Shown here piece after piece: positions 1-54,794 of a DNA stretch of 54,794 bases (positions are counted from its first letter, which is position 1; the number at the start of each line of letters is the position of its first letter). The translations under genes were made by a program, and so were the position numbers. Under the pieces are notes generated by a model. The model saw only the letters and a program-made list of their open reading frames with translations. It was not told where the DNA came from and made no database searches. The DNA comes from an archaeon (GTDB lineage: Archaea > B1Sed10-29 > WALL01 > JAGHAM01), in contig JAIOSL010000050.1 in the NCBI GenBank assembly GCA_021107635.1, positions 1-54,794 of the forward strand. Reading direction: 5' to 3'.

Positions 1-73
1 CCATATTTATTGTTAGGGTCAGTGCAACCGCAATCACAAATACAATACATATCACCAATAGTTCCTTTTTCAT
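1..73 (-). CDS. N-terminal fragment of a probable secreted/membrane protein (runs off the window)
   Basis: ATG at 73 on the minus strand, preceded by GGGAG; reads MKKELLVICIVFVIAVALTLTINM, signal-peptide-like; absent from the ORF track. Confidence 0.55.
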   Translation of the reverse strand, partial: MKKELLVICIVFVIAVALTLTINM

Positions 74-326
74 TTTTTAACATCTCCCAAGTGAACCTTT
101 TTGTTTTCACTTATCGTTTAATTTGATTGAAACCATACTTACCAATTGCTGAAACTATGGTTTAAACTAATGAAACTATCCACAAGCATAAACCAACTGG
201 CTATCTAAACTGATATAGTATCTCATCCCCCGCGCGTTACTACTGAGTCTAGTAGCGCCAAGGTATGTATAAAATGTCACAGGAAGCAAAGTGACAAATA
301 GCTTCCATTACTAAAAGAGTGATTGC

Positions 327-725
327 GTGAAATTAGATAACATTCTAGTTAAAAAAGTTGCTGGAGCAAAGAACTCCTCTATAGGTAGATTTCTTTCATC
401 AATCATTCTCAAAGGTTGGGGAGTAACCATCCTAGCATGCCTAAACGTTTTATGTACGTTCACGCTTGGATTCATGATGACCTACCCACTCTATATTATG
501 GGTGGCTTTTGGATGGCACTGCCAACAGGACTGCTCACTTTTGCGTTAATCATCATATTGTCTGCTAACATACTCAACAACAAGCTAGGCTGGACCCAGG
601 GATCCACCCTAAGAAAACTGCTCATTTTGGCTATACTCCTCTCATTACCATTTGGTTTACTCAGCCTGCCTTTACTCAAGAACAGCTCACCAAGTAAATA
701 TCCTGACAAAAATGAACAGCTTTAA
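327..725 (+). CDS. hypothetical membrane protein (3 predicted hydrophobic segments)
   Basis: 132-aa GTG-start ORF with hydrophobic stretches; no family recognised. Confidence 0.55.
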
Positions 726-825
726 TTCTTTGTTTTTTAAAAGTTGGTGCTATTAGTCTCATCCTTGCAGCACTACAAGCATTAGTATATGATACGTTCC
801 ACTCTATGCAATTCACAAACAAAAC

Positions 826-858
826 TATAAAAACCATGGTTGATATAAAAAATCATGG
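826..858 (+). promoter_or_regulatory. TATA-like box plus adjacent inverted repeat upstream of the pur operon
   Basis: TATAAAAA at 826-833, followed by CCATGGTT-N9-AATCATGG (7/8 inverted match) at 834-858; ATG at 869. Confidence 0.4.
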
Positions 859-868
859 GGGAAATTCA

Positions 869-1336
869 ATGAAAATACTTATTATTCTTGGCTCAGAATC
901 AGATAAACCAATCGCCGACAAAGCAATCAAAATTTTAGATGAATTTGAAATGCCCTATGACTTACGCATTGCATCAGCCCATCGCACACCACAAAAACTT
1001 GAAAAACTAGTGAAAGAAAGCGATGCAAACCTGTTCATAGCAATAGCAGGCCTGGCAGCAGCACTACCAGGAGCAATAGCATCATTCACCACCAAGCCAG
1101 TCATCGGTGTCCCAGTGAACGTCAAGCTTGATGGACTTGATGCACTACTAGCAATAACACAAATGCCACCAGGAATACCAGTAGCAAGCGTAGGCATTGA
1201 CCGAGGAGACAACGCAGCAATACTAGCAATAGAAATACTAGCAGTGAAAGATCCATCCCTCACTAAAAAATTAGAAGACTATCGTACGAAAATGAGGGAT
1301 AAAGTAGAAAAAAGTGACGAAAAGGTGAGAAAATGA
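869..1336 (+). CDS. purE: N5-CAIR mutase / AIR carboxylase PurE
   Basis: [26 protein letters not shown] and MPPGIPVA motifs; start moved to ATG 869 after a G-rich RBS. Confidence 0.96.
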
Positions 1337-2676
1337 ATGTGCATCCGATAGACTATCGCTACGGCTCAGACGAAATGAGAAAAATATTTGAAGAAGAAGC
1401 CCGCCTACGTAAAATGGTAGAAGTAGAAATCGCACTTATAAATGCCTTACACGAAATGGGAAAAGTACCAGAAAGCGCATACAAAGAAGCAGCACAAAAA
1501 GCAAAAAAAGTTGAACTCAAAAGAGTCAGAGAAATAGAAAAAGAAGTCAACCATGACGTCATGGCAATGGTCCTCTCACTCTCAGAACAATGCAGCCCAG
1601 AAACAGCAAAATACATTCATTTAAGCGCGACAAGCTACGACATAGTTGACTCTGCTTTAGCACTCCAAATGAAAGAAGCACTCACAATCATAATCAAAAA
1701 AGGCAAAGTAGTACTCGCAGATATCATCAAAATAGCAGAAAAACATGACAAACAAATAATGATAGGAAGAACCCACGGACAACATGCAACACCCATAACA
1801 CTAGGATTCAAATTTGCAAACTACGCACAAAAAATCGGAGAAGATTTAGACAGACTAGAATATGACATGAAAGAACACATCCAAGGCAAATTCTCAGGAG
1901 CAGTAGGAAACTATTCAGTCCAAAAAACATTTGAAATAGATGGTCTCGAAGAAGTAATACTCAACAAACTAGAAATAAAACCCGCAGAAATATCTACGCA
2001 AGTAGTAGCAAGAGAAAACATTGCTAGGATAGTATGTGACATAGCCATTCTTGCAGCAACACTAGAACAGATAGCAAAAGAAATAAGAAACCTCCAAAGA
2101 ACAGAAATAGGTGAAGTAAGTGAAGGCTTCGGCAAAAAACAAGTAGGCAGTTCCGCCATGCCCCAAAAACGCAATCCGATAAACTGTGAAAACATTTGCA
2201 GCAACGCAAGAGTAGTCCGCTCAACAGTATACCCAGTACTAGAGAATATAGCCTTGGAACACGAACGAGACCTTACCAACTCAGCAAGCGAACGCACAAT
2301 CCTTCCAACAGTCTTCGTTATCACAGACGACATGCTTGAACGCACACACAAAGTCTTAAACACCCTTGAAGTGTACCCACAAAAAATGAAACAAAACGTA
2401 GGCATAACTCAAGGAAGAATAATGGCAGAAAACGTCATGAGCGGCCTAGTTAAAAAAGGAGTAGAACGCCAAAAAGCCCATGAACTTCTACGCAAAGCAA
2501 GCACAGAAAGCCTCAAACAAAACAAGCCGATGAAAGAAATACTCAAACAAGACAAAGAACTAATGAAATTAATCACACCAGAAGAACTAGAAAAAATGAT
2601 GGATCCAGAACAATATGTTGGACTAGCAGTCGAAAAAATCTATAAAATAACCAAGAAGTGGAAAAAATGCCTTTAA
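1333..2676 (+). CDS. purB: adenylosuccinate lyase
   Basis: GRTHGQHA and the fumarate-lyase signature [11 protein letters not shown]; ATGA overlap with purE. Confidence 0.97.
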
Positions 2677-3689
2677 CATACGCAGACACAGGAGTCGACA
2701 GAGACCTAAGGAAAAAAGCTAAAATGCACTGGGAAAGCTTGAAAAGCACCTACGCACTAAGCCACTATGGAAACATCATTGAAACACCCTACAACACACT
2801 CTATCCAATACAAGGCAAATACCAAGTCAAAACCTGTGACGGAACAGGAACAAAAGTTTTGCTAGCAGAACTCGCAGAAAAACATGACACAATAGGCATC
2901 GATGCCGTAGCAATGGTAGTCAACGACTGCCTGAGACCCGGAGCAAAACCAATAGCCCTAACCGACATAATTGACACAAAAAAAAGTGAACCCAAACTCC
3001 TCGAAGAACTCCAAAAAGGTCTCAATGCTGGCGCGTTTGAAGCAGGATGTCCATTAGTAGGAGGAGAAACCGCAGATGTTCCCGAACTGCTTAATTCACT
3101 TTATCACATAAACTGTGACTGCGTAGGAGAAGTTGAAAAAAATAAGATCATAACCGGGAAAAAAGTAACACCTGGAGATATTGTAATCGGACTACGCAGC
3201 TCAGGAGTACACAGCAATGGAATCACTCTTGTCAGAAAAGCACTGTTCAAAAAATGGGGAGGAAAATATGACTCCGCTTACACACCAGAAGAACTAGACA
3301 AAACAATACTAGAAGAAGTACTAGAACCAACACGCATTTACGTTAACCCAATACTAAAAGTTTTTGAAAACATAGATGTACACGGAGCAGTACACATAAC
3401 AGGAGATGCATACCTCAAATTTCTCAAACTAGGTGGATTTGAATTTGACAATTTTCACCCACAACCAATATTCAAAATAATCAAAGAAGCAGGACAAATA
3501 ACAGACGACGAAATGTTTAAAGTATTCAACATGGGATGGGGCTTTGCCCTGATAGTCTCAAGAGAAGACAAAAACCAAGTTTTAGATTCAATACCAAAAG
3601 AGTATGGAGCAGAACAAATAGGAAAAGTCATCACAGACAAAAAAATCGTAATCAAATACAAAACCAAAGAAATAATCTTAGGGGAGTAG
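2667..3689 (+). CDS. purM: phosphoribosylformylglycinamidine cyclo-ligase (AIR synthetase)
   Basis: [40 protein letters not shown] motifs; start set at ATG 2667. Confidence 0.96.
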   Translation: MPLTYADTGVDRDLRKKAKMHWESLKSTYALSHYGNIIETPYNTLYPIQGKYQVKTCDGTGTKVLLAELAEKHDTIGIDAVAMVVNDCLRPGAKPIALTDIIDTKKSEPKLLEELQKGLNAGAFEAGCPLVGGETADVPELLNSLYHINCDCVGEVEKNKIITGKKVTPGDIVIGLRSSGVHSNGITLVRKALFKKWGGKYDSAYTPEELDKTILEEVLEPTRIYVNPILKVFENIDVHGAVHITGDAYLKFLKLGGFEFDNFHPQPIFKIIKEAGQITDDEMFKVFNMGWGFALIVSREDKNQVLDSIPKEYGAEQIGKVITDKKIVIKYKTKEIILGE

Positions 3690-3691
3690 GA

Positions 3692-4042
3692 ATGAAACTC
3701 GTTAAAGAGAACCAAAAAGAATGGCAAGACCGAAAAGGATATTCCAAAAAAATTCTTTACTCAGTCCAAGACATCCCAAAAAACACAAACCAACTACAAA
3801 AAATGAAAATTCCAAAAGGAAACACCATAGCAAACCACTATCACAAAAACACATCCGAAATATTCTATTGCATAAAAGGAAAAGCAGTATTTTCAATAGA
3901 AGGCAACGACTTTGAATTCACAAAAGGAGATGCAGCACTCTGCGAAGCAGGAGAAAAACATGAAGTAAAACAAGTTTTAGAAGACCTTCACTTTTTAACA
4001 TTCAAAATAAATCAAAAAGAAAACGATACAGTGTGGCTATAA
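3692..4042 (+). CDS. cupin-domain protein
   Basis: HYH-x4-E ... H cupin metal motifs (ANHYHKNTSEIFY, GEKHEV); start moved to ATG 3692, just after the purM stop. Confidence 0.85.
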   Translation: MKLVKENQKEWQDRKGYSKKILYSVQDIPKNTNQLQKMKIPKGNTIANHYHKNTSEIFYCIKGKAVFSIEGNDFEFTKGDAALCEAGEKHEVKQVLEDLHFLTFKINQKENDTVWL

Positions 4043-4506
4043 TGTGGGTAATAGGAGTAACATATCAAAGTCCAGACGTGGATCCAATCGGCTTAAACAA
4101 AAAAGTTGAAATGGAAGACTTAGGTTTACCAGTAAAACAAGTCAACACAATGCACGTTTACTACATACAAAGCAACGCAACTAAAGAACAAATAGAAAAA
4201 GCATGCAAAGAACTGCTCGCAGACCCAATAATACAAGATTACACATATCAACAAGACACGAATAGCCTCCAACTGGCAGAAACCAGTTCTTGGCTAATCG
4301 AAGTAAAAAACAAACCAGGCGTAACAGATGCAGTTGGAGAAAGCACCAAAAAAGGACTAGAAACCCTTGGACTAGAAGTAGACCAAGTACACACTGCATT
4401 CACATACTCTATTGAAGGACAACTAGAAGAAGAACAAATAAAACAAATAGCAGAAAAAATTCTAGCAAACCCATTAATCCAAGAATACAAATACGTGAGA
4501 AAATGA
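4042..4506 (+). CDS. purS: tandem-duplicated PurS (FGAR amidotransferase subunit)
   Basis: Two PurS-like halves ending LLADPIIQDY and ILANPLIQEY, with KPGVTDAVG motif; directly upstream of purL. Confidence 0.85.
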   Translation: MWVIGVTYQSPDVDPIGLNKKVEMEDLGLPVKQVNTMHVYYIQSNATKEQIEKACKELLADPIIQDYTYQQDTNSLQLAETSSWLIEVKNKPGVTDAVGESTKKGLETLGLEVDQVHTAFTYSIEGQLEEEQIKQIAEKILANPLIQEYKYVRK

Positions 4507-6872
4507 AACCAAAACAAATCCAAATCACCAGCGCTAACGAACAACAACTAATAACCATCAGCAAAAAAGGACTTCTCTCGCTCTCAAAAAAAGAAATGAA
4601 AGCAATTCAAAAATACTATCAACAACAAGGACGAGAACCTACAGACGCTGAACTTGAAACAATCGCACAAACATGGTCAGAACATTGTATCCACAAAACA
4701 TTTAACGCCTTAATCGACACGCCAGACGGTCAAATTGACAGTCTCTTCAAAACATACATATTCAAAGCCACTAACGAACTTGACAAAAAATGGTGCATAT
4801 CAGTATTCAAAGACAACGCAGGAATAGTCAAATTTGACGATGAACATGCCGTTGCAATGAAAGTAGAAACTCACAACCATCCAACAGCACTAGACCCATA
4901 TGGAGGCGCAGGCACAGGAACTGGCGGAGTATTCCGAGATGTAATGGGAGTCGGAGCAAAACCAATCCTCTCTACAAACATGCTCTTCTTTGGACCACTT
5001 GACATTCCCCACACACAGCTACCTCCAGGTACAATGCACCCAAAACGCTTAATGAAAGGCTCCGTAGCAGGCATTAGAGACTACGGCAACAGAATGGGAA
5101 TCCCAACCGCAAACGGAGGAGTTGCCTTTGATCAAGGCTATATAGGAAATCCTCTTGTCTATGCTGGAACAGTAGGCATAATGCCAAAAAATAAATACAT
5201 TTGTAACGCTCAATCAGGAGACCTGATCCTGCTCGTAGGAGGAAAAACAGGAAGAGACGGCATCCATGGAGTCACTTTTGCATCAGTCGAACTAGAAGAA
5301 ACATCTGAAAAAACTTCAAGTGGAGCAGTCCAAATAGGCAACCCAGTAGAAGAAAAAAAAACACTTGACGGTCTCCTAAGAGCAAGAGACTGTGATGCTC
5401 TCCCACTCTACAGCGCGATTACAGACTGTGGAGGCGGTGGGTTATCTTCGGCCATAGGAGAAATGGGAAAAGAGTTAGGCGTAGAAGTGCACCTAGACAA
5501 AGTGCCACTAAAGTACGCTGGTCTAGAACCATGGGAAATATGGATTTCAGAAGCACAAGAAAGGATGATATTGATAGTTCCACCAGAAAACAAAGAAAGC
5601 ATACTTGAAATATTCAAAAATGAAAACTGTTTAGCAACAATAATAGGCAAACTCCGAAACGACAAAAAACTAGTATTATATCATGAACAAGACAAAGTAG
5701 CAGAACTAGAAATGTCCTTCCTACACTCAGTACCAAAAATAACAAGAAAAGCAAAATGGAAAAAAATAGAAGAAAAAGAACCAAATCTACCAGAAAAAAT
5801 AACTTATGGAGAAGATCTCAAAAAAATATTAAGATCACCCAACGTCGCAAGCAAAGAATGGGTAATAAGACAATACGACCACGAAGTACAAGCAAAAACA
5901 GTGATTAAACCACTCCAAGGAAAAGCACAAGGACCCGGAAACGCATGCGTACTCAAACCAAAATATGACAGCTGGAAAGGTATAGTGATATCCAATGGAG
6001 TAAACTCAAAATACAGTGAAAATCCCTACAACATGACACTATCAGCAATAGATGAAGCCTTGCGCAACAACGTCTGCTGTGGAGGAAGACGCATTGCAAT
6101 TCTTGATAACTTTAGCTGGGGAAGCCCTAGCAACCCTGAAACCATGGGCGCGCTCGTAAAAGCATGCGAAGCCTGTTATGATGGAGCCAAAGGATTTGAT
6201 ACCCCATTAATCTCTGGCAAAGATAGTCTGCACAACGAATACAAAGTAAAAGGCAAAACCATGGCAATTCCACACACCATGGTAATTTCTGCAATAGGTA
6301 TTATACCAGACATAAGAAAAGCAATCACAATGGATCTCAAAAAACCAGGAACAAGCATTTACCTTGTCGGCGAAACCCTAGATGAACTGGGAGGTTCACA
6401 CTATTTCATGGTTAATGAATTAACAGGTGGCAAAGTTCCAGGAGTCAACCTAGCACGTGCTAAAAAAACGATGGACCGTCTGATAGAAGCAATAGACTCT
6501 GAGCTAATCTTATCTTGTCATGATTGTAGTGAAGGGGGACTAGCGGTAACAGCAGCAGAAATGTCTTTTGCTGGAGGGCTAGGAATGACAATAGATTTAG
6601 AGCACGTTCCTACCAACTTAGAAAGAGAAGATAAGATATTGTTCTCTGAATCTAACAGCAGGTTCCTAGTTGAAGTAACAAATGAAAAAAAGTTCGAAGA
6701 AAAAATGAAAGAACTGCCATTCGCAAAAATTGGAAAAGTCACACAAGAACCAGAACTCAAAATAAAAGAAAGAAGAAGCTTAGACCCAAACATAGACGAC
6801 AAGAAAAAACTAGTGATAAACGAAAAAATAAAAGACTTGAAAAATGAATGGGAGGCGACATTCAAATGGTAA
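4503..6872 (+). CDS. purL: FGAR amidotransferase synthetase subunit PurL
   Basis: WSEHCIHK, KVETHNHP, GGKTGRDGIHG, DCGGGG, SEAQERM, QYDHEV, ISGKDSLHN motifs. Confidence 0.97.
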   Translation: MKPKQIQITSANEQQLITISKKGLLSLSKKEMKAIQKYYQQQGREPTDAELETIAQTWSEHCIHKTFNALIDTPDGQIDSLFKTYIFKATNELDKKWCISVFKDNAGIVKFDDEHAVAMKVETHNHPTALDPYGGAGTGTGGVFRDVMGVGAKPILSTNMLFFGPLDIPHTQLPPGTMHPKRLMKGSVAGIRDYGNRMGIPTANGGVAFDQGYIGNPLVYAGTVGIMPKNKYICNAQSGDLILLVGGKTGRDGIHGVTFASVELEETSEKTSSGAVQIGNPVEEKKTLDGLLRARDCDALPLYSAITDCGGGGLSSAIGEMGKELGVEVHLDKVPLKYAGLEPWEIWISEAQERMILIVPPENKESILEIFKNENCLATIIGKLRNDKKLVLYHEQDKVAELEMSFLHSVPKITRKAKWKKIEEKEPNLPEKITYGEDLKKILRSPNVASKEWVIRQYDHEVQAKTVIKPLQGKAQGPGNACVLKPKYDSWKGIVISNGVNSKYSENPYNMTLSAIDEALRNNVCCGGRRIAILDNFSWGSPSNPETMGALVKACEACYDGAKGFDTPLISGKDSLHNEYKVKGKTMAIPHTMVISAIGIIPDIRKAITMDLKKPGTSIYLVGETLDELGGSHYFMVNELTGGKVPGVNLARAKKTMDRLIEAIDSELILSCHDCSEGGLAVTAAEMSFAGGLGMTIDLEHVPTNLEREDKILFSESNSRFLVEVTNEKKFEEKMKELPFAKIGKVTQEPELKIKERRSLDPNIDDKKKLVINEKIKDLKNEWEATFKW

Positions 6873-7606
6873 AAGCCATCATATTAAGAGTAGAAGGAAC
6901 CAACTGTGATGAAGAATTAGTCAACGCCTTCCAGCTCGCAGGAGCAGAAGTAACTCTTGCACACATCAATGAACTCCTGAAAAATAAGATATCCTTAGAA
7001 GACCACCAAATTCTTGCTTTACCAGGAGGCTTTTCACATGGAGATGACATCTCCGCAGGAGTGATACTAGCCAATCAACTCAAACAATTACTAGGAAAAC
7101 AATTAAACAAGTTCATAGAAGAAGAAAAAGCTGTAATAGGCATTTGCAATGGCTTCCAAATCCTAGTAAAAACAGGCTTGCTACCCAATCTATCAGGAAA
7201 CCAAGAACAAGAAGTAACTCTTGCATTCAACAGCTCAGGTCTCTTCAGAAACCAATGGGTACACCTAGAAACACAAAAAGAAAACACTTGCCCATTCCTG
7301 AAAAACATGGAAAACATATACCTTCCAATAGCACACGCAGAAGGAAGATTTATAGCAACACAAGAAACAATAGAACAAATAGAAGAACAAAATTTAATCG
7401 CATTCAAATATGTTGGAAACCCTAACGGATCAATAAATGACATTGCAGGAATAAGCAATTCCCAAGGAAACATTCTAGGACTAATGCCTCACCCAGAAAG
7501 ATTCCTCCACCCATGGATGCACCCATACTGGACTCTTGAACAACCAGAACAAGGAGACGGAATCCAACTATTCAAAAACATAGTCGAACACGCAAAAAAG
7601 GTGTAA
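6866..7606 (+). CDS. purQ: FGAR amidotransferase glutaminase subunit PurQ
   Basis: GTNCD, PGGFSHGD, GICNGFQ (catalytic Cys), AHAEGR, GLMPHPER; start ATG 6866 after GGAGG. Confidence 0.96.
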   Translation: MVKAIILRVEGTNCDEELVNAFQLAGAEVTLAHINELLKNKISLEDHQILALPGGFSHGDDISAGVILANQLKQLLGKQLNKFIEEEKAVIGICNGFQILVKTGLLPNLSGNQEQEVTLAFNSSGLFRNQWVHLETQKENTCPFLKNMENIYLPIAHAEGRFIATQETIEQIEEQNLIAFKYVGNPNGSINDIAGISNSQGNILGLMPHPERFLHPWMHPYWTLEQPEQGDGIQLFKNIVEHAKKV

Positions 7607-7608
7607 AA

Positions 7609-8490
7609 ATGACCCTAGTTACTGAAACCAACATACCAACAAAACTCCTCAAAAAAGGAAAAGTCAGAGACATGTATGATCTTGAAGACTCTCTGCTCAT
7701 GATAGCCACAGACAGAATCTCTGCATTCGACGTAGTATTTCCAAACGGCATACCCTACAAAGGACAATGTCTCACACAAATATCCCTATTCTGGTTCAAC
7801 ATGATGAAAGACATCATCGAAAACCACGTAAAAACAGCTGAACTAACCCAATATCCAAAAGAACTCCAACTCGAACAACTCAAAGGAAGAAGCATAATAA
7901 TTAAAAAAACTGACGTTCTTCCAGTGGAATGTATCGTCCGAGGATACCTAGCAGGCTCAGGATGGCGCAGCTACCAAAAAACAGGAGAAGTATGTGGAAT
8001 CGCTTTGCCTGAAGGCATGCAAGAAAGCGAAAAGTTTGATACACCCCTTTTCACACCATCCACAAAAGCAGAAGAAGGACACGATGAAAACATATCATTT
8101 GAAAAAATGAGCGAGTTAATAGGATCTGAACTAGCTAACCAAGTAAAACAAAAAAGTATTGAAATTTACAAAAGAGGTAACGAACACGCAAACAGCAAAG
8201 GAATGATACTCGCAGACACAAAATTTGAATTCGGTCTGCTAGACAACAAATTAATCCTAATAGATGAACTCTTAACACCCGACTCCTCGCGCTTCTGGCC
8301 AATGAACGAATGGAAACCAGGCAGCACACCTAATTCACTAGACAAAGAATACCTCCGCCAATACCTCTTAAAAAGCGATTGGAACCAAAAACCGCCAGCA
8401 CCAACGCTACCTCAAGAAGTAGTTCAAGAAACCAGCAGACGCTACCTAGAAATATACAAAACATTAACAGGACGTGAACTAAATGTTTGA
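7609..8490 (+). CDS. purC: SAICAR synthetase
   Basis: GKVRDMY, TDRISAFD, ECIVRGY, ADTKFEFG, DELLTPDSSRFW, DKEYLR. Confidence 0.97.
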   Translation: MTLVTETNIPTKLLKKGKVRDMYDLEDSLLMIATDRISAFDVVFPNGIPYKGQCLTQISLFWFNMMKDIIENHVKTAELTQYPKELQLEQLKGRSIIIKKTDVLPVECIVRGYLAGSGWRSYQKTGEVCGIALPEGMQESEKFDTPLFTPSTKAEEGHDENISFEKMSELIGSELANQVKQKSIEIYKRGNEHANSKGMILADTKFEFGLLDNKLILIDELLTPDSSRFWPMNEWKPGSTPNSLDKEYLRQYLLKSDWNQKPPAPTLPQEVVQETSRRYLEIYKTLTGRELNV

Positions 8491-9433
8491 CTCAGACAGA
8501 TTCATACAAGAAAAAACCACTGAACTAGCAAACACCAAAGAAAACACAATAATTGCATGCTCAGGAGGCGTAGACAGCACAGTAACAGCAATCCTGCTAC
8601 ACAAAGCACTAGGAAAAAACTTACACTGTGTTTTTGTAGACACAGGATTCATGAGAAAAGACGAACCAGAAACAGTCAAAAAAATATTCAACACACTAAA
8701 AGTACCACTAACAATAATCAACGCACAAACCCGCTTCTACGAAGCCCTAAAAGGTATAACAGAACCAGAACAAAAAAGAAAAATCATTGGAAAACTCTTC
8801 ATTGAACTATTTGAAGAAGAAGCCAAAAAAGTAAACGCTAAAAACCTCGCGCAAGGCACGCTTGCGCCTGACTGGATAGAAAGCGGAGGACAACTAAGAG
8901 ACACAATCAAAAGTCATCACAACGTTGGAGGCCTCCCAGAACAAATGAACCTAGAACTAATCGAACCAGTACGAGACTTATACAAAGACGAAGTACGAAA
9001 AATAGGCCTTGCTCTAGGAATACCAAACGAATTCTGTCAAAAACAACCGTTCCCAGGACCTGGACTAGCAGTCCGTATTATGGGCGAAGCCACAGAAAAA
9101 CGCGCGGAAATAGTAAGAAAAGCATGTGCAATAGTTGAAGAAGAACTTGAGAAAGCCGCAGAAGAAGGCAAGATGACGCTCCCATGGCAGTACTTCGCCG
9201 TGCTCATACCCATCAAAAGTGTAGGAGTCCAAGGGGATGCCAGAGCTTACGGATATACCATAGCAGTAAGGTCAGTTGAATCCGTTGATGCTATGACAGC
9301 GGACTACTCAAAAGTCCCACATGAAGTTCTAGAAAAAATTTCGGTAAAGATAACCAACACCCTAAAAGATAAAATCAACCGCGTTGTCTATGACATCAGC
9401 AACAAGCCCCCAAGCACTATTGAATGGGAATAG
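8483..9433 (+). CDS. guaAB: GMP synthase subunit B (ATP pyrophosphatase)
   Basis: SGGVDS PP-loop, IKSHHNVGG, PFPGPGLAVR, C-terminal KPPSTIEWE. Confidence 0.96.
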   Translation: MFDSDRFIQEKTTELANTKENTIIACSGGVDSTVTAILLHKALGKNLHCVFVDTGFMRKDEPETVKKIFNTLKVPLTIINAQTRFYEALKGITEPEQKRKIIGKLFIELFEEEAKKVNAKNLAQGTLAPDWIESGGQLRDTIKSHHNVGGLPEQMNLELIEPVRDLYKDEVRKIGLALGIPNEFCQKQPFPGPGLAVRIMGEATEKRAEIVRKACAIVEEELEKAAEEGKMTLPWQYFAVLIPIKSVGVQGDARAYGYTIAVRSVESVDAMTADYSKVPHEVLEKISVKITNTLKDKINRVVYDISNKPPSTIEWE

Positions 9434-10141
9434 TTATATATCGCCTAATGCGATTAGTAACAGGTGCAGCTTTGGATAATACCTTTGTTAGATGCCATTG
9501 AATCGTGTAGTATCAACATACTACTTTCTTTTATTGTACTTCTCTTCTTTACTATCTTTCTTTCGAGAGTGTTCAACATAAAAGATAGGAAAAGATTCAT
9601 GTTGGAACCAGCAGCCATATTCTTGATAATTGTGTTCTTTATACAGTTCATTTCGTTTTTTAGGTTAGATGATATTTTATATTTTGTGTTAAGCTCGACC
9701 CAACCTTTCATTGTTATTATTAAGGGTTTGGCTTTGGTTATAGCCATAACCGCCCTTTTAGGGGAATACACTTTAGTTAAAAAATTTGAACTCCGTTTGA
9801 GCGAAAAAGTACTGTTAGCTGTCCTGGTAGTGACTTCTATTTGCTTTTCGGTAATATACAAGAGCATGGGAACGGTCTGCATTGCCAGCTACTCGGTGGT
9901 TTTCTCTACAATGGTTAGGGGGTCAGGGCTTGAGCTATTTTATTATTTCCTATACAGCTTGATTGTTCTGTTGCCATTTTTCATCACTTTTGCCATATTT
10001 TACTTCTTGGTAGGGTTCTTGGACAAGGCGAGCCCTAAACTAAAAAAAGTGTTAAATCACATTATTTGCCTAGTATTGCTTTTCCTTGTAGTCTCTATTC
10101 TTATCAGTTCCTAAACTCTTTAAACACTATTGAATGGGAAT
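9415..10141 (+). mobile_element. small insertion bounded by a 17-bp direct repeat of the guaAB 3' end (att-like scar, no integrase)
   Basis: CACTATTGAATGGGAAT at 9415-9431 and 10125-10141; the interior is T-rich, unlike the A/C-rich flanking operon. Confidence 0.6.
9464..10114 (+). CDS. multi-pass membrane protein, distantly CcdA/DsbD-like
   Basis: Very hydrophobic; N-terminal LLDAIESCSINILL and later LYSLIVLLPF resemble GLADGFNPCAFFIL and LYNMIYVLPL of ORF 29797-31353. Confidence 0.5.
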   Translation: MQLWIIPLLDAIESCSINILLSFIVLLFFTIFLSRVFNIKDRKRFMLEPAAIFLIIVFFIQFISFFRLDDILYFVLSSTQPFIVIIKGLALVIAITALLGEYTLVKKFELRLSEKVLLAVLVVTSICFSVIYKSMGTVCIASYSVVFSTMVRGSGLELFYYFLYSLIVLLPFFITFAIFYFLVGFLDKASPKLKKVLNHIICLVLLFLVVSILISS

Positions 10142-10519
10142 GACACTCTCAAGACGCTGCGTAAACCCTTCTTTATGATTTTTATAAGTAAGATAATATA
10201 ACACAGGCAATAAAAGCCAGAAAAAATGATTTACCAAGAAAAAAGAACCCACAAAACCAATAATAAAACAAGCCATGCCCATAGGATAATTCAACCCAAA
10301 AGTCCGCTCAACCTCATGCTGAGAATCAAATAGAAGTTTTGTGCCCCCAAGAAAAAAAGGCACCCAAATAAAACTAGGCTCCAGCAAAATAACAATCAAA
10401 GAAACTCCCATGCCTATGCCTAGCAAACGAGTCTCCAACCAAGAATACTCCTTTTTATATGCTAAGTACACAAGCAACAAGAACACCAAAGGATTCAAAT
10501 AAAAGAACCACGACACCAT
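10127..10519 (-). CDS. hypothetical membrane protein
   Basis: 130-aa ORF with about 4 hydrophobic segments, antisense to the operon. Confidence 0.6.
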   Translation of the reverse strand: MVSWFFYLNPLVFLLLVYLAYKKEYSWLETRLLGIGMGVSLIVILLEPSFIWVPFFLGGTKLLFDSQHEVERTFGLNYPMGMACFIIGFVGSFFLVNHFFWLLLPVLYYLTYKNHKEGFTQRLESVIPIQ

Positions 10520-10618
10520 AAAATACTTCTAGAAGCCAAAACTTAAAAACATTATCTTAAACCAGCACAGATAACATTAAATAAAACTATTTCAAAAATA
10601 ACAGCTAAGGGGAACATA

Positions 10619-11185
10619 ATGAAAGTATTAGTCGTTAACCTAGGAGGACAATGGACTCACAGGATATGGCGACGAGTAAAATACCTAGACTGTGAATCAA
10701 AAATACTCCCTCCAGACACCCCAATAGAACAAATACTAGATTCTGACGGCCTAATCCTCTCAGGAGGAGCCGTACGCATAGGCAGCGGAGGAGAAAAACT
10801 TCTCGATCCACTCACAGAATACCTAAACCAGTACGAAAAGCCCATCTTAGGACTTTGTGCTGGACACCAGTTCATAGCAATACATTACGGTGGCAAAAGC
10901 ACTCCCGCAAAAAACCCAGAATTTGGTCAAGTAGAAATAGAAGTGATCGAGGAAAATGATATATTCAAAAACATTCCTAAAAAGTTCAAAGCCTGGACAT
11001 CACACAACGATGAAGTAACAGAAGCCCCAAACTTCAAAATACTTGCTAAATCCAAAGAATGCTCAAACCAAGCAATGAAACACAAAACCAAACCAATATA
11101 TGGCATTCAATTCCATCCAGAAGTAGAACATACAGCATATGGGGACCAAATATTTGAAAATTTTGTAAGAGCGTGTAAAAAATGA
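10619..11185 (+). CDS. guaAA: GMP synthase subunit A (glutamine amidotransferase)
   Basis: ILSGG, LGLCAGHQ (catalytic Cys), SHND, GIQFHPEVEHT. Confidence 0.95.
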   Translation: MKVLVVNLGGQWTHRIWRRVKYLDCESKILPPDTPIEQILDSDGLILSGGAVRIGSGGEKLLDPLTEYLNQYEKPILGLCAGHQFIAIHYGGKSTPAKNPEFGQVEIEVIEENDIFKNIPKKFKAWTSHNDEVTEAPNFKILAKSKECSNQAMKHKTKPIYGIQFHPEVEHTAYGDQIFENFVRACKK

Positions 11186-12315
11186 TAACTCATGAAGAAA
11201 TACAAGGAATAGCAAAAAAATATGACCGCCTCACAATTGGAGTCCTAGGAAGCCACTCAGCAGAAGAAGTTGGAATATCAGCAAAAGCAAATGGCTTCCC
11301 AATACTAGTAATATGTGAAAAAGGAAGAGAAGCACTATACGCTAAACATAACAAGTTACTATTTGATAGAGTATTTCTAGTAGACAAATTCTCAGATTTA
11401 GTCACTAAACCAGAAATTCAAGAAAAACTTAGAACAATAGGAACCGTGTTCATTCCAAACCGATCGTTTTCAGTATACGTTGGATGTGAAGGAATAGAAA
11501 AAGATTTTAGAGTACCAATGTATGGAAGCAGAACAATGCTAAAAACAGAAGACAGAAACATAGAAAAAAACCAGTACTACCTTCTAGAAAAAGCAGGAAT
11601 ACGAACTCCAAAACACTTCAAATCTCCAGACAAGATAGACCGCCTAGCAATAGTCAAAGTACAACAAAAAAACCATCCCCTAGAACGTGCATTCTTCTAT
11701 CCAACAAACACAGAAGACTATTATGAACAAGCAAAAGAAATGATAAAAAAGGAAATCATAAGCGAAGAAGGACTGAACAACGCAAGAATAGAAGAATTTA
11801 TTGTAGGACCACGCTTCAACGCAAACTTCCAAGGATATGCAGTCAAAGAAAAATTTGGAGACATAGACTTTGTAGGCTTCGAAGACAGAATTCAAACTAA
11901 CTTAGCAGGCCTCCTAAACCTACCAGCAAAAGAACAACTAAAACTCAACCTCTACCCAAGAAATGAAGAAGTAGGTCACAGAGGCGTAACAATGCGCGAA
12001 TCATTGAAACCGTTAGTCTACGAAGCAGCAGAAAAATTCAGAAGAATAGTCGAACAAGAATATCCACCAGGAATGTTTGGACTATTTTCACTACAAGGAG
12101 CATTACCATACAATCAAGAAACAGGACGCCCAGAATTTGTAGTATTTGATGTAAGTCCACGCATACCTGGCTGTCCATGTGTAGGACCAACTTCACCAGA
12201 AATGAGAAGACTTTCACTCAAACACCACCAAGACATACAATCACCACTAGACCTATCAATGATGGAACTCAAATACGCTTTCGGCAACAACGTCCTAAAA
12301 AACGTTATAACGTGA
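11182..12315 (+). CDS. PurP-like ATP-grasp protein (formate-AICAR ligase family paralog)
   Basis: GVLGSHSA, FIPNRSF, RIQTNLAG, GHRGVTMRESL, FDVSPRIPG; homologous to the downstream PurP. Confidence 0.85.
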   Translation: MITHEEIQGIAKKYDRLTIGVLGSHSAEEVGISAKANGFPILVICEKGREALYAKHNKLLFDRVFLVDKFSDLVTKPEIQEKLRTIGTVFIPNRSFSVYVGCEGIEKDFRVPMYGSRTMLKTEDRNIEKNQYYLLEKAGIRTPKHFKSPDKIDRLAIVKVQQKNHPLERAFFYPTNTEDYYEQAKEMIKKEIISEEGLNNARIEEFIVGPRFNANFQGYAVKEKFGDIDFVGFEDRIQTNLAGLLNLPAKEQLKLNLYPRNEEVGHRGVTMRESLKPLVYEAAEKFRRIVEQEYPPGMFGLFSLQGALPYNQETGRPEFVVFDVSPRIPGCPCVGPTSPEMRRLSLKHHQDIQSPLDLSMMELKYAFGNNVLKNVIT

Positions 12316-12320
12316 GTACA

Positions 12321-13406
12321 ATGATAACAAAAAAACAAATTGATGACACTCTGGAAAACTACGGGAAAGAAGTAAGAATAGCAACGCTTTGCTCACACTC
12401 AGCACTGCAGATATTTCATGGAGCAAAACAAGAAGGGCTAAAAACTATTGGCATAACAACTCCACGCTCAAAACCAGTCTATGATGCATTCCCATTAAGC
12501 AAACCAGAAGATTACATTATGATAAATGAGTACAAAGACGTGTTAAACAAAGAAATTCAAGAACAACTAATAGAAAAAAATGCAGTAGTCGTTCCTCATG
12601 GATCATTCGTAGAATACGTAGGAGCAAAAAACATAGAAAATAAATTTAAGGTACCCCTGCTAGGAAACCGTAAAGTACTAGAATGGGAATCAGATAGAGA
12701 AAAAGAACGCGAATGGCTAAAAAAAGCAGGTTGCAAAGTTCCAAGACGATTCAAAAAACCATCAGAAATTGACCGCCCCTGCCTAATCAAATTTCCAGGA
12801 GCAAAAGGAGGAAAAGGCTTTTTCGTTGCAATAAACGAAGACGAATTCAACGAAAAGATTGGATCACACAAAGACTACATAATCCAAGAATTTGTGATAG
12901 GCGCAAGATACTACTTCCACTTCTTTTACACACCATTATTCCATGAAGGATACCAAGCAGGAGAAGGTAGACTAGAAATGCTTGGCATGGACAGACGCAT
13001 CGAATCAAACATCGACGAATTGCACCGCTTTGGTTTCACTCGCAAAGAACTTGACACAGCCAAAATCCGACGAAGTTTCGTAGTCACAGGAAACCTCCCA
13101 ATGACATTAAGAGAATCTCTACTACCAGAAGTCTTAGAAAGAGGAAAAGAAGTAATTGAAACCTCGAGAAAACTATTCTCTCCTGGAATGCTAGGACCCT
13201 TTTGTCTTGAAACAATAATCACACCAGACTTAGACATCTACGTTTTCGAAATATCCGCAAGAATTGTCGCAGGAACAAACCTTTACCCGTCCGGCTCACA
13301 ATACTCACAGTACATCTTCAACAAATCCATGAGCACAGGCAGAAGAATAGCACACGAAATAAGACACGCTACTCGCACTGAACAACTAGAAAAAGTAACA
13401 TTCTAA
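12321..13406 (+). CDS. purP: 5-formaminoimidazole-4-carboxamide ribonucleotide synthetase PurP
   Basis: ATLCSHSALQI, VPHGSFVEY, KFPGAKGGKG, LRESLL, FEISARIVAGTN; start set at ATG 12321. Confidence 0.92.
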   Translation: MITKKQIDDTLENYGKEVRIATLCSHSALQIFHGAKQEGLKTIGITTPRSKPVYDAFPLSKPEDYIMINEYKDVLNKEIQEQLIEKNAVVVPHGSFVEYVGAKNIENKFKVPLLGNRKVLEWESDREKEREWLKKAGCKVPRRFKKPSEIDRPCLIKFPGAKGGKGFFVAINEDEFNEKIGSHKDYIIQEFVIGARYYFHFFYTPLFHEGYQAGEGRLEMLGMDRRIESNIDELHRFGFTRKELDTAKIRRSFVVTGNLPMTLRESLLPEVLERGKEVIETSRKLFSPGMLGPFCLETIITPDLDIYVFEISARIVAGTNLYPSGSQYSQYIFNKSMSTGRRIAHEIRHATRTEQLEKVTF

Positions 13407-13418
13407 AGGTGGCAATAC

Positions 13419-14969
13419 ATGAAAAAAGCACTAATAAGTGTCTCTGACAAAACAGGGATAGTCGATTTTGCTAAAGCATTACAAAAAAAAGACATTGAGA
13501 TATTATCTACAGGAGGCACAGCCAAAACTCTCAAAGAAGCAGGCATAAAAGTCACAGAAGTCTCTTACTACACAGGCTTTCCAGAAATAATGAATGGGCG
13601 AGTCAAAACATTACATCCAAAGATTCATGCTGCTATACTTGCAAACCGAAAAGACCCAGCACATATGAAACAACTAGAAGACCTAGAAATCGAACCAATT
13701 GATCTAGTCGTAACAAATCTCTATCCATTTGAAGACACCATCGCTAAACCAGTACAACTCTTTGAAGCAATAGAAAAAATAGACATTGGAGGCCCTTCAA
13801 TGGTAAGAGCAGCAGCAAAAAATCATGACAGCGTATGCATTCTTACAAACCCAAAAGAGTATACGCCATTTCTTGAAGAACTAGAAACAGGAGCAATAAG
13901 CGAAGAAACACGAAGAAAACTTGCAATAAAAGCATTCCAGTTAACCGCTCACTACGACACAATAATAGAAAAATATTTAACAACCGCTCTCCCCGGAGAA
14001 AAAACCTATCCAAAATATCTAAACTTAACATACAAAAAAAACATAGACCTACGCTATGGAGAGAATCCACACCAAAAAGCAGCACTATACAAAGAACACA
14101 ATATCAGAGAACCTTCCCTAGCCAATGCAAAACAAATACAGGGTAAACAATTATCATATAACAACATTCTAGACTTAGACGCAGCACTAAGACTACTCAG
14201 AGAATTCGATGAAATTACTGCTGTAGTACTAAAACATAACAATCCCTGTGGCGTTGCAACAGCAAACACTCTAGTCAATGCATACAAAACTGCTCTATCA
14301 ACAGACAGCATGTCTGCATTCGGAGGGATAGTAGCATTGAACAGAAACGTGGACGAAGACACAGCAAAAGAGATCACTTCAATGTTCATGGAAGCAGTCA
14401 TAGCCCCATCATACTCAAAAGAAGCACTTGACGTTTTTTCAAAAAAGAAAAGACTCCGAATCATGCAAGTAGACGGCATCACAACAAAAGAAAAAAAAGA
14501 ATTAACATTAAGAAAGATTGCCGGAGGCATACTTGTACAAGACAAAGACACAGCACTACTTGAAGGAAGCATAGACCAATTACAAGTAGTCACCAAGCGA
14601 AAACCAACAGAAGAAGAAAAGGAAGCAATGCTTTTTGCTTGGAAAGTATGCAAACACGTAAAATCAAATTCAGTGATTTACGCTAACGCTAATCGCACCA
14701 TAGGCATTGGTGCAGGACAAATGAGCAGAGTAGATTCATCAGTAGTAGGCTCAATGAAAGCAAAAAATGCTGGACTTGACACAAAAGGAACAGCTCTAGC
14801 TTCCGATGCATTCTTCCCGTTCAGAGATGGAATAGACGCAGCAGCAAAAGCAGGCGTAACAGCAATAATCCAACCGGGTGGATCAATCAGAGACCAAGAG
14901 ATTATTGATGCATGTGATGAACAAGAAATAGCAATGGTATTCACAGGCATGCGCCACTTCAACCACTAG
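13419..14969 (+). CDS. purH: bifunctional AICAR formyltransferase / IMP cyclohydrolase
   Basis: ALISVSDK, STGGT, GRVKTLHP, IDIGGP, LRYGENPHQ, KHNNPCG, SDAFFPF. Confidence 0.97.
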   Translation: MKKALISVSDKTGIVDFAKALQKKDIEILSTGGTAKTLKEAGIKVTEVSYYTGFPEIMNGRVKTLHPKIHAAILANRKDPAHMKQLEDLEIEPIDLVVTNLYPFEDTIAKPVQLFEAIEKIDIGGPSMVRAAAKNHDSVCILTNPKEYTPFLEELETGAISEETRRKLAIKAFQLTAHYDTIIEKYLTTALPGEKTYPKYLNLTYKKNIDLRYGENPHQKAALYKEHNIREPSLANAKQIQGKQLSYNNILDLDAALRLLREFDEITAVVLKHNNPCGVATANTLVNAYKTALSTDSMSAFGGIVALNRNVDEDTAKEITSMFMEAVIAPSYSKEALDVFSKKKRLRIMQVDGITTKEKKELTLRKIAGGILVQDKDTALLEGSIDQLQVVTKRKPTEEEKEAMLFAWKVCKHVKSNSVIYANANRTIGIGAGQMSRVDSSVVGSMKAKNAGLDTKGTALASDAFFPFRDGIDAAAKAGVTAIIQPGGSIRDQEIIDACDEQEIAMVFTGMRHFNH

Positions 14970-15009
14970 ACCATAAAGTATATAACCGACTCTGGACTAA
15001 CTAGAAAAC

Positions 15010-15279
15010 ATGGTGAACTGGAAGGGCGTTTCTGGAGTCTTGTTTGTACTCTGCGGAACCATATTTCTATTTTATCTGTTAGTAGGCTTTATCCTTGCAC
15101 CAACACACTCACCAGAAGGACACCCCATAGATTTCGCAAGCAAAAAAGAAGAAGCAGTGATAATGTTTACTGTTGTAGGCTCTCTTTTCATTGGAGGCGT
15201 TTTAAGCTTAATAGGTGGAATTCAACAAGACGCAAAACAAAGACGCAAGAAAAATAAGAAAAAAAGGAAATTAAAATGA
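15010..15279 (+). CDS. small 2-TM hypothetical protein with basic C-terminus
   Basis: Two hydrophobic segments, K/R-rich tail, ATGA overlap with the next gene. Confidence 0.6.
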   Translation: MVNWKGVSGVLFVLCGTIFLFYLLVGFILAPTHSPEGHPIDFASKKEEAVIMFTVVGSLFIGGVLSLIGGIQQDAKQRRKKNKKKRKLK

Positions 15280-15986
15280 AAACACAACTAGCTCTTGTTC
15301 TAGCACTTTTTTTACTTTTGGGGTGCATTAGTGGAAACCAAGAATTCAAATCAAACGAACAATGCAAAGAAGAATGCCTGAAAACAGGATATGAAAACGG
15401 TAGTTGCTTACTTCCATCACAAGCAAAAGACGCAAGAATAAACTTCGGAAAATGTAAAATAAAAGACACTCCAACCTGCAACAACGAAGACTGCAAATGC
15501 TATTGCTTCAAAATAGAACCGCCAGAACCCCCGCTACAATGCATGGGAGGAACTGAATGTACTAACTGGTGCGAACGAGGCACGGATTCAATAATAGATG
15601 ATTCAAACGGAAAATCTCACAGAATGTGGAACGCATCAGACGCACCTTGCTGTTGCAGTGAAACCAAACACCATTCATTTAATCAAATAAACGACGTTCT
15701 AAAACCAAAATTAGGGGATATAGTAATATTCAATGGAACAGCAAAAATTTTAAAAGGATTTTACCTTCAACCAAAAGAAGGAGAAGACTATTGCTTGTTC
15801 TTAGATAAAAGTCAACACATAGATGAGTTCCGAGAAGGGAAAAATATGAGCATAGGTGGAAAAGTTGAGGGAAGAACCATAGACCATGGCCCATGTAACG
15901 ATACAAAAAAACAACAATGCGGAAAACACCTTGAATACTGCATAAAAGTAGAAAAATTAGAATTAATCAAAAACTTAAACTCCTGA
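15276..15986 (+). CDS. Cys-rich predicted lipoprotein
   Basis: Signal peptide with lipobox-like LLLGC; 19 Cys. Confidence 0.75.
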   Translation: MKTQLALVLALFLLLGCISGNQEFKSNEQCKEECLKTGYENGSCLLPSQAKDARINFGKCKIKDTPTCNNEDCKCYCFKIEPPEPPLQCMGGTECTNWCERGTDSIIDDSNGKSHRMWNASDAPCCCSETKHHSFNQINDVLKPKLGDIVIFNGTAKILKGFYLQPKEGEDYCLFLDKSQHIDEFREGKNMSIGGKVEGRTIDHGPCNDTKKQQCGKHLEYCIKVEKLELIKNLNS

Positions 15987-16598
15987 ATCTTTAGCCCAAC
16001 GCATTACTTCACGCATAGCCCGAACCTGGAATTCCAGTTCTTTCTTCTGCTTCTCAATTTTTTCTTTATTCATTGCAGCTAACTGACGATTAAATTCCAT
16101 TCTCTGTTGAACTTCCTCAGACATTTTTTCTCTCTTCTTACCAATAGAACTAAGCCTTGATTCCTTAAGTCTCAGACGATACTCTTCACTCTTCACAAAA
16201 ATTGAGAGCCGTTTATTCCACTTCTTATGATTAATCAAATGCATTGGAGGCTTAACCAGCTCATAAACTTCCCGATACTCCCCATCAGTCATCAGTTTAA
16301 GCTGATGTTCCCAATATAAAGGAGATAACGCGCGTTTCATTGAGTCAGAAACTTTATCAGTATCCATGTTTTTTTGTCTGTGCCCCCACTCTTTAATCTG
16401 TTCATCAAGATAATCTATTCTTTTTCTTTTCTCTCCAATCTGTTTTTCAAGTCTTTGTGTGGTTGGATAAACCAATCGCTTACCTTGAACCTTGACAATT
16501 CCTGTTTTCAAGTATGATTGCATTGCTTTTGCTCTGCTTTCCGTCATTTCAGGAACTTCTTTTTTCAAGTCAATGAAAGAACCAATTGTCTTAGGCAT
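15975..16598 (-). CDS. hypothetical basic coiled-coil protein
   Basis: 207 aa, K/E/R-rich helical pattern; BRE/TATA-like element upstream. Confidence 0.7.
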   Translation of the reverse strand: MPKTIGSFIDLKKEVPEMTESRAKAMQSYLKTGIVKVQGKRLVYPTTQRLEKQIGEKRKRIDYLDEQIKEWGHRQKNMDTDKVSDSMKRALSPLYWEHQLKLMTDGEYREVYELVKPPMHLINHKKWNKRLSIFVKSEEYRLRLKESRLSSIGKKREKMSEEVQQRMEFNRQLAAMNKEKIEKQKKELEFQVRAMREVMRWAKDSGV

Positions 16599-16677
16599 AT
16601 CAAGTATTAAACGAAGAACATGTTTTAAAGGTTTTTGCTCGAAATGTATTTAAGACTCTTTGGAGTAAAAATTGTGA

Positions 16678-17118
16678 ATGAGAGAGAACAAAAAAAGCCA
16701 AATTGAAGTTCACGTTGCAGGCATTTGCTTGCGCGAAGAAAACGGAGAAAAGCAGGTTTTGGTTGGGCTTAGAACTGAACAAAGAGAAATTTATCCAGGC
16801 AAATGGGAATGTGGAGGCGGACAAGTCAAGCCGGGGGAAGGCTTTGAAGACGCGGTCAAACGACAGTTCAGAGAAGAATTTGGAGCTCTAGTGGTACCTG
16901 TCGGTGTTGTGGGTGTTTATGAGATTGACTTTTCTGGAGGAAAGATTCCAGGAGTTGTTTTTGCGTGCAAGTTTGAGGGATATGTTAACGGAGAGAGTCC
17001 GCAAGTTGATTTCAGAGAGTTCAGAGAATGGGCGTGGCTGCCTGTTTCAAATTTGGAAAACAAAAATTTTATTGAGGGCATCCCAGAGAACATAAAAAAA
17101 GCAGCAGAACTGCTCTAA
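16678..17118 (+). CDS. NUDIX hydrolase
   Basis: Nudix box variant GKWECGGGQVKPGEGFEDAVKRQFREEFG. Confidence 0.9.
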   Translation: MRENKKSQIEVHVAGICLREENGEKQVLVGLRTEQREIYPGKWECGGGQVKPGEGFEDAVKRQFREEFGALVVPVGVVGVYEIDFSGGKIPGVVFACKFEGYVNGESPQVDFREFREWAWLPVSNLENKNFIEGIPENIKKAAELL

Positions 17119-18506
17119 CTGCTTTCTCGATATTTTTTGAATGCTTGTATAACCCGTGTTTTATTTGGGTGGTAGGTGCGCGCATATTTTTCTATTTTGG
17201 CTATCACTTTTTTGTCTGTATCAATTCTTTTGATGTGTGTGTCTACTATTTTATGGTTTTTGTTGTTGAGAAATGCTTGAATTATTTTTACTTGATGTTC
17301 TGGATCTATTAGTTTTCCTTTGCTTAGTATCATACGCTTGGAAGAGTATGGTAAAATTTTGGGCTTTTTGGACTTCTCGCTTTTTCGGCTTTGGGTTATT
17401 CCCAAGTCAATACTGATGGTTTGACGGGATACTCCAAGGGTCTTCCCTATTTCTTCTTGTGTAAGCCCTAGCGAACGCAAGTCTTCTGCTCTCTTTTTTC
17501 TTTGATGTACGGCGCGTTTCTTTTCACTTGGGGAGGGTTCCTGTTTCTTGATTCGTTCTCTTTCTATTTGCTTTAGTTTCAGTCCTGCTGAAATGTCCGC
17601 GCCTTTTATTTTCGTTCGGAACGCTTTTTTTTCTGCTGGTGTCATTTTTCCAAACAATCCTTTTTTCAAGTGTTTTTCCGCTTTTTCAAGTATTCCAGTT
17701 TGACGGAGCTCTGGGTCGATGTTCTTCAAGTCTGCTTTTTTGATTCTTGCAGCAACTTTTTTAGGAGATTGTTTTTCTCCAAACCCCTTCTTTTCTGCAG
17801 TTATCACAATCAATCTAGCTTGTTCGTACGGGTTCCCAAGCAAATCAATTGTCTTAAGCTTGGATTTCTTCGAGCTGATAAAACGTCTATGATCTTTCCC
17901 GGTTATGCGGATTCCTTCTTTCTTAGCAAGATCAGCGACGAAATCAGACACTTTAGGATTCTGATGGTTAAAGAAGAAGAAAAAGTTTAAAGGTTGTTGG
18001 GAATTGTATCTGGGCTTTAAGTGTCCACTGAAAAATCCTTTTAAGAATGCTTGCCGGTCCTTACGGTTATCAAATAAGTGCTCGATCACAGATTCAGCTA
18101 GAATATTGTTTTTTGTTTTTGCTTTTGGATTAAAACCCCATGCATCAATCAAATATTCGTATGTTGCCTTGGAATTGACTCTTATGTCATGACTTCCATC
18201 TGGTTTTACGTGGAGGTCCGGTTCTCTACCAAACAGTTTTTTGTGGAGTTTAAGGTACTTTCCCTCCAAATCACTGTACTTTGGAGCAAGTCTGCGTATG
18301 AGATATCCATTGGTTTTGGTATGAGATGCTCTTCCAACTAATACGCCCAAATATTCAAAAAATTGGGGTCTGACATGCTCAAGGTTTGTTTTTGGAACTT
18401 TAAAATGTTCCCAATCTTTGGGAGATATGTGTATACTTATTTCTTTCCCTTCCAAAGTTTTTATCACTCTTTTCCGAGCATATCCTCTTTTTGATTTTTT
18501 TGGCAT
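17115..18506 (-). CDS. degenerate LAGLIDADG-like domain fused to a C-terminal HTH
   Basis: EYLGVLVGRAS and RQAFLKGFFSGHL resemble the two LAGLIDADG helices; HTH GLTQEEIGKTLGVSRQTISIDL. Confidence 0.6.
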   Translation of the reverse strand: MPKKSKRGYARKRVIKTLEGKEISIHISPKDWEHFKVPKTNLEHVRPQFFEYLGVLVGRASHTKTNGYLIRRLAPKYSDLEGKYLKLHKKLFGREPDLHVKPDGSHDIRVNSKATYEYLIDAWGFNPKAKTKNNILAESVIEHLFDNRKDRQAFLKGFFSGHLKPRYNSQQPLNFFFFFNHQNPKVSDFVADLAKKEGIRITGKDHRRFISSKKSKLKTIDLLGNPYEQARLIVITAEKKGFGEKQSPKKVAARIKKADLKNIDPELRQTGILEKAEKHLKKGLFGKMTPAEKKAFRTKIKGADISAGLKLKQIERERIKKQEPSPSEKKRAVHQRKKRAEDLRSLGLTQEEIGKTLGVSRQTISIDLGITQSRKSEKSKKPKILPYSSKRMILSKGKLIDPEHQVKIIQAFLNNKNHKIVDTHIKRIDTDKKVIAKIEKYARTYHPNKTRVIQAFKKYRESS

Positions 18507-18546
18507 TCATTCTATTTGATACAGAACAAACTTAAAAAATTATTGC

Positions 18547-19413
18547 TTAGATGAGGGCCATTAAGACAACACCCATTATTATAGATAATATTCCAATTAC
18601 TTGATTTATCTCGACGCGCTCTTTCAAGAAAATGAATGCTAGGATAACAGTTACAGCAGGAAAAGCTGCTGCAGTAGGAGAAACAATAGAAACAAATTCT
18701 TTAGTTGCAAGACCAAGATTTAATCCAATGAAAGCAATCACTTCCAAAAAAGCATTCAAAAGGATAAGTGGGACTACACTCTTAACAGGAAAATTAATGC
18801 TCTTCTTTGTTAATGGAGCAAAAATTAACATACCTACCACTAAAATAGATTTTATTAAAAGCACAGGCAAGTATGGACCAACAACTACAACCACTTTACC
18901 AAGATAAGCAAACATTAACCCCCAAGCAAACATAGCATAAAATGCGTAAGGAATTCCCTTCATCAAAAATTTCCTAGATGTCCTCAATTCAACAAAACTT
19001 GTGGAAGCTAAAATCACTCCAACAACAGTCAAAACTATTCCAATTTCTCTGGAAAAAGTTAGCTGCTCACCTAAAAAAGCAATGCCAATCAAAGCAGCAA
19101 TCATTCCCCAAGACGCAGCAACAGGACTTATCACAGAAAGTTTCCCGACTTCTATAGCCTTATAAAAAGCAACAAATCCCGTGCTCCACAACACGCCTAA
19201 AACCAAAATCATTAAAGAAACGTCAGGAGAAGGAATCTGAAAACCAGAAGTAAAAGCTATGAACAAAACCAAAGGAGGAATACCAAGCAAGTGAGAATAA
19301 AACAAAACCTTGTAATAACTCTCTTTTTGAATTGCTAGTTTTCCAACAAAATCAGCAGTACCCCATCCAACAAGTGGAATAAGAGCATACAAAAAGCCAA
19401 GCGAAAAATCCAT
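18547..19413 (-). CDS. EamA/DMT family transporter
   Basis: About 10 TM segments in two repeats; GWGTADF, GKLSVISPV, LGEQLT; start moved to ATG 19413 (the longer frame is antisense to nac). Confidence 0.9.
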   Translation of the reverse strand: MDFSLGFLYALIPLVGWGTADFVGKLAIQKESYYKVLFYSHLLGIPPLVLFIAFTSGFQIPSPDVSLMILVLGVLWSTGFVAFYKAIEVGKLSVISPVAASWGMIAALIGIAFLGEQLTFSREIGIVLTVVGVILASTSFVELRTSRKFLMKGIPYAFYAMFAWGLMFAYLGKVVVVVGPYLPVLLIKSILVVGMLIFAPLTKKSINFPVKSVVPLILLNAFLEVIAFIGLNLGLATKEFVSIVSPTAAAFPAVTVILAFIFLKERVEINQVIGILSIIMGVVLMALI

Positions 19414-19476
19414 TACTTGTTTTTCTCCTGCAAGCTTTTTATTGTTTCCCAGGCAAAAGCAACGCCGGTGAAAACA

Positions 19477-19803
19477 ATGATGGGTGGAATGGATCCAAGA
19501 CAAATGAAAGCAATGATGAAACAAATGGGTATCAAACAGAAAACTATTGATGCCACTGAAGTTATAATTAAAACTGGAGAAGGTGAACTACTAATCTCAA
19601 ACCCGCAAGTCACCGAAGTTGTAATGCAAGGGGTTAAAACGTATCAGGTAATGGGAGAAGTCAGTGAACGTACAGGGAAAAAGTATACTGAAGAAGACGT
19701 AAAACTGGTAATGGAAAAAGCTGGGTGCTCTAAAGAAAAAGCAAAAAATGCATTAGAAAAAAATGATGGAGATATTGCAACAGCAATTGTTAACCTAGAA
19801 TAG
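19477..19803 (+). CDS. nac: archaeal nascent polypeptide-associated complex protein
   Basis: MDPRQMKAMMKQMGI, EEDVKLVMEKAG, ALEKNDGDIATAI (UBA-like); ATG 19477 after GGTGA. Confidence 0.93.
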   Translation: MMGGMDPRQMKAMMKQMGIKQKTIDATEVIIKTGEGELLISNPQVTEVVMQGVKTYQVMGEVSERTGKKYTEEDVKLVMEKAGCSKEKAKNALEKNDGDIATAIVNLE

Positions 19804-21049
19804 GTTTTGCAATTACCGGATGCAAAATACCACCAAACACGGATTTAACAGTAATGTTTACAGGGAACAACTCTCCTTCTTGTACATCTGCAGGCATTTG
19901 TCTGCAGATAGTATCAGCATACTTTTCAATGAAAAAACAACCAGTTGAATGCTCTACGCTCATTTCTCCAGGAGTTAAAGAATAGATTTTGACAGGTTCT
20001 TCAGCTGAATAAACAAAACTCTGGTTTGCTGAAACTAAAAGAAGACCCTTAGGAACAGAATAATCCAACCCAGGAGAAGCTTCGTCAAGAACAGCTAACG
20101 TCTCTGTTAAATTCCCTATGAAAACTTTAACGTCTGTTCCCTGCTCTTCTGCTTTCACTCCAGAAACATTCAAAGCTTGAACCAATTCAAAAGAATTTTC
20201 TGGAGTCACAAAGAAAAAATCGTTTGGTTCACTGTAAACGATTGTTGCATTAACTCCGTTAGATAAAAGCATAGCTTCAACTTCACTTGCTTCCACTGTT
20301 TCCTCATAATCAACATCAGAACTAAACCCATAACCAGTAACATTCAAAACTTCTGCCTCACCTAGTTCATACTCAGTGTCAGTAGGCGGCTTGTAAACCC
20401 TTGGGTTTTCGAGCGCGACAACTTGAAGTTTACCTCCACTGAAAATTGCATCAATAGCAAAAGTTGTTACTTGTCTGTTATTAGTATAAGTAAATATGTA
20501 TGCTGGAACTTCCTCTGGCATAGTAATATTACTCAATTCTCCAGAAGGATATTTAGCAAGCAGTACTTCTGGAGGAAAATTTACTTTCGCAGGCACTCCA
20601 ATAGAATCAAAAGTAAAACTGAAAGGAGGTGCTCTAAACGTAGTCATCAAAAAGTATCCAACTCTTTCAGTATTTTCTGGTTTAACCTTTAATTGGATGG
20701 TATAAGCATACAATCCAGTTTCTCCTGAATTTTCCTGTTTTGAAATGTTAACTTGTTCTACTCCAGAAATATTCAACAAAGAAGCATTAATAGCTTCTTC
20801 ATTACCATAATTAGAAAAACCAATAAGGAAAATGCTCTCTTCTTTGCTCACAACCATTCCATTTGCTTCACCCATATAACGCTTTGATTGTTTTATGGTT
20901 GGAAATTCAGTTGGTGGTGTGCTGTTATCATCAATAGGTGGATTCGTAGGCTCTGGAGCATTCTGAGTCAAAAAGTAACTGATTGGTCCTAAGACCAAAC
21001 CTAATGCAACAACAAACAAAAATATTGATTTAGTTCTTGGAGAAACCAT
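19790..21049 (-). CDS. N-terminally anchored extracellular hypothetical protein
   Basis: One N-terminal TM, Pro/Thr linker, acidic beta-rich body with many N-x-S/T sequons. Confidence 0.7.
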   Translation of the reverse strand: MVSPRTKSIFLFVVALGLVLGPISYFLTQNAPEPTNPPIDDNSTPPTEFPTIKQSKRYMGEANGMVVSKEESIFLIGFSNYGNEEAINASLLNISGVEQVNISKQENSGETGLYAYTIQLKVKPENTERVGYFLMTTFRAPPFSFTFDSIGVPAKVNFPPEVLLAKYPSGELSNITMPEEVPAYIFTYTNNRQVTTFAIDAIFSGGKLQVVALENPRVYKPPTDTEYELGEAEVLNVTGYGFSSDVDYEETVEASEVEAMLLSNGVNATIVYSEPNDFFFVTPENSFELVQALNVSGVKAEEQGTDVKVFIGNLTETLAVLDEASPGLDYSVPKGLLLVSANQSFVYSAEEPVKIYSLTPGEMSVEHSTGCFFIEKYADTICRQMPADVQEGELFPVNITVKSVFGGILHPVIAKPILG

Positions 21050-21141
21050 GTTCCTTCTTTCTATAAACGAAAATATTTAAATAGTAATGCTTTCCTAAGT
21101 AAGTTCCCTCATTCTGCGTGCACAGCAGGAGTTGAATTATA

Positions 21142-21810
21142 ATGGTAGATAAAGGAACATTCGTGCAAATAGACTATACCGGAAAAACCAACGGAAAAGT
21201 CTTTGACACTACACTACAAGCAGTAGGAGAAAAAGAAGGTTTTGAAAAAAAGAAGTACTCCGCAATGCTTGTTAAAACTGGAGCAGGAGAATTAATCAAA
21301 GGAATAGATGATGCCCTGCTTGAAATGAAAGAAGGCGACAAGAAAGTATTGAAAATACCAGCAGAAAAAGCCTATGGACAAAGAAAACCAGAACTGGTCA
21401 AACTAGTTCCAATGAAAGTCTTCAAAAAGAACGACATAAAACCAGTCCCAGGCATGATTTTGAATCTGGATAACATGTCAGCAAGAATCCAAAGCGTTAG
21501 TGCTGGAAGGGTAAGAGTAGACTTTAACCATGAACTAGCAGGAAAAGACCTTGACTTTGATTTGACACTCACAAAAGTTCTCAAAACCAACGAAGAAATA
21601 ATCAAAGCAATTACTTCTCGCAGTCTTCCTGAAGCAGAAATCAAAGTAAAAGAAAACAAATGCGAAATCGAAATCAAAACGATGGGCAAAGAATACCCAG
21701 CAAGGAAAGCATTTGTGATAAACAGGATACTCGACATGGTAGAAGGTATCAAAAAAGTAGAAGTTGAAGAAACCTACGAAAAACCTACAATAACCCTAGA
21801 AGATGAATAA
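21142..21810 (+). CDS. slyD: FKBP-type peptidyl-prolyl isomerase, long archaeal SlyD-like form
   Basis: DYTG, VFDTT, GELIKGID, AEKAYG, VDFNHELAGKDL. Confidence 0.93.
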   Translation: MVDKGTFVQIDYTGKTNGKVFDTTLQAVGEKEGFEKKKYSAMLVKTGAGELIKGIDDALLEMKEGDKKVLKIPAEKAYGQRKPELVKLVPMKVFKKNDIKPVPGMILNLDNMSARIQSVSAGRVRVDFNHELAGKDLDFDLTLTKVLKTNEEIIKAITSRSLPEAEIKVKENKCEIEIKTMGKEYPARKAFVINRILDMVEGIKKVEVEETYEKPTITLEDE

Positions 21811-21873
21811 AACAGTAAAGATATTTAAACCTTGAACGAGTAAAGATAAGCTATCTGTTTCTAGGTGCATTAA

Positions 21874-22482
21874 ATGGAAAAAGAAATTAAAAAAGGAACG
21901 ACAACTATTGGCTTGCGCGCTAAAGAAGGAATTGTACTAGCTTCTGAAAGCAGAGCAACCATGGGAAACCTAATAGCCAATAAAGAAGTCGAAAAAATAT
22001 TCAAAATACAAGATCACATAGGCATGACAACCGCAGGAAGCGTAGCTGATGCCCAAGCACTAGTAAGACTATTACGAGTAGAAACAAACCTATATCAAAT
22101 AGAACGCGAAAGACCAATCAACTTAAAAGCAGCATCCACTCTCCTATCCAACGTTCTACAACAAAACAAATATTTCCCATACTGGGTCCAACTCTTACTA
22201 GGCGGCTATGACAACGGACCAAAACTATATTCACTTGATGCCGTTGGATCAGTCATAGAAGAAAAAGTTACGTCAACAGGCTCAGGCTCTCCTTTTGCTT
22301 ATGGAGTTCTCGAAAGCAGGTATAAAGAAGGACAAGGAATCGAAGAAAACCTCAAACTTGCCGTGGAAGCACTCCGCTCAGCCATGGAAAGAGATGCAAT
22401 GTCAGGAAACAACATAAACCTGGTCAAAATAACAAAAAAAGGATACGAAAAAGTAGATTCTTCCAAATACCTGACTAAATAA
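21874..22482 (+). CDS. psmB: proteasome beta subunit
   Basis: Propeptide then G|TTTIG, ASESRAT, GSVADAQ, GSGS, RDAMSG. Confidence 0.96.
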   Translation: MEKEIKKGTTTIGLRAKEGIVLASESRATMGNLIANKEVEKIFKIQDHIGMTTAGSVADAQALVRLLRVETNLYQIERERPINLKAASTLLSNVLQQNKYFPYWVQLLLGGYDNGPKLYSLDAVGSVIEEKVTSTGSGSPFAYGVLESRYKEGQGIEENLKLAVEALRSAMERDAMSGNNINLVKITKKGYEKVDSSKYLTK

Positions 22483-22515
22483 AAAAAACCCAGCGAAAAA
22501 TTGAGGGGACTTGTG

Positions 22516-24411
22516 ATGGAAATCACAGAAATAGACGATATTATAAAAGACAAAGTGCCAAGCGAAGCTTTGGTCACAAAAACCCTAATGCAGGCATCAG
22601 AAGTAATAATTTTCACAAAAAACCTGCCATTATTCCTAGAGGACGAAAAAATCGTCAAAGGCCTAGCAGCCGCATTAAAACGAAGAATACACATACGTTC
22701 TGATCCATCAATGGTAGAAGAACCAGCAAACGCAGAAAAAAAGATAAAAACACTCGTACCAGAAGGTGCAGGAGTAGGAACCATAGGATTCGATGCTAAC
22801 CTCAGTGAAGTAATCATAGAAGCAGCCAAGCCAGGCCTAGTAATAGGTAAACATGGAATGACACTCAAAAACATTGCAATCAAAACTGGATGGTACCCTC
22901 AAATACTACGCATACCCACCAGCAGATCCAAAGTAATCAAAGGCATCCGCTATAACCTACTAAAACATAGCAACGAACGCGTCAAAATCATGAAGGAAAT
23001 ATCCAAACGCATTTACAGAGAAGGCAAAAGTACAGACTGGGTCAAAGTAACCGCGCTTGGAGGAAGCAGAGAAGTAGGAAGAAGCTGCTTTTTAATTAGC
23101 ACACCAGAATCAAACGCTCTCTTAGACTGTGGAGTAAACGTAGCAAGCACAAACAACGCGTACCCAATGCTTGACTCACTTGGCTTTCCGCTTGATGAAC
23201 TAGATGCAGTAATCCTCTCACACGCACACTTAGACCACTCAGGTTTCATACCATACCTTTACAAATATGGATACACAGGCCCAACCTACTGCACCACACC
23301 AACACGAGACATCATGGCCCTTCTGCAATTAGACTATGTTGACGTAGTAGCAAAAGAAGGAAGAGACGCACCATACAGCCAAAGAGACGTCGAAAAAATG
23401 ATTAAATACACCATCACAAGAAACTATGGTGAAGTCACAGACGTTGCTCCAGACATGAGAGTAACATTCCATAACGCAGGACACATCCTAGGCAGCGCGT
23501 CAGTACACATGCACTTAGGAAGAGGCGCGCACAATTTATTGTATACAGGTGACTTCAAGTTTGGATACACCAAACTATTCAATCCAGTACACATGAAATA
23601 TCCAAGAATTGAAACCCTGATAATGGAAAGCACATACGGCGGACCAAGAGCAATCCAACCTGCACGATACATCAGCGAAAAAAACCTGGTTAAAACAGTC
23701 CAAGAAACCGCCAAAAATGGAGGTTCAGTACTCATTCCAGTATTTGCTGTCGGCAGGGCACAAGAAATAATGCTTGTTCTTGAAGAATACGCAAAGAAAA
23801 ACAACTGGGATATTCCAATTTATATTGATGGAATGACACGTGAAGCATCAGCAATACACACAGCATACCCTGAATTCCTACGCAGAAACGTCAAAAAGCG
23901 CATTCTTCACAATAATAGTCCTTTTGACTCAGACATATTTATCGTAGTCGACAAAACAAAAAGAGAAGAAATCGCAGAAGACAAAGGTGCTGTAATTCTA
24001 TCACCCGCAGGAATGCTTACTGGAGGACCAAGCGTAGAATATTTCAAAGCACTCTGTGAAAACCCAAAGAATGCGATCATTTTCGTTGGATATCAAGGAG
24101 AAGGCTCACTAGGAAAGAAAGTTCAAATGATGGGACTAAGAAAAAACCATAAAGGAATTCCAATGCAAGTAAACGGAAAAACCAAAGAATTCAAAGTCAA
24201 CATGCGCATTGAAACCATTGAAGGCTTTTCCGGGCACTCAGACCGCAATCAACTCCTAGGCTTCTACAAACGCCTGCAACCAAAACCAGAGCGCGTAATA
24301 ACCGTGCACGGAGACGAAAAAAGTTGTGTCAACCTAGCGCGCACTTTATCATATAACTATAAAGTAGAGGCAACTGCCCCAAGGGACCTAGATACAATAA
24401 GGCTTAGATGA
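22516..24411 (+). CDS. fttA: beta-CASP ribonuclease aCPSF1 (transcription termination factor)
   Basis: N-terminal KH domains (KPGLVIGK), SHAHLDH, AGHILG, ESTYG, FSGHSD; adjacent to psmB as commonly seen; start ATG 22516. Confidence 0.95.
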   Translation: MEITEIDDIIKDKVPSEALVTKTLMQASEVIIFTKNLPLFLEDEKIVKGLAAALKRRIHIRSDPSMVEEPANAEKKIKTLVPEGAGVGTIGFDANLSEVIIEAAKPGLVIGKHGMTLKNIAIKTGWYPQILRIPTSRSKVIKGIRYNLLKHSNERVKIMKEISKRIYREGKSTDWVKVTALGGSREVGRSCFLISTPESNALLDCGVNVASTNNAYPMLDSLGFPLDELDAVILSHAHLDHSGFIPYLYKYGYTGPTYCTTPTRDIMALLQLDYVDVVAKEGRDAPYSQRDVEKMIKYTITRNYGEVTDVAPDMRVTFHNAGHILGSASVHMHLGRGAHNLLYTGDFKFGYTKLFNPVHMKYPRIETLIMESTYGGPRAIQPARYISEKNLVKTVQETAKNGGSVLIPVFAVGRAQEIMLVLEEYAKKNNWDIPIYIDGMTREASAIHTAYPEFLRRNVKKRILHNNSPFDSDIFIVVDKTKREEIAEDKGAVILSPAGMLTGGPSVEYFKALCENPKNAIIFVGYQGEGSLGKKVQMMGLRKNHKGIPMQVNGKTKEFKVNMRIETIEGFSGHSDRNQLLGFYKRLQPKPERVITVHGDEKSCVNLARTLSYNYKVEATAPRDLDTIRLR

Positions 24412-24412
24412 A

Positions 24413-25489
24413 TTAATGATGGAGTAATTTTTGGATTAGTGAATCAGAACGTTTTGTATATTTCACACTTTTCTTGAAATAATATTGAGCAGACTTAAAA
24501 TCATTTTTTGAAAGATTCTTTTCTAACTCATGAATAATAGTATCATGCAACTGCTTTTGTACATGTGAATCTATTTTGAACTTACATTTTTTTGATTCTG
24601 AAAGATCAAAAAAGGAAGTTGCGAGCGACTCTGCTAACACTGCTACTTCAAGCTTTTCTGTTTTAGATTTATACTTTTTTGTTTTTGTTCGATAATCTGC
24701 ATCCAAATCAACTATTTTAACTATTCCAAAAGGGTGCTCGTTATCCTTTTTATGTTCTCTAACAAAATTTTCTGGTTTAGTATCAGTATACATAATTCCA
24801 TGATTAAACAATTTCACCACAGACTTTGTAATCTGCTTAGTAACATCAACAAGTTCATCAGGATTTGAAAAACTTTCTTCTGCCAAATTTTTTGAGATAA
24901 ATCGCCTATCCGCAGCAAAACCAGAACCGATAAACTCATGCTCTTCAACTAAAACCCCTTTCATTAAAGGATGTTTGTCATTGAATTCTATGTTCATCAT
25001 TCTTCTAACCTTCTTAAATTTTGCTGCTGGAACAAGATGATAAATTTTGTCTGCGATTTCTTTAGTTTCTTTTGCAACTTCCATATGATTAGCAAGAGAC
25101 CAACCAAACAAAGGAAACTTATACACTCTAGGTTTGTCATCAACTACAGCGATAACTCTCCTTGTTGCTCCTTCTCTTGACTTATAAGCAGGTAAGATAA
25201 CTCCATGATGTTTTCCGCTTTTAACGTACTCGCTCCCATTAACATGAAAACCAGTACCTTTCAAACCAATAGCTTTAACATGCGCGCCGCCAACCTTGTC
25301 TTTAAACGCATCCAATGCCATTTTTTTCTTTGAACCACCCGCTCTTCGAATTACTGCGCGTCTATGAATGTTAAAAAGAGCTGTGGTGTCTATGAAAATC
25401 TTTCCTTTTTTATCAACTTTAGGCTTGCTAAACTTTTTTTCTTTTAATTGTTTTCTGATATGGTTAGCGTTGAAAGATTTTCTAGGCAT
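24413..25489 (-). CDS. protein-kinase-like fold protein with basic N-terminus
   Basis: Catalytic-loop-like YTDTKPENF and metal-binding KIVDLD. Confidence 0.65.
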   Translation of the reverse strand: MPRKSFNANHIRKQLKEKKFSKPKVDKKGKIFIDTTALFNIHRRAVIRRAGGSKKKMALDAFKDKVGGAHVKAIGLKGTGFHVNGSEYVKSGKHHGVILPAYKSREGATRRVIAVVDDKPRVYKFPLFGWSLANHMEVAKETKEIADKIYHLVPAAKFKKVRRMMNIEFNDKHPLMKGVLVEEHEFIGSGFAADRRFISKNLAEESFSNPDELVDVTKQITKSVVKLFNHGIMYTDTKPENFVREHKKDNEHPFGIVKIVDLDADYRTKTKKYKSKTEKLEVAVLAESLATSFFDLSESKKCKFKIDSHVQKQLHDTIIHELEKNLSKNDFKSAQYYFKKSVKYTKRSDSLIQKLLHH

Positions 25490-25541
25490 GTTTTACACCA
25501 ATAGGATATTACACAGAACGACTTAAAAAGGTTTTTGCAAA

Positions 25542-28301
25542 TCAGTTTGTCCAGTAGCGGTGAGTCTTCGTAAAATTACGTTCCGCCTCTACGAGATCCC
25601 TGAACAGCAAGTCTTCAGTCTTTTGGGCTTTCCTGAGTACACGAGAAGCAATAGTAGGACCTACTCCCCTCGCAGTCAAAGCTATGACCACGTCTCTACC
25701 ATGCGCGTTTACTAGTTTGGCTATGCGCACAAGCTTCTTTTTTTCTTCGCTTTCTTCTTTGGTAAGTTTCTTTTTTTCAAAGAGTTTTTTCGCGCCTCGC
25801 TTCTGTGCGTATGTTACCATTGAAGCTCCGCATTTAGAACAGCAAATTTCTTTTGGCAGGTCTCTTATTTCAGAATACCAGGAGTGATGACAGTAAGTGC
25901 ATATCATGTGAGCATTTTTTGAGAGAATGCGTTCTTTGACTAATTCAGTGATATCTGCCAGTGCGCGTTCGGGTAAGATTAAGTCTGTGCCTCCTTTGGC
26001 AAAGGAAGTGAATTCGCTTGGTTTTGGAAGGTTTGCTTTTTTTATTTTGATTTTCTTGTTTTTGATTAATTCAAGCACTTCTTTGGTTTTTTCTATGTCC
26101 AGTTTTTCTGTGAAGAGAGTGCGCAATACTTCTTTTGCTATTGGTGAGTCTATAACTGCTTCAATAATTTTTCGAATGCCAATGCGTTGATAATTAGCGC
26201 CTTTTTCTAGCAGACCAAAGCGTTTAGCAACGTGCACAAACTCGTATTTGAATAGTGATGAACGAGCAATGTTTTCTGTTAGAATTGCACCCACTGCTTT
26301 TGGTTCAATCTCGATCAAAAATTTTTCTATTAAGTCAGGTCTTGCTATTGTCGGAAATTCAAACATTATGCGGTACGCATCTGCGCGCATGCGGATTGTT
26401 CTCCCAGTGATTGATGTTAATAGTGCTGCAATCACTTTACCAAGTGTTTCGTTTACTAGCGAGCCAAAGTGAGAGTGCATGAACACTATCGTGCCGTGAG
26501 ATTCTAAAATGATTGTTTTGTCATCTGGAACAAAACCGCTTTTTTTCTGTTTTTTGATTGAATCCAAAGCAACGCGTTTAGCGTTTTTAGTTATTAGTTT
26601 AGAATCTATTCTGGCTTTTCTGCGGAGCGCGCCTACTGCTTGAGCTACTTCAAATGGAACAGGAATTTCTGATCCTTGCCAGTCAGGAATTGCTGCAGTA
26701 ATATCTGAGGCTGGTTCGACTATTACTTCTCTTTCAGCAATGTCTAAAACATGCCAGGGAGTTCCTTTGCTTATGAAAGTTATGCCTGGTTTAAGATTCT
26801 CTGCTACAAACGATTCGTCCAACATAGCAACGTTGGTTCTTGTCAACGCGTTTTTAACAAAGAATCGTTGTTCATCTGGGATCATTGAAACTGAACCAAA
26901 ATAGTAGAAAAGAGTACTTTTACTTTTTTTGTAGTTGTCTGGATCAAGCCAGATGTAACGTTCAGATGCTAACTGATCAAGCACGTCAAGAAAATCATCG
27001 TACTCTAAATTTCTGTAAAGATAAGAACGCCGGACAAGTTGGAATGCTTTCTTTATGTCAATTCTGCCTGAATCCATTGACAAGCCGATAAGCTGGTGAG
27101 CAAGAACGTCCAATGCTCCTTCATGGAGTCTGACATCTTCTAGCTGTCCTTTTAATGCTCTTTCAGCGATTACTACTGCCTCTAAGATATCCTCTGCATT
27201 TGAACAGATAACAATGCCTTTCGGCTTCTTTTTTATTGAATGACCGGACCTTCCGATACGTTGGACTAGTCTGGAAGCTTGTCTGGGAGACATGTACTGA
27301 GTTACTAGGTCTATGCTACCTATGTCAATACCAAGCTCAAGCGATGAAGTTGCAAAAAGTCCCTTTACCGAACCGTCTTTGAATTCTTTTTCTGCCACTA
27401 TTCTGACTTCCTTGCTTAACGAAGAATGATGAACTTTGATTCCGTGTTTTGTGTCCCATGCACTCATTCGTGAGGAGAGAAGTTCTGTCATTGAACGAGT
27501 GTTAACAAAACATAACACTGAACGATGCTGATCTATGAGTTCGTGAAGTCTTCTTAGCCTTGCAATGACTGGAGCTGTTACGTGTAGTTCAGAGATTAAT
27601 TTTTTGTCTTCTTTTTTCGGCATGGGATGTTCGATGGTGAGGTCATAGTTTCTTTCAGAAGATGCATTCACAATTTTAGCGTCGCGGTATGTACCTGCTA
27701 AAAACTTTGCAGTTTCCTCTGGGTCTCCCACTGTAGCAGATAATCCAATCCGCTGAAATTCGCCTGTGCGTTCCACTAAACGCTCCAGGGCGATGCTCAA
27801 TTGAACGCCTCTCTTGCTTTCTACGAGCTCGTGAATCTCATCAATGACCACACGATGCACGTGAGTGAGGTGCGCGCCCATTTTCCGAGCAGGGAGGATG
27901 TTTTGGAGTGTTTCTGGTGTCGTTATGAGGATTTGTGGAGGGTTTTTTGCTTGTTTTGAGCGTTGGTAAGGGGTTGTGTCTCCATGACGCACTTCTAGAG
28001 TCAAACCAAGCTTTTCTGACCACCACTTCATCCTGTCAAGCATATCTCTATTCAATGCTCTTAATGGAGTAATGTAAAGTACTTGTATGCCTAGCGCTTT
28101 TGGGTTTTCCATTAATTTTGAAAATATTGGAAGAAAAACAGTCTCAGTTTTTCCCATTCCAGTTGAAGCAAGAACTAGAGTATGACGCCCAGAAGATACT
28201 ACTGGAATGGCTTTTTCTTGAATTGGTGTTGGCTGTTCAAAACCTCGTTCTTTGAGGAGCGTTCTGACTGATGGATGCAAACTATCAAAAACCGTTTTCA
28301 C
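25542..28301 (-). CDS. lhr: Lhr-like SF2 helicase
   Basis: ASTGMGKT, PLRALNRD, TTPETL, DEIH, GLSAT, HHSSL, SSLELGID, QRIGRSGH; C-terminal CxxC..CxxC. Confidence 0.93.
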   Translation of the reverse strand: MKTVFDSLHPSVRTLLKERGFEQPTPIQEKAIPVVSSGRHTLVLASTGMGKTETVFLPIFSKLMENPKALGIQVLYITPLRALNRDMLDRMKWWSEKLGLTLEVRHGDTTPYQRSKQAKNPPQILITTPETLQNILPARKMGAHLTHVHRVVIDEIHELVESKRGVQLSIALERLVERTGEFQRIGLSATVGDPEETAKFLAGTYRDAKIVNASSERNYDLTIEHPMPKKEDKKLISELHVTAPVIARLRRLHELIDQHRSVLCFVNTRSMTELLSSRMSAWDTKHGIKVHHSSLSKEVRIVAEKEFKDGSVKGLFATSSLELGIDIGSIDLVTQYMSPRQASRLVQRIGRSGHSIKKKPKGIVICSNAEDILEAVVIAERALKGQLEDVRLHEGALDVLAHQLIGLSMDSGRIDIKKAFQLVRRSYLYRNLEYDDFLDVLDQLASERYIWLDPDNYKKSKSTLFYYFGSVSMIPDEQRFFVKNALTRTNVAMLDESFVAENLKPGITFISKGTPWHVLDIAEREVIVEPASDITAAIPDWQGSEIPVPFEVAQAVGALRRKARIDSKLITKNAKRVALDSIKKQKKSGFVPDDKTIILESHGTIVFMHSHFGSLVNETLGKVIAALLTSITGRTIRMRADAYRIMFEFPTIARPDLIEKFLIEIEPKAVGAILTENIARSSLFKYEFVHVAKRFGLLEKGANYQRIGIRKIIEAVIDSPIAKEVLRTLFTEKLDIEKTKEVLELIKNKKIKIKKANLPKPSEFTSFAKGGTDLILPERALADITELVKERILSKNAHMICTYCHHSWYSEIRDLPKEICCSKCGASMVTYAQKRGAKKLFEKKKLTKEESEEKKKLVRIAKLVNAHGRDVVIALTARGVGPTIASRVLRKAQKTEDLLFRDLVEAERNFTKTHRYWTN

Positions 28302-28350
28302 GCTGAAGATTATGAATAAGGGATATTAAAGGGATTTGCCTGGATTTTTC

Positions 28351-28785
28351 CTAGATACGACTGTGCTCTTTCAATACTTTTTTTATTAGTGACTTCATTT
28401 CGCTTGCGTTTTCAATTTCTTTCCTAAAATGTTCTCTTCTGGCTGAGAATAGTTCTTGGAATTTGTTTTCTTCAGGAAAACGCCATGGCTTGTCTAGATT
28501 AAGACGAGCATCTTCTTCTTCGTACTCCTCCATTTTTTTAAGAATTAGTGGACCTCTGGCTTCTATGATCCCAAGCCTCCTGTGTTCTATTTCCAGAGCA
28601 AGCAAAGATGCAGAGGTGTGTTCTCCTGTCTTGATTGAATGTTGGAGTTCTTCTAAATGTTTTTTGTATTCTGGCCCTCTTTTCTTTTTAGAAAGTGCTC
28701 CAAAATGATTTTCTAAAACTCTCCTGATCTTATGTTCTTCTGAACCCACTTTTAATTCAGTTCTTTTTTTCACTCTTGCGGCCAT
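28351..28785 (-). CDS. hypothetical basic helical protein
   Basis: 144-aa ORF with an upstream TATA-like element; no family recognised. Confidence 0.65.
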   Translation of the reverse strand: MAARVKKRTELKVGSEEHKIRRVLENHFGALSKKKRGPEYKKHLEELQHSIKTGEHTSASLLALEIEHRRLGIIEARGPLILKKMEEYEEEDARLNLDKPWRFPEENKFQELFSARREHFRKEIENASEMKSLIKKVLKEHSRI

Positions 28786-28824
28786 GCTATCATTAATAAT
28801 TTCTCAAGGAGAGATTAAAAAGCT

Positions 28825-29703
28825 TTAGTCTTTGATTATCAGGTAGTTGGCTGCTAGGATGAACGCTCCCCCTAGAAGGATGTTTGCCGTGAAAAGTTCC
28901 CCTAAGAATAGAGAAGCGAGTATTGCGCCTACCACCGGCTCAAGCAAGAGTATCACTCCAGACTCAGAAGCAGGTACTTTCTGCGCGCCTTTGAAGTAAG
29001 CTAAGTGTGTGACCATTCTCGCAACCACAGCGAAAAGGAATAGATATATCCAGATTTCCCAGGAAAAATCAAGAGAAAAATCAATTATGGAAGGCTCTTG
29101 AGTCAGAGTTATAGCTAGGGGATAGGACAAAGCTATGAAAACTAGGATGAAGAACGTGCACACAACCAATGTTGTCACAGGATGATATCCTTTCTTTCCG
29201 CAAATTCTTCCAAACAACACCCAGCCTGAAAGTGCAAGTCCTGCAAGAAGAGCAAAGAACAAGCCAATCGGATTGAGTGTTCCTGCTTGGAAAGGATTGA
29301 CCAGCATAACAACCCCAGCAAGAACGAGAATCACTGCCACAATTTTCTTCTTGGTTATTTTTTCTTTCAAAAATAAATTACTAAAGATGATTGTCCACAA
29401 AGGCTGAGTGTACAAGAGTAAAACAACAACAGCTACTGGAACTCCAAGAATTATTGGAATGTACTGAGATAGTACTATTATCGCACTAATCAAACCAAAA
29501 ATAAAGTATGTCTTGAGCATTTCTTTTTTCAGTTGACACTCTTTTCTTAAGAATAGAAGAGGTAAAAGGAGAAAAACAAAAAGTGAAGGAAGAACAGACA
29601 ATTGATAAAGAGATAAACCCATATCTGCAAATATTTTACCCCCAAAGACTATCAACCCAGCAAATAGACCGGAGAGTATAACAAAAAAATATTCTGGTTT
29701 CAC
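28825..29703 (-). CDS. EamA/DMT family transporter
   Basis: About 10 TM segments; LLLYTQPLW, LKEKIT, LLEPVVG motifs. Confidence 0.9.
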   Translation of the reverse strand: MKPEYFFVILSGLFAGLIVFGGKIFADMGLSLYQLSVLPSLFVFLLLPLLFLRKECQLKKEMLKTYFIFGLISAIIVLSQYIPIILGVPVAVVVLLLYTQPLWTIIFSNLFLKEKITKKKIVAVILVLAGVVMLVNPFQAGTLNPIGLFFALLAGLALSGWVLFGRICGKKGYHPVTTLVVCTFFILVFIALSYPLAITLTQEPSIIDFSLDFSWEIWIYLFLFAVVARMVTHLAYFKGAQKVPASESGVILLLEPVVGAILASLFLGELFTANILLGGAFILAANYLIIKD

Positions 29704-29796
29704 ATCAGAGATTATACGCTAAGAGGTATTATTTACTTAGTATTAGAACAATAAGAGTACTATCCCAAATACGTTTATCTCTGGAAATGTCCGGAA

Positions 29797-31353
29797 TCAC
29801 GCTTTATGAGACTTTGCTAGTTTCTTCTTAGCAAATATTACTACTCCAGACACTATCACAGCCAAGATAATCAAGGAAAACGCATTAGCTGGATTCATGA
29901 GAATTTTTGGTTCTTTTAGACTGTAAAACAAAGCTCCCCCAAGGAATAGTATCATGAAGCCTGAAACCAGCTTGAGTGCTTTCACTTTCTCCACATCAAA
30001 GCTTTTGCCTCCCATTTTAGTGGCAAACAATAGCACTATGCACGCCAGTGGCAGCACGTAGATCATGTTGTAGAGCAGTAGATAGAGGAAAGCATCGAAG
30101 AAGGGAAAAGCGCCTTCTTGTAAGTCAGTTATGTATATCAATGGAAACCCTGCAGTGCATATCATTTCATAGATGTTTACTGTTGATGCAAACACTACTG
30201 TTGCTGCTATCAGCACTGGAAGAGAATCTATGCTCATCAGTTTTTTTGCTTTTTCAGGAATGGTTTCTTTGGTGCTTGTTGGAAGAGTAAGAGAAACACC
30301 TTTTTTAAAGAAGAAATAGTCTTTAATGTTTATTACTCCAGCGATTACGGCTATCACAGCTGCTATTATGACAAGGTAAGAAAACTTTCCAGCATCTAGA
30401 ATGAAGCCCGAAAAGATGTAGAGCGCGAGCATGGATAAGAGGTATATCAGGCCAGAGATGAAAACGAACACTCCTCCGACAATCAATATTTTTTTCCTTG
30501 AACGAGCCATCATTAGTATACTCAACAAAAACGTCAGGATGAAAAAGGCACAAGGATTGAAACCGTCTGCAAGACCTATCAAAAGAGTAGTAATAACAAG
30601 AGGATTATTTTCAGTGTCTATCTCTATTTTCCCGATGAATGGCCAGTCAAGAAGAGTTATAACATCAGTTTTTATAGTGTCTCCTCCAGAGGCATTCATT
30701 GGAACAAACATACTTTCGTTGAATTCAAGCAGCCAAGAATCTTCTATCTTCACGGCATTCTCAAAAACTATCTCGCCATAAGCTATTGGAGCTGGTTCTG
30801 GAGTAACGCTCTCTATTTTTATCCCAGATAATGTCAGGTTTTCCAAAGCGTCGGTAATATTCTCTGAGAGGAGTGCCTTCCGTAGAATATCACTTGAAAC
30901 AGTTCCTTCACCCGTTCGAACCAATAACCGTCCCTTTGACCACACTTTTAGAGGAGCCCCTTCTAGTGCGTTTAAGTCTAGTTCATCAAAGCTGGAATTT
31001 CCGTTGAGCAAAGCGCACTCACGGCTTCCCCGTTTTATTTGTTCTTCTCCGTTGAACACTTCCAAGCGCCCAGCAAACACAGTGTTATTAACAAACAGCC
31101 GTGGAACAGATGCTTCGCCACCATACACATTTGAGTACTGTGTAAGCAAATTATAGTTTTCATCACCCCAGCTGTCGAATGAGTATTCTATTATGACTAG
31201 ATGAGGATATACTCTTGGCCATTGACCAAGAGCCAGTGGATCTGTGACCTTGCAATTGTTACAGAATGTAGCAGTAAAGTAAACAGCACATGAGTTGTTA
31301 GTCTCAGAAGCATAGACTAAAGACAAGTTTAAGACTAAGAGAAGTACAATCAA
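29797..31353 (-). CDS. exported thioredoxin-like domain fused to a CcdA/DsbD-type membrane domain
   Basis: YFTATFCNNC (CxxC); membrane GLADGFNPCAF and YEMICTAGFP; the start may lie further upstream (CTG 31377). Confidence 0.8.
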   Translation of the reverse strand: MIVLLLVLNLSLVYASETNNSCAVYFTATFCNNCKVTDPLALGQWPRVYPHLVIIEYSFDSWGDENYNLLTQYSNVYGGEASVPRLFVNNTVFAGRLEVFNGEEQIKRGSRECALLNGNSSFDELDLNALEGAPLKVWSKGRLLVRTGEGTVSSDILRKALLSENITDALENLTLSGIKIESVTPEPAPIAYGEIVFENAVKIEDSWLLEFNESMFVPMNASGGDTIKTDVITLLDWPFIGKIEIDTENNPLVITTLLIGLADGFNPCAFFILTFLLSILMMARSRKKILIVGGVFVFISGLIYLLSMLALYIFSGFILDAGKFSYLVIIAAVIAVIAGVINIKDYFFFKKGVSLTLPTSTKETIPEKAKKLMSIDSLPVLIAATVVFASTVNIYEMICTAGFPLIYITDLQEGAFPFFDAFLYLLLYNMIYVLPLACIVLLFATKMGGKSFDVEKVKALKLVSGFMILFLGGALFYSLKEPKILMNPANAFSLIILAVIVSGVVIFAKKKLAKSHKA

Positions 31354-31547
31354 AAGGGAAAAATTTATTCTTGACAGATTAACACCTCATTGAATGGTAT
31401 ATTATTGGAACAACATAGCTTAAACAATTAGGTTTTTGAATACCTATTCAAGAAGAAGGTGTCTCACACTGAACCTGCCAATTGAAGTCAAACAGCTCCA
31501 AAAGAGCAAACAAGCAGTTTTTAAACCATAAAAAACAAAATAACTGC

Positions 31548-32117
31548 ATGAACGTCGAGAAAGCAGAAAAAGAACTCATGAAAATACACGAACTCAGAGA
31601 CGAACTACTCGATAAGCGGAGGCTATTAGTCCGAAAGTGCGCGATGGGAATAAGAGCAGTGCATATAGAAGACTATAAGCTTGCACACCAAAAGCTGAAA
31701 GAAGCAAAAAAAGAGTTTGGAGAACTGAGAGAAAAAACCAAAGAAACTCCTCGCATGCAATACCTGCTCACCATATGCTGCCAAGAGATAGTTGAGCTTG
31801 AAGTCTTACTGGGAGTGCTAGAAAAAGGAAAGCTGCCAGACGTGGATGCTCCACCAGATGCCTATTTGACAGGTGTCCTCGACGCGCTAGGCGAGCTGAA
31901 AAGAACTGCCATAGGGCTGCTAATGAAAGGAGAATACGACAAAGCTATGCAACTCTACAAACAAATGGAAGAGATCTACTATTCCATGGAAGGTCTTACC
32001 TTCCCAAACTCGCTTGTGGAAGGATTCAAGCGCAAACAAGACGTTATGAAGAAAGTTCTCGAACGCTTGTATGAAACGCTTGCAGAAGCAAAAATGCGCG
32101 GAAGCGGCTCTAAATAA
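31548..32117 (+). CDS. translin/TRAX (C3PO) family protein
   Basis: RDELL..R, QEIVE, AYLTGVLDALGELKR, FKRKQD; ATG 31548 about 25 nt after a TTTTAAA box. Confidence 0.88.
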   Translation: MNVEKAEKELMKIHELRDELLDKRRLLVRKCAMGIRAVHIEDYKLAHQKLKEAKKEFGELREKTKETPRMQYLLTICCQEIVELEVLLGVLEKGKLPDVDAPPDAYLTGVLDALGELKRTAIGLLMKGEYDKAMQLYKQMEEIYYSMEGLTFPNSLVEGFKRKQDVMKKVLERLYETLAEAKMRGSGSK

Positions 32118-32165
32118 ATGTTTACTCCTCTTTTTTTATTTAACTACCTAAAAATATTTATAAAT

Positions 32166-32207
32166 GTTTTTTGCAAAAAAACTGCTGTGAGAATTAAAAT
32201 TTTTGCA
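32166..32207 (+). repeat. 42-bp element, copy A
   Basis: GTTTTTTGCAAAAA-aactgc-TGTGAGAATTAA-aa-TTTTTGCA; 34/42 identical to 34697-34738. Confidence 0.85.
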
Positions 32208-32537
32208 AATATAACTATATAGTCTAGCATATACATTCAAGTAGTATATACTCTAGTTTATATAATCTAATTATATATACTCTATTAGTATGTTTGTAGT
32301 ATATGCAGTATAGTTGATATTTTTTATGTTTTTTTGACAAAAACACTAGAATTGAAGTAAAAACTAAAATAAAGGCTAAATTGGCGTTTTTAGATGTAAA
32401 AAAGGGTGTTTTTTGGTTTATTTTGTTGTTTCATTTGTTTATTTGGTTTATTTTTGGAGAAAGAGTATGTTTTAGAGGTGTTTGAGAAGTGTGTTTTTTC
32501 TTGTTTTTAGAGGTTTTTTACCAAGGGTTGCTTGTAC

Positions 32538-33023
32538 TCAAACCCCTAACGCGATGAGTGATGTGACAAGAAGCTCTTCTTCAGAGGTTTTTAGGTAGTT
32601 GTAGTATCCAGTAAATCCTTTTCCTGTTCTTGAGAAAAGAGGAAAGTGAAAACCAGTAAGTTGGAATGCGCCTATTCTAGTTCCATCTTTGTATATATCA
32701 TAATCTCTGTTGAGTGGATTGATTTTTTCTTTGATGTAGAAGTGTGTTCCGTCTCCATCGCTGATTTTGATAGTGTTTGAGACGCCTAAGAGAGTTTTAA
32801 CATAACCAATTTTCTTATTTCCTTTGTAGATTTCTGCACGTCTATTAATGTGTCCGGTTCTATGAATTTTGTAGATTTTTGCGTTTGGTAGGCTGTTCAT
32901 CCAGCGTACGCCGATTTCTTTCTCATAGATGTTTCTAGTTACAGTGATTTTTTCTGTTTTTCCTTGTCGTTTTACGGACGCGGTTGCATCACCCAAGCTA
33001 CTGGTAATCTGAAATTCTACCAT
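32538..33023 (-). CDS. hypothetical beta-rich protein, possibly LURP-one/tubby-like
   Basis: Repeated short beta-hairpins (YKIH, EIYKGNKKIG, DIYKDGTRIG) and a C-terminal hydrophobic helix. Confidence 0.5.
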   Translation of the reverse strand: MVEFQITSSLGDATASVKRQGKTEKITVTRNIYEKEIGVRWMNSLPNAKIYKIHRTGHINRRAEIYKGNKKIGYVKTLLGVSNTIKISDGDGTHFYIKEKINPLNRDYDIYKDGTRIGAFQLTGFHFPLFSRTGKGFTGYYNYLKTSEEELLVTSLIALGV

Positions 33024-33029
33024 TCTAAT

Positions 33030-33386
33030 TCACGCTTTCCATCGTTTGATGAAGCTTCCCCAGATGTCGCTCATTTCGGTACAGCGGTTGGTGAATTGCT
33101 CGGAGAGAATCCATTCGCTGTCTACTTTTGTTATGAAACCAGCGTCTCTGAGCTTGGAGACTGTAGTATAGTATTCCTGGTGTGTTGCTCCTAACTCTTT
33201 CTGGAGTTGTTCCCATTCTTTGGATGGTATTCTTTTTCTCTCAACTATCATATAAATAAACTTCTGTGCCAGCTTGGCGTTTTCTGGTTTGCGATAGTAT
33301 AAGTTCTCGAGTATTGTTAACAGATCAGGAGTACGTTCTCGAGATTTTATTCGTAAAGTAGTTTCGTATTTTGCCATTTTACTCAC
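33030..33386 (-). CDS. putative winged-helix DNA-binding protein
   Basis: EWEQLQKELGATHQEYYTTVSKLRDAGFITKVD, an HTH plus wing pattern. Confidence 0.65.
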   Translation of the reverse strand: MSKMAKYETTLRIKSRERTPDLLTILENLYYRKPENAKLAQKFIYMIVERKRIPSKEWEQLQKELGATHQEYYTTVSKLRDAGFITKVDSEWILSEQFTNRCTEMSDIWGSFIKRWKA

Positions 33387-33972
33387 CGTTTTCTAAGGTT
33401 TCTTGAAATGAGTGCCTCAGGTTTTTCACTATTTTGCTTGAAATCTTGGGATCCATTTTTGATACCAAGTCGCTTGCAATGAAGTGGGTCATCAGGTCCT
33501 TGTGCTTAAGTTCTAGTCTTTTCATTTCTTGATCTAGTTTTTCATGGAAGAAGACATAGTGTTTTTCCATGTGTTTGATTGCTTGGGCTGCTCTTTGAGG
33601 GTCTTTGATCGTTTGTGCTTTTTGAAGGTATTCTTTGTAGACTGTTTTGTAGATTTTTTTGCTCTCTTTTAGTTGTTTATATCTTTTAACTGGATGATCT
33701 GATAGGGTGCTTAAGTGTATTTGGAGCCGTTCCATTCCCCCATGAAACCCGCCTAACTTTTGTTTTAAAATGTCTTCCTTTTTTTCCAATCCTAAATTAT
33801 AGTGGTGTTTAGCATAGTCCTTTTGCATTTTAGCTTGGGTGACGATTCCTGCTTCTTCTGGCACTCCGGGTTGCGGCACCCAGATTATGTTTTTTGGCTT
33901 TAGTTTTTGAGGAACTGGTTTTCTTATTGGGCGTCGTTCAAACGGTTTTTTTGCCTTTTTTGGCCTTGGCAT
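33379..33972 (-). CDS. hypothetical basic helical protein
   Basis: 197 aa, MPRPKK start, GGAGGA RBS. Confidence 0.7.
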   Translation of the reverse strand: MPRPKKAKKPFERRPIRKPVPQKLKPKNIIWVPQPGVPEEAGIVTQAKMQKDYAKHHYNLGLEKKEDILKQKLGGFHGGMERLQIHLSTLSDHPVKRYKQLKESKKIYKTVYKEYLQKAQTIKDPQRAAQAIKHMEKHYVFFHEKLDQEMKRLELKHKDLMTHFIASDLVSKMDPKISSKIVKNLRHSFQETLENGE

Positions 33973-34264
33973 GTTTTCTCCTCCTTTTCTAGTACCTCTT
34001 GGGTTTTGTCGGATTGTCCCTTACTCGTCTTTTTATTCTCTTAACCGGTACCATCTCACCTAATGCTTTAGCAAACTTCGTATTTAAACATTAACTATAG
34101 TCATTCTATATCTCATATAATAACCGATAAAAACGTGCATTCCTAGACGCGCATTAATCTAGTTCTTATCTTAGTAGAGGGGTTTTCCCCTCGGACACCC
34201 TAGTTTGGAAGCGAAAAGCATTCTCCAGAAACACTTGGAGTCATTATTAGAGGTTATATCTTAA

Positions 34265-34633
34265 TCATTCTACCCTTAATGTTGCCACAGCTCTTTCAAT
34301 CCCAGCTACTTTATCAAATCGCTGATCATGCTCTCTTATGGTCACATCCAGATCATATAATCCTGATTTGAGACCATGCTTGCCATAAATATTGAACACG
34401 GCTGTCTTGGTTTCTTGAGAAGACACATAACCAACGCGTATTCTTCTTTCTCCCATTAGACCTGAACGGTCAAATCCAAACTTGGATGGCGCTTTTACTG
34501 TTATAGAATAGCCTCTAGCCTCATCAGTCTTGTTGGTTACAGCTATGTGAAGATTCACCGGGTCTTTTTGTCCAACAATCATTCTAAGTGGAACAAAATT
34601 AGTTCGTATGTACATATTAGAATCATCGTACAT
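34265..34633 (-). CDS. small all-beta (Ig-like) protein without a signal peptide
   Basis: Alternating hydrophobic strands, VTN, GLYDLDVTIRE, C-terminal LRVE. Confidence 0.6.
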   Translation of the reverse strand: MYDDSNMYIRTNFVPLRMIVGQKDPVNLHIAVTNKTDEARGYSITVKAPSKFGFDRSGLMGERRIRVGYVSSQETKTAVFNIYGKHGLKSGLYDLDVTIREHDQRFDKVAGIERAVATLRVE

Positions 34634-34696
34634 GAAAAATACCTCACTATTCTTAGGCTTTCAAGGGATAAATAACTACCGGATAGTATTACTAAA

Positions 34697-34738
34697 GTTT
34701 TTTGCAAAAATGGGGGTGTGAGAGTTAAGTTTTTTGCA
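34697..34738 (+). repeat. 42-bp element, copy B
   Basis: GTTTTTTGCAAAAA-tggggg-TGTGAGAGTTAA-gt-TTTTTGCA; overlaps the stop codon of 34725-35009. Confidence 0.85.
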
Positions 34739-35009
34739 CAGTTGAAATTTTTTCTATCCTGCGAAGCACTGTTTCAAATTCACGGGCCAAATCTTCTCCC
34801 TTTTCTGTTAGCTTGACTATTTTAATTCTACCCTCTCTATCAAAGACCACTAGACCAGCACTAGCAAACTCATCTAGAACATTAACCATATGTGCGTAAG
34901 TACAGTCAACATCCTTAGCTAAAAGAGACGCATACCAAGTACGGTCCTTCTCAGAAAGCGCTACTAGAGCCCTTACAGGCTTTTCATTGATAAAAAAATT
35001 TGATTGCAT
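34725..35009 (-). CDS. MarR-like winged-helix protein
   Basis: YASLLAKDVDCTYAHMVNVLDEFASAGLVVFDREGRIKIVKLTEKG; GGAGG RBS. Confidence 0.85.
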   Translation of the reverse strand: MQSNFFINEKPVRALVALSEKDRTWYASLLAKDVDCTYAHMVNVLDEFASAGLVVFDREGRIKIVKLTEKGEDLAREFETVLRRIEKISTVQKT

Positions 35010-35162
35010 ATACTCATCCTCCAGTTTAAATATAGATTTTTTAATTAATCTATTCTAGTTTATATAATTAACTGTATATATCCAAGTTATTGAAGTCAAA
35101 AAAAGATTTAGAAAAGAATATTTAAGAAAGTATATTTTATAGTTGATAGTGAGAAGTGAAAA

Positions 35163-35571
35163 AAGTGAGAGTTGAGAAAGAAAGAACTAAAAAATGAAAA
35201 AAGGAGTAGAGTGGATAAGAAAGAGTAGGGACAAAGTAGGAAAGTAGTAAAAAGTGAGAATTAAGCAAACCAGAAACATGAGGATATGAGATAATGAAAG
35301 TTAGAACCGGAGAGGGTTAAGATAATAGAGAAAAAGTGAGAGTTACACTAAAAACAAGGAAAAAAGCAGAAAAAACTATAGATCCTTAAACAAGTGAGAA
35401 TTAGAACATATAACAGTAAATAACTAACTAAAGTAGAAAAAAGTGAGAGTTGGCCCCCGTGAGTATCTTTCTAACAACCCTACATTAATGCACCATTAAA
35501 CACCAGCTAACAACACGTAACATTACGTAAAAAAAGTGAGAGTTGACGTAATATTACGTAAAGTGAGAGTT
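35163..35571 (+). repeat. array of seven co-oriented AAGTGAGARTT 11-mers in a long intergenic region
   Basis: Copies start at 35163, 35252, 35334, 35392, 35441, 35534 and 35561. Confidence 0.9.
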
Positions 35572-35611
35572 AGAGCAAAGCCATATAAACTTGTTATGTG
35601 TAAGTGCTTCA

Positions 35612-36328
35612 ATGGGATTGATTGACTGGCTCACAAGAAAGAAAAGTGAGAAAAAGTCAGAATTAAAAAAACAACTTGAGAAGAAACAAGTAAGTGAGAG
35701 TACAGTCACAATCCAAAAAAGTGAGATCCTACCAATAGAAACACCAGATGTCTACTCTCCAACAGTTGAACACCCATTATTGACAATACAAGACAGGATA
35801 TCTAAATTAGAGGAAATCTACCGCAGCCTCAACGAAAAAATAGATAAAAAGGTAGCAACACGTGAAGATACTGATGAACTCAAGGTTTTGGTCGGTCAAA
35901 CCCTAGATAAAAGTAATGATATAATAGGTAATATTACCAATCTTGACCGGAAACTCGCTCTATTAGACGGAAAGAAAGAAGAGTTGACACGTAAAATAGA
36001 CACGTCAACTTACGAGTTGACACAAGATTTAAGCAACCTTCAAAATGTAGAACGCTCTATAAAGCTCTTAGAAGCAGACAAAAAGATACTTGAGGTATTA
36101 GGAGACAAAGAACTTAGCACAATAGAACTCTCAGAAAAATTAAGTTACACAAGACAGTATCTTTGGGGCAGACTAAAGCAGATGCAGGCGGATGGACTAG
36201 TAACGAGCTTTAAAAGCGGAAGACAAACCAAATACATAAAAAATAAAGATAAGCTAAATGACATGACAAATAACACGTCAAATGACATACCACTTGACGT
36301 ATTAGATTACATGTCACATGACGCGTAA
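35612..36328 (+). CDS. coiled-coil protein with C-terminal ArsR-like winged helix
   Basis: Heptad region, then KILEVLGDKELSTIELSEKLSYTRQYLWGRLKQMQADGLVTSFKSGRQTKY; ATG 35612 about 25 nt after CATATAAA. Confidence 0.85.
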   Translation: MGLIDWLTRKKSEKKSELKKQLEKKQVSESTVTIQKSEILPIETPDVYSPTVEHPLLTIQDRISKLEEIYRSLNEKIDKKVATREDTDELKVLVGQTLDKSNDIIGNITNLDRKLALLDGKKEELTRKIDTSTYELTQDLSNLQNVERSIKLLEADKKILEVLGDKELSTIELSEKLSYTRQYLWGRLKQMQADGLVTSFKSGRQTKYIKNKDKLNDMTNNTSNDIPLDVLDYMSHDA

Positions 36329-36388
36329 ACTAGATATTACGTTACATTACGTAAAATATACGCAATACGTGGAAAACAACTAAAACCC

Positions 36389-36412
36389 AGGACCCCCCAC
36401 AGTTCCGGTATT
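36389..36412 (+). repeat. 24-bp inverted repeat, left copy
   Basis: AGGACCCCCCACAGTTCCGGTATT; 21/24 match to the reverse complement of 37953-37976. Confidence 0.85.
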
Positions 36413-36538
36413 CATATACCTGATGTTTCCCGCTAAAAAAAGGAGAGAAAGCACCAAACAAAGACGAAAAGGTTTATATACTCCTTCTGCGTTATACTTC
36501 CTTATTAGCTAGAATGCTAATAGGAACGGGTGAAACCA

Positions 36539-36856
36539 ATGATTCACATTTCAGAGCTCTATGGTATAGATATATACGGAGATGACGGAAAATATGTTGG
36601 CAAAGTAAATGATGTTATACTCAATCTTGAAAAAGGAAGAGTAGTAAGAATCACAACCGAGCCACTCAGGTTTGTTTCCAAGGTTCAAGCCAAGAGCGTC
36701 TTAAAAGAAAAAAGTATACTTTACAAGAATGTTAGAACAGTAGGAGATATCCTAATAGTAGGTAGGGGAAGGAATACATCACCCTCTGATGAAGAAGTTA
36801 AAGTAGAACTACAAAAAAGACGCATGGGAAGAAGCCTTTTGGGGAGAACAAGGTAA
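36539..36856 (+). CDS. PRC-barrel domain protein (CdpB-like)
   Basis: ISELYGIDIYGDDGKYVGKVNDVILNLEKG ... VRTVGDILIV; ATG after GGTGA. Confidence 0.9.
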   Translation: MIHISELYGIDIYGDDGKYVGKVNDVILNLEKGRVVRITTEPLRFVSKVQAKSVLKEKSILYKNVRTVGDILIVGRGRNTSPSDEEVKVELQKRRMGRSLLGRTR

Positions 36857-37024
36857 CCTCCCCAAACATATGAGTCTAAATAACCATATTGGGAGAGGGA
36901 AAGCGGCAATTTATTTCTGATAGTTTATTAAGATAAAGTAGTGAGAACAAGAAAAAAATAAGACGCGTTAAGTACCCTATTTTTTTGGCTTAAATATATA
37001 TATTAGTAATTCAAATAGAATAAT

Positions 37025-37660
37025 ATGCGGTTTAACAAAGAAAAAGCAAAAAAAGAAACAATTAAGCATTGTAGACATCAAATACCCAGATCATCAATTA
37101 GTATAGCAAGACAACTAAAAAAGAAAGTTGCTGGTTTCTATCCAAATTCACCGCCAAAAAAAATAACACCATTAATGAAAAAGAACATTTTAGGTCCCTT
37201 AGAAGAAGACGGTTTTTTAATAAAGTATACACCTGAAAAAACTTCATGGAAAAAAGCAAGATTATTACTAACACTATATCATGAAAAAGGAAAACCAAAA
37301 CCTAGAAAAATCACAGAATTATACCAAACAAATTTTCTATATTTAGAAGACACAGTATTTCCATTGATAAAAAATCTACCAAAACCAGAACCTGAATTAA
37401 ATTTAGATTTAGTTGTTCTACTATCCAAATTCAAAAAAACAGAAACATACACTTGGGACTTACTGAACTTACTCTTAGCAGCAAGTAAAGAAGAAGATCA
37501 GTTGAGGATATATCTCTACAAACTACCAATAGACTACAATAAAATAGAAATCTTAGAAAGAATATTAGAATATGGAAAAGAATACACCCACATACAATTC
37601 CCATTCAAACCAGACCAAGAAAATGCTAAAAATTTCTTACGTAAAATAACTGAATTTTAA
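37025..37660 (+). CDS. hypothetical protein, possible N-terminal winged helix
   Basis: RSSISIARQL ... ILGPLEEDGFLIKY; weak similarity only. Confidence 0.55.
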   Translation: MRFNKEKAKKETIKHCRHQIPRSSISIARQLKKKVAGFYPNSPPKKITPLMKKNILGPLEEDGFLIKYTPEKTSWKKARLLLTLYHEKGKPKPRKITELYQTNFLYLEDTVFPLIKNLPKPEPELNLDLVVLLSKFKKTETYTWDLLNLLLAASKEEDQLRIYLYKLPIDYNKIEILERILEYGKEYTHIQFPFKPDQENAKNFLRKITEF

Positions 37661-37729
37661 TACGTAAACTAAACAAAACACTAATAAATACTATAATAAT
37701 AAATAATTGAACATTGTTTAATATATAAT

Positions 37730-37948
37730 ATGTCAAGTGATGAGACTTTACGTATCATTCGTGATAATCCAAATGGTATATGGATACGTGAAATCGCTAG
37801 AAAAGCCCATATTAGTCCTGCAAGTGTATGTAACTACTTATATGGATACAGAGACAACAAAGGGAAGTTTATCAAGCCTAAAATCAAAAAATATGTTCAA
37901 ATTGAGCATATTGGAAATAGTTCTATTACAATCGTTCGACCAAGATAA
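37730..37948 (+). CDS. small HTH protein
   Basis: LRIIRDNPNGIWIREIARKAHISPASVCNYL. Confidence 0.8.
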   Translation: MSSDETLRIIRDNPNGIWIREIARKAHISPASVCNYLYGYRDNKGKFIKPKIKKYVQIEHIGNSSITIVRPR

Positions 37949-37952
37949 TGTT

Positions 37953-37976
37953 AATACCGGAAGTAGGGGGGGTCCT
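37953..37976 (-). repeat. 24-bp inverted repeat, right copy
   Basis: Plus strand AATACCGGAAGTAGGGGGGGTCCT. Confidence 0.85.
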
Positions 37977-37978
37977 AG

Positions 37979-38269
37979 ATGAAAGATTGTCTATGGGAGC
38001 TTTTACAGCGTATCCCAAAGGGAAAGGTCACTACATATAGTGAGTTAGCGAAAGTGTTAGGTACCTCTCCTAGAGTAATAGGTAGTCTACTTCGTTCTAA
38101 TAAAGATTTAGATAGTATTCCTTGTTATAAAGTAGTTATGTCAAATGGTCAATTGGGTGGTTATTCTTTAGGTGTTACTGAGAAGGTTAAGAGATTACAT
38201 AAAGATGGAGTTTACGTAAACAAAGGTAAAATAGCTAGTTTTGATACTGTTTTGTTTAGCTATCAGTAG
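37979..38269 (+). CDS. single-domain O6-alkylguanine DNA alkyltransferase (MGMT family)
   Basis: IPKGKVTTYSELA, SPRVIG, IPCYKVV (PCHR-like), LGGYSLG. Confidence 0.9.
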   Translation: MKDCLWELLQRIPKGKVTTYSELAKVLGTSPRVIGSLLRSNKDLDSIPCYKVVMSNGQLGGYSLGVTEKVKRLHKDGVYVNKGKIASFDTVLFSYQ

Positions 38270-38341
38270 CGGGGGTTGGATTTGAACCAACGACCTTCGG
38301 GTTATGAGCCCGACGAGCACTCCTAGCTACTCCACCCCGCT
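38267..38341 (-). tRNA. tRNA-Met(CAT), initiator type
   Basis: AGCGGGG/CCCCGCT acceptor stem (A1:U72), anticodon arm TCGGG-CTCATAA-CCCGA with three G:C pairs, T-arm GTTGG-TTCAAAT-CCAAC; CCA not encoded. Confidence 0.96.
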
Positions 38342-38377
38342 ATAAAAAACAAGAATCAATAATATGAATAGTGCTCT

Positions 38378-39613
38378 TTAAATAGCTTTTTCCCTTAATC
38401 CTAATAGAATCAAGAAAGGAGAGACTAGAACAGAAACAAGTACTACTGCAATGACACTTGAGTAAACAAACGCACCTACGTTACCACCAAGAATATTACC
38501 TCCTCCTTTTGCAACAGCAGCCAGAATTACTAACCCAACACCCCCTCTAGGAACCATTGCTAATCCGATAATAGCAGAAGATTTTAGTGGTATCTTACCA
38601 AGTAATGCTCCTATGAAGCTTCCTAAAAAGTTTCCGAAGAGGGCAACAGCAATCAATATTATCATTACCGGACTCCAAAATGGCAGAGAAAAGCCACCTT
38701 CTGCAGTAGATGTAACTGCAAGCATTCCCATCCATGCAAAAAAGATAGGAACAAAAACACCATATGAAAGAGAAGCGAGCTTATCTGAAAAATTTCTTTC
38801 TCTCAATGGACTTCTTGAAACTATAATTCCAGCAAGAAACGCACCGATAACACCATGTAAATTAAATGCACCTACTAAAACTGCAAGAGCTAGCATTACT
38901 ACAAAAGCTAAAGTAAATTGAGCTTCTTCAACTTCTAAACTAGCAGTATACTTAACAATTGCTGGTAAAATGTTAATTCCTACAACAAACAAGACAAACA
39001 AGATTACTGCTACTGAAACTATAGAAAGCAATGCTGGTACCATAGCATCTATTCCTCCAGGCAGCAAAGCAGAGAGAGCAGTAAAAACAGCCAAACCAAA
39101 CAAAGCATCTATAACTCCTGTACTCAACACTACTTTCCCAACTTGCGTGTTAAGTTTTCCTGCTTTAATTAGAACTTTCATGCTAGTAACAACAGAACTC
39201 ACTGATAAACAAGCAACTAGAGTTGCTCCACCAACAAAACCAATCGCATGGTCAAAATTTATTGGATCTATCACATGAGCATTCACTGCAACGAGAGCAA
39301 TAGCAATTGCAGGAATAATAAAACCAAGAATAGCTGAAGCATACGTAGCAGTCTTATTTTCAAGTAAATGTGTAGTATTAAGTTCACGCATTCCTGCAAC
39401 AAAAAGCAGTAATATCGCTCCTAACTGACCAAAAATTGCAATGTTTGCACTTGGTTCTACTAACTGATGAAGTCCAATTAGGTTACCCCCAAAAACCAAA
39501 AACATTCCAGCAACTAAATAACCCAATACGCTAGGAAAGTTTAATCTTTCTGCTATTTCTCCAAAAATCTTGGCTAGTATAAGTAATAAAACCAACGTCA
39601 GCAGAAATTCCAT
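38378..39613 (-). CDS. cation:proton antiporter (CPA2/NhaP-like)
   Basis: About 12 TM segments; PSVLGYLVAG, LLLFVAG, TGVIDALFG, GAFLAG, FVPIFF, MVPRGGVG. Confidence 0.9.
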   Translation of the reverse strand: MEFLLTLVLLLILAKIFGEIAERLNFPSVLGYLVAGMFLVFGGNLIGLHQLVEPSANIAIFGQLGAILLLFVAGMRELNTTHLLENKTATYASAILGFIIPAIAIALVAVNAHVIDPINFDHAIGFVGGATLVACLSVSSVVTSMKVLIKAGKLNTQVGKVVLSTGVIDALFGLAVFTALSALLPGGIDAMVPALLSIVSVAVILFVLFVVGINILPAIVKYTASLEVEEAQFTLAFVVMLALAVLVGAFNLHGVIGAFLAGIIVSRSPLRERNFSDKLASLSYGVFVPIFFAWMGMLAVTSTAEGGFSLPFWSPVMIILIAVALFGNFLGSFIGALLGKIPLKSSAIIGLAMVPRGGVGLVILAAVAKGGGNILGGNVGAFVYSSVIAVVLVSVLVSPFLILLGLREKAI

Positions 39614-39700
39614 TAACGGAATAACTCAACTCATTAATAAAAGGTTTTGGCTCCATACCCACTTCTACTAATTTAATAGGTAAACACCTTAAACATATCA

Positions 39701-40429
39701 ATGCCACGAAAACGCCAGTTAATTAAAAAAAGCAAGACAGCAAAAGGGCGCCTGCACAAACAAGGAGAGAAATATAATGGCAATCGTCATCTGAACAACT
39801 TGGAAATATACAAGCACCTCACTCCCAAATCCAAACGGTGTGTCGAAGCAATGCTGCACAAAGTTGTTGAAAATTGGGTGCTCAATGAAAGAGCAACAAC
39901 GCTTGCAGAGATACGTGCCATAGCAAAAACCAGTGCTCTTTGCTACCCAACAGAAATAAAAAAACAATATCCTCACCTCAAAAACATATATCCTGAAACG
40001 TTTCTCAGAGAAATATTACCCTACCTTCCAGTGTCTGCAGGACGATATTTTGTTAAGAAAAGAGGGCACTGGAAAAAACCAAACATTATCGACCAAACAA
40101 TGCACAAAAACATACAGAATGCATTTCCTTTAACCAAAGGGAGATATTCTAAAAAGGATACTGCTGTTTCAACACCTCAAGTAACCGAACTCTTGAACAA
40201 GAGTGAGCATGCATGTAAGTTGGAAGTCTTATTCTTTCCTTCTTCCACAGCCAGGAAAGTCTCCACCACCGGCTTCCTGAAAAAACTGGGAAAAATCAAT
40301 GATAACCGTCTTAAAGAATGGGGATTGATTCCTTCCAAAAAAAACCAAAAAGCAGTCAAACACATTTCTAAATGGGAAATAAGTAAAGTAATAAAAGTTA
40401 TCAAGAAAGCAGATGTAAAAACTATCTAA
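39701..40429 (+). CDS. orphan paralog family member 1
   Basis: ILPYLP, MHKN, EW and KWE motifs shared with 41636 and 51676. Confidence 0.75.
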   Translation: MPRKRQLIKKSKTAKGRLHKQGEKYNGNRHLNNLEIYKHLTPKSKRCVEAMLHKVVENWVLNERATTLAEIRAIAKTSALCYPTEIKKQYPHLKNIYPETFLREILPYLPVSAGRYFVKKRGHWKKPNIIDQTMHKNIQNAFPLTKGRYSKKDTAVSTPQVTELLNKSEHACKLEVLFFPSSTARKVSTTGFLKKLGKINDNRLKEWGLIPSKKNQKAVKHISKWEISKVIKVIKKADVKTI

Positions 40430-40448
40430 AAAAATAGGCCATATACTC

Positions 40449-41159
40449 TTAATCTTTTTTCTTTTCAACACTTGCAAAATAAGCTTCTTTTGGCAAACGA
40501 TGCAATACTATCATATAAAAATAGTTTCTTAAAAATTTCCAGAGAGTTTGCAAATAACCTTTCTTATGGAACCGTCTTGGTGAGGAAGCAACCCAATTAT
40601 CTGGAATATAAACACATTTTCCTTCTTTTTTGATTCTGTTAGAAATTTCAGTGTCTTCCAAAAAACTCATCTCTTCATTAAAACCACCAATTTTATCAAA
40701 AACACTTTTTCTGAAAGCACAACTTTGTCCACTAAACTGATAAATATGAAAAAACGAGGTAAACCTATAACCCCAATCCTGATTAAGTTTGAATAAAACT
40801 TTGTCAATAAGTGTACCTTCTAATGGTCTCACAGGGCCACCAGAAGCAACCACTTTCGGATCCTCAAAAACTTTAGCAAACTTTTCAAGCCAATGAGGAT
40901 TAACCACAGTATCTGCATCAATGAAAACAAGAACGTCTCCCTTCGCTAATTTTGAGCCTTTGTTGCGCGCTGGTCCTGCTCCTTGACTTTCATTATCTCT
41001 TACAGCATTACCATACTCTTTAGCAATATCATACGTTCTGTCATCCCCACCTATAATTATGATTATCTCATAATCATCATAAAACTTAGATCTAATCGAT
41101 TCAAGGCAGGCTTTGATGTTGTTTTCTTCGTTATATGCTGGGATTATAACAGAAATCAA
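40449..41159 (-). CDS. glycosyltransferase family 2
   Basis: SVIIPAYNEE, GAGPARNKG, VFIDAD, GGFNE, EDTE. Confidence 0.93.
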   Translation of the reverse strand: MISVIIPAYNEENNIKACLESIRSKFYDDYEIIIIIGGDDRTYDIAKEYGNAVRDNESQGAGPARNKGSKLAKGDVLVFIDADTVVNPHWLEKFAKVFEDPKVVASGGPVRPLEGTLIDKVLFKLNQDWGYRFTSFFHIYQFSGQSCAFRKSVFDKIGGFNEEMSFLEDTEISNRIKKEGKCVYIPDNWVASSPRRFHKKGYLQTLWKFLRNYFYMIVLHRLPKEAYFASVEKKKD

Positions 41160-41162
41160 AAG

Positions 41163-41360
41163 TCATTCCTTCTCTTCTTCTGTTTTTAGCCTTGTGATGT
41201 ATCCTGCGACAATATTCCTATCGGTTTTGGAATAGTCAAACAATCCTGTTTCTCTGACTTTTACTTTGTTTTCTTCATACTTGTCAGTAAACTTTTCAGG
41301 GTATCTATTGTACAGTTCTTGGGCCTTGTTTTTCAAAATACTTGTCATTTGTTTTCCCAT
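41163..41360 (-). CDS. rps17e: 30S ribosomal protein S17e
   Basis: AQELYNRYPEKFTDKYEENK ... RNIVAGYITR; ATG 41360 after GGAGG. Confidence 0.88.
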   Translation of the reverse strand: MGKQMTSILKNKAQELYNRYPEKFTDKYEENKVKVRETGLFDYSKTDRNIVAGYITRLKTEEEKE

Positions 41361-41362
41361 AA

Positions 41363-41530
41363 TCATTCCTCCAAGATTGTAATAGGCACTACATCTTTTT
41401 CAATTTCTTCTAAAGCCAAGTCTATTGGTGTTGCTTCTTTGCTAGGTTTTACTAGTGGAGGAGCACCCATTGCAAGCTGTAGAGCGCGTGCGCCTAGAAT
41501 TCTTGCTTTTTCATATTTTGTGTATATCAT
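41363..41530 (-). CDS. rpoK: DNA-directed RNA polymerase subunit K (Rpo6), 55 aa
   Basis: Manual translation [28 protein letters not shown]...[18 protein letters not shown]; absent from the ORF track. Confidence 0.95.
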
Positions 41531-41635
41531 CTAATCTACCTCTAGACCAAAGAATAACGTAATATTCTAACCACTGGTATTTATAAAACCTTTCTGTGCC
41601 GTTCACTTATTAACTCTAAATTTATAAATATCTTC

Positions 41636-42295
41636 ATGCGTAAGAAGTCAAACTACAAAGGACACGAATATCTAAACAAGCACCCAACGTACCAAAGATT
41701 AGAATCCGCAGGCAAACAAAAAGTAGAAAAAGGCATAAAATATGTCCTCAAAGAATGGCATGCAGGAAAAGCGGTAAAAACATCTGAACTACGCAAATAT
41801 CTCAATGACACAGCAGTCAGGTATAAACCACCTAACCAAGAACCTATCCAAAACCGAAAGGTTACTTCCATCTTAAAAGAAATTCTTCCTTACATTCCTA
41901 TCAGAACAGGAAAACTTTTCACTAGACAGTCGAACGGCACTCCACCAATAACCGATTCTGCAATGCACAAAAACCTAAGAAACGGATTCACAGGATTGAA
42001 TTCCCCTATCCTAATAGCAAGCGGTCAATCCCGAAACAAAACAATAAAAAAACTCAACCAAGAAGCTCCTTCCACAAACCAAGAAGTCATATTCTTTCCC
42101 TGTCATTCAATAAATGAAGTATCAACCCAAGAATTTCTTGGCAAACTCTCTCCCTTTTTCAAAGAACGTAAACACGAATGGTTTCTAGGCAAAAAACCAG
42201 TTGAACCCAACCATTACTTCTATCTTGCAAAATGGGAAAAAGAACAACTAGAAAAAATGAAAAACCCAAAGACCAAAAAACCCCACCATCCATAA
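41636..42295 (+). CDS. orphan paralog family member 2
   Basis: ILPYIP, MHKN, EVIFFP, EW, KWE. Confidence 0.75.
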   Translation: MRKKSNYKGHEYLNKHPTYQRLESAGKQKVEKGIKYVLKEWHAGKAVKTSELRKYLNDTAVRYKPPNQEPIQNRKVTSILKEILPYIPIRTGKLFTRQSNGTPPITDSAMHKNLRNGFTGLNSPILIASGQSRNKTIKKLNQEAPSTNQEVIFFPCHSINEVSTQEFLGKLSPFFKERKHEWFLGKKPVEPNHYFYLAKWEKEQLEKMKNPKTKKPHHP

Positions 42296-42302
42296 CAAAC
42301 CA

Positions 42303-42971
42303 ATGCACCTTCTATGGGACAAACCTGCCATCTTACTAAACGATGCCCTTCTAGTCGGAGACCTACATATTGGTTTGGAACAAGAACTCTTCTACCATGG
42401 CATCCGGCTCGCATCAACAACCAAAAGAATGAAAGAAAAAATCATAGAAATGCTGAAAGAAACCGGAGCAGAAAAACTGTTTCTAATGGGTGATTTGAAG
42501 CATCGGATCGCTTCAGTAAGCGCGCAGGAAGCTAGAGAAATACCTGAATTCCTAAAAGAATTATCTAAACATGCAGAAATAACCGTTATCCTCGGGAACC
42601 ACGATGGAGGACTAAAACCTTACTTAAAAGAAGTTAATTTTTATGACGCGCGAGGCTTTGTGTATACTGACCAATGCTTAATTCATGGTTCTGCTAAACC
42701 ATTACCAAACGACCTGAAAAAAAGCAAAGGAATCATTGCATCTCATTGGCATCCAGTATACACATTCAGAGACCGCCTTGGTGCTCAAACAGAAAAAGTA
42801 TGGGTTCAAGCTCACGCGCTTGGCAAACCATTACTACTCATGCCTTCATTCAATCCTCTTCTAGGCGGCGTTGACGTAAGAAAAATAACCAATAAATGGA
42901 TAGAACTTAACAATGCTGAGATAACTCTACTGGATGGCGTATCTTTAGGAAAGTTGTCACTGAACAGTTAA
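42303..42971 (+). CDS. calcineurin-like metallophosphoesterase
   Basis: GDLHIG, GDLKH, GNHD, HG and HWHP motifs. Confidence 0.9.
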   Translation: MHLLWDKPAILLNDALLVGDLHIGLEQELFYHGIRLASTTKRMKEKIIEMLKETGAEKLFLMGDLKHRIASVSAQEAREIPEFLKELSKHAEITVILGNHDGGLKPYLKEVNFYDARGFVYTDQCLIHGSAKPLPNDLKKSKGIIASHWHPVYTFRDRLGAQTEKVWVQAHALGKPLLLMPSFNPLLGGVDVRKITNKWIELNNAEITLLDGVSLGKLSLNS

Positions 42972-43038
42972 TTATATAAAACTATTAACTTACTAATAGT
43001 TTCACTCTTCGTGGGAGAGGGGACCAAGAGGAGAAAAC

Positions 43039-43362
43039 ATGACCAAACAACATTCATCTGTGATTGAAGATATTCGTATATTCGAAGAACAGCAAGAACA
43101 GAGACTTGAAAGAGCAAAAGACGCGAGTGCTAGCGCTACAAAAGAACTAGAACAAAACAGAGCGACCGAACTTAAAACAGCAGAAGAAACACTACTAAAA
43201 GAAAAACAACGACTTGTCGCGCAAGCAACAGAACAAGCAAAAGAAGATGCATCAATTGCATTGAACGAATATTCTTCTAGAGCAGAAGAATTGAAAGCAA
43301 AAAGTAGCAAAAACGAGAAAGACGCAATCGAAAAATGCTATGCTCTCCTGCTAGAAGAATGA
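43039..43362 (+). CDS. atpH: A/V-type ATP synthase subunit H (G)
   Basis: Charged coiled coil at the head of the ATP synthase operon. Confidence 0.75.
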   Translation: MTKQHSSVIEDIRIFEEQQEQRLERAKDASASATKELEQNRATELKTAEETLLKEKQRLVAQATEQAKEDASIALNEYSSRAEELKAKSSKNEKDAIEKCYALLLEE

Positions 43363-43375
43363 CCGGAGGAAAACA

Positions 43376-45301
43376 ATGTTTTGGCCTGCTAAAATATATC
43401 ATGCCACGCTTTTAGTTCCAGAAGAAAAGAAAAACGCGCTCATTCTAGCTTTGCATGAGGAAGGAGTATGTCAACTATCCGAGTCCAAACGAAACCTTCC
43501 CAAACAAAACAACGAAAAAGTCCGTGAAATTGAACTTCGTTTGACTGAATTACTTGTTAAACTTGAACCATACAAAGAAGTCCCACAACCAGAAAACCTA
43601 ATCAAAAAAATGTTCTTTCCTTGCAAACCAGAAAAAACAGTAGTAGAAATCAGAACCAACAAACAAATAACCCAAGAAGTAGAAGAAAAATTAATAAAAC
43701 TAGAAAAACCACTGCTCAACAAACTTAACGAACTAGAACAAAAAAGAGAAAAAATAATTGAACATAAACAAAAAATCAACGAACTACTCTCATTTCCTGA
43801 ACTAAACACCAACCTCCTAGAACCAGACAAACAAATCCACACAACAATCGGTGCAATCACATCAACATCAATTCCAGAACTAGAACAAAAACTAGAAAAC
43901 AAGCCAGTAATATTTCTAACTCACGAAATGACAAAAGAAAAACAATTCATTGCTTTACTATACCCACCAGAAAAAGAAAAACACATCACCAAAAATCTTC
44001 ACGAAATAGGATTTGAACAGCTTGACATACAATACCACCCATCCACACCAAAACAACAAGCACTCTCAATCAAACAACAATGGATCCAAGAACGACAAGA
44101 AGGAATCTCACTCAAAAAAGAATTACGAAAAGCAACCAAAGAAAACTATCACGCTCTAGAATTATTTCAAGAAGAAATCACAATCTGCAGAGAAAGAATA
44201 GATGCATTAAATTCACTTGGTGGAGGAAAATCCTTTTCAATCCTAGAAGCATGGATACCAGCAAAAGAAGCAGAACACTTCAATACTATTGTCAATAGAC
44301 TCTCACAAGAACACTACCTAGAACTAAAAGAACAACAAGAAGCGCCAACCCTCCTCAAAAATCCCTCAATAGTAAAACCATTCGAACTGCTCACAGAACT
44401 ATACTCCTATCCAAAATATGGCAGACTAGATCCCACACCCATACTAGCCCTAACTTACGCCATATTTTTCGGCTTCATGCTAACAGACGCAATTTATGGC
44501 ATACTTTTAGTACTAGGAGCTTATGGAATCTACAGAGGCATGGGAAAATACCAACCAGGACTACGTCAATTCTGTGCACTCCTAATAATATGCGGCGTTG
44601 CCACAGCTATCCTTGGAGCACTGCTAGGCTCTTACCTTGGAGACCTGCCAAAACAATTAGGAATTCAAGTTCCTATGCTGCTTGATCCAATGACAGACAT
44701 CCTACTCCTAGTAGCTATCACAGTAGGCATTGGTGTGCTACATTTAGCACTAGGACTAGTACTTGGAATAATAGACAAAGTAAAACACAAAGAATACTAC
44801 AAAGCAATTTCCGACCAAGGAGTATGGCTCTTATTCCTCACAGGAATGATCCTAGCCATAATTGGCTCATTCATACCACTGTTTACTACGCCAGGCATAG
44901 GGTTAATCATTCTCTCAGCAATACTAAAGATGGCGTTTGTTTTCAAAGACGAAGGAATAGTCAGTTCAATCCTCTCCATTTTTGGATTCAGCGGATTCGT
45001 AGGAGACATATTTTCCTACACAAGATTAATGGCTTTAGCAGTTGGCACAGCAGGAATCGCGCTAGCAGTTAACTTCATGGCCTTAATGGTAATCGATCTA
45101 ATTCCCATAGTAGGCATAGTAATTGGAATCACAATTCTTCTAGTAGGCCACACATTCAACATGGGAATGAACGGCCTAGGTGCATTCGTACACGGCTTGA
45201 GACTACACTTCCTAGAATTTTTCACAAAATTTTATGACGGAGGAGGCATACCCTACAAGCCATTTTATGCTACACGTAAAATTACTGAACTAAAAAGGTG
45301 A
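43376..45301 (+). CDS. atpI: A/V-type ATP synthase subunit I (a)
   Basis: PTLLKNP, DPTP, FGFMLTDAIYG, SYTRLMALA, HGLRLHFLEFFTKFYDGGG. Confidence 0.95.
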   Translation: MFWPAKIYHATLLVPEEKKNALILALHEEGVCQLSESKRNLPKQNNEKVREIELRLTELLVKLEPYKEVPQPENLIKKMFFPCKPEKTVVEIRTNKQITQEVEEKLIKLEKPLLNKLNELEQKREKIIEHKQKINELLSFPELNTNLLEPDKQIHTTIGAITSTSIPELEQKLENKPVIFLTHEMTKEKQFIALLYPPEKEKHITKNLHEIGFEQLDIQYHPSTPKQQALSIKQQWIQERQEGISLKKELRKATKENYHALELFQEEITICRERIDALNSLGGGKSFSILEAWIPAKEAEHFNTIVNRLSQEHYLELKEQQEAPTLLKNPSIVKPFELLTELYSYPKYGRLDPTPILALTYAIFFGFMLTDAIYGILLVLGAYGIYRGMGKYQPGLRQFCALLIICGVATAILGALLGSYLGDLPKQLGIQVPMLLDPMTDILLLVAITVGIGVLHLALGLVLGIIDKVKHKEYYKAISDQGVWLLFLTGMILAIIGSFIPLFTTPGIGLIILSAILKMAFVFKDEGIVSSILSIFGFSGFVGDIFSYTRLMALAVGTAGIALAVNFMALMVIDLIPIVGIVIGITILLVGHTFNMGMNGLGAFVHGLRLHFLEFFTKFYDGGGIPYKPFYATRKITELKR

Positions 45302-45305
45302 AAAA

Positions 45306-45791
45306 ATGGTAGCTTTAACAGGAACCATCCTAGCACTCTTTGGTGCTGGAATCGCACTTGGAATCGCAGGCATCTGCACCGCCCTCGGCCTGATGGCCGC
45401 AGGAATTTCCGGAGCAGGCGCAGTAGCAGAATCCAAGGAAAACTTTAAGAACGCCATGATACTGCAAGCAATGCCGCAGACCCAGACAATATACGCGTTT
45501 ATTACCGCGCTGTTCATTGTCATGGGAACCGGTCTACTCAGCGGAGCAGGCAAAGAAGTCACAATGGAAACCGGCTTCATCATGCTTGCTGCAGGAGTAA
45601 TTGTTGCTTTAACAGCAGTATCAGCAGTGTTCCAAGGAAGAATATCCGCAGCAGGAATTGCTTCCTGCGCAAAAAACCCTGATGCTTTCGCCCCGAGCAT
45701 CGTGTTCTCGGGACAAGCAGAAACACCTGCAATTTTCGGCTTCGTGGTAGCGCTAATCATTCTAGTAGTAGGAGTAGGCGTTCTCGCATAA
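45306..45791 (+). CDS. atpK: A/V-type ATP synthase subunit K (c), double hairpin
   Basis: Four TM segments; MPQTQTIY, FQGR, QAETPAIFG. Confidence 0.94.
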   Translation: MVALTGTILALFGAGIALGIAGICTALGLMAAGISGAGAVAESKENFKNAMILQAMPQTQTIYAFITALFIVMGTGLLSGAGKEVTMETGFIMLAAGVIVALTAVSAVFQGRISAAGIASCAKNPDAFAPSIVFSGQAETPAIFGFVVALIILVVGVGVLA

Positions 45792-45800
45792 GGTGAAAAC

Positions 45801-46343
45801 ATGCAAGTGTACGGGAAAGCGGAAGACCTAAAAGAGTTCATACAAAAAAAGTATGACTCAGAGATAGACGAAGTCAAAAAACAGCAGGAACAAAAGTCAG
45901 CAGAAATCAAAGAAGAAACATCCAGGCAGATTGACACGCTCACACACAAAATTGCTGCTCAAACACACAAAGAAGTCGCACAAGCAAAAAGCAAGACTTT
46001 AAGCGAAGAAAAACTTAACGCAAAAAAACAGTTTGAACAATCACGCGAAGAATTAATCAACTACATCTTCTCTGAAGTCGAAAACGGCTTGCCTTCACTA
46101 GCACACAGCAAACGTTACACCACCTACCTAACAAAAAAAACCAAAACATTAGACACCAAACACTTTAAAGTGCTAGCAGACAGCGACTACTACAAAAAAA
46201 TGTTTTCGAAACACACTAAAAGCGATGCAATCGGAATAAAACTAACATCCGGTGACATAATCTATGACTTCACTCTGAGCACAGCATTCCAAGCAAACAA
46301 AGAACTCCTCAGAAGAGAAGCAAGCAAAGTCCTCTTTAGGTGA
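45801..46343 (+). CDS. atpE: A/V-type ATP synthase subunit E
   Basis: N-terminal coiled coil, globular C-terminus, operon position. Confidence 0.8.
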   Translation: MQVYGKAEDLKEFIQKKYDSEIDEVKKQQEQKSAEIKEETSRQIDTLTHKIAAQTHKEVAQAKSKTLSEEKLNAKKQFEQSREELINYIFSEVENGLPSLAHSKRYTTYLTKKTKTLDTKHFKVLADSDYYKKMFSKHTKSDAIGIKLTSGDIIYDFTLSTAFQANKELLRREASKVLFR

Positions 46344-46347
46344 ACCA

Positions 46348-47436
46348 ATGATAGAATCAATAGCGCTGCTAGGCTTTGGAAGCGCAATAGTAGTAGGAGT
46401 AGTATACTTCGCTGTAAGACAGACAATACCAGTTGTACCCTTCCTATATGCCAACGCCAGAATCCAAGCCAAAAGTAAATACCTTGTGAAAGACACACAA
46501 TGGCCAGCGCTAGCAGAATCCAAAAGTCTCTCAGAACTGACTAATAACTTACGAGACACTGAGTATGCTGAAGAGCTAGACAAAGTAAACGACATATACT
46601 ACTACCACATCTCAATTGAAAAAAGCTTCTCAAAAAGCATAGAAGAAATAAAAGAAGCTACACCCGACTCGATAGACCCATTGTTCGACGCATACCTCAT
46701 GTTTTGGGAAGCCAAAATGCTCAAAACCTTTTGTAGAGCATTCCTCACAGGACAAGAATTCAAAGAAAACCTAGTCTTTCCCGTAGGCAGAATAACCACA
46801 CAAATGATAACACACCTAAAAGAAGCAGAAACAACAGCAGACATAAACGTAGTACTCGCAGGAACACCCTACCAAGACATCATAACAAAAGAACATGCTA
46901 CTCTAGAAGAACTAGAAGTAGCACTAGACAATTTTGTCTTCCACTACTTCGTGAACCAAGTAAAAAACACTAAAATCTACGAAGGCAATCTAGTCATCGA
47001 CCTGCTCAACTTCAAATTTGACATCCAAAACCTCCTAGTACTACTAAAAATGGAAGCTAGAAACGTCCCACGCGACCAACGAGAAAAATACCTGATAAAA
47101 AATGATACTTCACTGTACACACTAAGACACCACTTAATCAAAACAGAAAACATTCAAGAATTCGTTGAACAATGCTCGCGATTGCATTATCACGAACCAC
47201 TCTCAGAAGCACTTGCACTATACGAACAGGACGGTTCACTCTCACACTTTGAACGCGTGCTACAACAATACTTCAAAACAACCATCCTCAAACTTGAACG
47301 CCTACACTTCCAAGGACCCTACTCCCTGTTCACACACCTAGTCAAAAAAGAAATTGAAATGAAAAACATCATGATAATCAGCAAAGGCATCCAATCAAAA
47401 ATGTCTCCAGAAGAAATCAAGGAGCTGATACTTTGA
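46348..47436 (+). CDS. atpC: A/V-type ATP synthase subunit C
   Basis: FLYANARIQA, LAGTPY, KKEIEMKNI; operon position. Confidence 0.9.
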   Translation: MIESIALLGFGSAIVVGVVYFAVRQTIPVVPFLYANARIQAKSKYLVKDTQWPALAESKSLSELTNNLRDTEYAEELDKVNDIYYYHISIEKSFSKSIEEIKEATPDSIDPLFDAYLMFWEAKMLKTFCRAFLTGQEFKENLVFPVGRITTQMITHLKEAETTADINVVLAGTPYQDIITKEHATLEELEVALDNFVFHYFVNQVKNTKIYEGNLVIDLLNFKFDIQNLLVLLKMEARNVPRDQREKYLIKNDTSLYTLRHHLIKTENIQEFVEQCSRLHYHEPLSEALALYEQDGSLSHFERVLQQYFKTTILKLERLHFQGPYSLFTHLVKKEIEMKNIMIISKGIQSKMSPEEIKELIL

Positions 47437-47714
47437 TCATCCTAGGCAACCCAAGTTTTGCAACAGGAATGAAACTAGCAGGAGTCAAACAAAGCTACGT
47501 AGTCCAAGACAAAGAAACTGCAGCCAAGATTTTCCCAGAAATCCCAAAGCAAGAACTTGTTGTTGCAAATACCAGCGTAGTAGACCTTTTTTCTCCACTG
47601 GAAGAACTTGAAAACCTAGTCACAATTCCCGATGATCCAGAAGCATTCAACTCAGTCGACGACCTCAAAAACATAGTTAAAACAGCAATAGGATTCGATA
47701 TCAAACTAGAATAA
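47433..47714 (+). CDS. atpF: A/V-type ATP synthase subunit F
   Basis: [22 protein letters not shown]; TTG start. Confidence 0.88.
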
Positions 47715-47724
47715 GGTGAAAATA

Positions 47725-49458
47725 ATGACCACTGGAAAAATATCTAAAATTGCCGGACCTGTCGTAACAGCATCTAAAATGAAAGGCGCAAAAATGTACG
47801 ATGTTGTTTCCGTAGGCGAAGAAAAACTCTTAGGAGAAATCATTGAATTAGAACAAGACAGAGCAATAATTCAAGTCTACGAAGAAACCACAGGCGTAAG
47901 ACCAGGCGAGCCCGTAGAAAGCAAAGGCATGCCCCTTAGCGTTGAGCTAGGACCAGGACTGTTAAATCATATATACGATGGAATAGCAAGACCATTAAAA
48001 CTGATTACAGAACAAGCAGGAGATTTCATCACCAGAGGAGTAAACGTTCCAACACTAGACGCCAAGAAAAAACATGATTTCAAACCAGCAGTAAGACCAG
48101 GCGACACCGTTATTCCCGGTCAAATACTAGGCAGAGTTCAAGAAACATCACTCATTGAACACAGAGTTCTTGTTCCACCAGACATACAAGGCAAAGTCAA
48201 ATCCATTGAAAACGGAGACCAAACCATAGAAGACACTATCGCAGTAATCCACACAAACAAAGGAGACAAAAAAATCACAATGCGACAATACTGGCCAGTA
48301 CGCAAAGCCAGACCATTCCAACAAAAACTAGCTCCAGACATTCCACTCATTACAGGCCAAAGAGTCTTTGACTTCATGTTTCCCGTAGCAAAAGGAGGAG
48401 TAGCAGCTATTCCCGGACCCTTCGGCAGCGGAAAAACAGTAAGTGAACACAGCCTAGCAAAATGGTGCGACGCAGATGTTGTAATCTTCATCGGTTGCGG
48501 AGAAAGAGGAAACGAAATGAGCGACGTCCTCCAAGAATTCCCAGAATTAATCGACCCAAAATCCGGAAAGCCTCTGATGGAACGCACTGTTCTAATAGCT
48601 AACACCTCAAACATGCCAGTAGCAGCAAGAGAAGCATCAGTATACACAGGAATCACAATGGCAGAGTACTACAGAGACATGGGCTATGACGTTTCTTTAA
48701 TGGCAGACTCAACAAGCCGCTGGGCAGAAGCAATGCGTGAAATCTCTGCAAGACTAGAAGAAATGCCAGGAGAAGAAGGATACCCTGCATACCTCTCATC
48801 AAGACTAGCACAATTCTACGAACGCGCCGGCCGAGTAATCAATTTGAACTCCAGTAAAGGATCCATATCAGTAATCGGTGCAGTCTCACCTCCAGGAGGA
48901 GATCTATCTGAACCTGTAACACAATCAACGCTACGCATAAGCAAAGTCTTCTGGGCGTTAGACGCACCGCTCGCGTATTCGCGCCACTTCCCAGCAATCA
49001 ACTGGCTTACCAGTTACACATTATACGACAAAGCCTTAGCACCATACTTCAACAAAGAAGTTGCTTCTGACTTCACAAAAGTCAAAGCACGCACCATGAC
49101 CCTACTTCAAAAAGAAGCAGAACTCAAAGAAATAGTGCAATTAGTAGGCCCTGATGTCTTACCAGAAAACGAAAAACTCATTCTAGAAACCAGTAAATCA
49201 ATCAGAGAAGACTTCCTACAGCAGAACGCATTCCATGATGTAGACGCATACTGCTCACTAACAAAACAATACAAAATGATAAAAACCATCCTACACTTCC
49301 ACGACGTAGCACTAAAAGCACTAGAAAAAGGCACGAAAGTTGTAGACCTGGCAAACCTACCAGTAAAAGAAAAAATCGGCAGAATGAAATATGACCAAAA
49401 CTTTGAGGACCACACCCCAAGCCTGTGGAAGCAAATTGAACAGGAGGTGGAAGCATGA
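47725..49458 (+). CDS. atpA: A/V-type ATP synthase subunit A
   Basis: [35 protein letters not shown]; no intein. Confidence 0.98.
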
Positions 49459-50897
49459 TCAAAGAATACACTTCAATCAGCAGAGTCGCAGGACCACTAC
49501 TAGTTGTAGAAGGCGTTAAAGGTATTGCATATGCAGAACTAGTGCACATAACCACACAAACAGGAGAAGAAAGACTAGGCCAAGTCTTAGAAGCAAGAGA
49601 AGACATGGCAATTGTCCAAGTATTCGAAGGAACCGGCGGAATCGACACAAAAAACACCAGAGTACGATTCACTGGTAAAACTCTTAAACTCGGCGTCAGC
49701 AAAGAAATGCTTGGCAGAATATTCAACGGAAGAGGAGACCCAATCGACAACGGCCCAAAAATCCTGCCAGAAAAAGAACTAGACATCAACGGAAACCCAA
49801 TAAATCCTTATGCAAGAGACGTACCAGAAGACTTCATACAAACAGGAATCTCAACAATCGATACAATGAACACCCTAGTACGAGGACAAAAACTCCCAAT
49901 CTTCTCAGGAGCCGGACTCCCACACAACATGCTTGCCGCACAAATAGCAAGACAAGCACAAGTAAAAGGAAAAGATTCATTCTCAGTAGTTTTCGCAGCA
50001 ATGGGAATCACAAAAGAAGAAGCACTATTCTTCCAAAATGAATTCGAACGCACAGGATCACTTGAAAACGTAGTCATGTTCCTAAACCTAGCTGATGACC
50101 CGACAATCGAACGCATTGTTACACCTAGACTTGCACTCACCACAGCAGAATACCTAGCATACGAATGCGGAATGCACGTGCTAGTCATACTCACAGACAT
50201 GACCAACTACTGCGAAGCCCTAAGAGAAATCTCTGCAGCAAGAAACGAAGTGCCCGGAAGACGAGGCTATCCAGGATATATGTACACAGACTTGTCCACA
50301 ATCTACGAACGCGCAGGCAAAATCAAAGGACGACAAGGATCAATAACCCAAGTACCAATCCTAACAATGCCAGACGACGACATTACCCACCCAATTCCCG
50401 ACCTCACAGGCTACATCACAGAAGGACAATTTGTGCTAAGCAGAGACCTCCACATGAAAGACATATACCCACCAGTTATTGTCCTGCCATCACTATCCAG
50501 ACTAATGAACAAAGGAATTGGAGAAGGCAAAACCAGAGAAGACCACTACGACCTCTCAAACCAACTCTACGCAGGATACGCTCATGGCAACGAAGTACGC
50601 GATTTAATGGCAGTAGTAGGAGAAGAATCACTCAGCGAAATCGACCGCACATACCTAAAATTCTCAGACCTATTTGAAGAAAAGTTTGTAAAACAAGGAT
50701 TTGAAGAAAACCGCACCATAGAAGAATCTCTAACTATCGGCTGGGAACTACTCAAACTGTTACCAGCAAAAGAACTGAAACGTATCAAAGAAAAATTCAT
50801 CAAAAAATACCATTCTCCAGAAGGCCGACCAGACGAACCAACCAAAAAAGGCCTGACAATCCCACCAAAAGAACCAAAGAAAAGCCCAGAGATGTAA
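49455..50897 (+). CDS. atpB: A/V-type ATP synthase subunit B
   Basis: [39 protein letters not shown]. Confidence 0.98.
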
Positions 50898-50898
50898 C

Positions 50899-51513
50899 AT
50901 GGCAAGACTCAAACTAACACGCATGGAACTACTCAAACTAAAAGTAAAGCGCAAGCTAGCCGAAAAAGGATATCGCCTACTAAAACAAAAACGAGACACC
51001 CTAGTAATGGAATTCTTCGGTACACTCAAAGAAATACAAGCTTTACGCAAAGGATTCGGACAAAACTTCTCAAAAGCACAAAAAGCAATGCAAAGAGCCC
51101 AAGCCCTCCAAGGCCAACCAGACGTCGCAAGACTCGCGCTAGGCACAGCATCCGGAGTCGAACTAGAACAAACAACACGAAACGTAATGGGCGTTCAAGT
51201 ACCTATAATAGACTTAAAACCAGTTGAACACCAATGGTACGGCTACTACGAATTCACCGTTGAACTTGACGAAGCAGTAGCACTCCACCGCGAACTACTC
51301 CCAGACCTACTCAAACTCATCGAAAAACAGCTCGCACTCCGCAAACTAGCAGACGAAATAAGGAAAACCAAAAGAAGAGTCAACTCACTCGAATACATTG
51401 CCATTCCACGCTTAAAACACGAAGAAAAACTCATCACATTAAAACTTGAAGAACTAGAACGCGAAAGCTTCTCAAGACTAAAAGTCATAAAAGCAAAAAG
51501 TGAAAACAAATGA
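50899..51513 (+). CDS. atpD: A/V-type ATP synthase subunit D
   Basis: TRMELLKLK, GYRLLKQKRD, KTKRRVNSLE, LEELERE. Confidence 0.96.
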   Translation: MARLKLTRMELLKLKVKRKLAEKGYRLLKQKRDTLVMEFFGTLKEIQALRKGFGQNFSKAQKAMQRAQALQGQPDVARLALGTASGVELEQTTRNVMGVQVPIIDLKPVEHQWYGYYEFTVELDEAVALHRELLPDLLKLIEKQLALRKLADEIRKTKRRVNSLEYIAIPRLKHEEKLITLKLEELERESFSRLKVIKAKSENK

Positions 51514-51635
51514 AAGAATGGGAAATACGAAAAAACTATGTTCTGCTACTAGCCTATCAAGTCGCTAACATAACAATGGTCCTAGGATTTTTCTTTATAC
51601 TCTTTTTAGCATGTAAACAACTCGGACTATTCTAA
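51510..51635 (+). CDS. 41-aa single-TM microprotein coupled to atpD
   Basis: ATGA overlap with the atpD stop; MKEWEIRKNYVLLLAYQVANITMVLGFFFILFLACKQLGLF. Confidence 0.55.
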   Translation: MKEWEIRKNYVLLLAYQVANITMVLGFFFILFLACKQLGLF

Positions 51636-51675
51636 AACCTAAAGCTAATAACCATTAAACAACAATAATTAATCA

Positions 51676-52305
51676 ATGAAATATTCTGGAGATCCCAACC
51701 TCAACAAGTACCAATTATACAAAAAACTCACTCCACTATCAAAACAAAAATTTGAAAAAATACTTGAAAAAGTACTTATAAATTGGCACAAAAACAGAAA
51801 AGCGACAACAACACACGAACTCCACAGATATGGAATGTTAAATTACACTGAAAACAAAAAACAAAAACACATAGGTGCAAGTGCAACCCTGAAAAAAATT
51901 CTTCCATACATACCAACACAAGCAGCATTCTTTTTTGGAACAAAAGACACACAACATACATCCATACTCCACCAAAACATGATCACCATACTAATACAAA
52001 AAAAGACACTCCGCAAATCTACAAACCTACCAATAAAGCAAAGACTGGCAAATCTAAACAAAGAAGACCCACCAAGCCACTACAAACAAGCCGCATTATG
52101 TCCAATAACAGAACTTGAAAATGTTTACACACACGAAGTAATACACACATTTACACACAATCAAAGAAAAATAAAACAAGAACGATTAAACGAATGGGCA
52201 CTATCAAAAAAAGCAAAGACTTACGACCCAATAAGAAAATGGGAACACAACAAACTCAAAGAACTCAAAATAAAACCAAGAGTTTTAAAACCAAAAAAAG
52301 CCTAA
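51676..52305 (+). CDS. orphan paralog family member 3
   Basis: ILPYIP, LHQN, RLNEW, KWE. Confidence 0.75.
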   Translation: MKYSGDPNLNKYQLYKKLTPLSKQKFEKILEKVLINWHKNRKATTTHELHRYGMLNYTENKKQKHIGASATLKKILPYIPTQAAFFFGTKDTQHTSILHQNMITILIQKKTLRKSTNLPIKQRLANLNKEDPPSHYKQAALCPITELENVYTHEVIHTFTHNQRKIKQERLNEWALSKKAKTYDPIRKWEHNKLKELKIKPRVLKPKKA

Positions 52306-52312
52306 TAAACAC

Positions 52313-52657
52313 ATGAAACAAGCCATCATACTTCGCACAGACCTAAACATGGGAAAAGGCAAACTATGCGCGCAAGCCAGCCATGCAGCAATAGAAACAT
52401 TTATTCTAACCACACAAAAACAACCTGAATGGGCAGAATTATGGCTAAAAGAAGGCCAAAAGAAAATAGTCCTACGCGTCTCAAGTGAACAAGCACTAAA
52501 AGACCTATTCCTAGAAGCAAAAAGAGAAGTACCTGCCAAACTAATAGTTGATGCAGGCCACACTCAAGTAACACCAGGCACAACCACTGCACTAGGTCTC
52601 GGTCCTGCACCAGAACCCGTGCTCGACAAGTACATCTCAAGATACAAGCTTCTGTAG
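52313..52657 (+). CDS. pth: peptidyl-tRNA hydrolase, Pth2 type
   Basis: RTDLNMGKGKLCAQASHA, GQKKIVL, DAGHTQV, TALGLGP. Confidence 0.96.
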   Translation: MKQAIILRTDLNMGKGKLCAQASHAAIETFILTTQKQPEWAELWLKEGQKKIVLRVSSEQALKDLFLEAKREVPAKLIVDAGHTQVTPGTTTALGLGPAPEPVLDKYISRYKLL

Positions 52658-52665
52658 GCGCTTTC

Positions 52666-53151
52666 ATGGAATACAAAATACGAAAAGCAACAACAAAAGA
52701 CGCAAAAATATTGGCAGAACTGCTTTTCGAAATGAGCCAGGAAACCTACGCAGAATTCAAAAAGCCCATATACAAACCAACACCAAAAAAGAAATTCATG
52801 AAAGACGCAACAAACATTTTCAAAAAATTCATGAAAGATAAAAAACACTACATCCTGATAGCAATCGAGGAAGAGCCTATTGGCTTTGCTGCCTGTGAGA
52901 TCACTAGATACCGGCCATCTCTTTACGCCATAGGCGATTTCCTCTACATGCAATGGCTCTTCGTAAAAAAACCTTACAGAAGACACAAAACTGCAACCAA
53001 ACTCGTTGAAGCCTCAGTCAAAGAAGCTAAGAAAAGGAAACTGAAAATGGTCCTGCTTCTAACCCAATTTAAAAGCAAGAGAAACATAAACTTCTACAAC
53101 TCGCTAGGATTCGAAAAAGAACACTACAAGCTGTTCAAGGTGATAAAATGA
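52666..53151 (+). CDS. GNAT family N-acetyltransferase
   Basis: IRKAT, LFVKKPYRR, NFYNSLGF. Confidence 0.9.
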   Translation: MEYKIRKATTKDAKILAELLFEMSQETYAEFKKPIYKPTPKKKFMKDATNIFKKFMKDKKHYILIAIEEEPIGFAACEITRYRPSLYAIGDFLYMQWLFVKKPYRRHKTATKLVEASVKEAKKRKLKMVLLLTQFKSKRNINFYNSLGFEKEHYKLFKVIK

Positions 53152-53264
53152 AAATAATGGAAAACTGTCAAAAATGCGGAAAATATGCCAGACTGAAAGG
53201 TGGACTCTGCCGCAAATGTAAAAAAGAACTAGAAGAAGGAACCGAAGAAAAAAAGGAAGAATAA
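53148..53264 (+). CDS. 38-aa zinc-ribbon microprotein
   Basis: ATGA overlap, AGGTGA RBS; MKIMENCQKCGKYARLKGGLCRKCKKELEEGTEEKKEE. Confidence 0.65.
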   Translation: MKIMENCQKCGKYARLKGGLCRKCKKELEEGTEEKKEE

Positions 53265-53266
53265 AA

Positions 53267-53836
53267 ATGCCAAAATATGAACCAAGCAGAGAACTCTTAC
53301 ACAAACCCTTCCAATTCAAAACAAAACTCCTCCACGACCAAATCCACAAAAAACCAATCTCCTCAAAACCAATAAACAAAGCAATCACAACCATCATGAA
53401 ATTCGGAGAACTACACACAAACCCAACCCAACAAAGCAAAATAGGAAAAACAGTAAGATCCGCATTCCTCAGAATCAAAAAAGGTGCAAGGAACACAAAA
53501 AGAGAACGAGAACACATCCTAACAGAGCTATCCCCAGAACACATACTCTCTGCTAAAAGATATCCTGGACACGACTTCCCAGAAACCAGAACCGCATTCA
53601 ACGAATGCAAACAACAACTTAAAACAGCCCAACTCTTAAACCAAACTAAAGACATAACCAAGCACTTAACCACAGAAGAAAAAAACATACTAAACCAGCT
53701 TAAAATAAAACCAAAAAAATTCTCAAACGACCTAACCAAAGTAGTCAAATGGATGCACAATAACGACTACAGCGACGAACTCTACCAATCCTACATGCAC
53801 AACGTAATCCACGACATCAAAGGGAACAAAAAATGA
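53267..53836 (+). CDS. hypothetical basic K/H-rich protein
   Basis: 189 aa with host-like codon usage; no family recognised. Confidence 0.65.
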   Translation: MPKYEPSRELLHKPFQFKTKLLHDQIHKKPISSKPINKAITTIMKFGELHTNPTQQSKIGKTVRSAFLRIKKGARNTKREREHILTELSPEHILSAKRYPGHDFPETRTAFNECKQQLKTAQLLNQTKDITKHLTTEEKNILNQLKIKPKKFSNDLTKVVKWMHNNDYSDELYQSYMHNVIHDIKGNKK

Positions 53837-54794
53837 CACTAGAAAAAGCAGCACAACAAGCAGTAAAAGTATGCCTTGCCATCAAACCAGAAGAGCACGT
53901 CTTGATAATCTGTGACAACAAACACCTAAACATAGGCAAAGCCATAGAAAACGCTGCATCATACGCAAGCACTACTCTACTAATTCTAGAAGACCTAGGA
54001 AAACGCCCGCTTGAAATGCTTCCTGAACAAATAAAACAAGAAATTGATCGCGCGCAAGCAGCATTCTTCATTGCAGAATCAGTACCCGGTGAACTCACAG
54101 CCCTACGCAAACCTCTAGGACTCTATGCCAAACAACGCTGTCGCTACGCACACATGCCAAACGTTAACGAGCAAGTCATGATTGACGGCCTATCAAACGA
54201 CAACCGCGCAATCCAAGAATTCACAGAGCGTGTTTTTACAGAAATCAATGGAAAAACAAAAATGGAAGTAACCTCAGAGATAGGAACAGATCTGACTTTT
54301 ACATTAAAACCAAACAGAAAATGGCTTGTTTTCGGTTCCATGCTAAAAGAAAACGGCTGGACTAACCTCCCAGGCGCAGAAGTAGCAGTCTGTCCTGAAA
54401 ATGTTAACGGCAAAGCAGTAATAGACGGCGTAATAGGCGATTTTTTCATAAAATATGGTTCTATAGCCTCCTCTCCACTGACCTTAAACCTCTCAAATGG
54501 AAGGATAACTAGCTTAGAATGCAAGAACAACACATTAGCAAGCGAACTGCGTGACTACTTACACACAGATGAAGAGAGCAATCGCATAGGCGAGGTAGCT
54601 TTCGGTACCAACCTGTTCCTAAAAAAGTTCATCGGAAAGATGATTTTAGATGAAAAATACCCGACAGTACACTTTGCAGCAGGACATCCCTACATCTCAA
54701 AAGGCGAACCAGTTCCTTACGACTCGAAAACGCACGTGGATTTCGTAATGCGCTCGGTCACAGCTAAAGTCGATGGAAAGACAATCCTTGAAAA
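53833..54794 (+). CDS. M29 (AmpS/PepS-like) aminopeptidase, truncated by the window end
   Basis: Manual translation: AHMPNV, TNLPGAEV, IGEVAFGTN, LDEKYPTVHFAAG, THVD; ATG 53833, no stop before the end. Confidence 0.9.
   Translation, partial: MTLEKAAQQAVKVCLAIKPEEHVLIICDNKHLNIGKAIENAASYASTTLLILEDLGKRPLEMLPEQIKQEIDRAQAAFFIAESVPGELTALRKPLGLYAKQRCRYAHMPNVNEQVMIDGLSNDNRAIQEFTERVFTEINGKTKMEVTSEIGTDLTFTLKPNRKWLVFGSMLKENGWTNLPGAEVAVCPENVNGKAVIDGVIGDFFIKYGSIASSPLTLNLSNGRITSLECKNNTLASELRDYLHTDEESNRIGEVAFGTNLFLKKFIGKMILDEKYPTVHFAAGHPYISKGEPVPYDSKTHVDFVMRSVTAKVDGKTILE

Follow-up and report, generated by a model that had tools for sequence, protein, structure and literature searches.

The LPYxP family, an undescribed group of basic proteins encoded between archaeal housekeeping genes

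INTRODUCTION

The genomic "dark matter" of archaea, including the orphan gene families of DPANN archaea, is the subject of a published overview (PMC6393860). The proteins described here, which we call the LPYxP family, resemble the DPANN orphan paralog families in that they are small, basic, unannotated, and fast evolving, and their genes, variable in copy number (0 to 4), lie between housekeeping genes in a narrow set of archaea with tiny genomes. However, they have no sequence link to those families. They also differ in having a confidently predicted fold of about 220 residues without an analogue in the PDB or BFVD, and in being encoded, repeatedly, immediately ahead of genes for translation and tRNA functions.

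Three other described systems offer a comparison. Yeast Arc1p, bacterial Trbp111, and the metazoan AIMPs are basic, non-enzymatic proteins genetically tied to aminoacyl-tRNA synthetases (aaRSs) and tRNA enzymes, and the LPYxP proteins may work like them, by analogy only. These cofactors bind tRNA via an OB-fold (EMAP/Trbp111) domain. The LPYxP proteins, in contrast, are predicted to be mainly helical and have neither a Pfam tRNA-binding (tRNA_bind) match nor a Foldseek match. They are not members of this group, and an OB-fold tRNA-binding cofactor was rejected as their identity on these grounds. The free-standing seg and mob homing genes of phage T4 are, like the LPYxP genes, solo and co-oriented, and are present or absent at exact sites between essential genes. 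However, the LPYxP genes show no nuclease motif or fold, exist as old, diverged copies, include one stably inherited copy, and have no phage or plasmid relatives. Winged-helix regulators (the N-terminal domains of MarR, Rex, LexA, and RepA) are similar to the LPYxP proteins in size, in charge, in a position before operons, and, loosely, in the order of N-terminal helices and strands. However, no sequence or structure match between the two is significant (best Foldseek E value, 3.1; probability, ≤0.06), and the models place a predicted insertion of about 20 residues where the turn of a helix-turn-helix would be expected.

RESULTS

The window, by which we mean the whole 54,794-nucleotide stretch of DNA that was analyzed, comes from the 1.2-Mb assembly (G000) of a Diapherotrites/Iainarchaeota-type DPANN archaeon; housekeeping genes predominate in genomes this small. 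Three open reading frames (ORFs) on the + strand of the window encode family members. X1 (P0001; positions 39701 to 40429) encodes 242 aa with a pI of 10.3. It is flanked on one side by a − strand Na+/H+ exchanger gene (38378 to 39613; Pfam PF00999), which serves as the second anchor of the X1 site, and on the other by a − strand block of GT2, ribosomal protein S17e, and RNA polymerase subunit K (Rpb6) genes (40449 to 41530; PF00535, PF00833, and PF01192). X2 (P0002; 41636 to 42295; 219 aa) is an extra copy located between the RpoK gene and a metallophosphoesterase gene (42303 to 42971, + strand; PF00149) that is tightly coupled to its 3' end. X3 (P0003; 51676 to 52305; 209 aa) is an extra and more diverged copy between an A-type ATPase operon and the gene for the peptidyl-tRNA hydrolase PTH2 (52313 to 52657, + strand; PF01981, E value of 4e-36), which is tightly coupled 3' of X3. 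The Pfam assignments of these neighbors bear out the initial annotation, which had placed the copies among housekeeping genes.

The initial annotation had also proposed that the three ORFs form a three-member paralog family. Pairwise BLASTP found homology over nearly the full length between X1 and X2 (E value, 3e-22; 28% identity), X1 and X3 (3e-18; 33%), and X2 and X3 (4e-16; 30%). In the alignment of the three, 38 columns are invariant, and all of the motifs that had been listed are present: LN..Y..L..K..E..V..W, L(R/K)(E/K)ILPY(L/I)P, (M/L)H(K/Q)N, FFP/LCP..V.T, EW.L, and KWE. The paralogy stands, and the count does not, because, when the complete assembly was searched with a profile, a fourth, intact copy of 219 aa (X4) was found on contig C47 (L004:1474-2133). 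Identity among the host's copies is 23 to 34%. Against a profile built from the four X1 orthologues only, X1 scored 224 bits, X2 205 bits, X3 94 bits, and the C47 copy 81 bits. As judged by these scores, X3 and the C47 copy are far more diverged than X1 and X2. The family tree has long branches and does not resolve the order of duplication. A neighboring basic orphan (P0004; 53267 to 53836) was also considered for membership and rejected, as hhalign gave a probability of 0.1%.

The proteins are basic, as first described, with pI values of 10.0 to 10.3 that place them in the top 11% or so of the ORFs of the host genome. Lys and Arg together make up 18 to 24% of the residues in the closest subgroup. 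The genome is A-rich on the strand that encodes the X proteins, and these are Lys-rich; both features would fit a chance likeness of lysine-rich low-complexity ORFs, or ORFs that are non-coding. However, the BLASTP E values of 1e-16 to 1e-22 were composition adjusted and extend over the full length, at least four other assemblies carry intact orthologues, and AlphaFold confidence is high. We regard an artefact as next to inconceivable.

The family is very rare. It has 12 matches among 1.84 billion representative proteins and about 21 clusters overall, and "hypothetical protein" is the sole source annotation of the matches. The carriers are Diapherotrites-type DPANN archaea and some halophile archaeal metagenome-assembled genomes (MAGs); no further loci were found when genome and metagenome collections were searched with X1 as the query. 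The genes are present in 4 of 31 class genomes, with 0 to 4 copies per genome, and the host is the only multicopy genome among 61 relatives and the 31 class genomes. Two genomes that retain the neighboring genes, G003 (96% complete) and G005 (88%), lack X. For the 21 members, no curated cutoff was reached in Pfam-A, NCBIfam, PHROGs, or PADLOC, where the best results were chance matches of 12 to 16 bits, and PDB sequence profiles gave nothing below an E value of 0.03. The original statement that no known family was recognized holds for all of these collections.

Structure prediction and a Foldseek search had been suggested as a check. Two AlphaFold models of family members were confident (pLDDT of 81 and pTM of 0.80; pLDDT of 87 and pTM of 0.83), and each forms a single unit. 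The predicted fold is a compact α/β structure of about 220 residues in which helices predominate and strands are few and short. At a criterion of an E value of ≤1e-3, neither model matched a solved or viral predicted structure; the best E values were 3.1 in the PDB (twice) and 4.3 in BFVD. If the models are right, the fold has no analogue among the PDB and BFVD structures with which it was compared. On the strength of the alignments and profiles, the LPYxP family is a real, undescribed, and lineage-restricted protein family.

We then compared the X sites among relatives. The X1 position is also occupied in L015, L016, L013, and L014 (by P0005, P0006, P0008, and P0009, respectively). The GT2-S17e-RpoK block is found likewise in L013, L016, L038, and L039, and the Na+/H+ exchanger gene adjoins X in L013, L015, and L014. 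In G005 (L038) the X1 site is empty, and the exchanger gene adjoins GT2 across a gap of only about 87 bp. Within the closest subgroup, the X orthologues are 32 to 42% identical, whereas the flanking genes are 60 to 84% identical. As judged from its conserved position in at least four diverged relatives, X1 is the ancestral, vertically inherited copy.

X2, X3, and the C47 copy were seen in the host genome only. Empty sites in relatives, which had been named as something to look for, were found for both X2 and X3. The X2 site is a 108-bp intergenic region in L013 and one of 172 bp in L016, and in L014 it holds a GNAT gene; the metallophosphoesterase gene that follows X2 in the host is 66 to 70% identical to its counterparts in these three loci. 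At the X3 site in L013, L038, and L039, a metallophosphoesterase gene is followed directly by PTH2. In G009, the slot before PTH2 contains an unrelated orphan gene, an ORF of 226 aa. The idea that it might be a divergent counterpart of X3 was rejected, as hhalign gave a probability of 0.1%. Therefore, such slots may simply accept any insert.

The three extra copies are co-oriented with the gene directly behind them, which encodes a metallophosphoesterase (X2), PTH2 (X3), or a HAD hydrolase (C47 copy), and the gaps to the downstream start are +7, +7, and −4 bp, respectively. The junctions of X2 (TAA-caaacca-ATG) and X3 (TAA-taaacac-ATG) are alike, each consisting of TAA, 7 nucleotides that include AAAC, and ATG. 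By eye, TATA-like A/T boxes are visible 20 to 35 nucleotides 5' of the ATGs of X1 and the C47 copy.

The initial annotation had suggested a nuclease-like domain that was spreading as solo genes. Among the 21 family members, the P of LPYxP is the sole residue that never varies, and the P of FFP almost never does. The His and Asn of "MHKN" are kept in the closest subgroup only, and the fourth copy lacks them. With no catalytic motif conserved and no nuclease match in Pfam or by Foldseek, a nuclease was rejected. We found no flanking inverted or direct repeats and no target duplications at the copies, and the repeats shared between copies are conserved coding motifs only. An insertion sequence, transposon, or MITE was rejected because terminal inverted repeats, target-site duplication, and transposase are all absent. 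A tblastn search of 50,697 phage and 72,556 plasmid records gave no match, and IMG/VR viral contigs contained no relatives; phage, plasmid, or provirus cargo was rejected on this basis. Taken together, these results leave the nuclease and mobile-element readings unsupported, and they correct the first reading, since neither a nuclease nor an active mobile element has evidence in its favor.

A related scenario is a selfish, free-standing gene, similar to a homing endonuclease gene, that inserts copies of itself into the spaces between genes, on the 5' side of essential ones. It would explain why the genes are present or absent at exact intergenic sites in relatives, why every insertion closely abuts a housekeeping gene and shares its orientation, and why the X2 and X3 junctions are alike. 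It would also fit the halophile subgroup, where X lies before the SerRS gene in one lineage and before the DRG GTPase gene in another, with the DRG site empty in G058. However, we consider this scenario very unlikely. No GIY-YIG, HNH, LAGLIDADG, or PD-(D/E)xK match was found by sequence or by fold, and the two prolines noted above are the only invariant or nearly invariant residues across the family. The copies are too dissimilar to have spread recently, and both the repeats and the phage, plasmid, or viral relatives of a moving gene are missing. X1, moreover, has stayed intact at one site while its neighbors diverged. Homing genes pass through a cycle of invasion, decay, and loss, and the retention of X1 is unlike this. 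There is likewise little chance that X is a novel-fold selfish or semi-selfish gene of archaeal chromosomes that installs itself 5' of essential translation and tRNA genes (PTH2, SerRS, IleRS, RtcB, DRG, and metallophosphoesterase) and persists by exploiting the fact that they are expressed and indispensable. The four host copies and the SerRS/DRG switch in halophiles would then be traces of past moves.

Across the family, we found the arrangements ProRS-X-IleRS, X-SerRS, X-DRG GTPase, and archease-X-RtcB, to which X3-PTH2 of the host can be added. Enzymes that act on tRNA account for four of the seven co-directional genes downstream of X, and the others encode a metallophosphoesterase, a HAD protein, and DRG. 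If the background rate of tRNA-type genes is taken as 5 to 10%, the binomial P value for four of seven is 2e-4 to 3e-3, for a count made post hoc. One relative (L032) lies directly after a DHH/RecJ-like gene. This adjacency and the four paralogs prompted the idea that X is a GINS protein (Gins51/23). It was rejected, as the host has a canonical Sld5-domain gene on contig C42 (26 bits, above the cutoff) and X has no Sld5 match.

In the halophile lineages with a changed position, the X proteins are 62% identical and the DRG GTPases only 48%, which is compatible with lateral transfer. Possible transfer of this kind, the low identity of X relative to its neighbors, and the patchy spread with a variable copy number are features that a conflict or accessory protein might have, be it a defense, counterdefense, or toxin-like protein or a host interaction factor of an episymbiont. 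The fast evolution and patchiness would then be marks of an arms race and not of a housekeeping role in nucleic acid binding. The same proposal takes in an unrecognized enzyme, and Ser27, Glu53, and Asn144 (P0005 numbering), kept in at least 90% of the members, and Asp109, kept in 76%, could make an active site. However, PADLOC returned only noise (Cas8b, 16 bits; ThsB, 12 bits), the X sequences show neither a signal peptide nor a membrane segment, and X has no co-travelling partner gene and sits inside housekeeping operons, not in an island. We consider both forms of this proposal improbable.

DNA binding was weighed in the form of a local regulator for each operon or a lineage-specific nucleoid-associated protein with a divergent, winged-helix-like N-terminal half. 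The basic pI, the different gene behind each paralog, and the fast evolution and expansion of the family fit this idea. In the models, residues 40 to 120 or so (helix, strand, helix ... helix, strand) look loosely like a winged helix, and the only recurring Foldseek matches were to winged-helix proteins (Rep-DNA 5kbj_C, twice; Rex 3ikv; and the LexA DNA-binding domain). However, with E values of 3 to 8 and probabilities of at most 0.06, these matches are noise. No Pfam helix-turn-helix family was found at an E value of ≤1 in any of the 21 members, and a real winged helix in a model with a pLDDT of 87 would normally be found, given its abundance in the PDB. In addition, dedicated local regulators are not usual for SerRS, PTH2, and IleRS genes. 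We therefore doubt that X is a DNA-binding protein.

DISCUSSION

Our best explanation for the whole of these observations, put forward tentatively and at somewhat less than even confidence, is that the LPYxP proteins form an undescribed family whose old duplicates are co-transcribed with the downstream gene and whose function is non-catalytic binding of nucleic acid. The extra copies would have arisen by an old duplication within the genome, and each would be transcribed together with the gene behind it. Non-catalytic binding is suggested by the pI of about 10, the Lys and Arg content, the compact α/β structure, and the lack of conserved catalytic residues. RNA or tRNA is somewhat more likely than DNA as the ligand, because the downstream genes repeatedly handle tRNA or the ribosome and no canonical helix-turn-helix is detectable.

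X is possibly an accessory protein with a putative link to tRNA and translation. Its presence in so few of the class genomes would be odd for a translation factor. Against the tRNA link, only four of the seven downstream genes encode enzymes that work on tRNA, housekeeping genes are in any case the bulk of these small genomes, and the enrichment is post hoc.

If the fold indeed lacks a known analogue and X does bind tRNA or RNA alongside synthetases, PTH2, and RtcB, genome-reduced archaea would have a new accessory factor in translation, one that lends itself cleanly to structural and biochemical study. Otherwise, X would be one more fast-evolving orphan family that fills slots between DPANN housekeeping genes, useful mainly as a marker of gene birth and duplication in very small genomes.

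Four LPYxP genes in one genome

Three ORFs on the forward strand of the window, X1 (39701-40429, 242 aa), X2 (41636-42295, 219 aa), and X3 (51676-52305, 209 aa), encode members of a basic protein family that we call LPYxP, or X. Their homology is real: composition-adjusted BLASTP aligned them over nearly their full lengths, with E values of 3e-22 (X1/X2, 28% identity), 3e-18 (X1/X3, 33%), and 4e-16 (X2/X3, 30%). The alignment has 38 invariant columns and contains all the motifs listed in the initial annotation, which had proposed a paralog family of three. The family was confirmed, and the count was too low. A profile search over the whole assembly (1.2 Mb, 60 contigs, 88% complete), as the annotation had advised, recovered one further copy, X4, an intact 219-aa ORF on contig C47 (L004:1474-2133). 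Therefore, the genome has four X members, and in a crude all-against-all comparison X tied as its 7th to 12th largest paralog family.

Against a profile of four single-copy orthologues from relatives, X1 and X2 scored 224 and 205 bits, and X3 and X4 scored 94 and 81 bits. Two copies lie near the ancestral sequence; the other two have drifted, with parts of LPYIP, MHKN, FFP, and EW lost. The X orthologues are 32 to 42% identical, whereas neighboring genes are 60 to 84% identical; within subgroup A (see below), X is fast-evolving. A maximum-likelihood tree left the timing of the duplications unsettled.

X is an undescribed family with three subgroups

Searched exhaustively with an HMM, 1.84 billion representative proteins gave only 12 matches at an E value of ≤1e-3, of which four were X1 to X4. 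Word-indexed searches, run on 5.8 billion clusters, also brought in a halophile subgroup, so that the total is about 21 clusters in three subgroups. Neither collection held close relatives of X2, X3, or X4. Subgroup A comprises X1 to X4 and P0005, P0006, P0008, and P0009, the latter four from close relatives. Subgroup B (P0010 to P0013 and P0016) comes from MAGs labelled Candidatus Diapherotrites by NCBI, and subgroup C (P0015 and P0017 to P0023) comes from hypersaline MAGs, including some labelled Ca. Saliniplasma and Thermoplasmatota. P0017 to P0023 are 59 to 83% identical to P0015, and subgroups A and C are linked by hhalign (probability 85%, E value 6e-6). In the set of GTDB species genomes, a match was present in 5 of the 61 relatives and in 4 of the 31 members of the same class, and only this genome had more than one copy. 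The relatives G005 (88% complete) and G003 (96% complete) had no X member.

The only name for X members in any source is "hypothetical protein." None reached the cut-off in Pfam-A, NCBIfam, PHROGs, or PADLOC, and the family profiles matched no PDB sequence. The earlier statement that X belongs to no known family was thus borne out. Structure prediction and Foldseek, also suggested earlier, agreed with it. AlphaFold2 gave confident, compact models of X1 (pLDDT 81, pTM 0.80, 6 sequences) and P0005 (pLDDT 87, pTM 0.83, 21 sequences). Both begin with a long helix; next come a small helix/strand region around LPYxP and several short helices surrounding the FFP strand, and a helix of about 30 residues forms the C terminus. 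No Foldseek analogue was found in PDB (best E value 3.1, both models) or BFVD (best 4.3). We take a new fold, relative to these two databases, as a lead suggested by the models and not as a result.

Conserved residues do not resemble a known nuclease site

The initial annotation suggested a nuclease-like or nucleic-acid-binding domain, citing conserved aromatic, His, and Asn residues. The His and Asn proved peculiar to subgroup A. Over 21 members the sole invariant residue is the P of LPYxP, with the P of FFP close to invariant. Conservation is at least 90% for Ser27, Glu53, and Asn144 (P0005 numbering), for an aromatic residue at the position of the helix-1 W, and for the second Pro in LPYxP; it is 76% for Asp109. 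No site like that of a known nuclease is found among these residues, which counts against the nuclease proposal. That X is a conflict protein or an enzyme of another, unknown kind is doubtful: conserved polar residues stand on one side, and the lack of a PADLOC match on the other.

Positions of X genes in relatives

We compared gene order by tblastn of window genes against relatives' loci, together with called genes. The window order is Na/H exchanger (-), X (+), GT2 (-), S17e (-), RpoK (-), and metallophosphoesterase (+). The order from exchanger to metallophosphoesterase is common to the window and L013 (P0008) and is partly kept in L015 (P0005) and L016 (P0006). L014 (P0009) keeps the X1-site order without GT2 and with about 5 kb of other genes between exchanger and X. 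These genes (L014:3131-7946, on a 1.17-Mb contig) are unannotated, one with a weak PKD match, and are absent from the window. Each of the four loci has one X copy. Therefore, from the common gene order, X1 is their positional orthologue. MGMT-like DNA_binding_1 and PRC-barrel genes lie near X in the window (37979-38269), L014 (1256-1549), and L032 (5769-6095), the locus of a distant member, so the ancestral position of X may have been beside such a locus.

The other sites are empty in relatives, a check that had been called for. At the X2 site, between RpoK and metallophosphoesterase, L013 has a spacer of 108 bp and L016 one of 172 bp. At the X3 site, PTH2 directly follows the metallophosphoesterase gene in L013, L038 (G005), and L039. 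The X1 site is empty in G005, because only about 87 bp separate exchanger and GT2.

The initial annotation pictured X spreading as solo genes. No inverted or direct repeats flank the X copies, DNA repeats between copies are confined to conserved coding motifs, and phage, plasmid, and IMG/VR collections held no relatives. These results speak against a mobile element. In subgroup C (L019/L022/L046), X precedes SerRS in one lineage and DRG in another, and in G058 the site ahead of DRG is empty. The X proteins of the two lineages are 62% identical, versus 48% for the DRG GTPase. From these positions and identities, relocation or lateral transfer is possible in subgroup C. A selfish homing-type gene is nonetheless very improbable.

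Genes downstream of X

X2 and X3 each end 7 bp before an ATG, that of metallophosphoesterase and PTH2, respectively, and X4 overlaps the start of a HAD hydrolase gene by 4 bp (neighbors checked by Pfam). The X2 and X3 junctions (42293-42305, TAAcAAACcaATG; 52303-52315, TAAtAAACacATG) are identical at 10 of 13 positions, which may be chance, given the short match and A/C-rich strand. The HAD gene (L004:2130-2771) is one of three paralogs, with a tandem pair at C43:26710-27986. Upstream of X3, a 41-codon ORF (51510-51635, +; MKEWEIRKNYVLLLAYQVANITMVLGFFFILFLACKQLGLF) has a 4-nt overlap (ATGA) with the atpD stop codon. It contains a single hydrophobic segment and possibly adds a small membrane protein to the A-type ATPase operon.

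Elsewhere, X is also co-oriented with and close to housekeeping genes: ProRS-X-IleRS, X-SerRS, X-DRG GTPase, DHH-X, UPF0047-X, and archease-X-RtcB. In the last copy (L007, G010:C20), one TGA and two TAA codons interrupt the reading frame and leave ORFs of 71 and 92 aa. Either this copy is a pseudogene, or the assembly, which is 61% complete, is in error here. Four of the seven distinct co-directional downstream genes act on tRNA (PTH2, IleRS, SerRS, and RtcB). With 5 to 10% of genes assumed to act on tRNA, which is our own estimate, this gives a binomial P of 2e-4 to 3e-3. This enrichment is only a lead, because the count was post hoc and the background rate was self-estimated. It is weakened by G009 (L040:1288-1968), a relative of the same order, where an unrelated 226-aa orphan between metallophosphoesterase and PTH2 stops 3 bp short of the PTH2 ATG. 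Slots of this kind may just be tolerant of inserts, and orphan genes seem to have landed repeatedly in the one 5' of PTH2.

Another basic orphan, P0004 (53267-53836, +; 189 aa, pI 9.95), follows PTH2-GNAT. It has no Pfam or NCBIfam match and was rejected as an X member (hhalign probability 0.1%). Its similarity to the G009 orphan is marginal (31 residues, E value 0.013).

Possible function of X

X proteins have a pI of about 10, with 18 to 24% Lys plus Arg in subgroup A, which ranks them in the most basic ~11% of the proteome. Neither signal peptides nor membrane segments can be seen in their sequences. Our preferred, tentative reading is that X may be an accessory protein that binds nucleic acid without catalysis and is expressed together with the gene behind it. 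RNA or tRNA would be somewhat favored over DNA as its ligand, given the gene context and the lack of a detectable helix-turn-helix domain in spite of confident models. The same basic character would suit a DNA-binding regulator or nucleoid protein, which the missing helix-turn-helix makes unlikely. A GINS-like replication factor was dropped, since the genome carries its own GINS gene.

Overall, the initial observation is confirmed, and its interpretation is partly supported. X is an undescribed family, and it is of a kind familiar from DPANN genomes: basic orphans that are rare, evolve fast, and vary in copy number. Such orphans are also known in DPANN genomes to fill slots between housekeeping genes.
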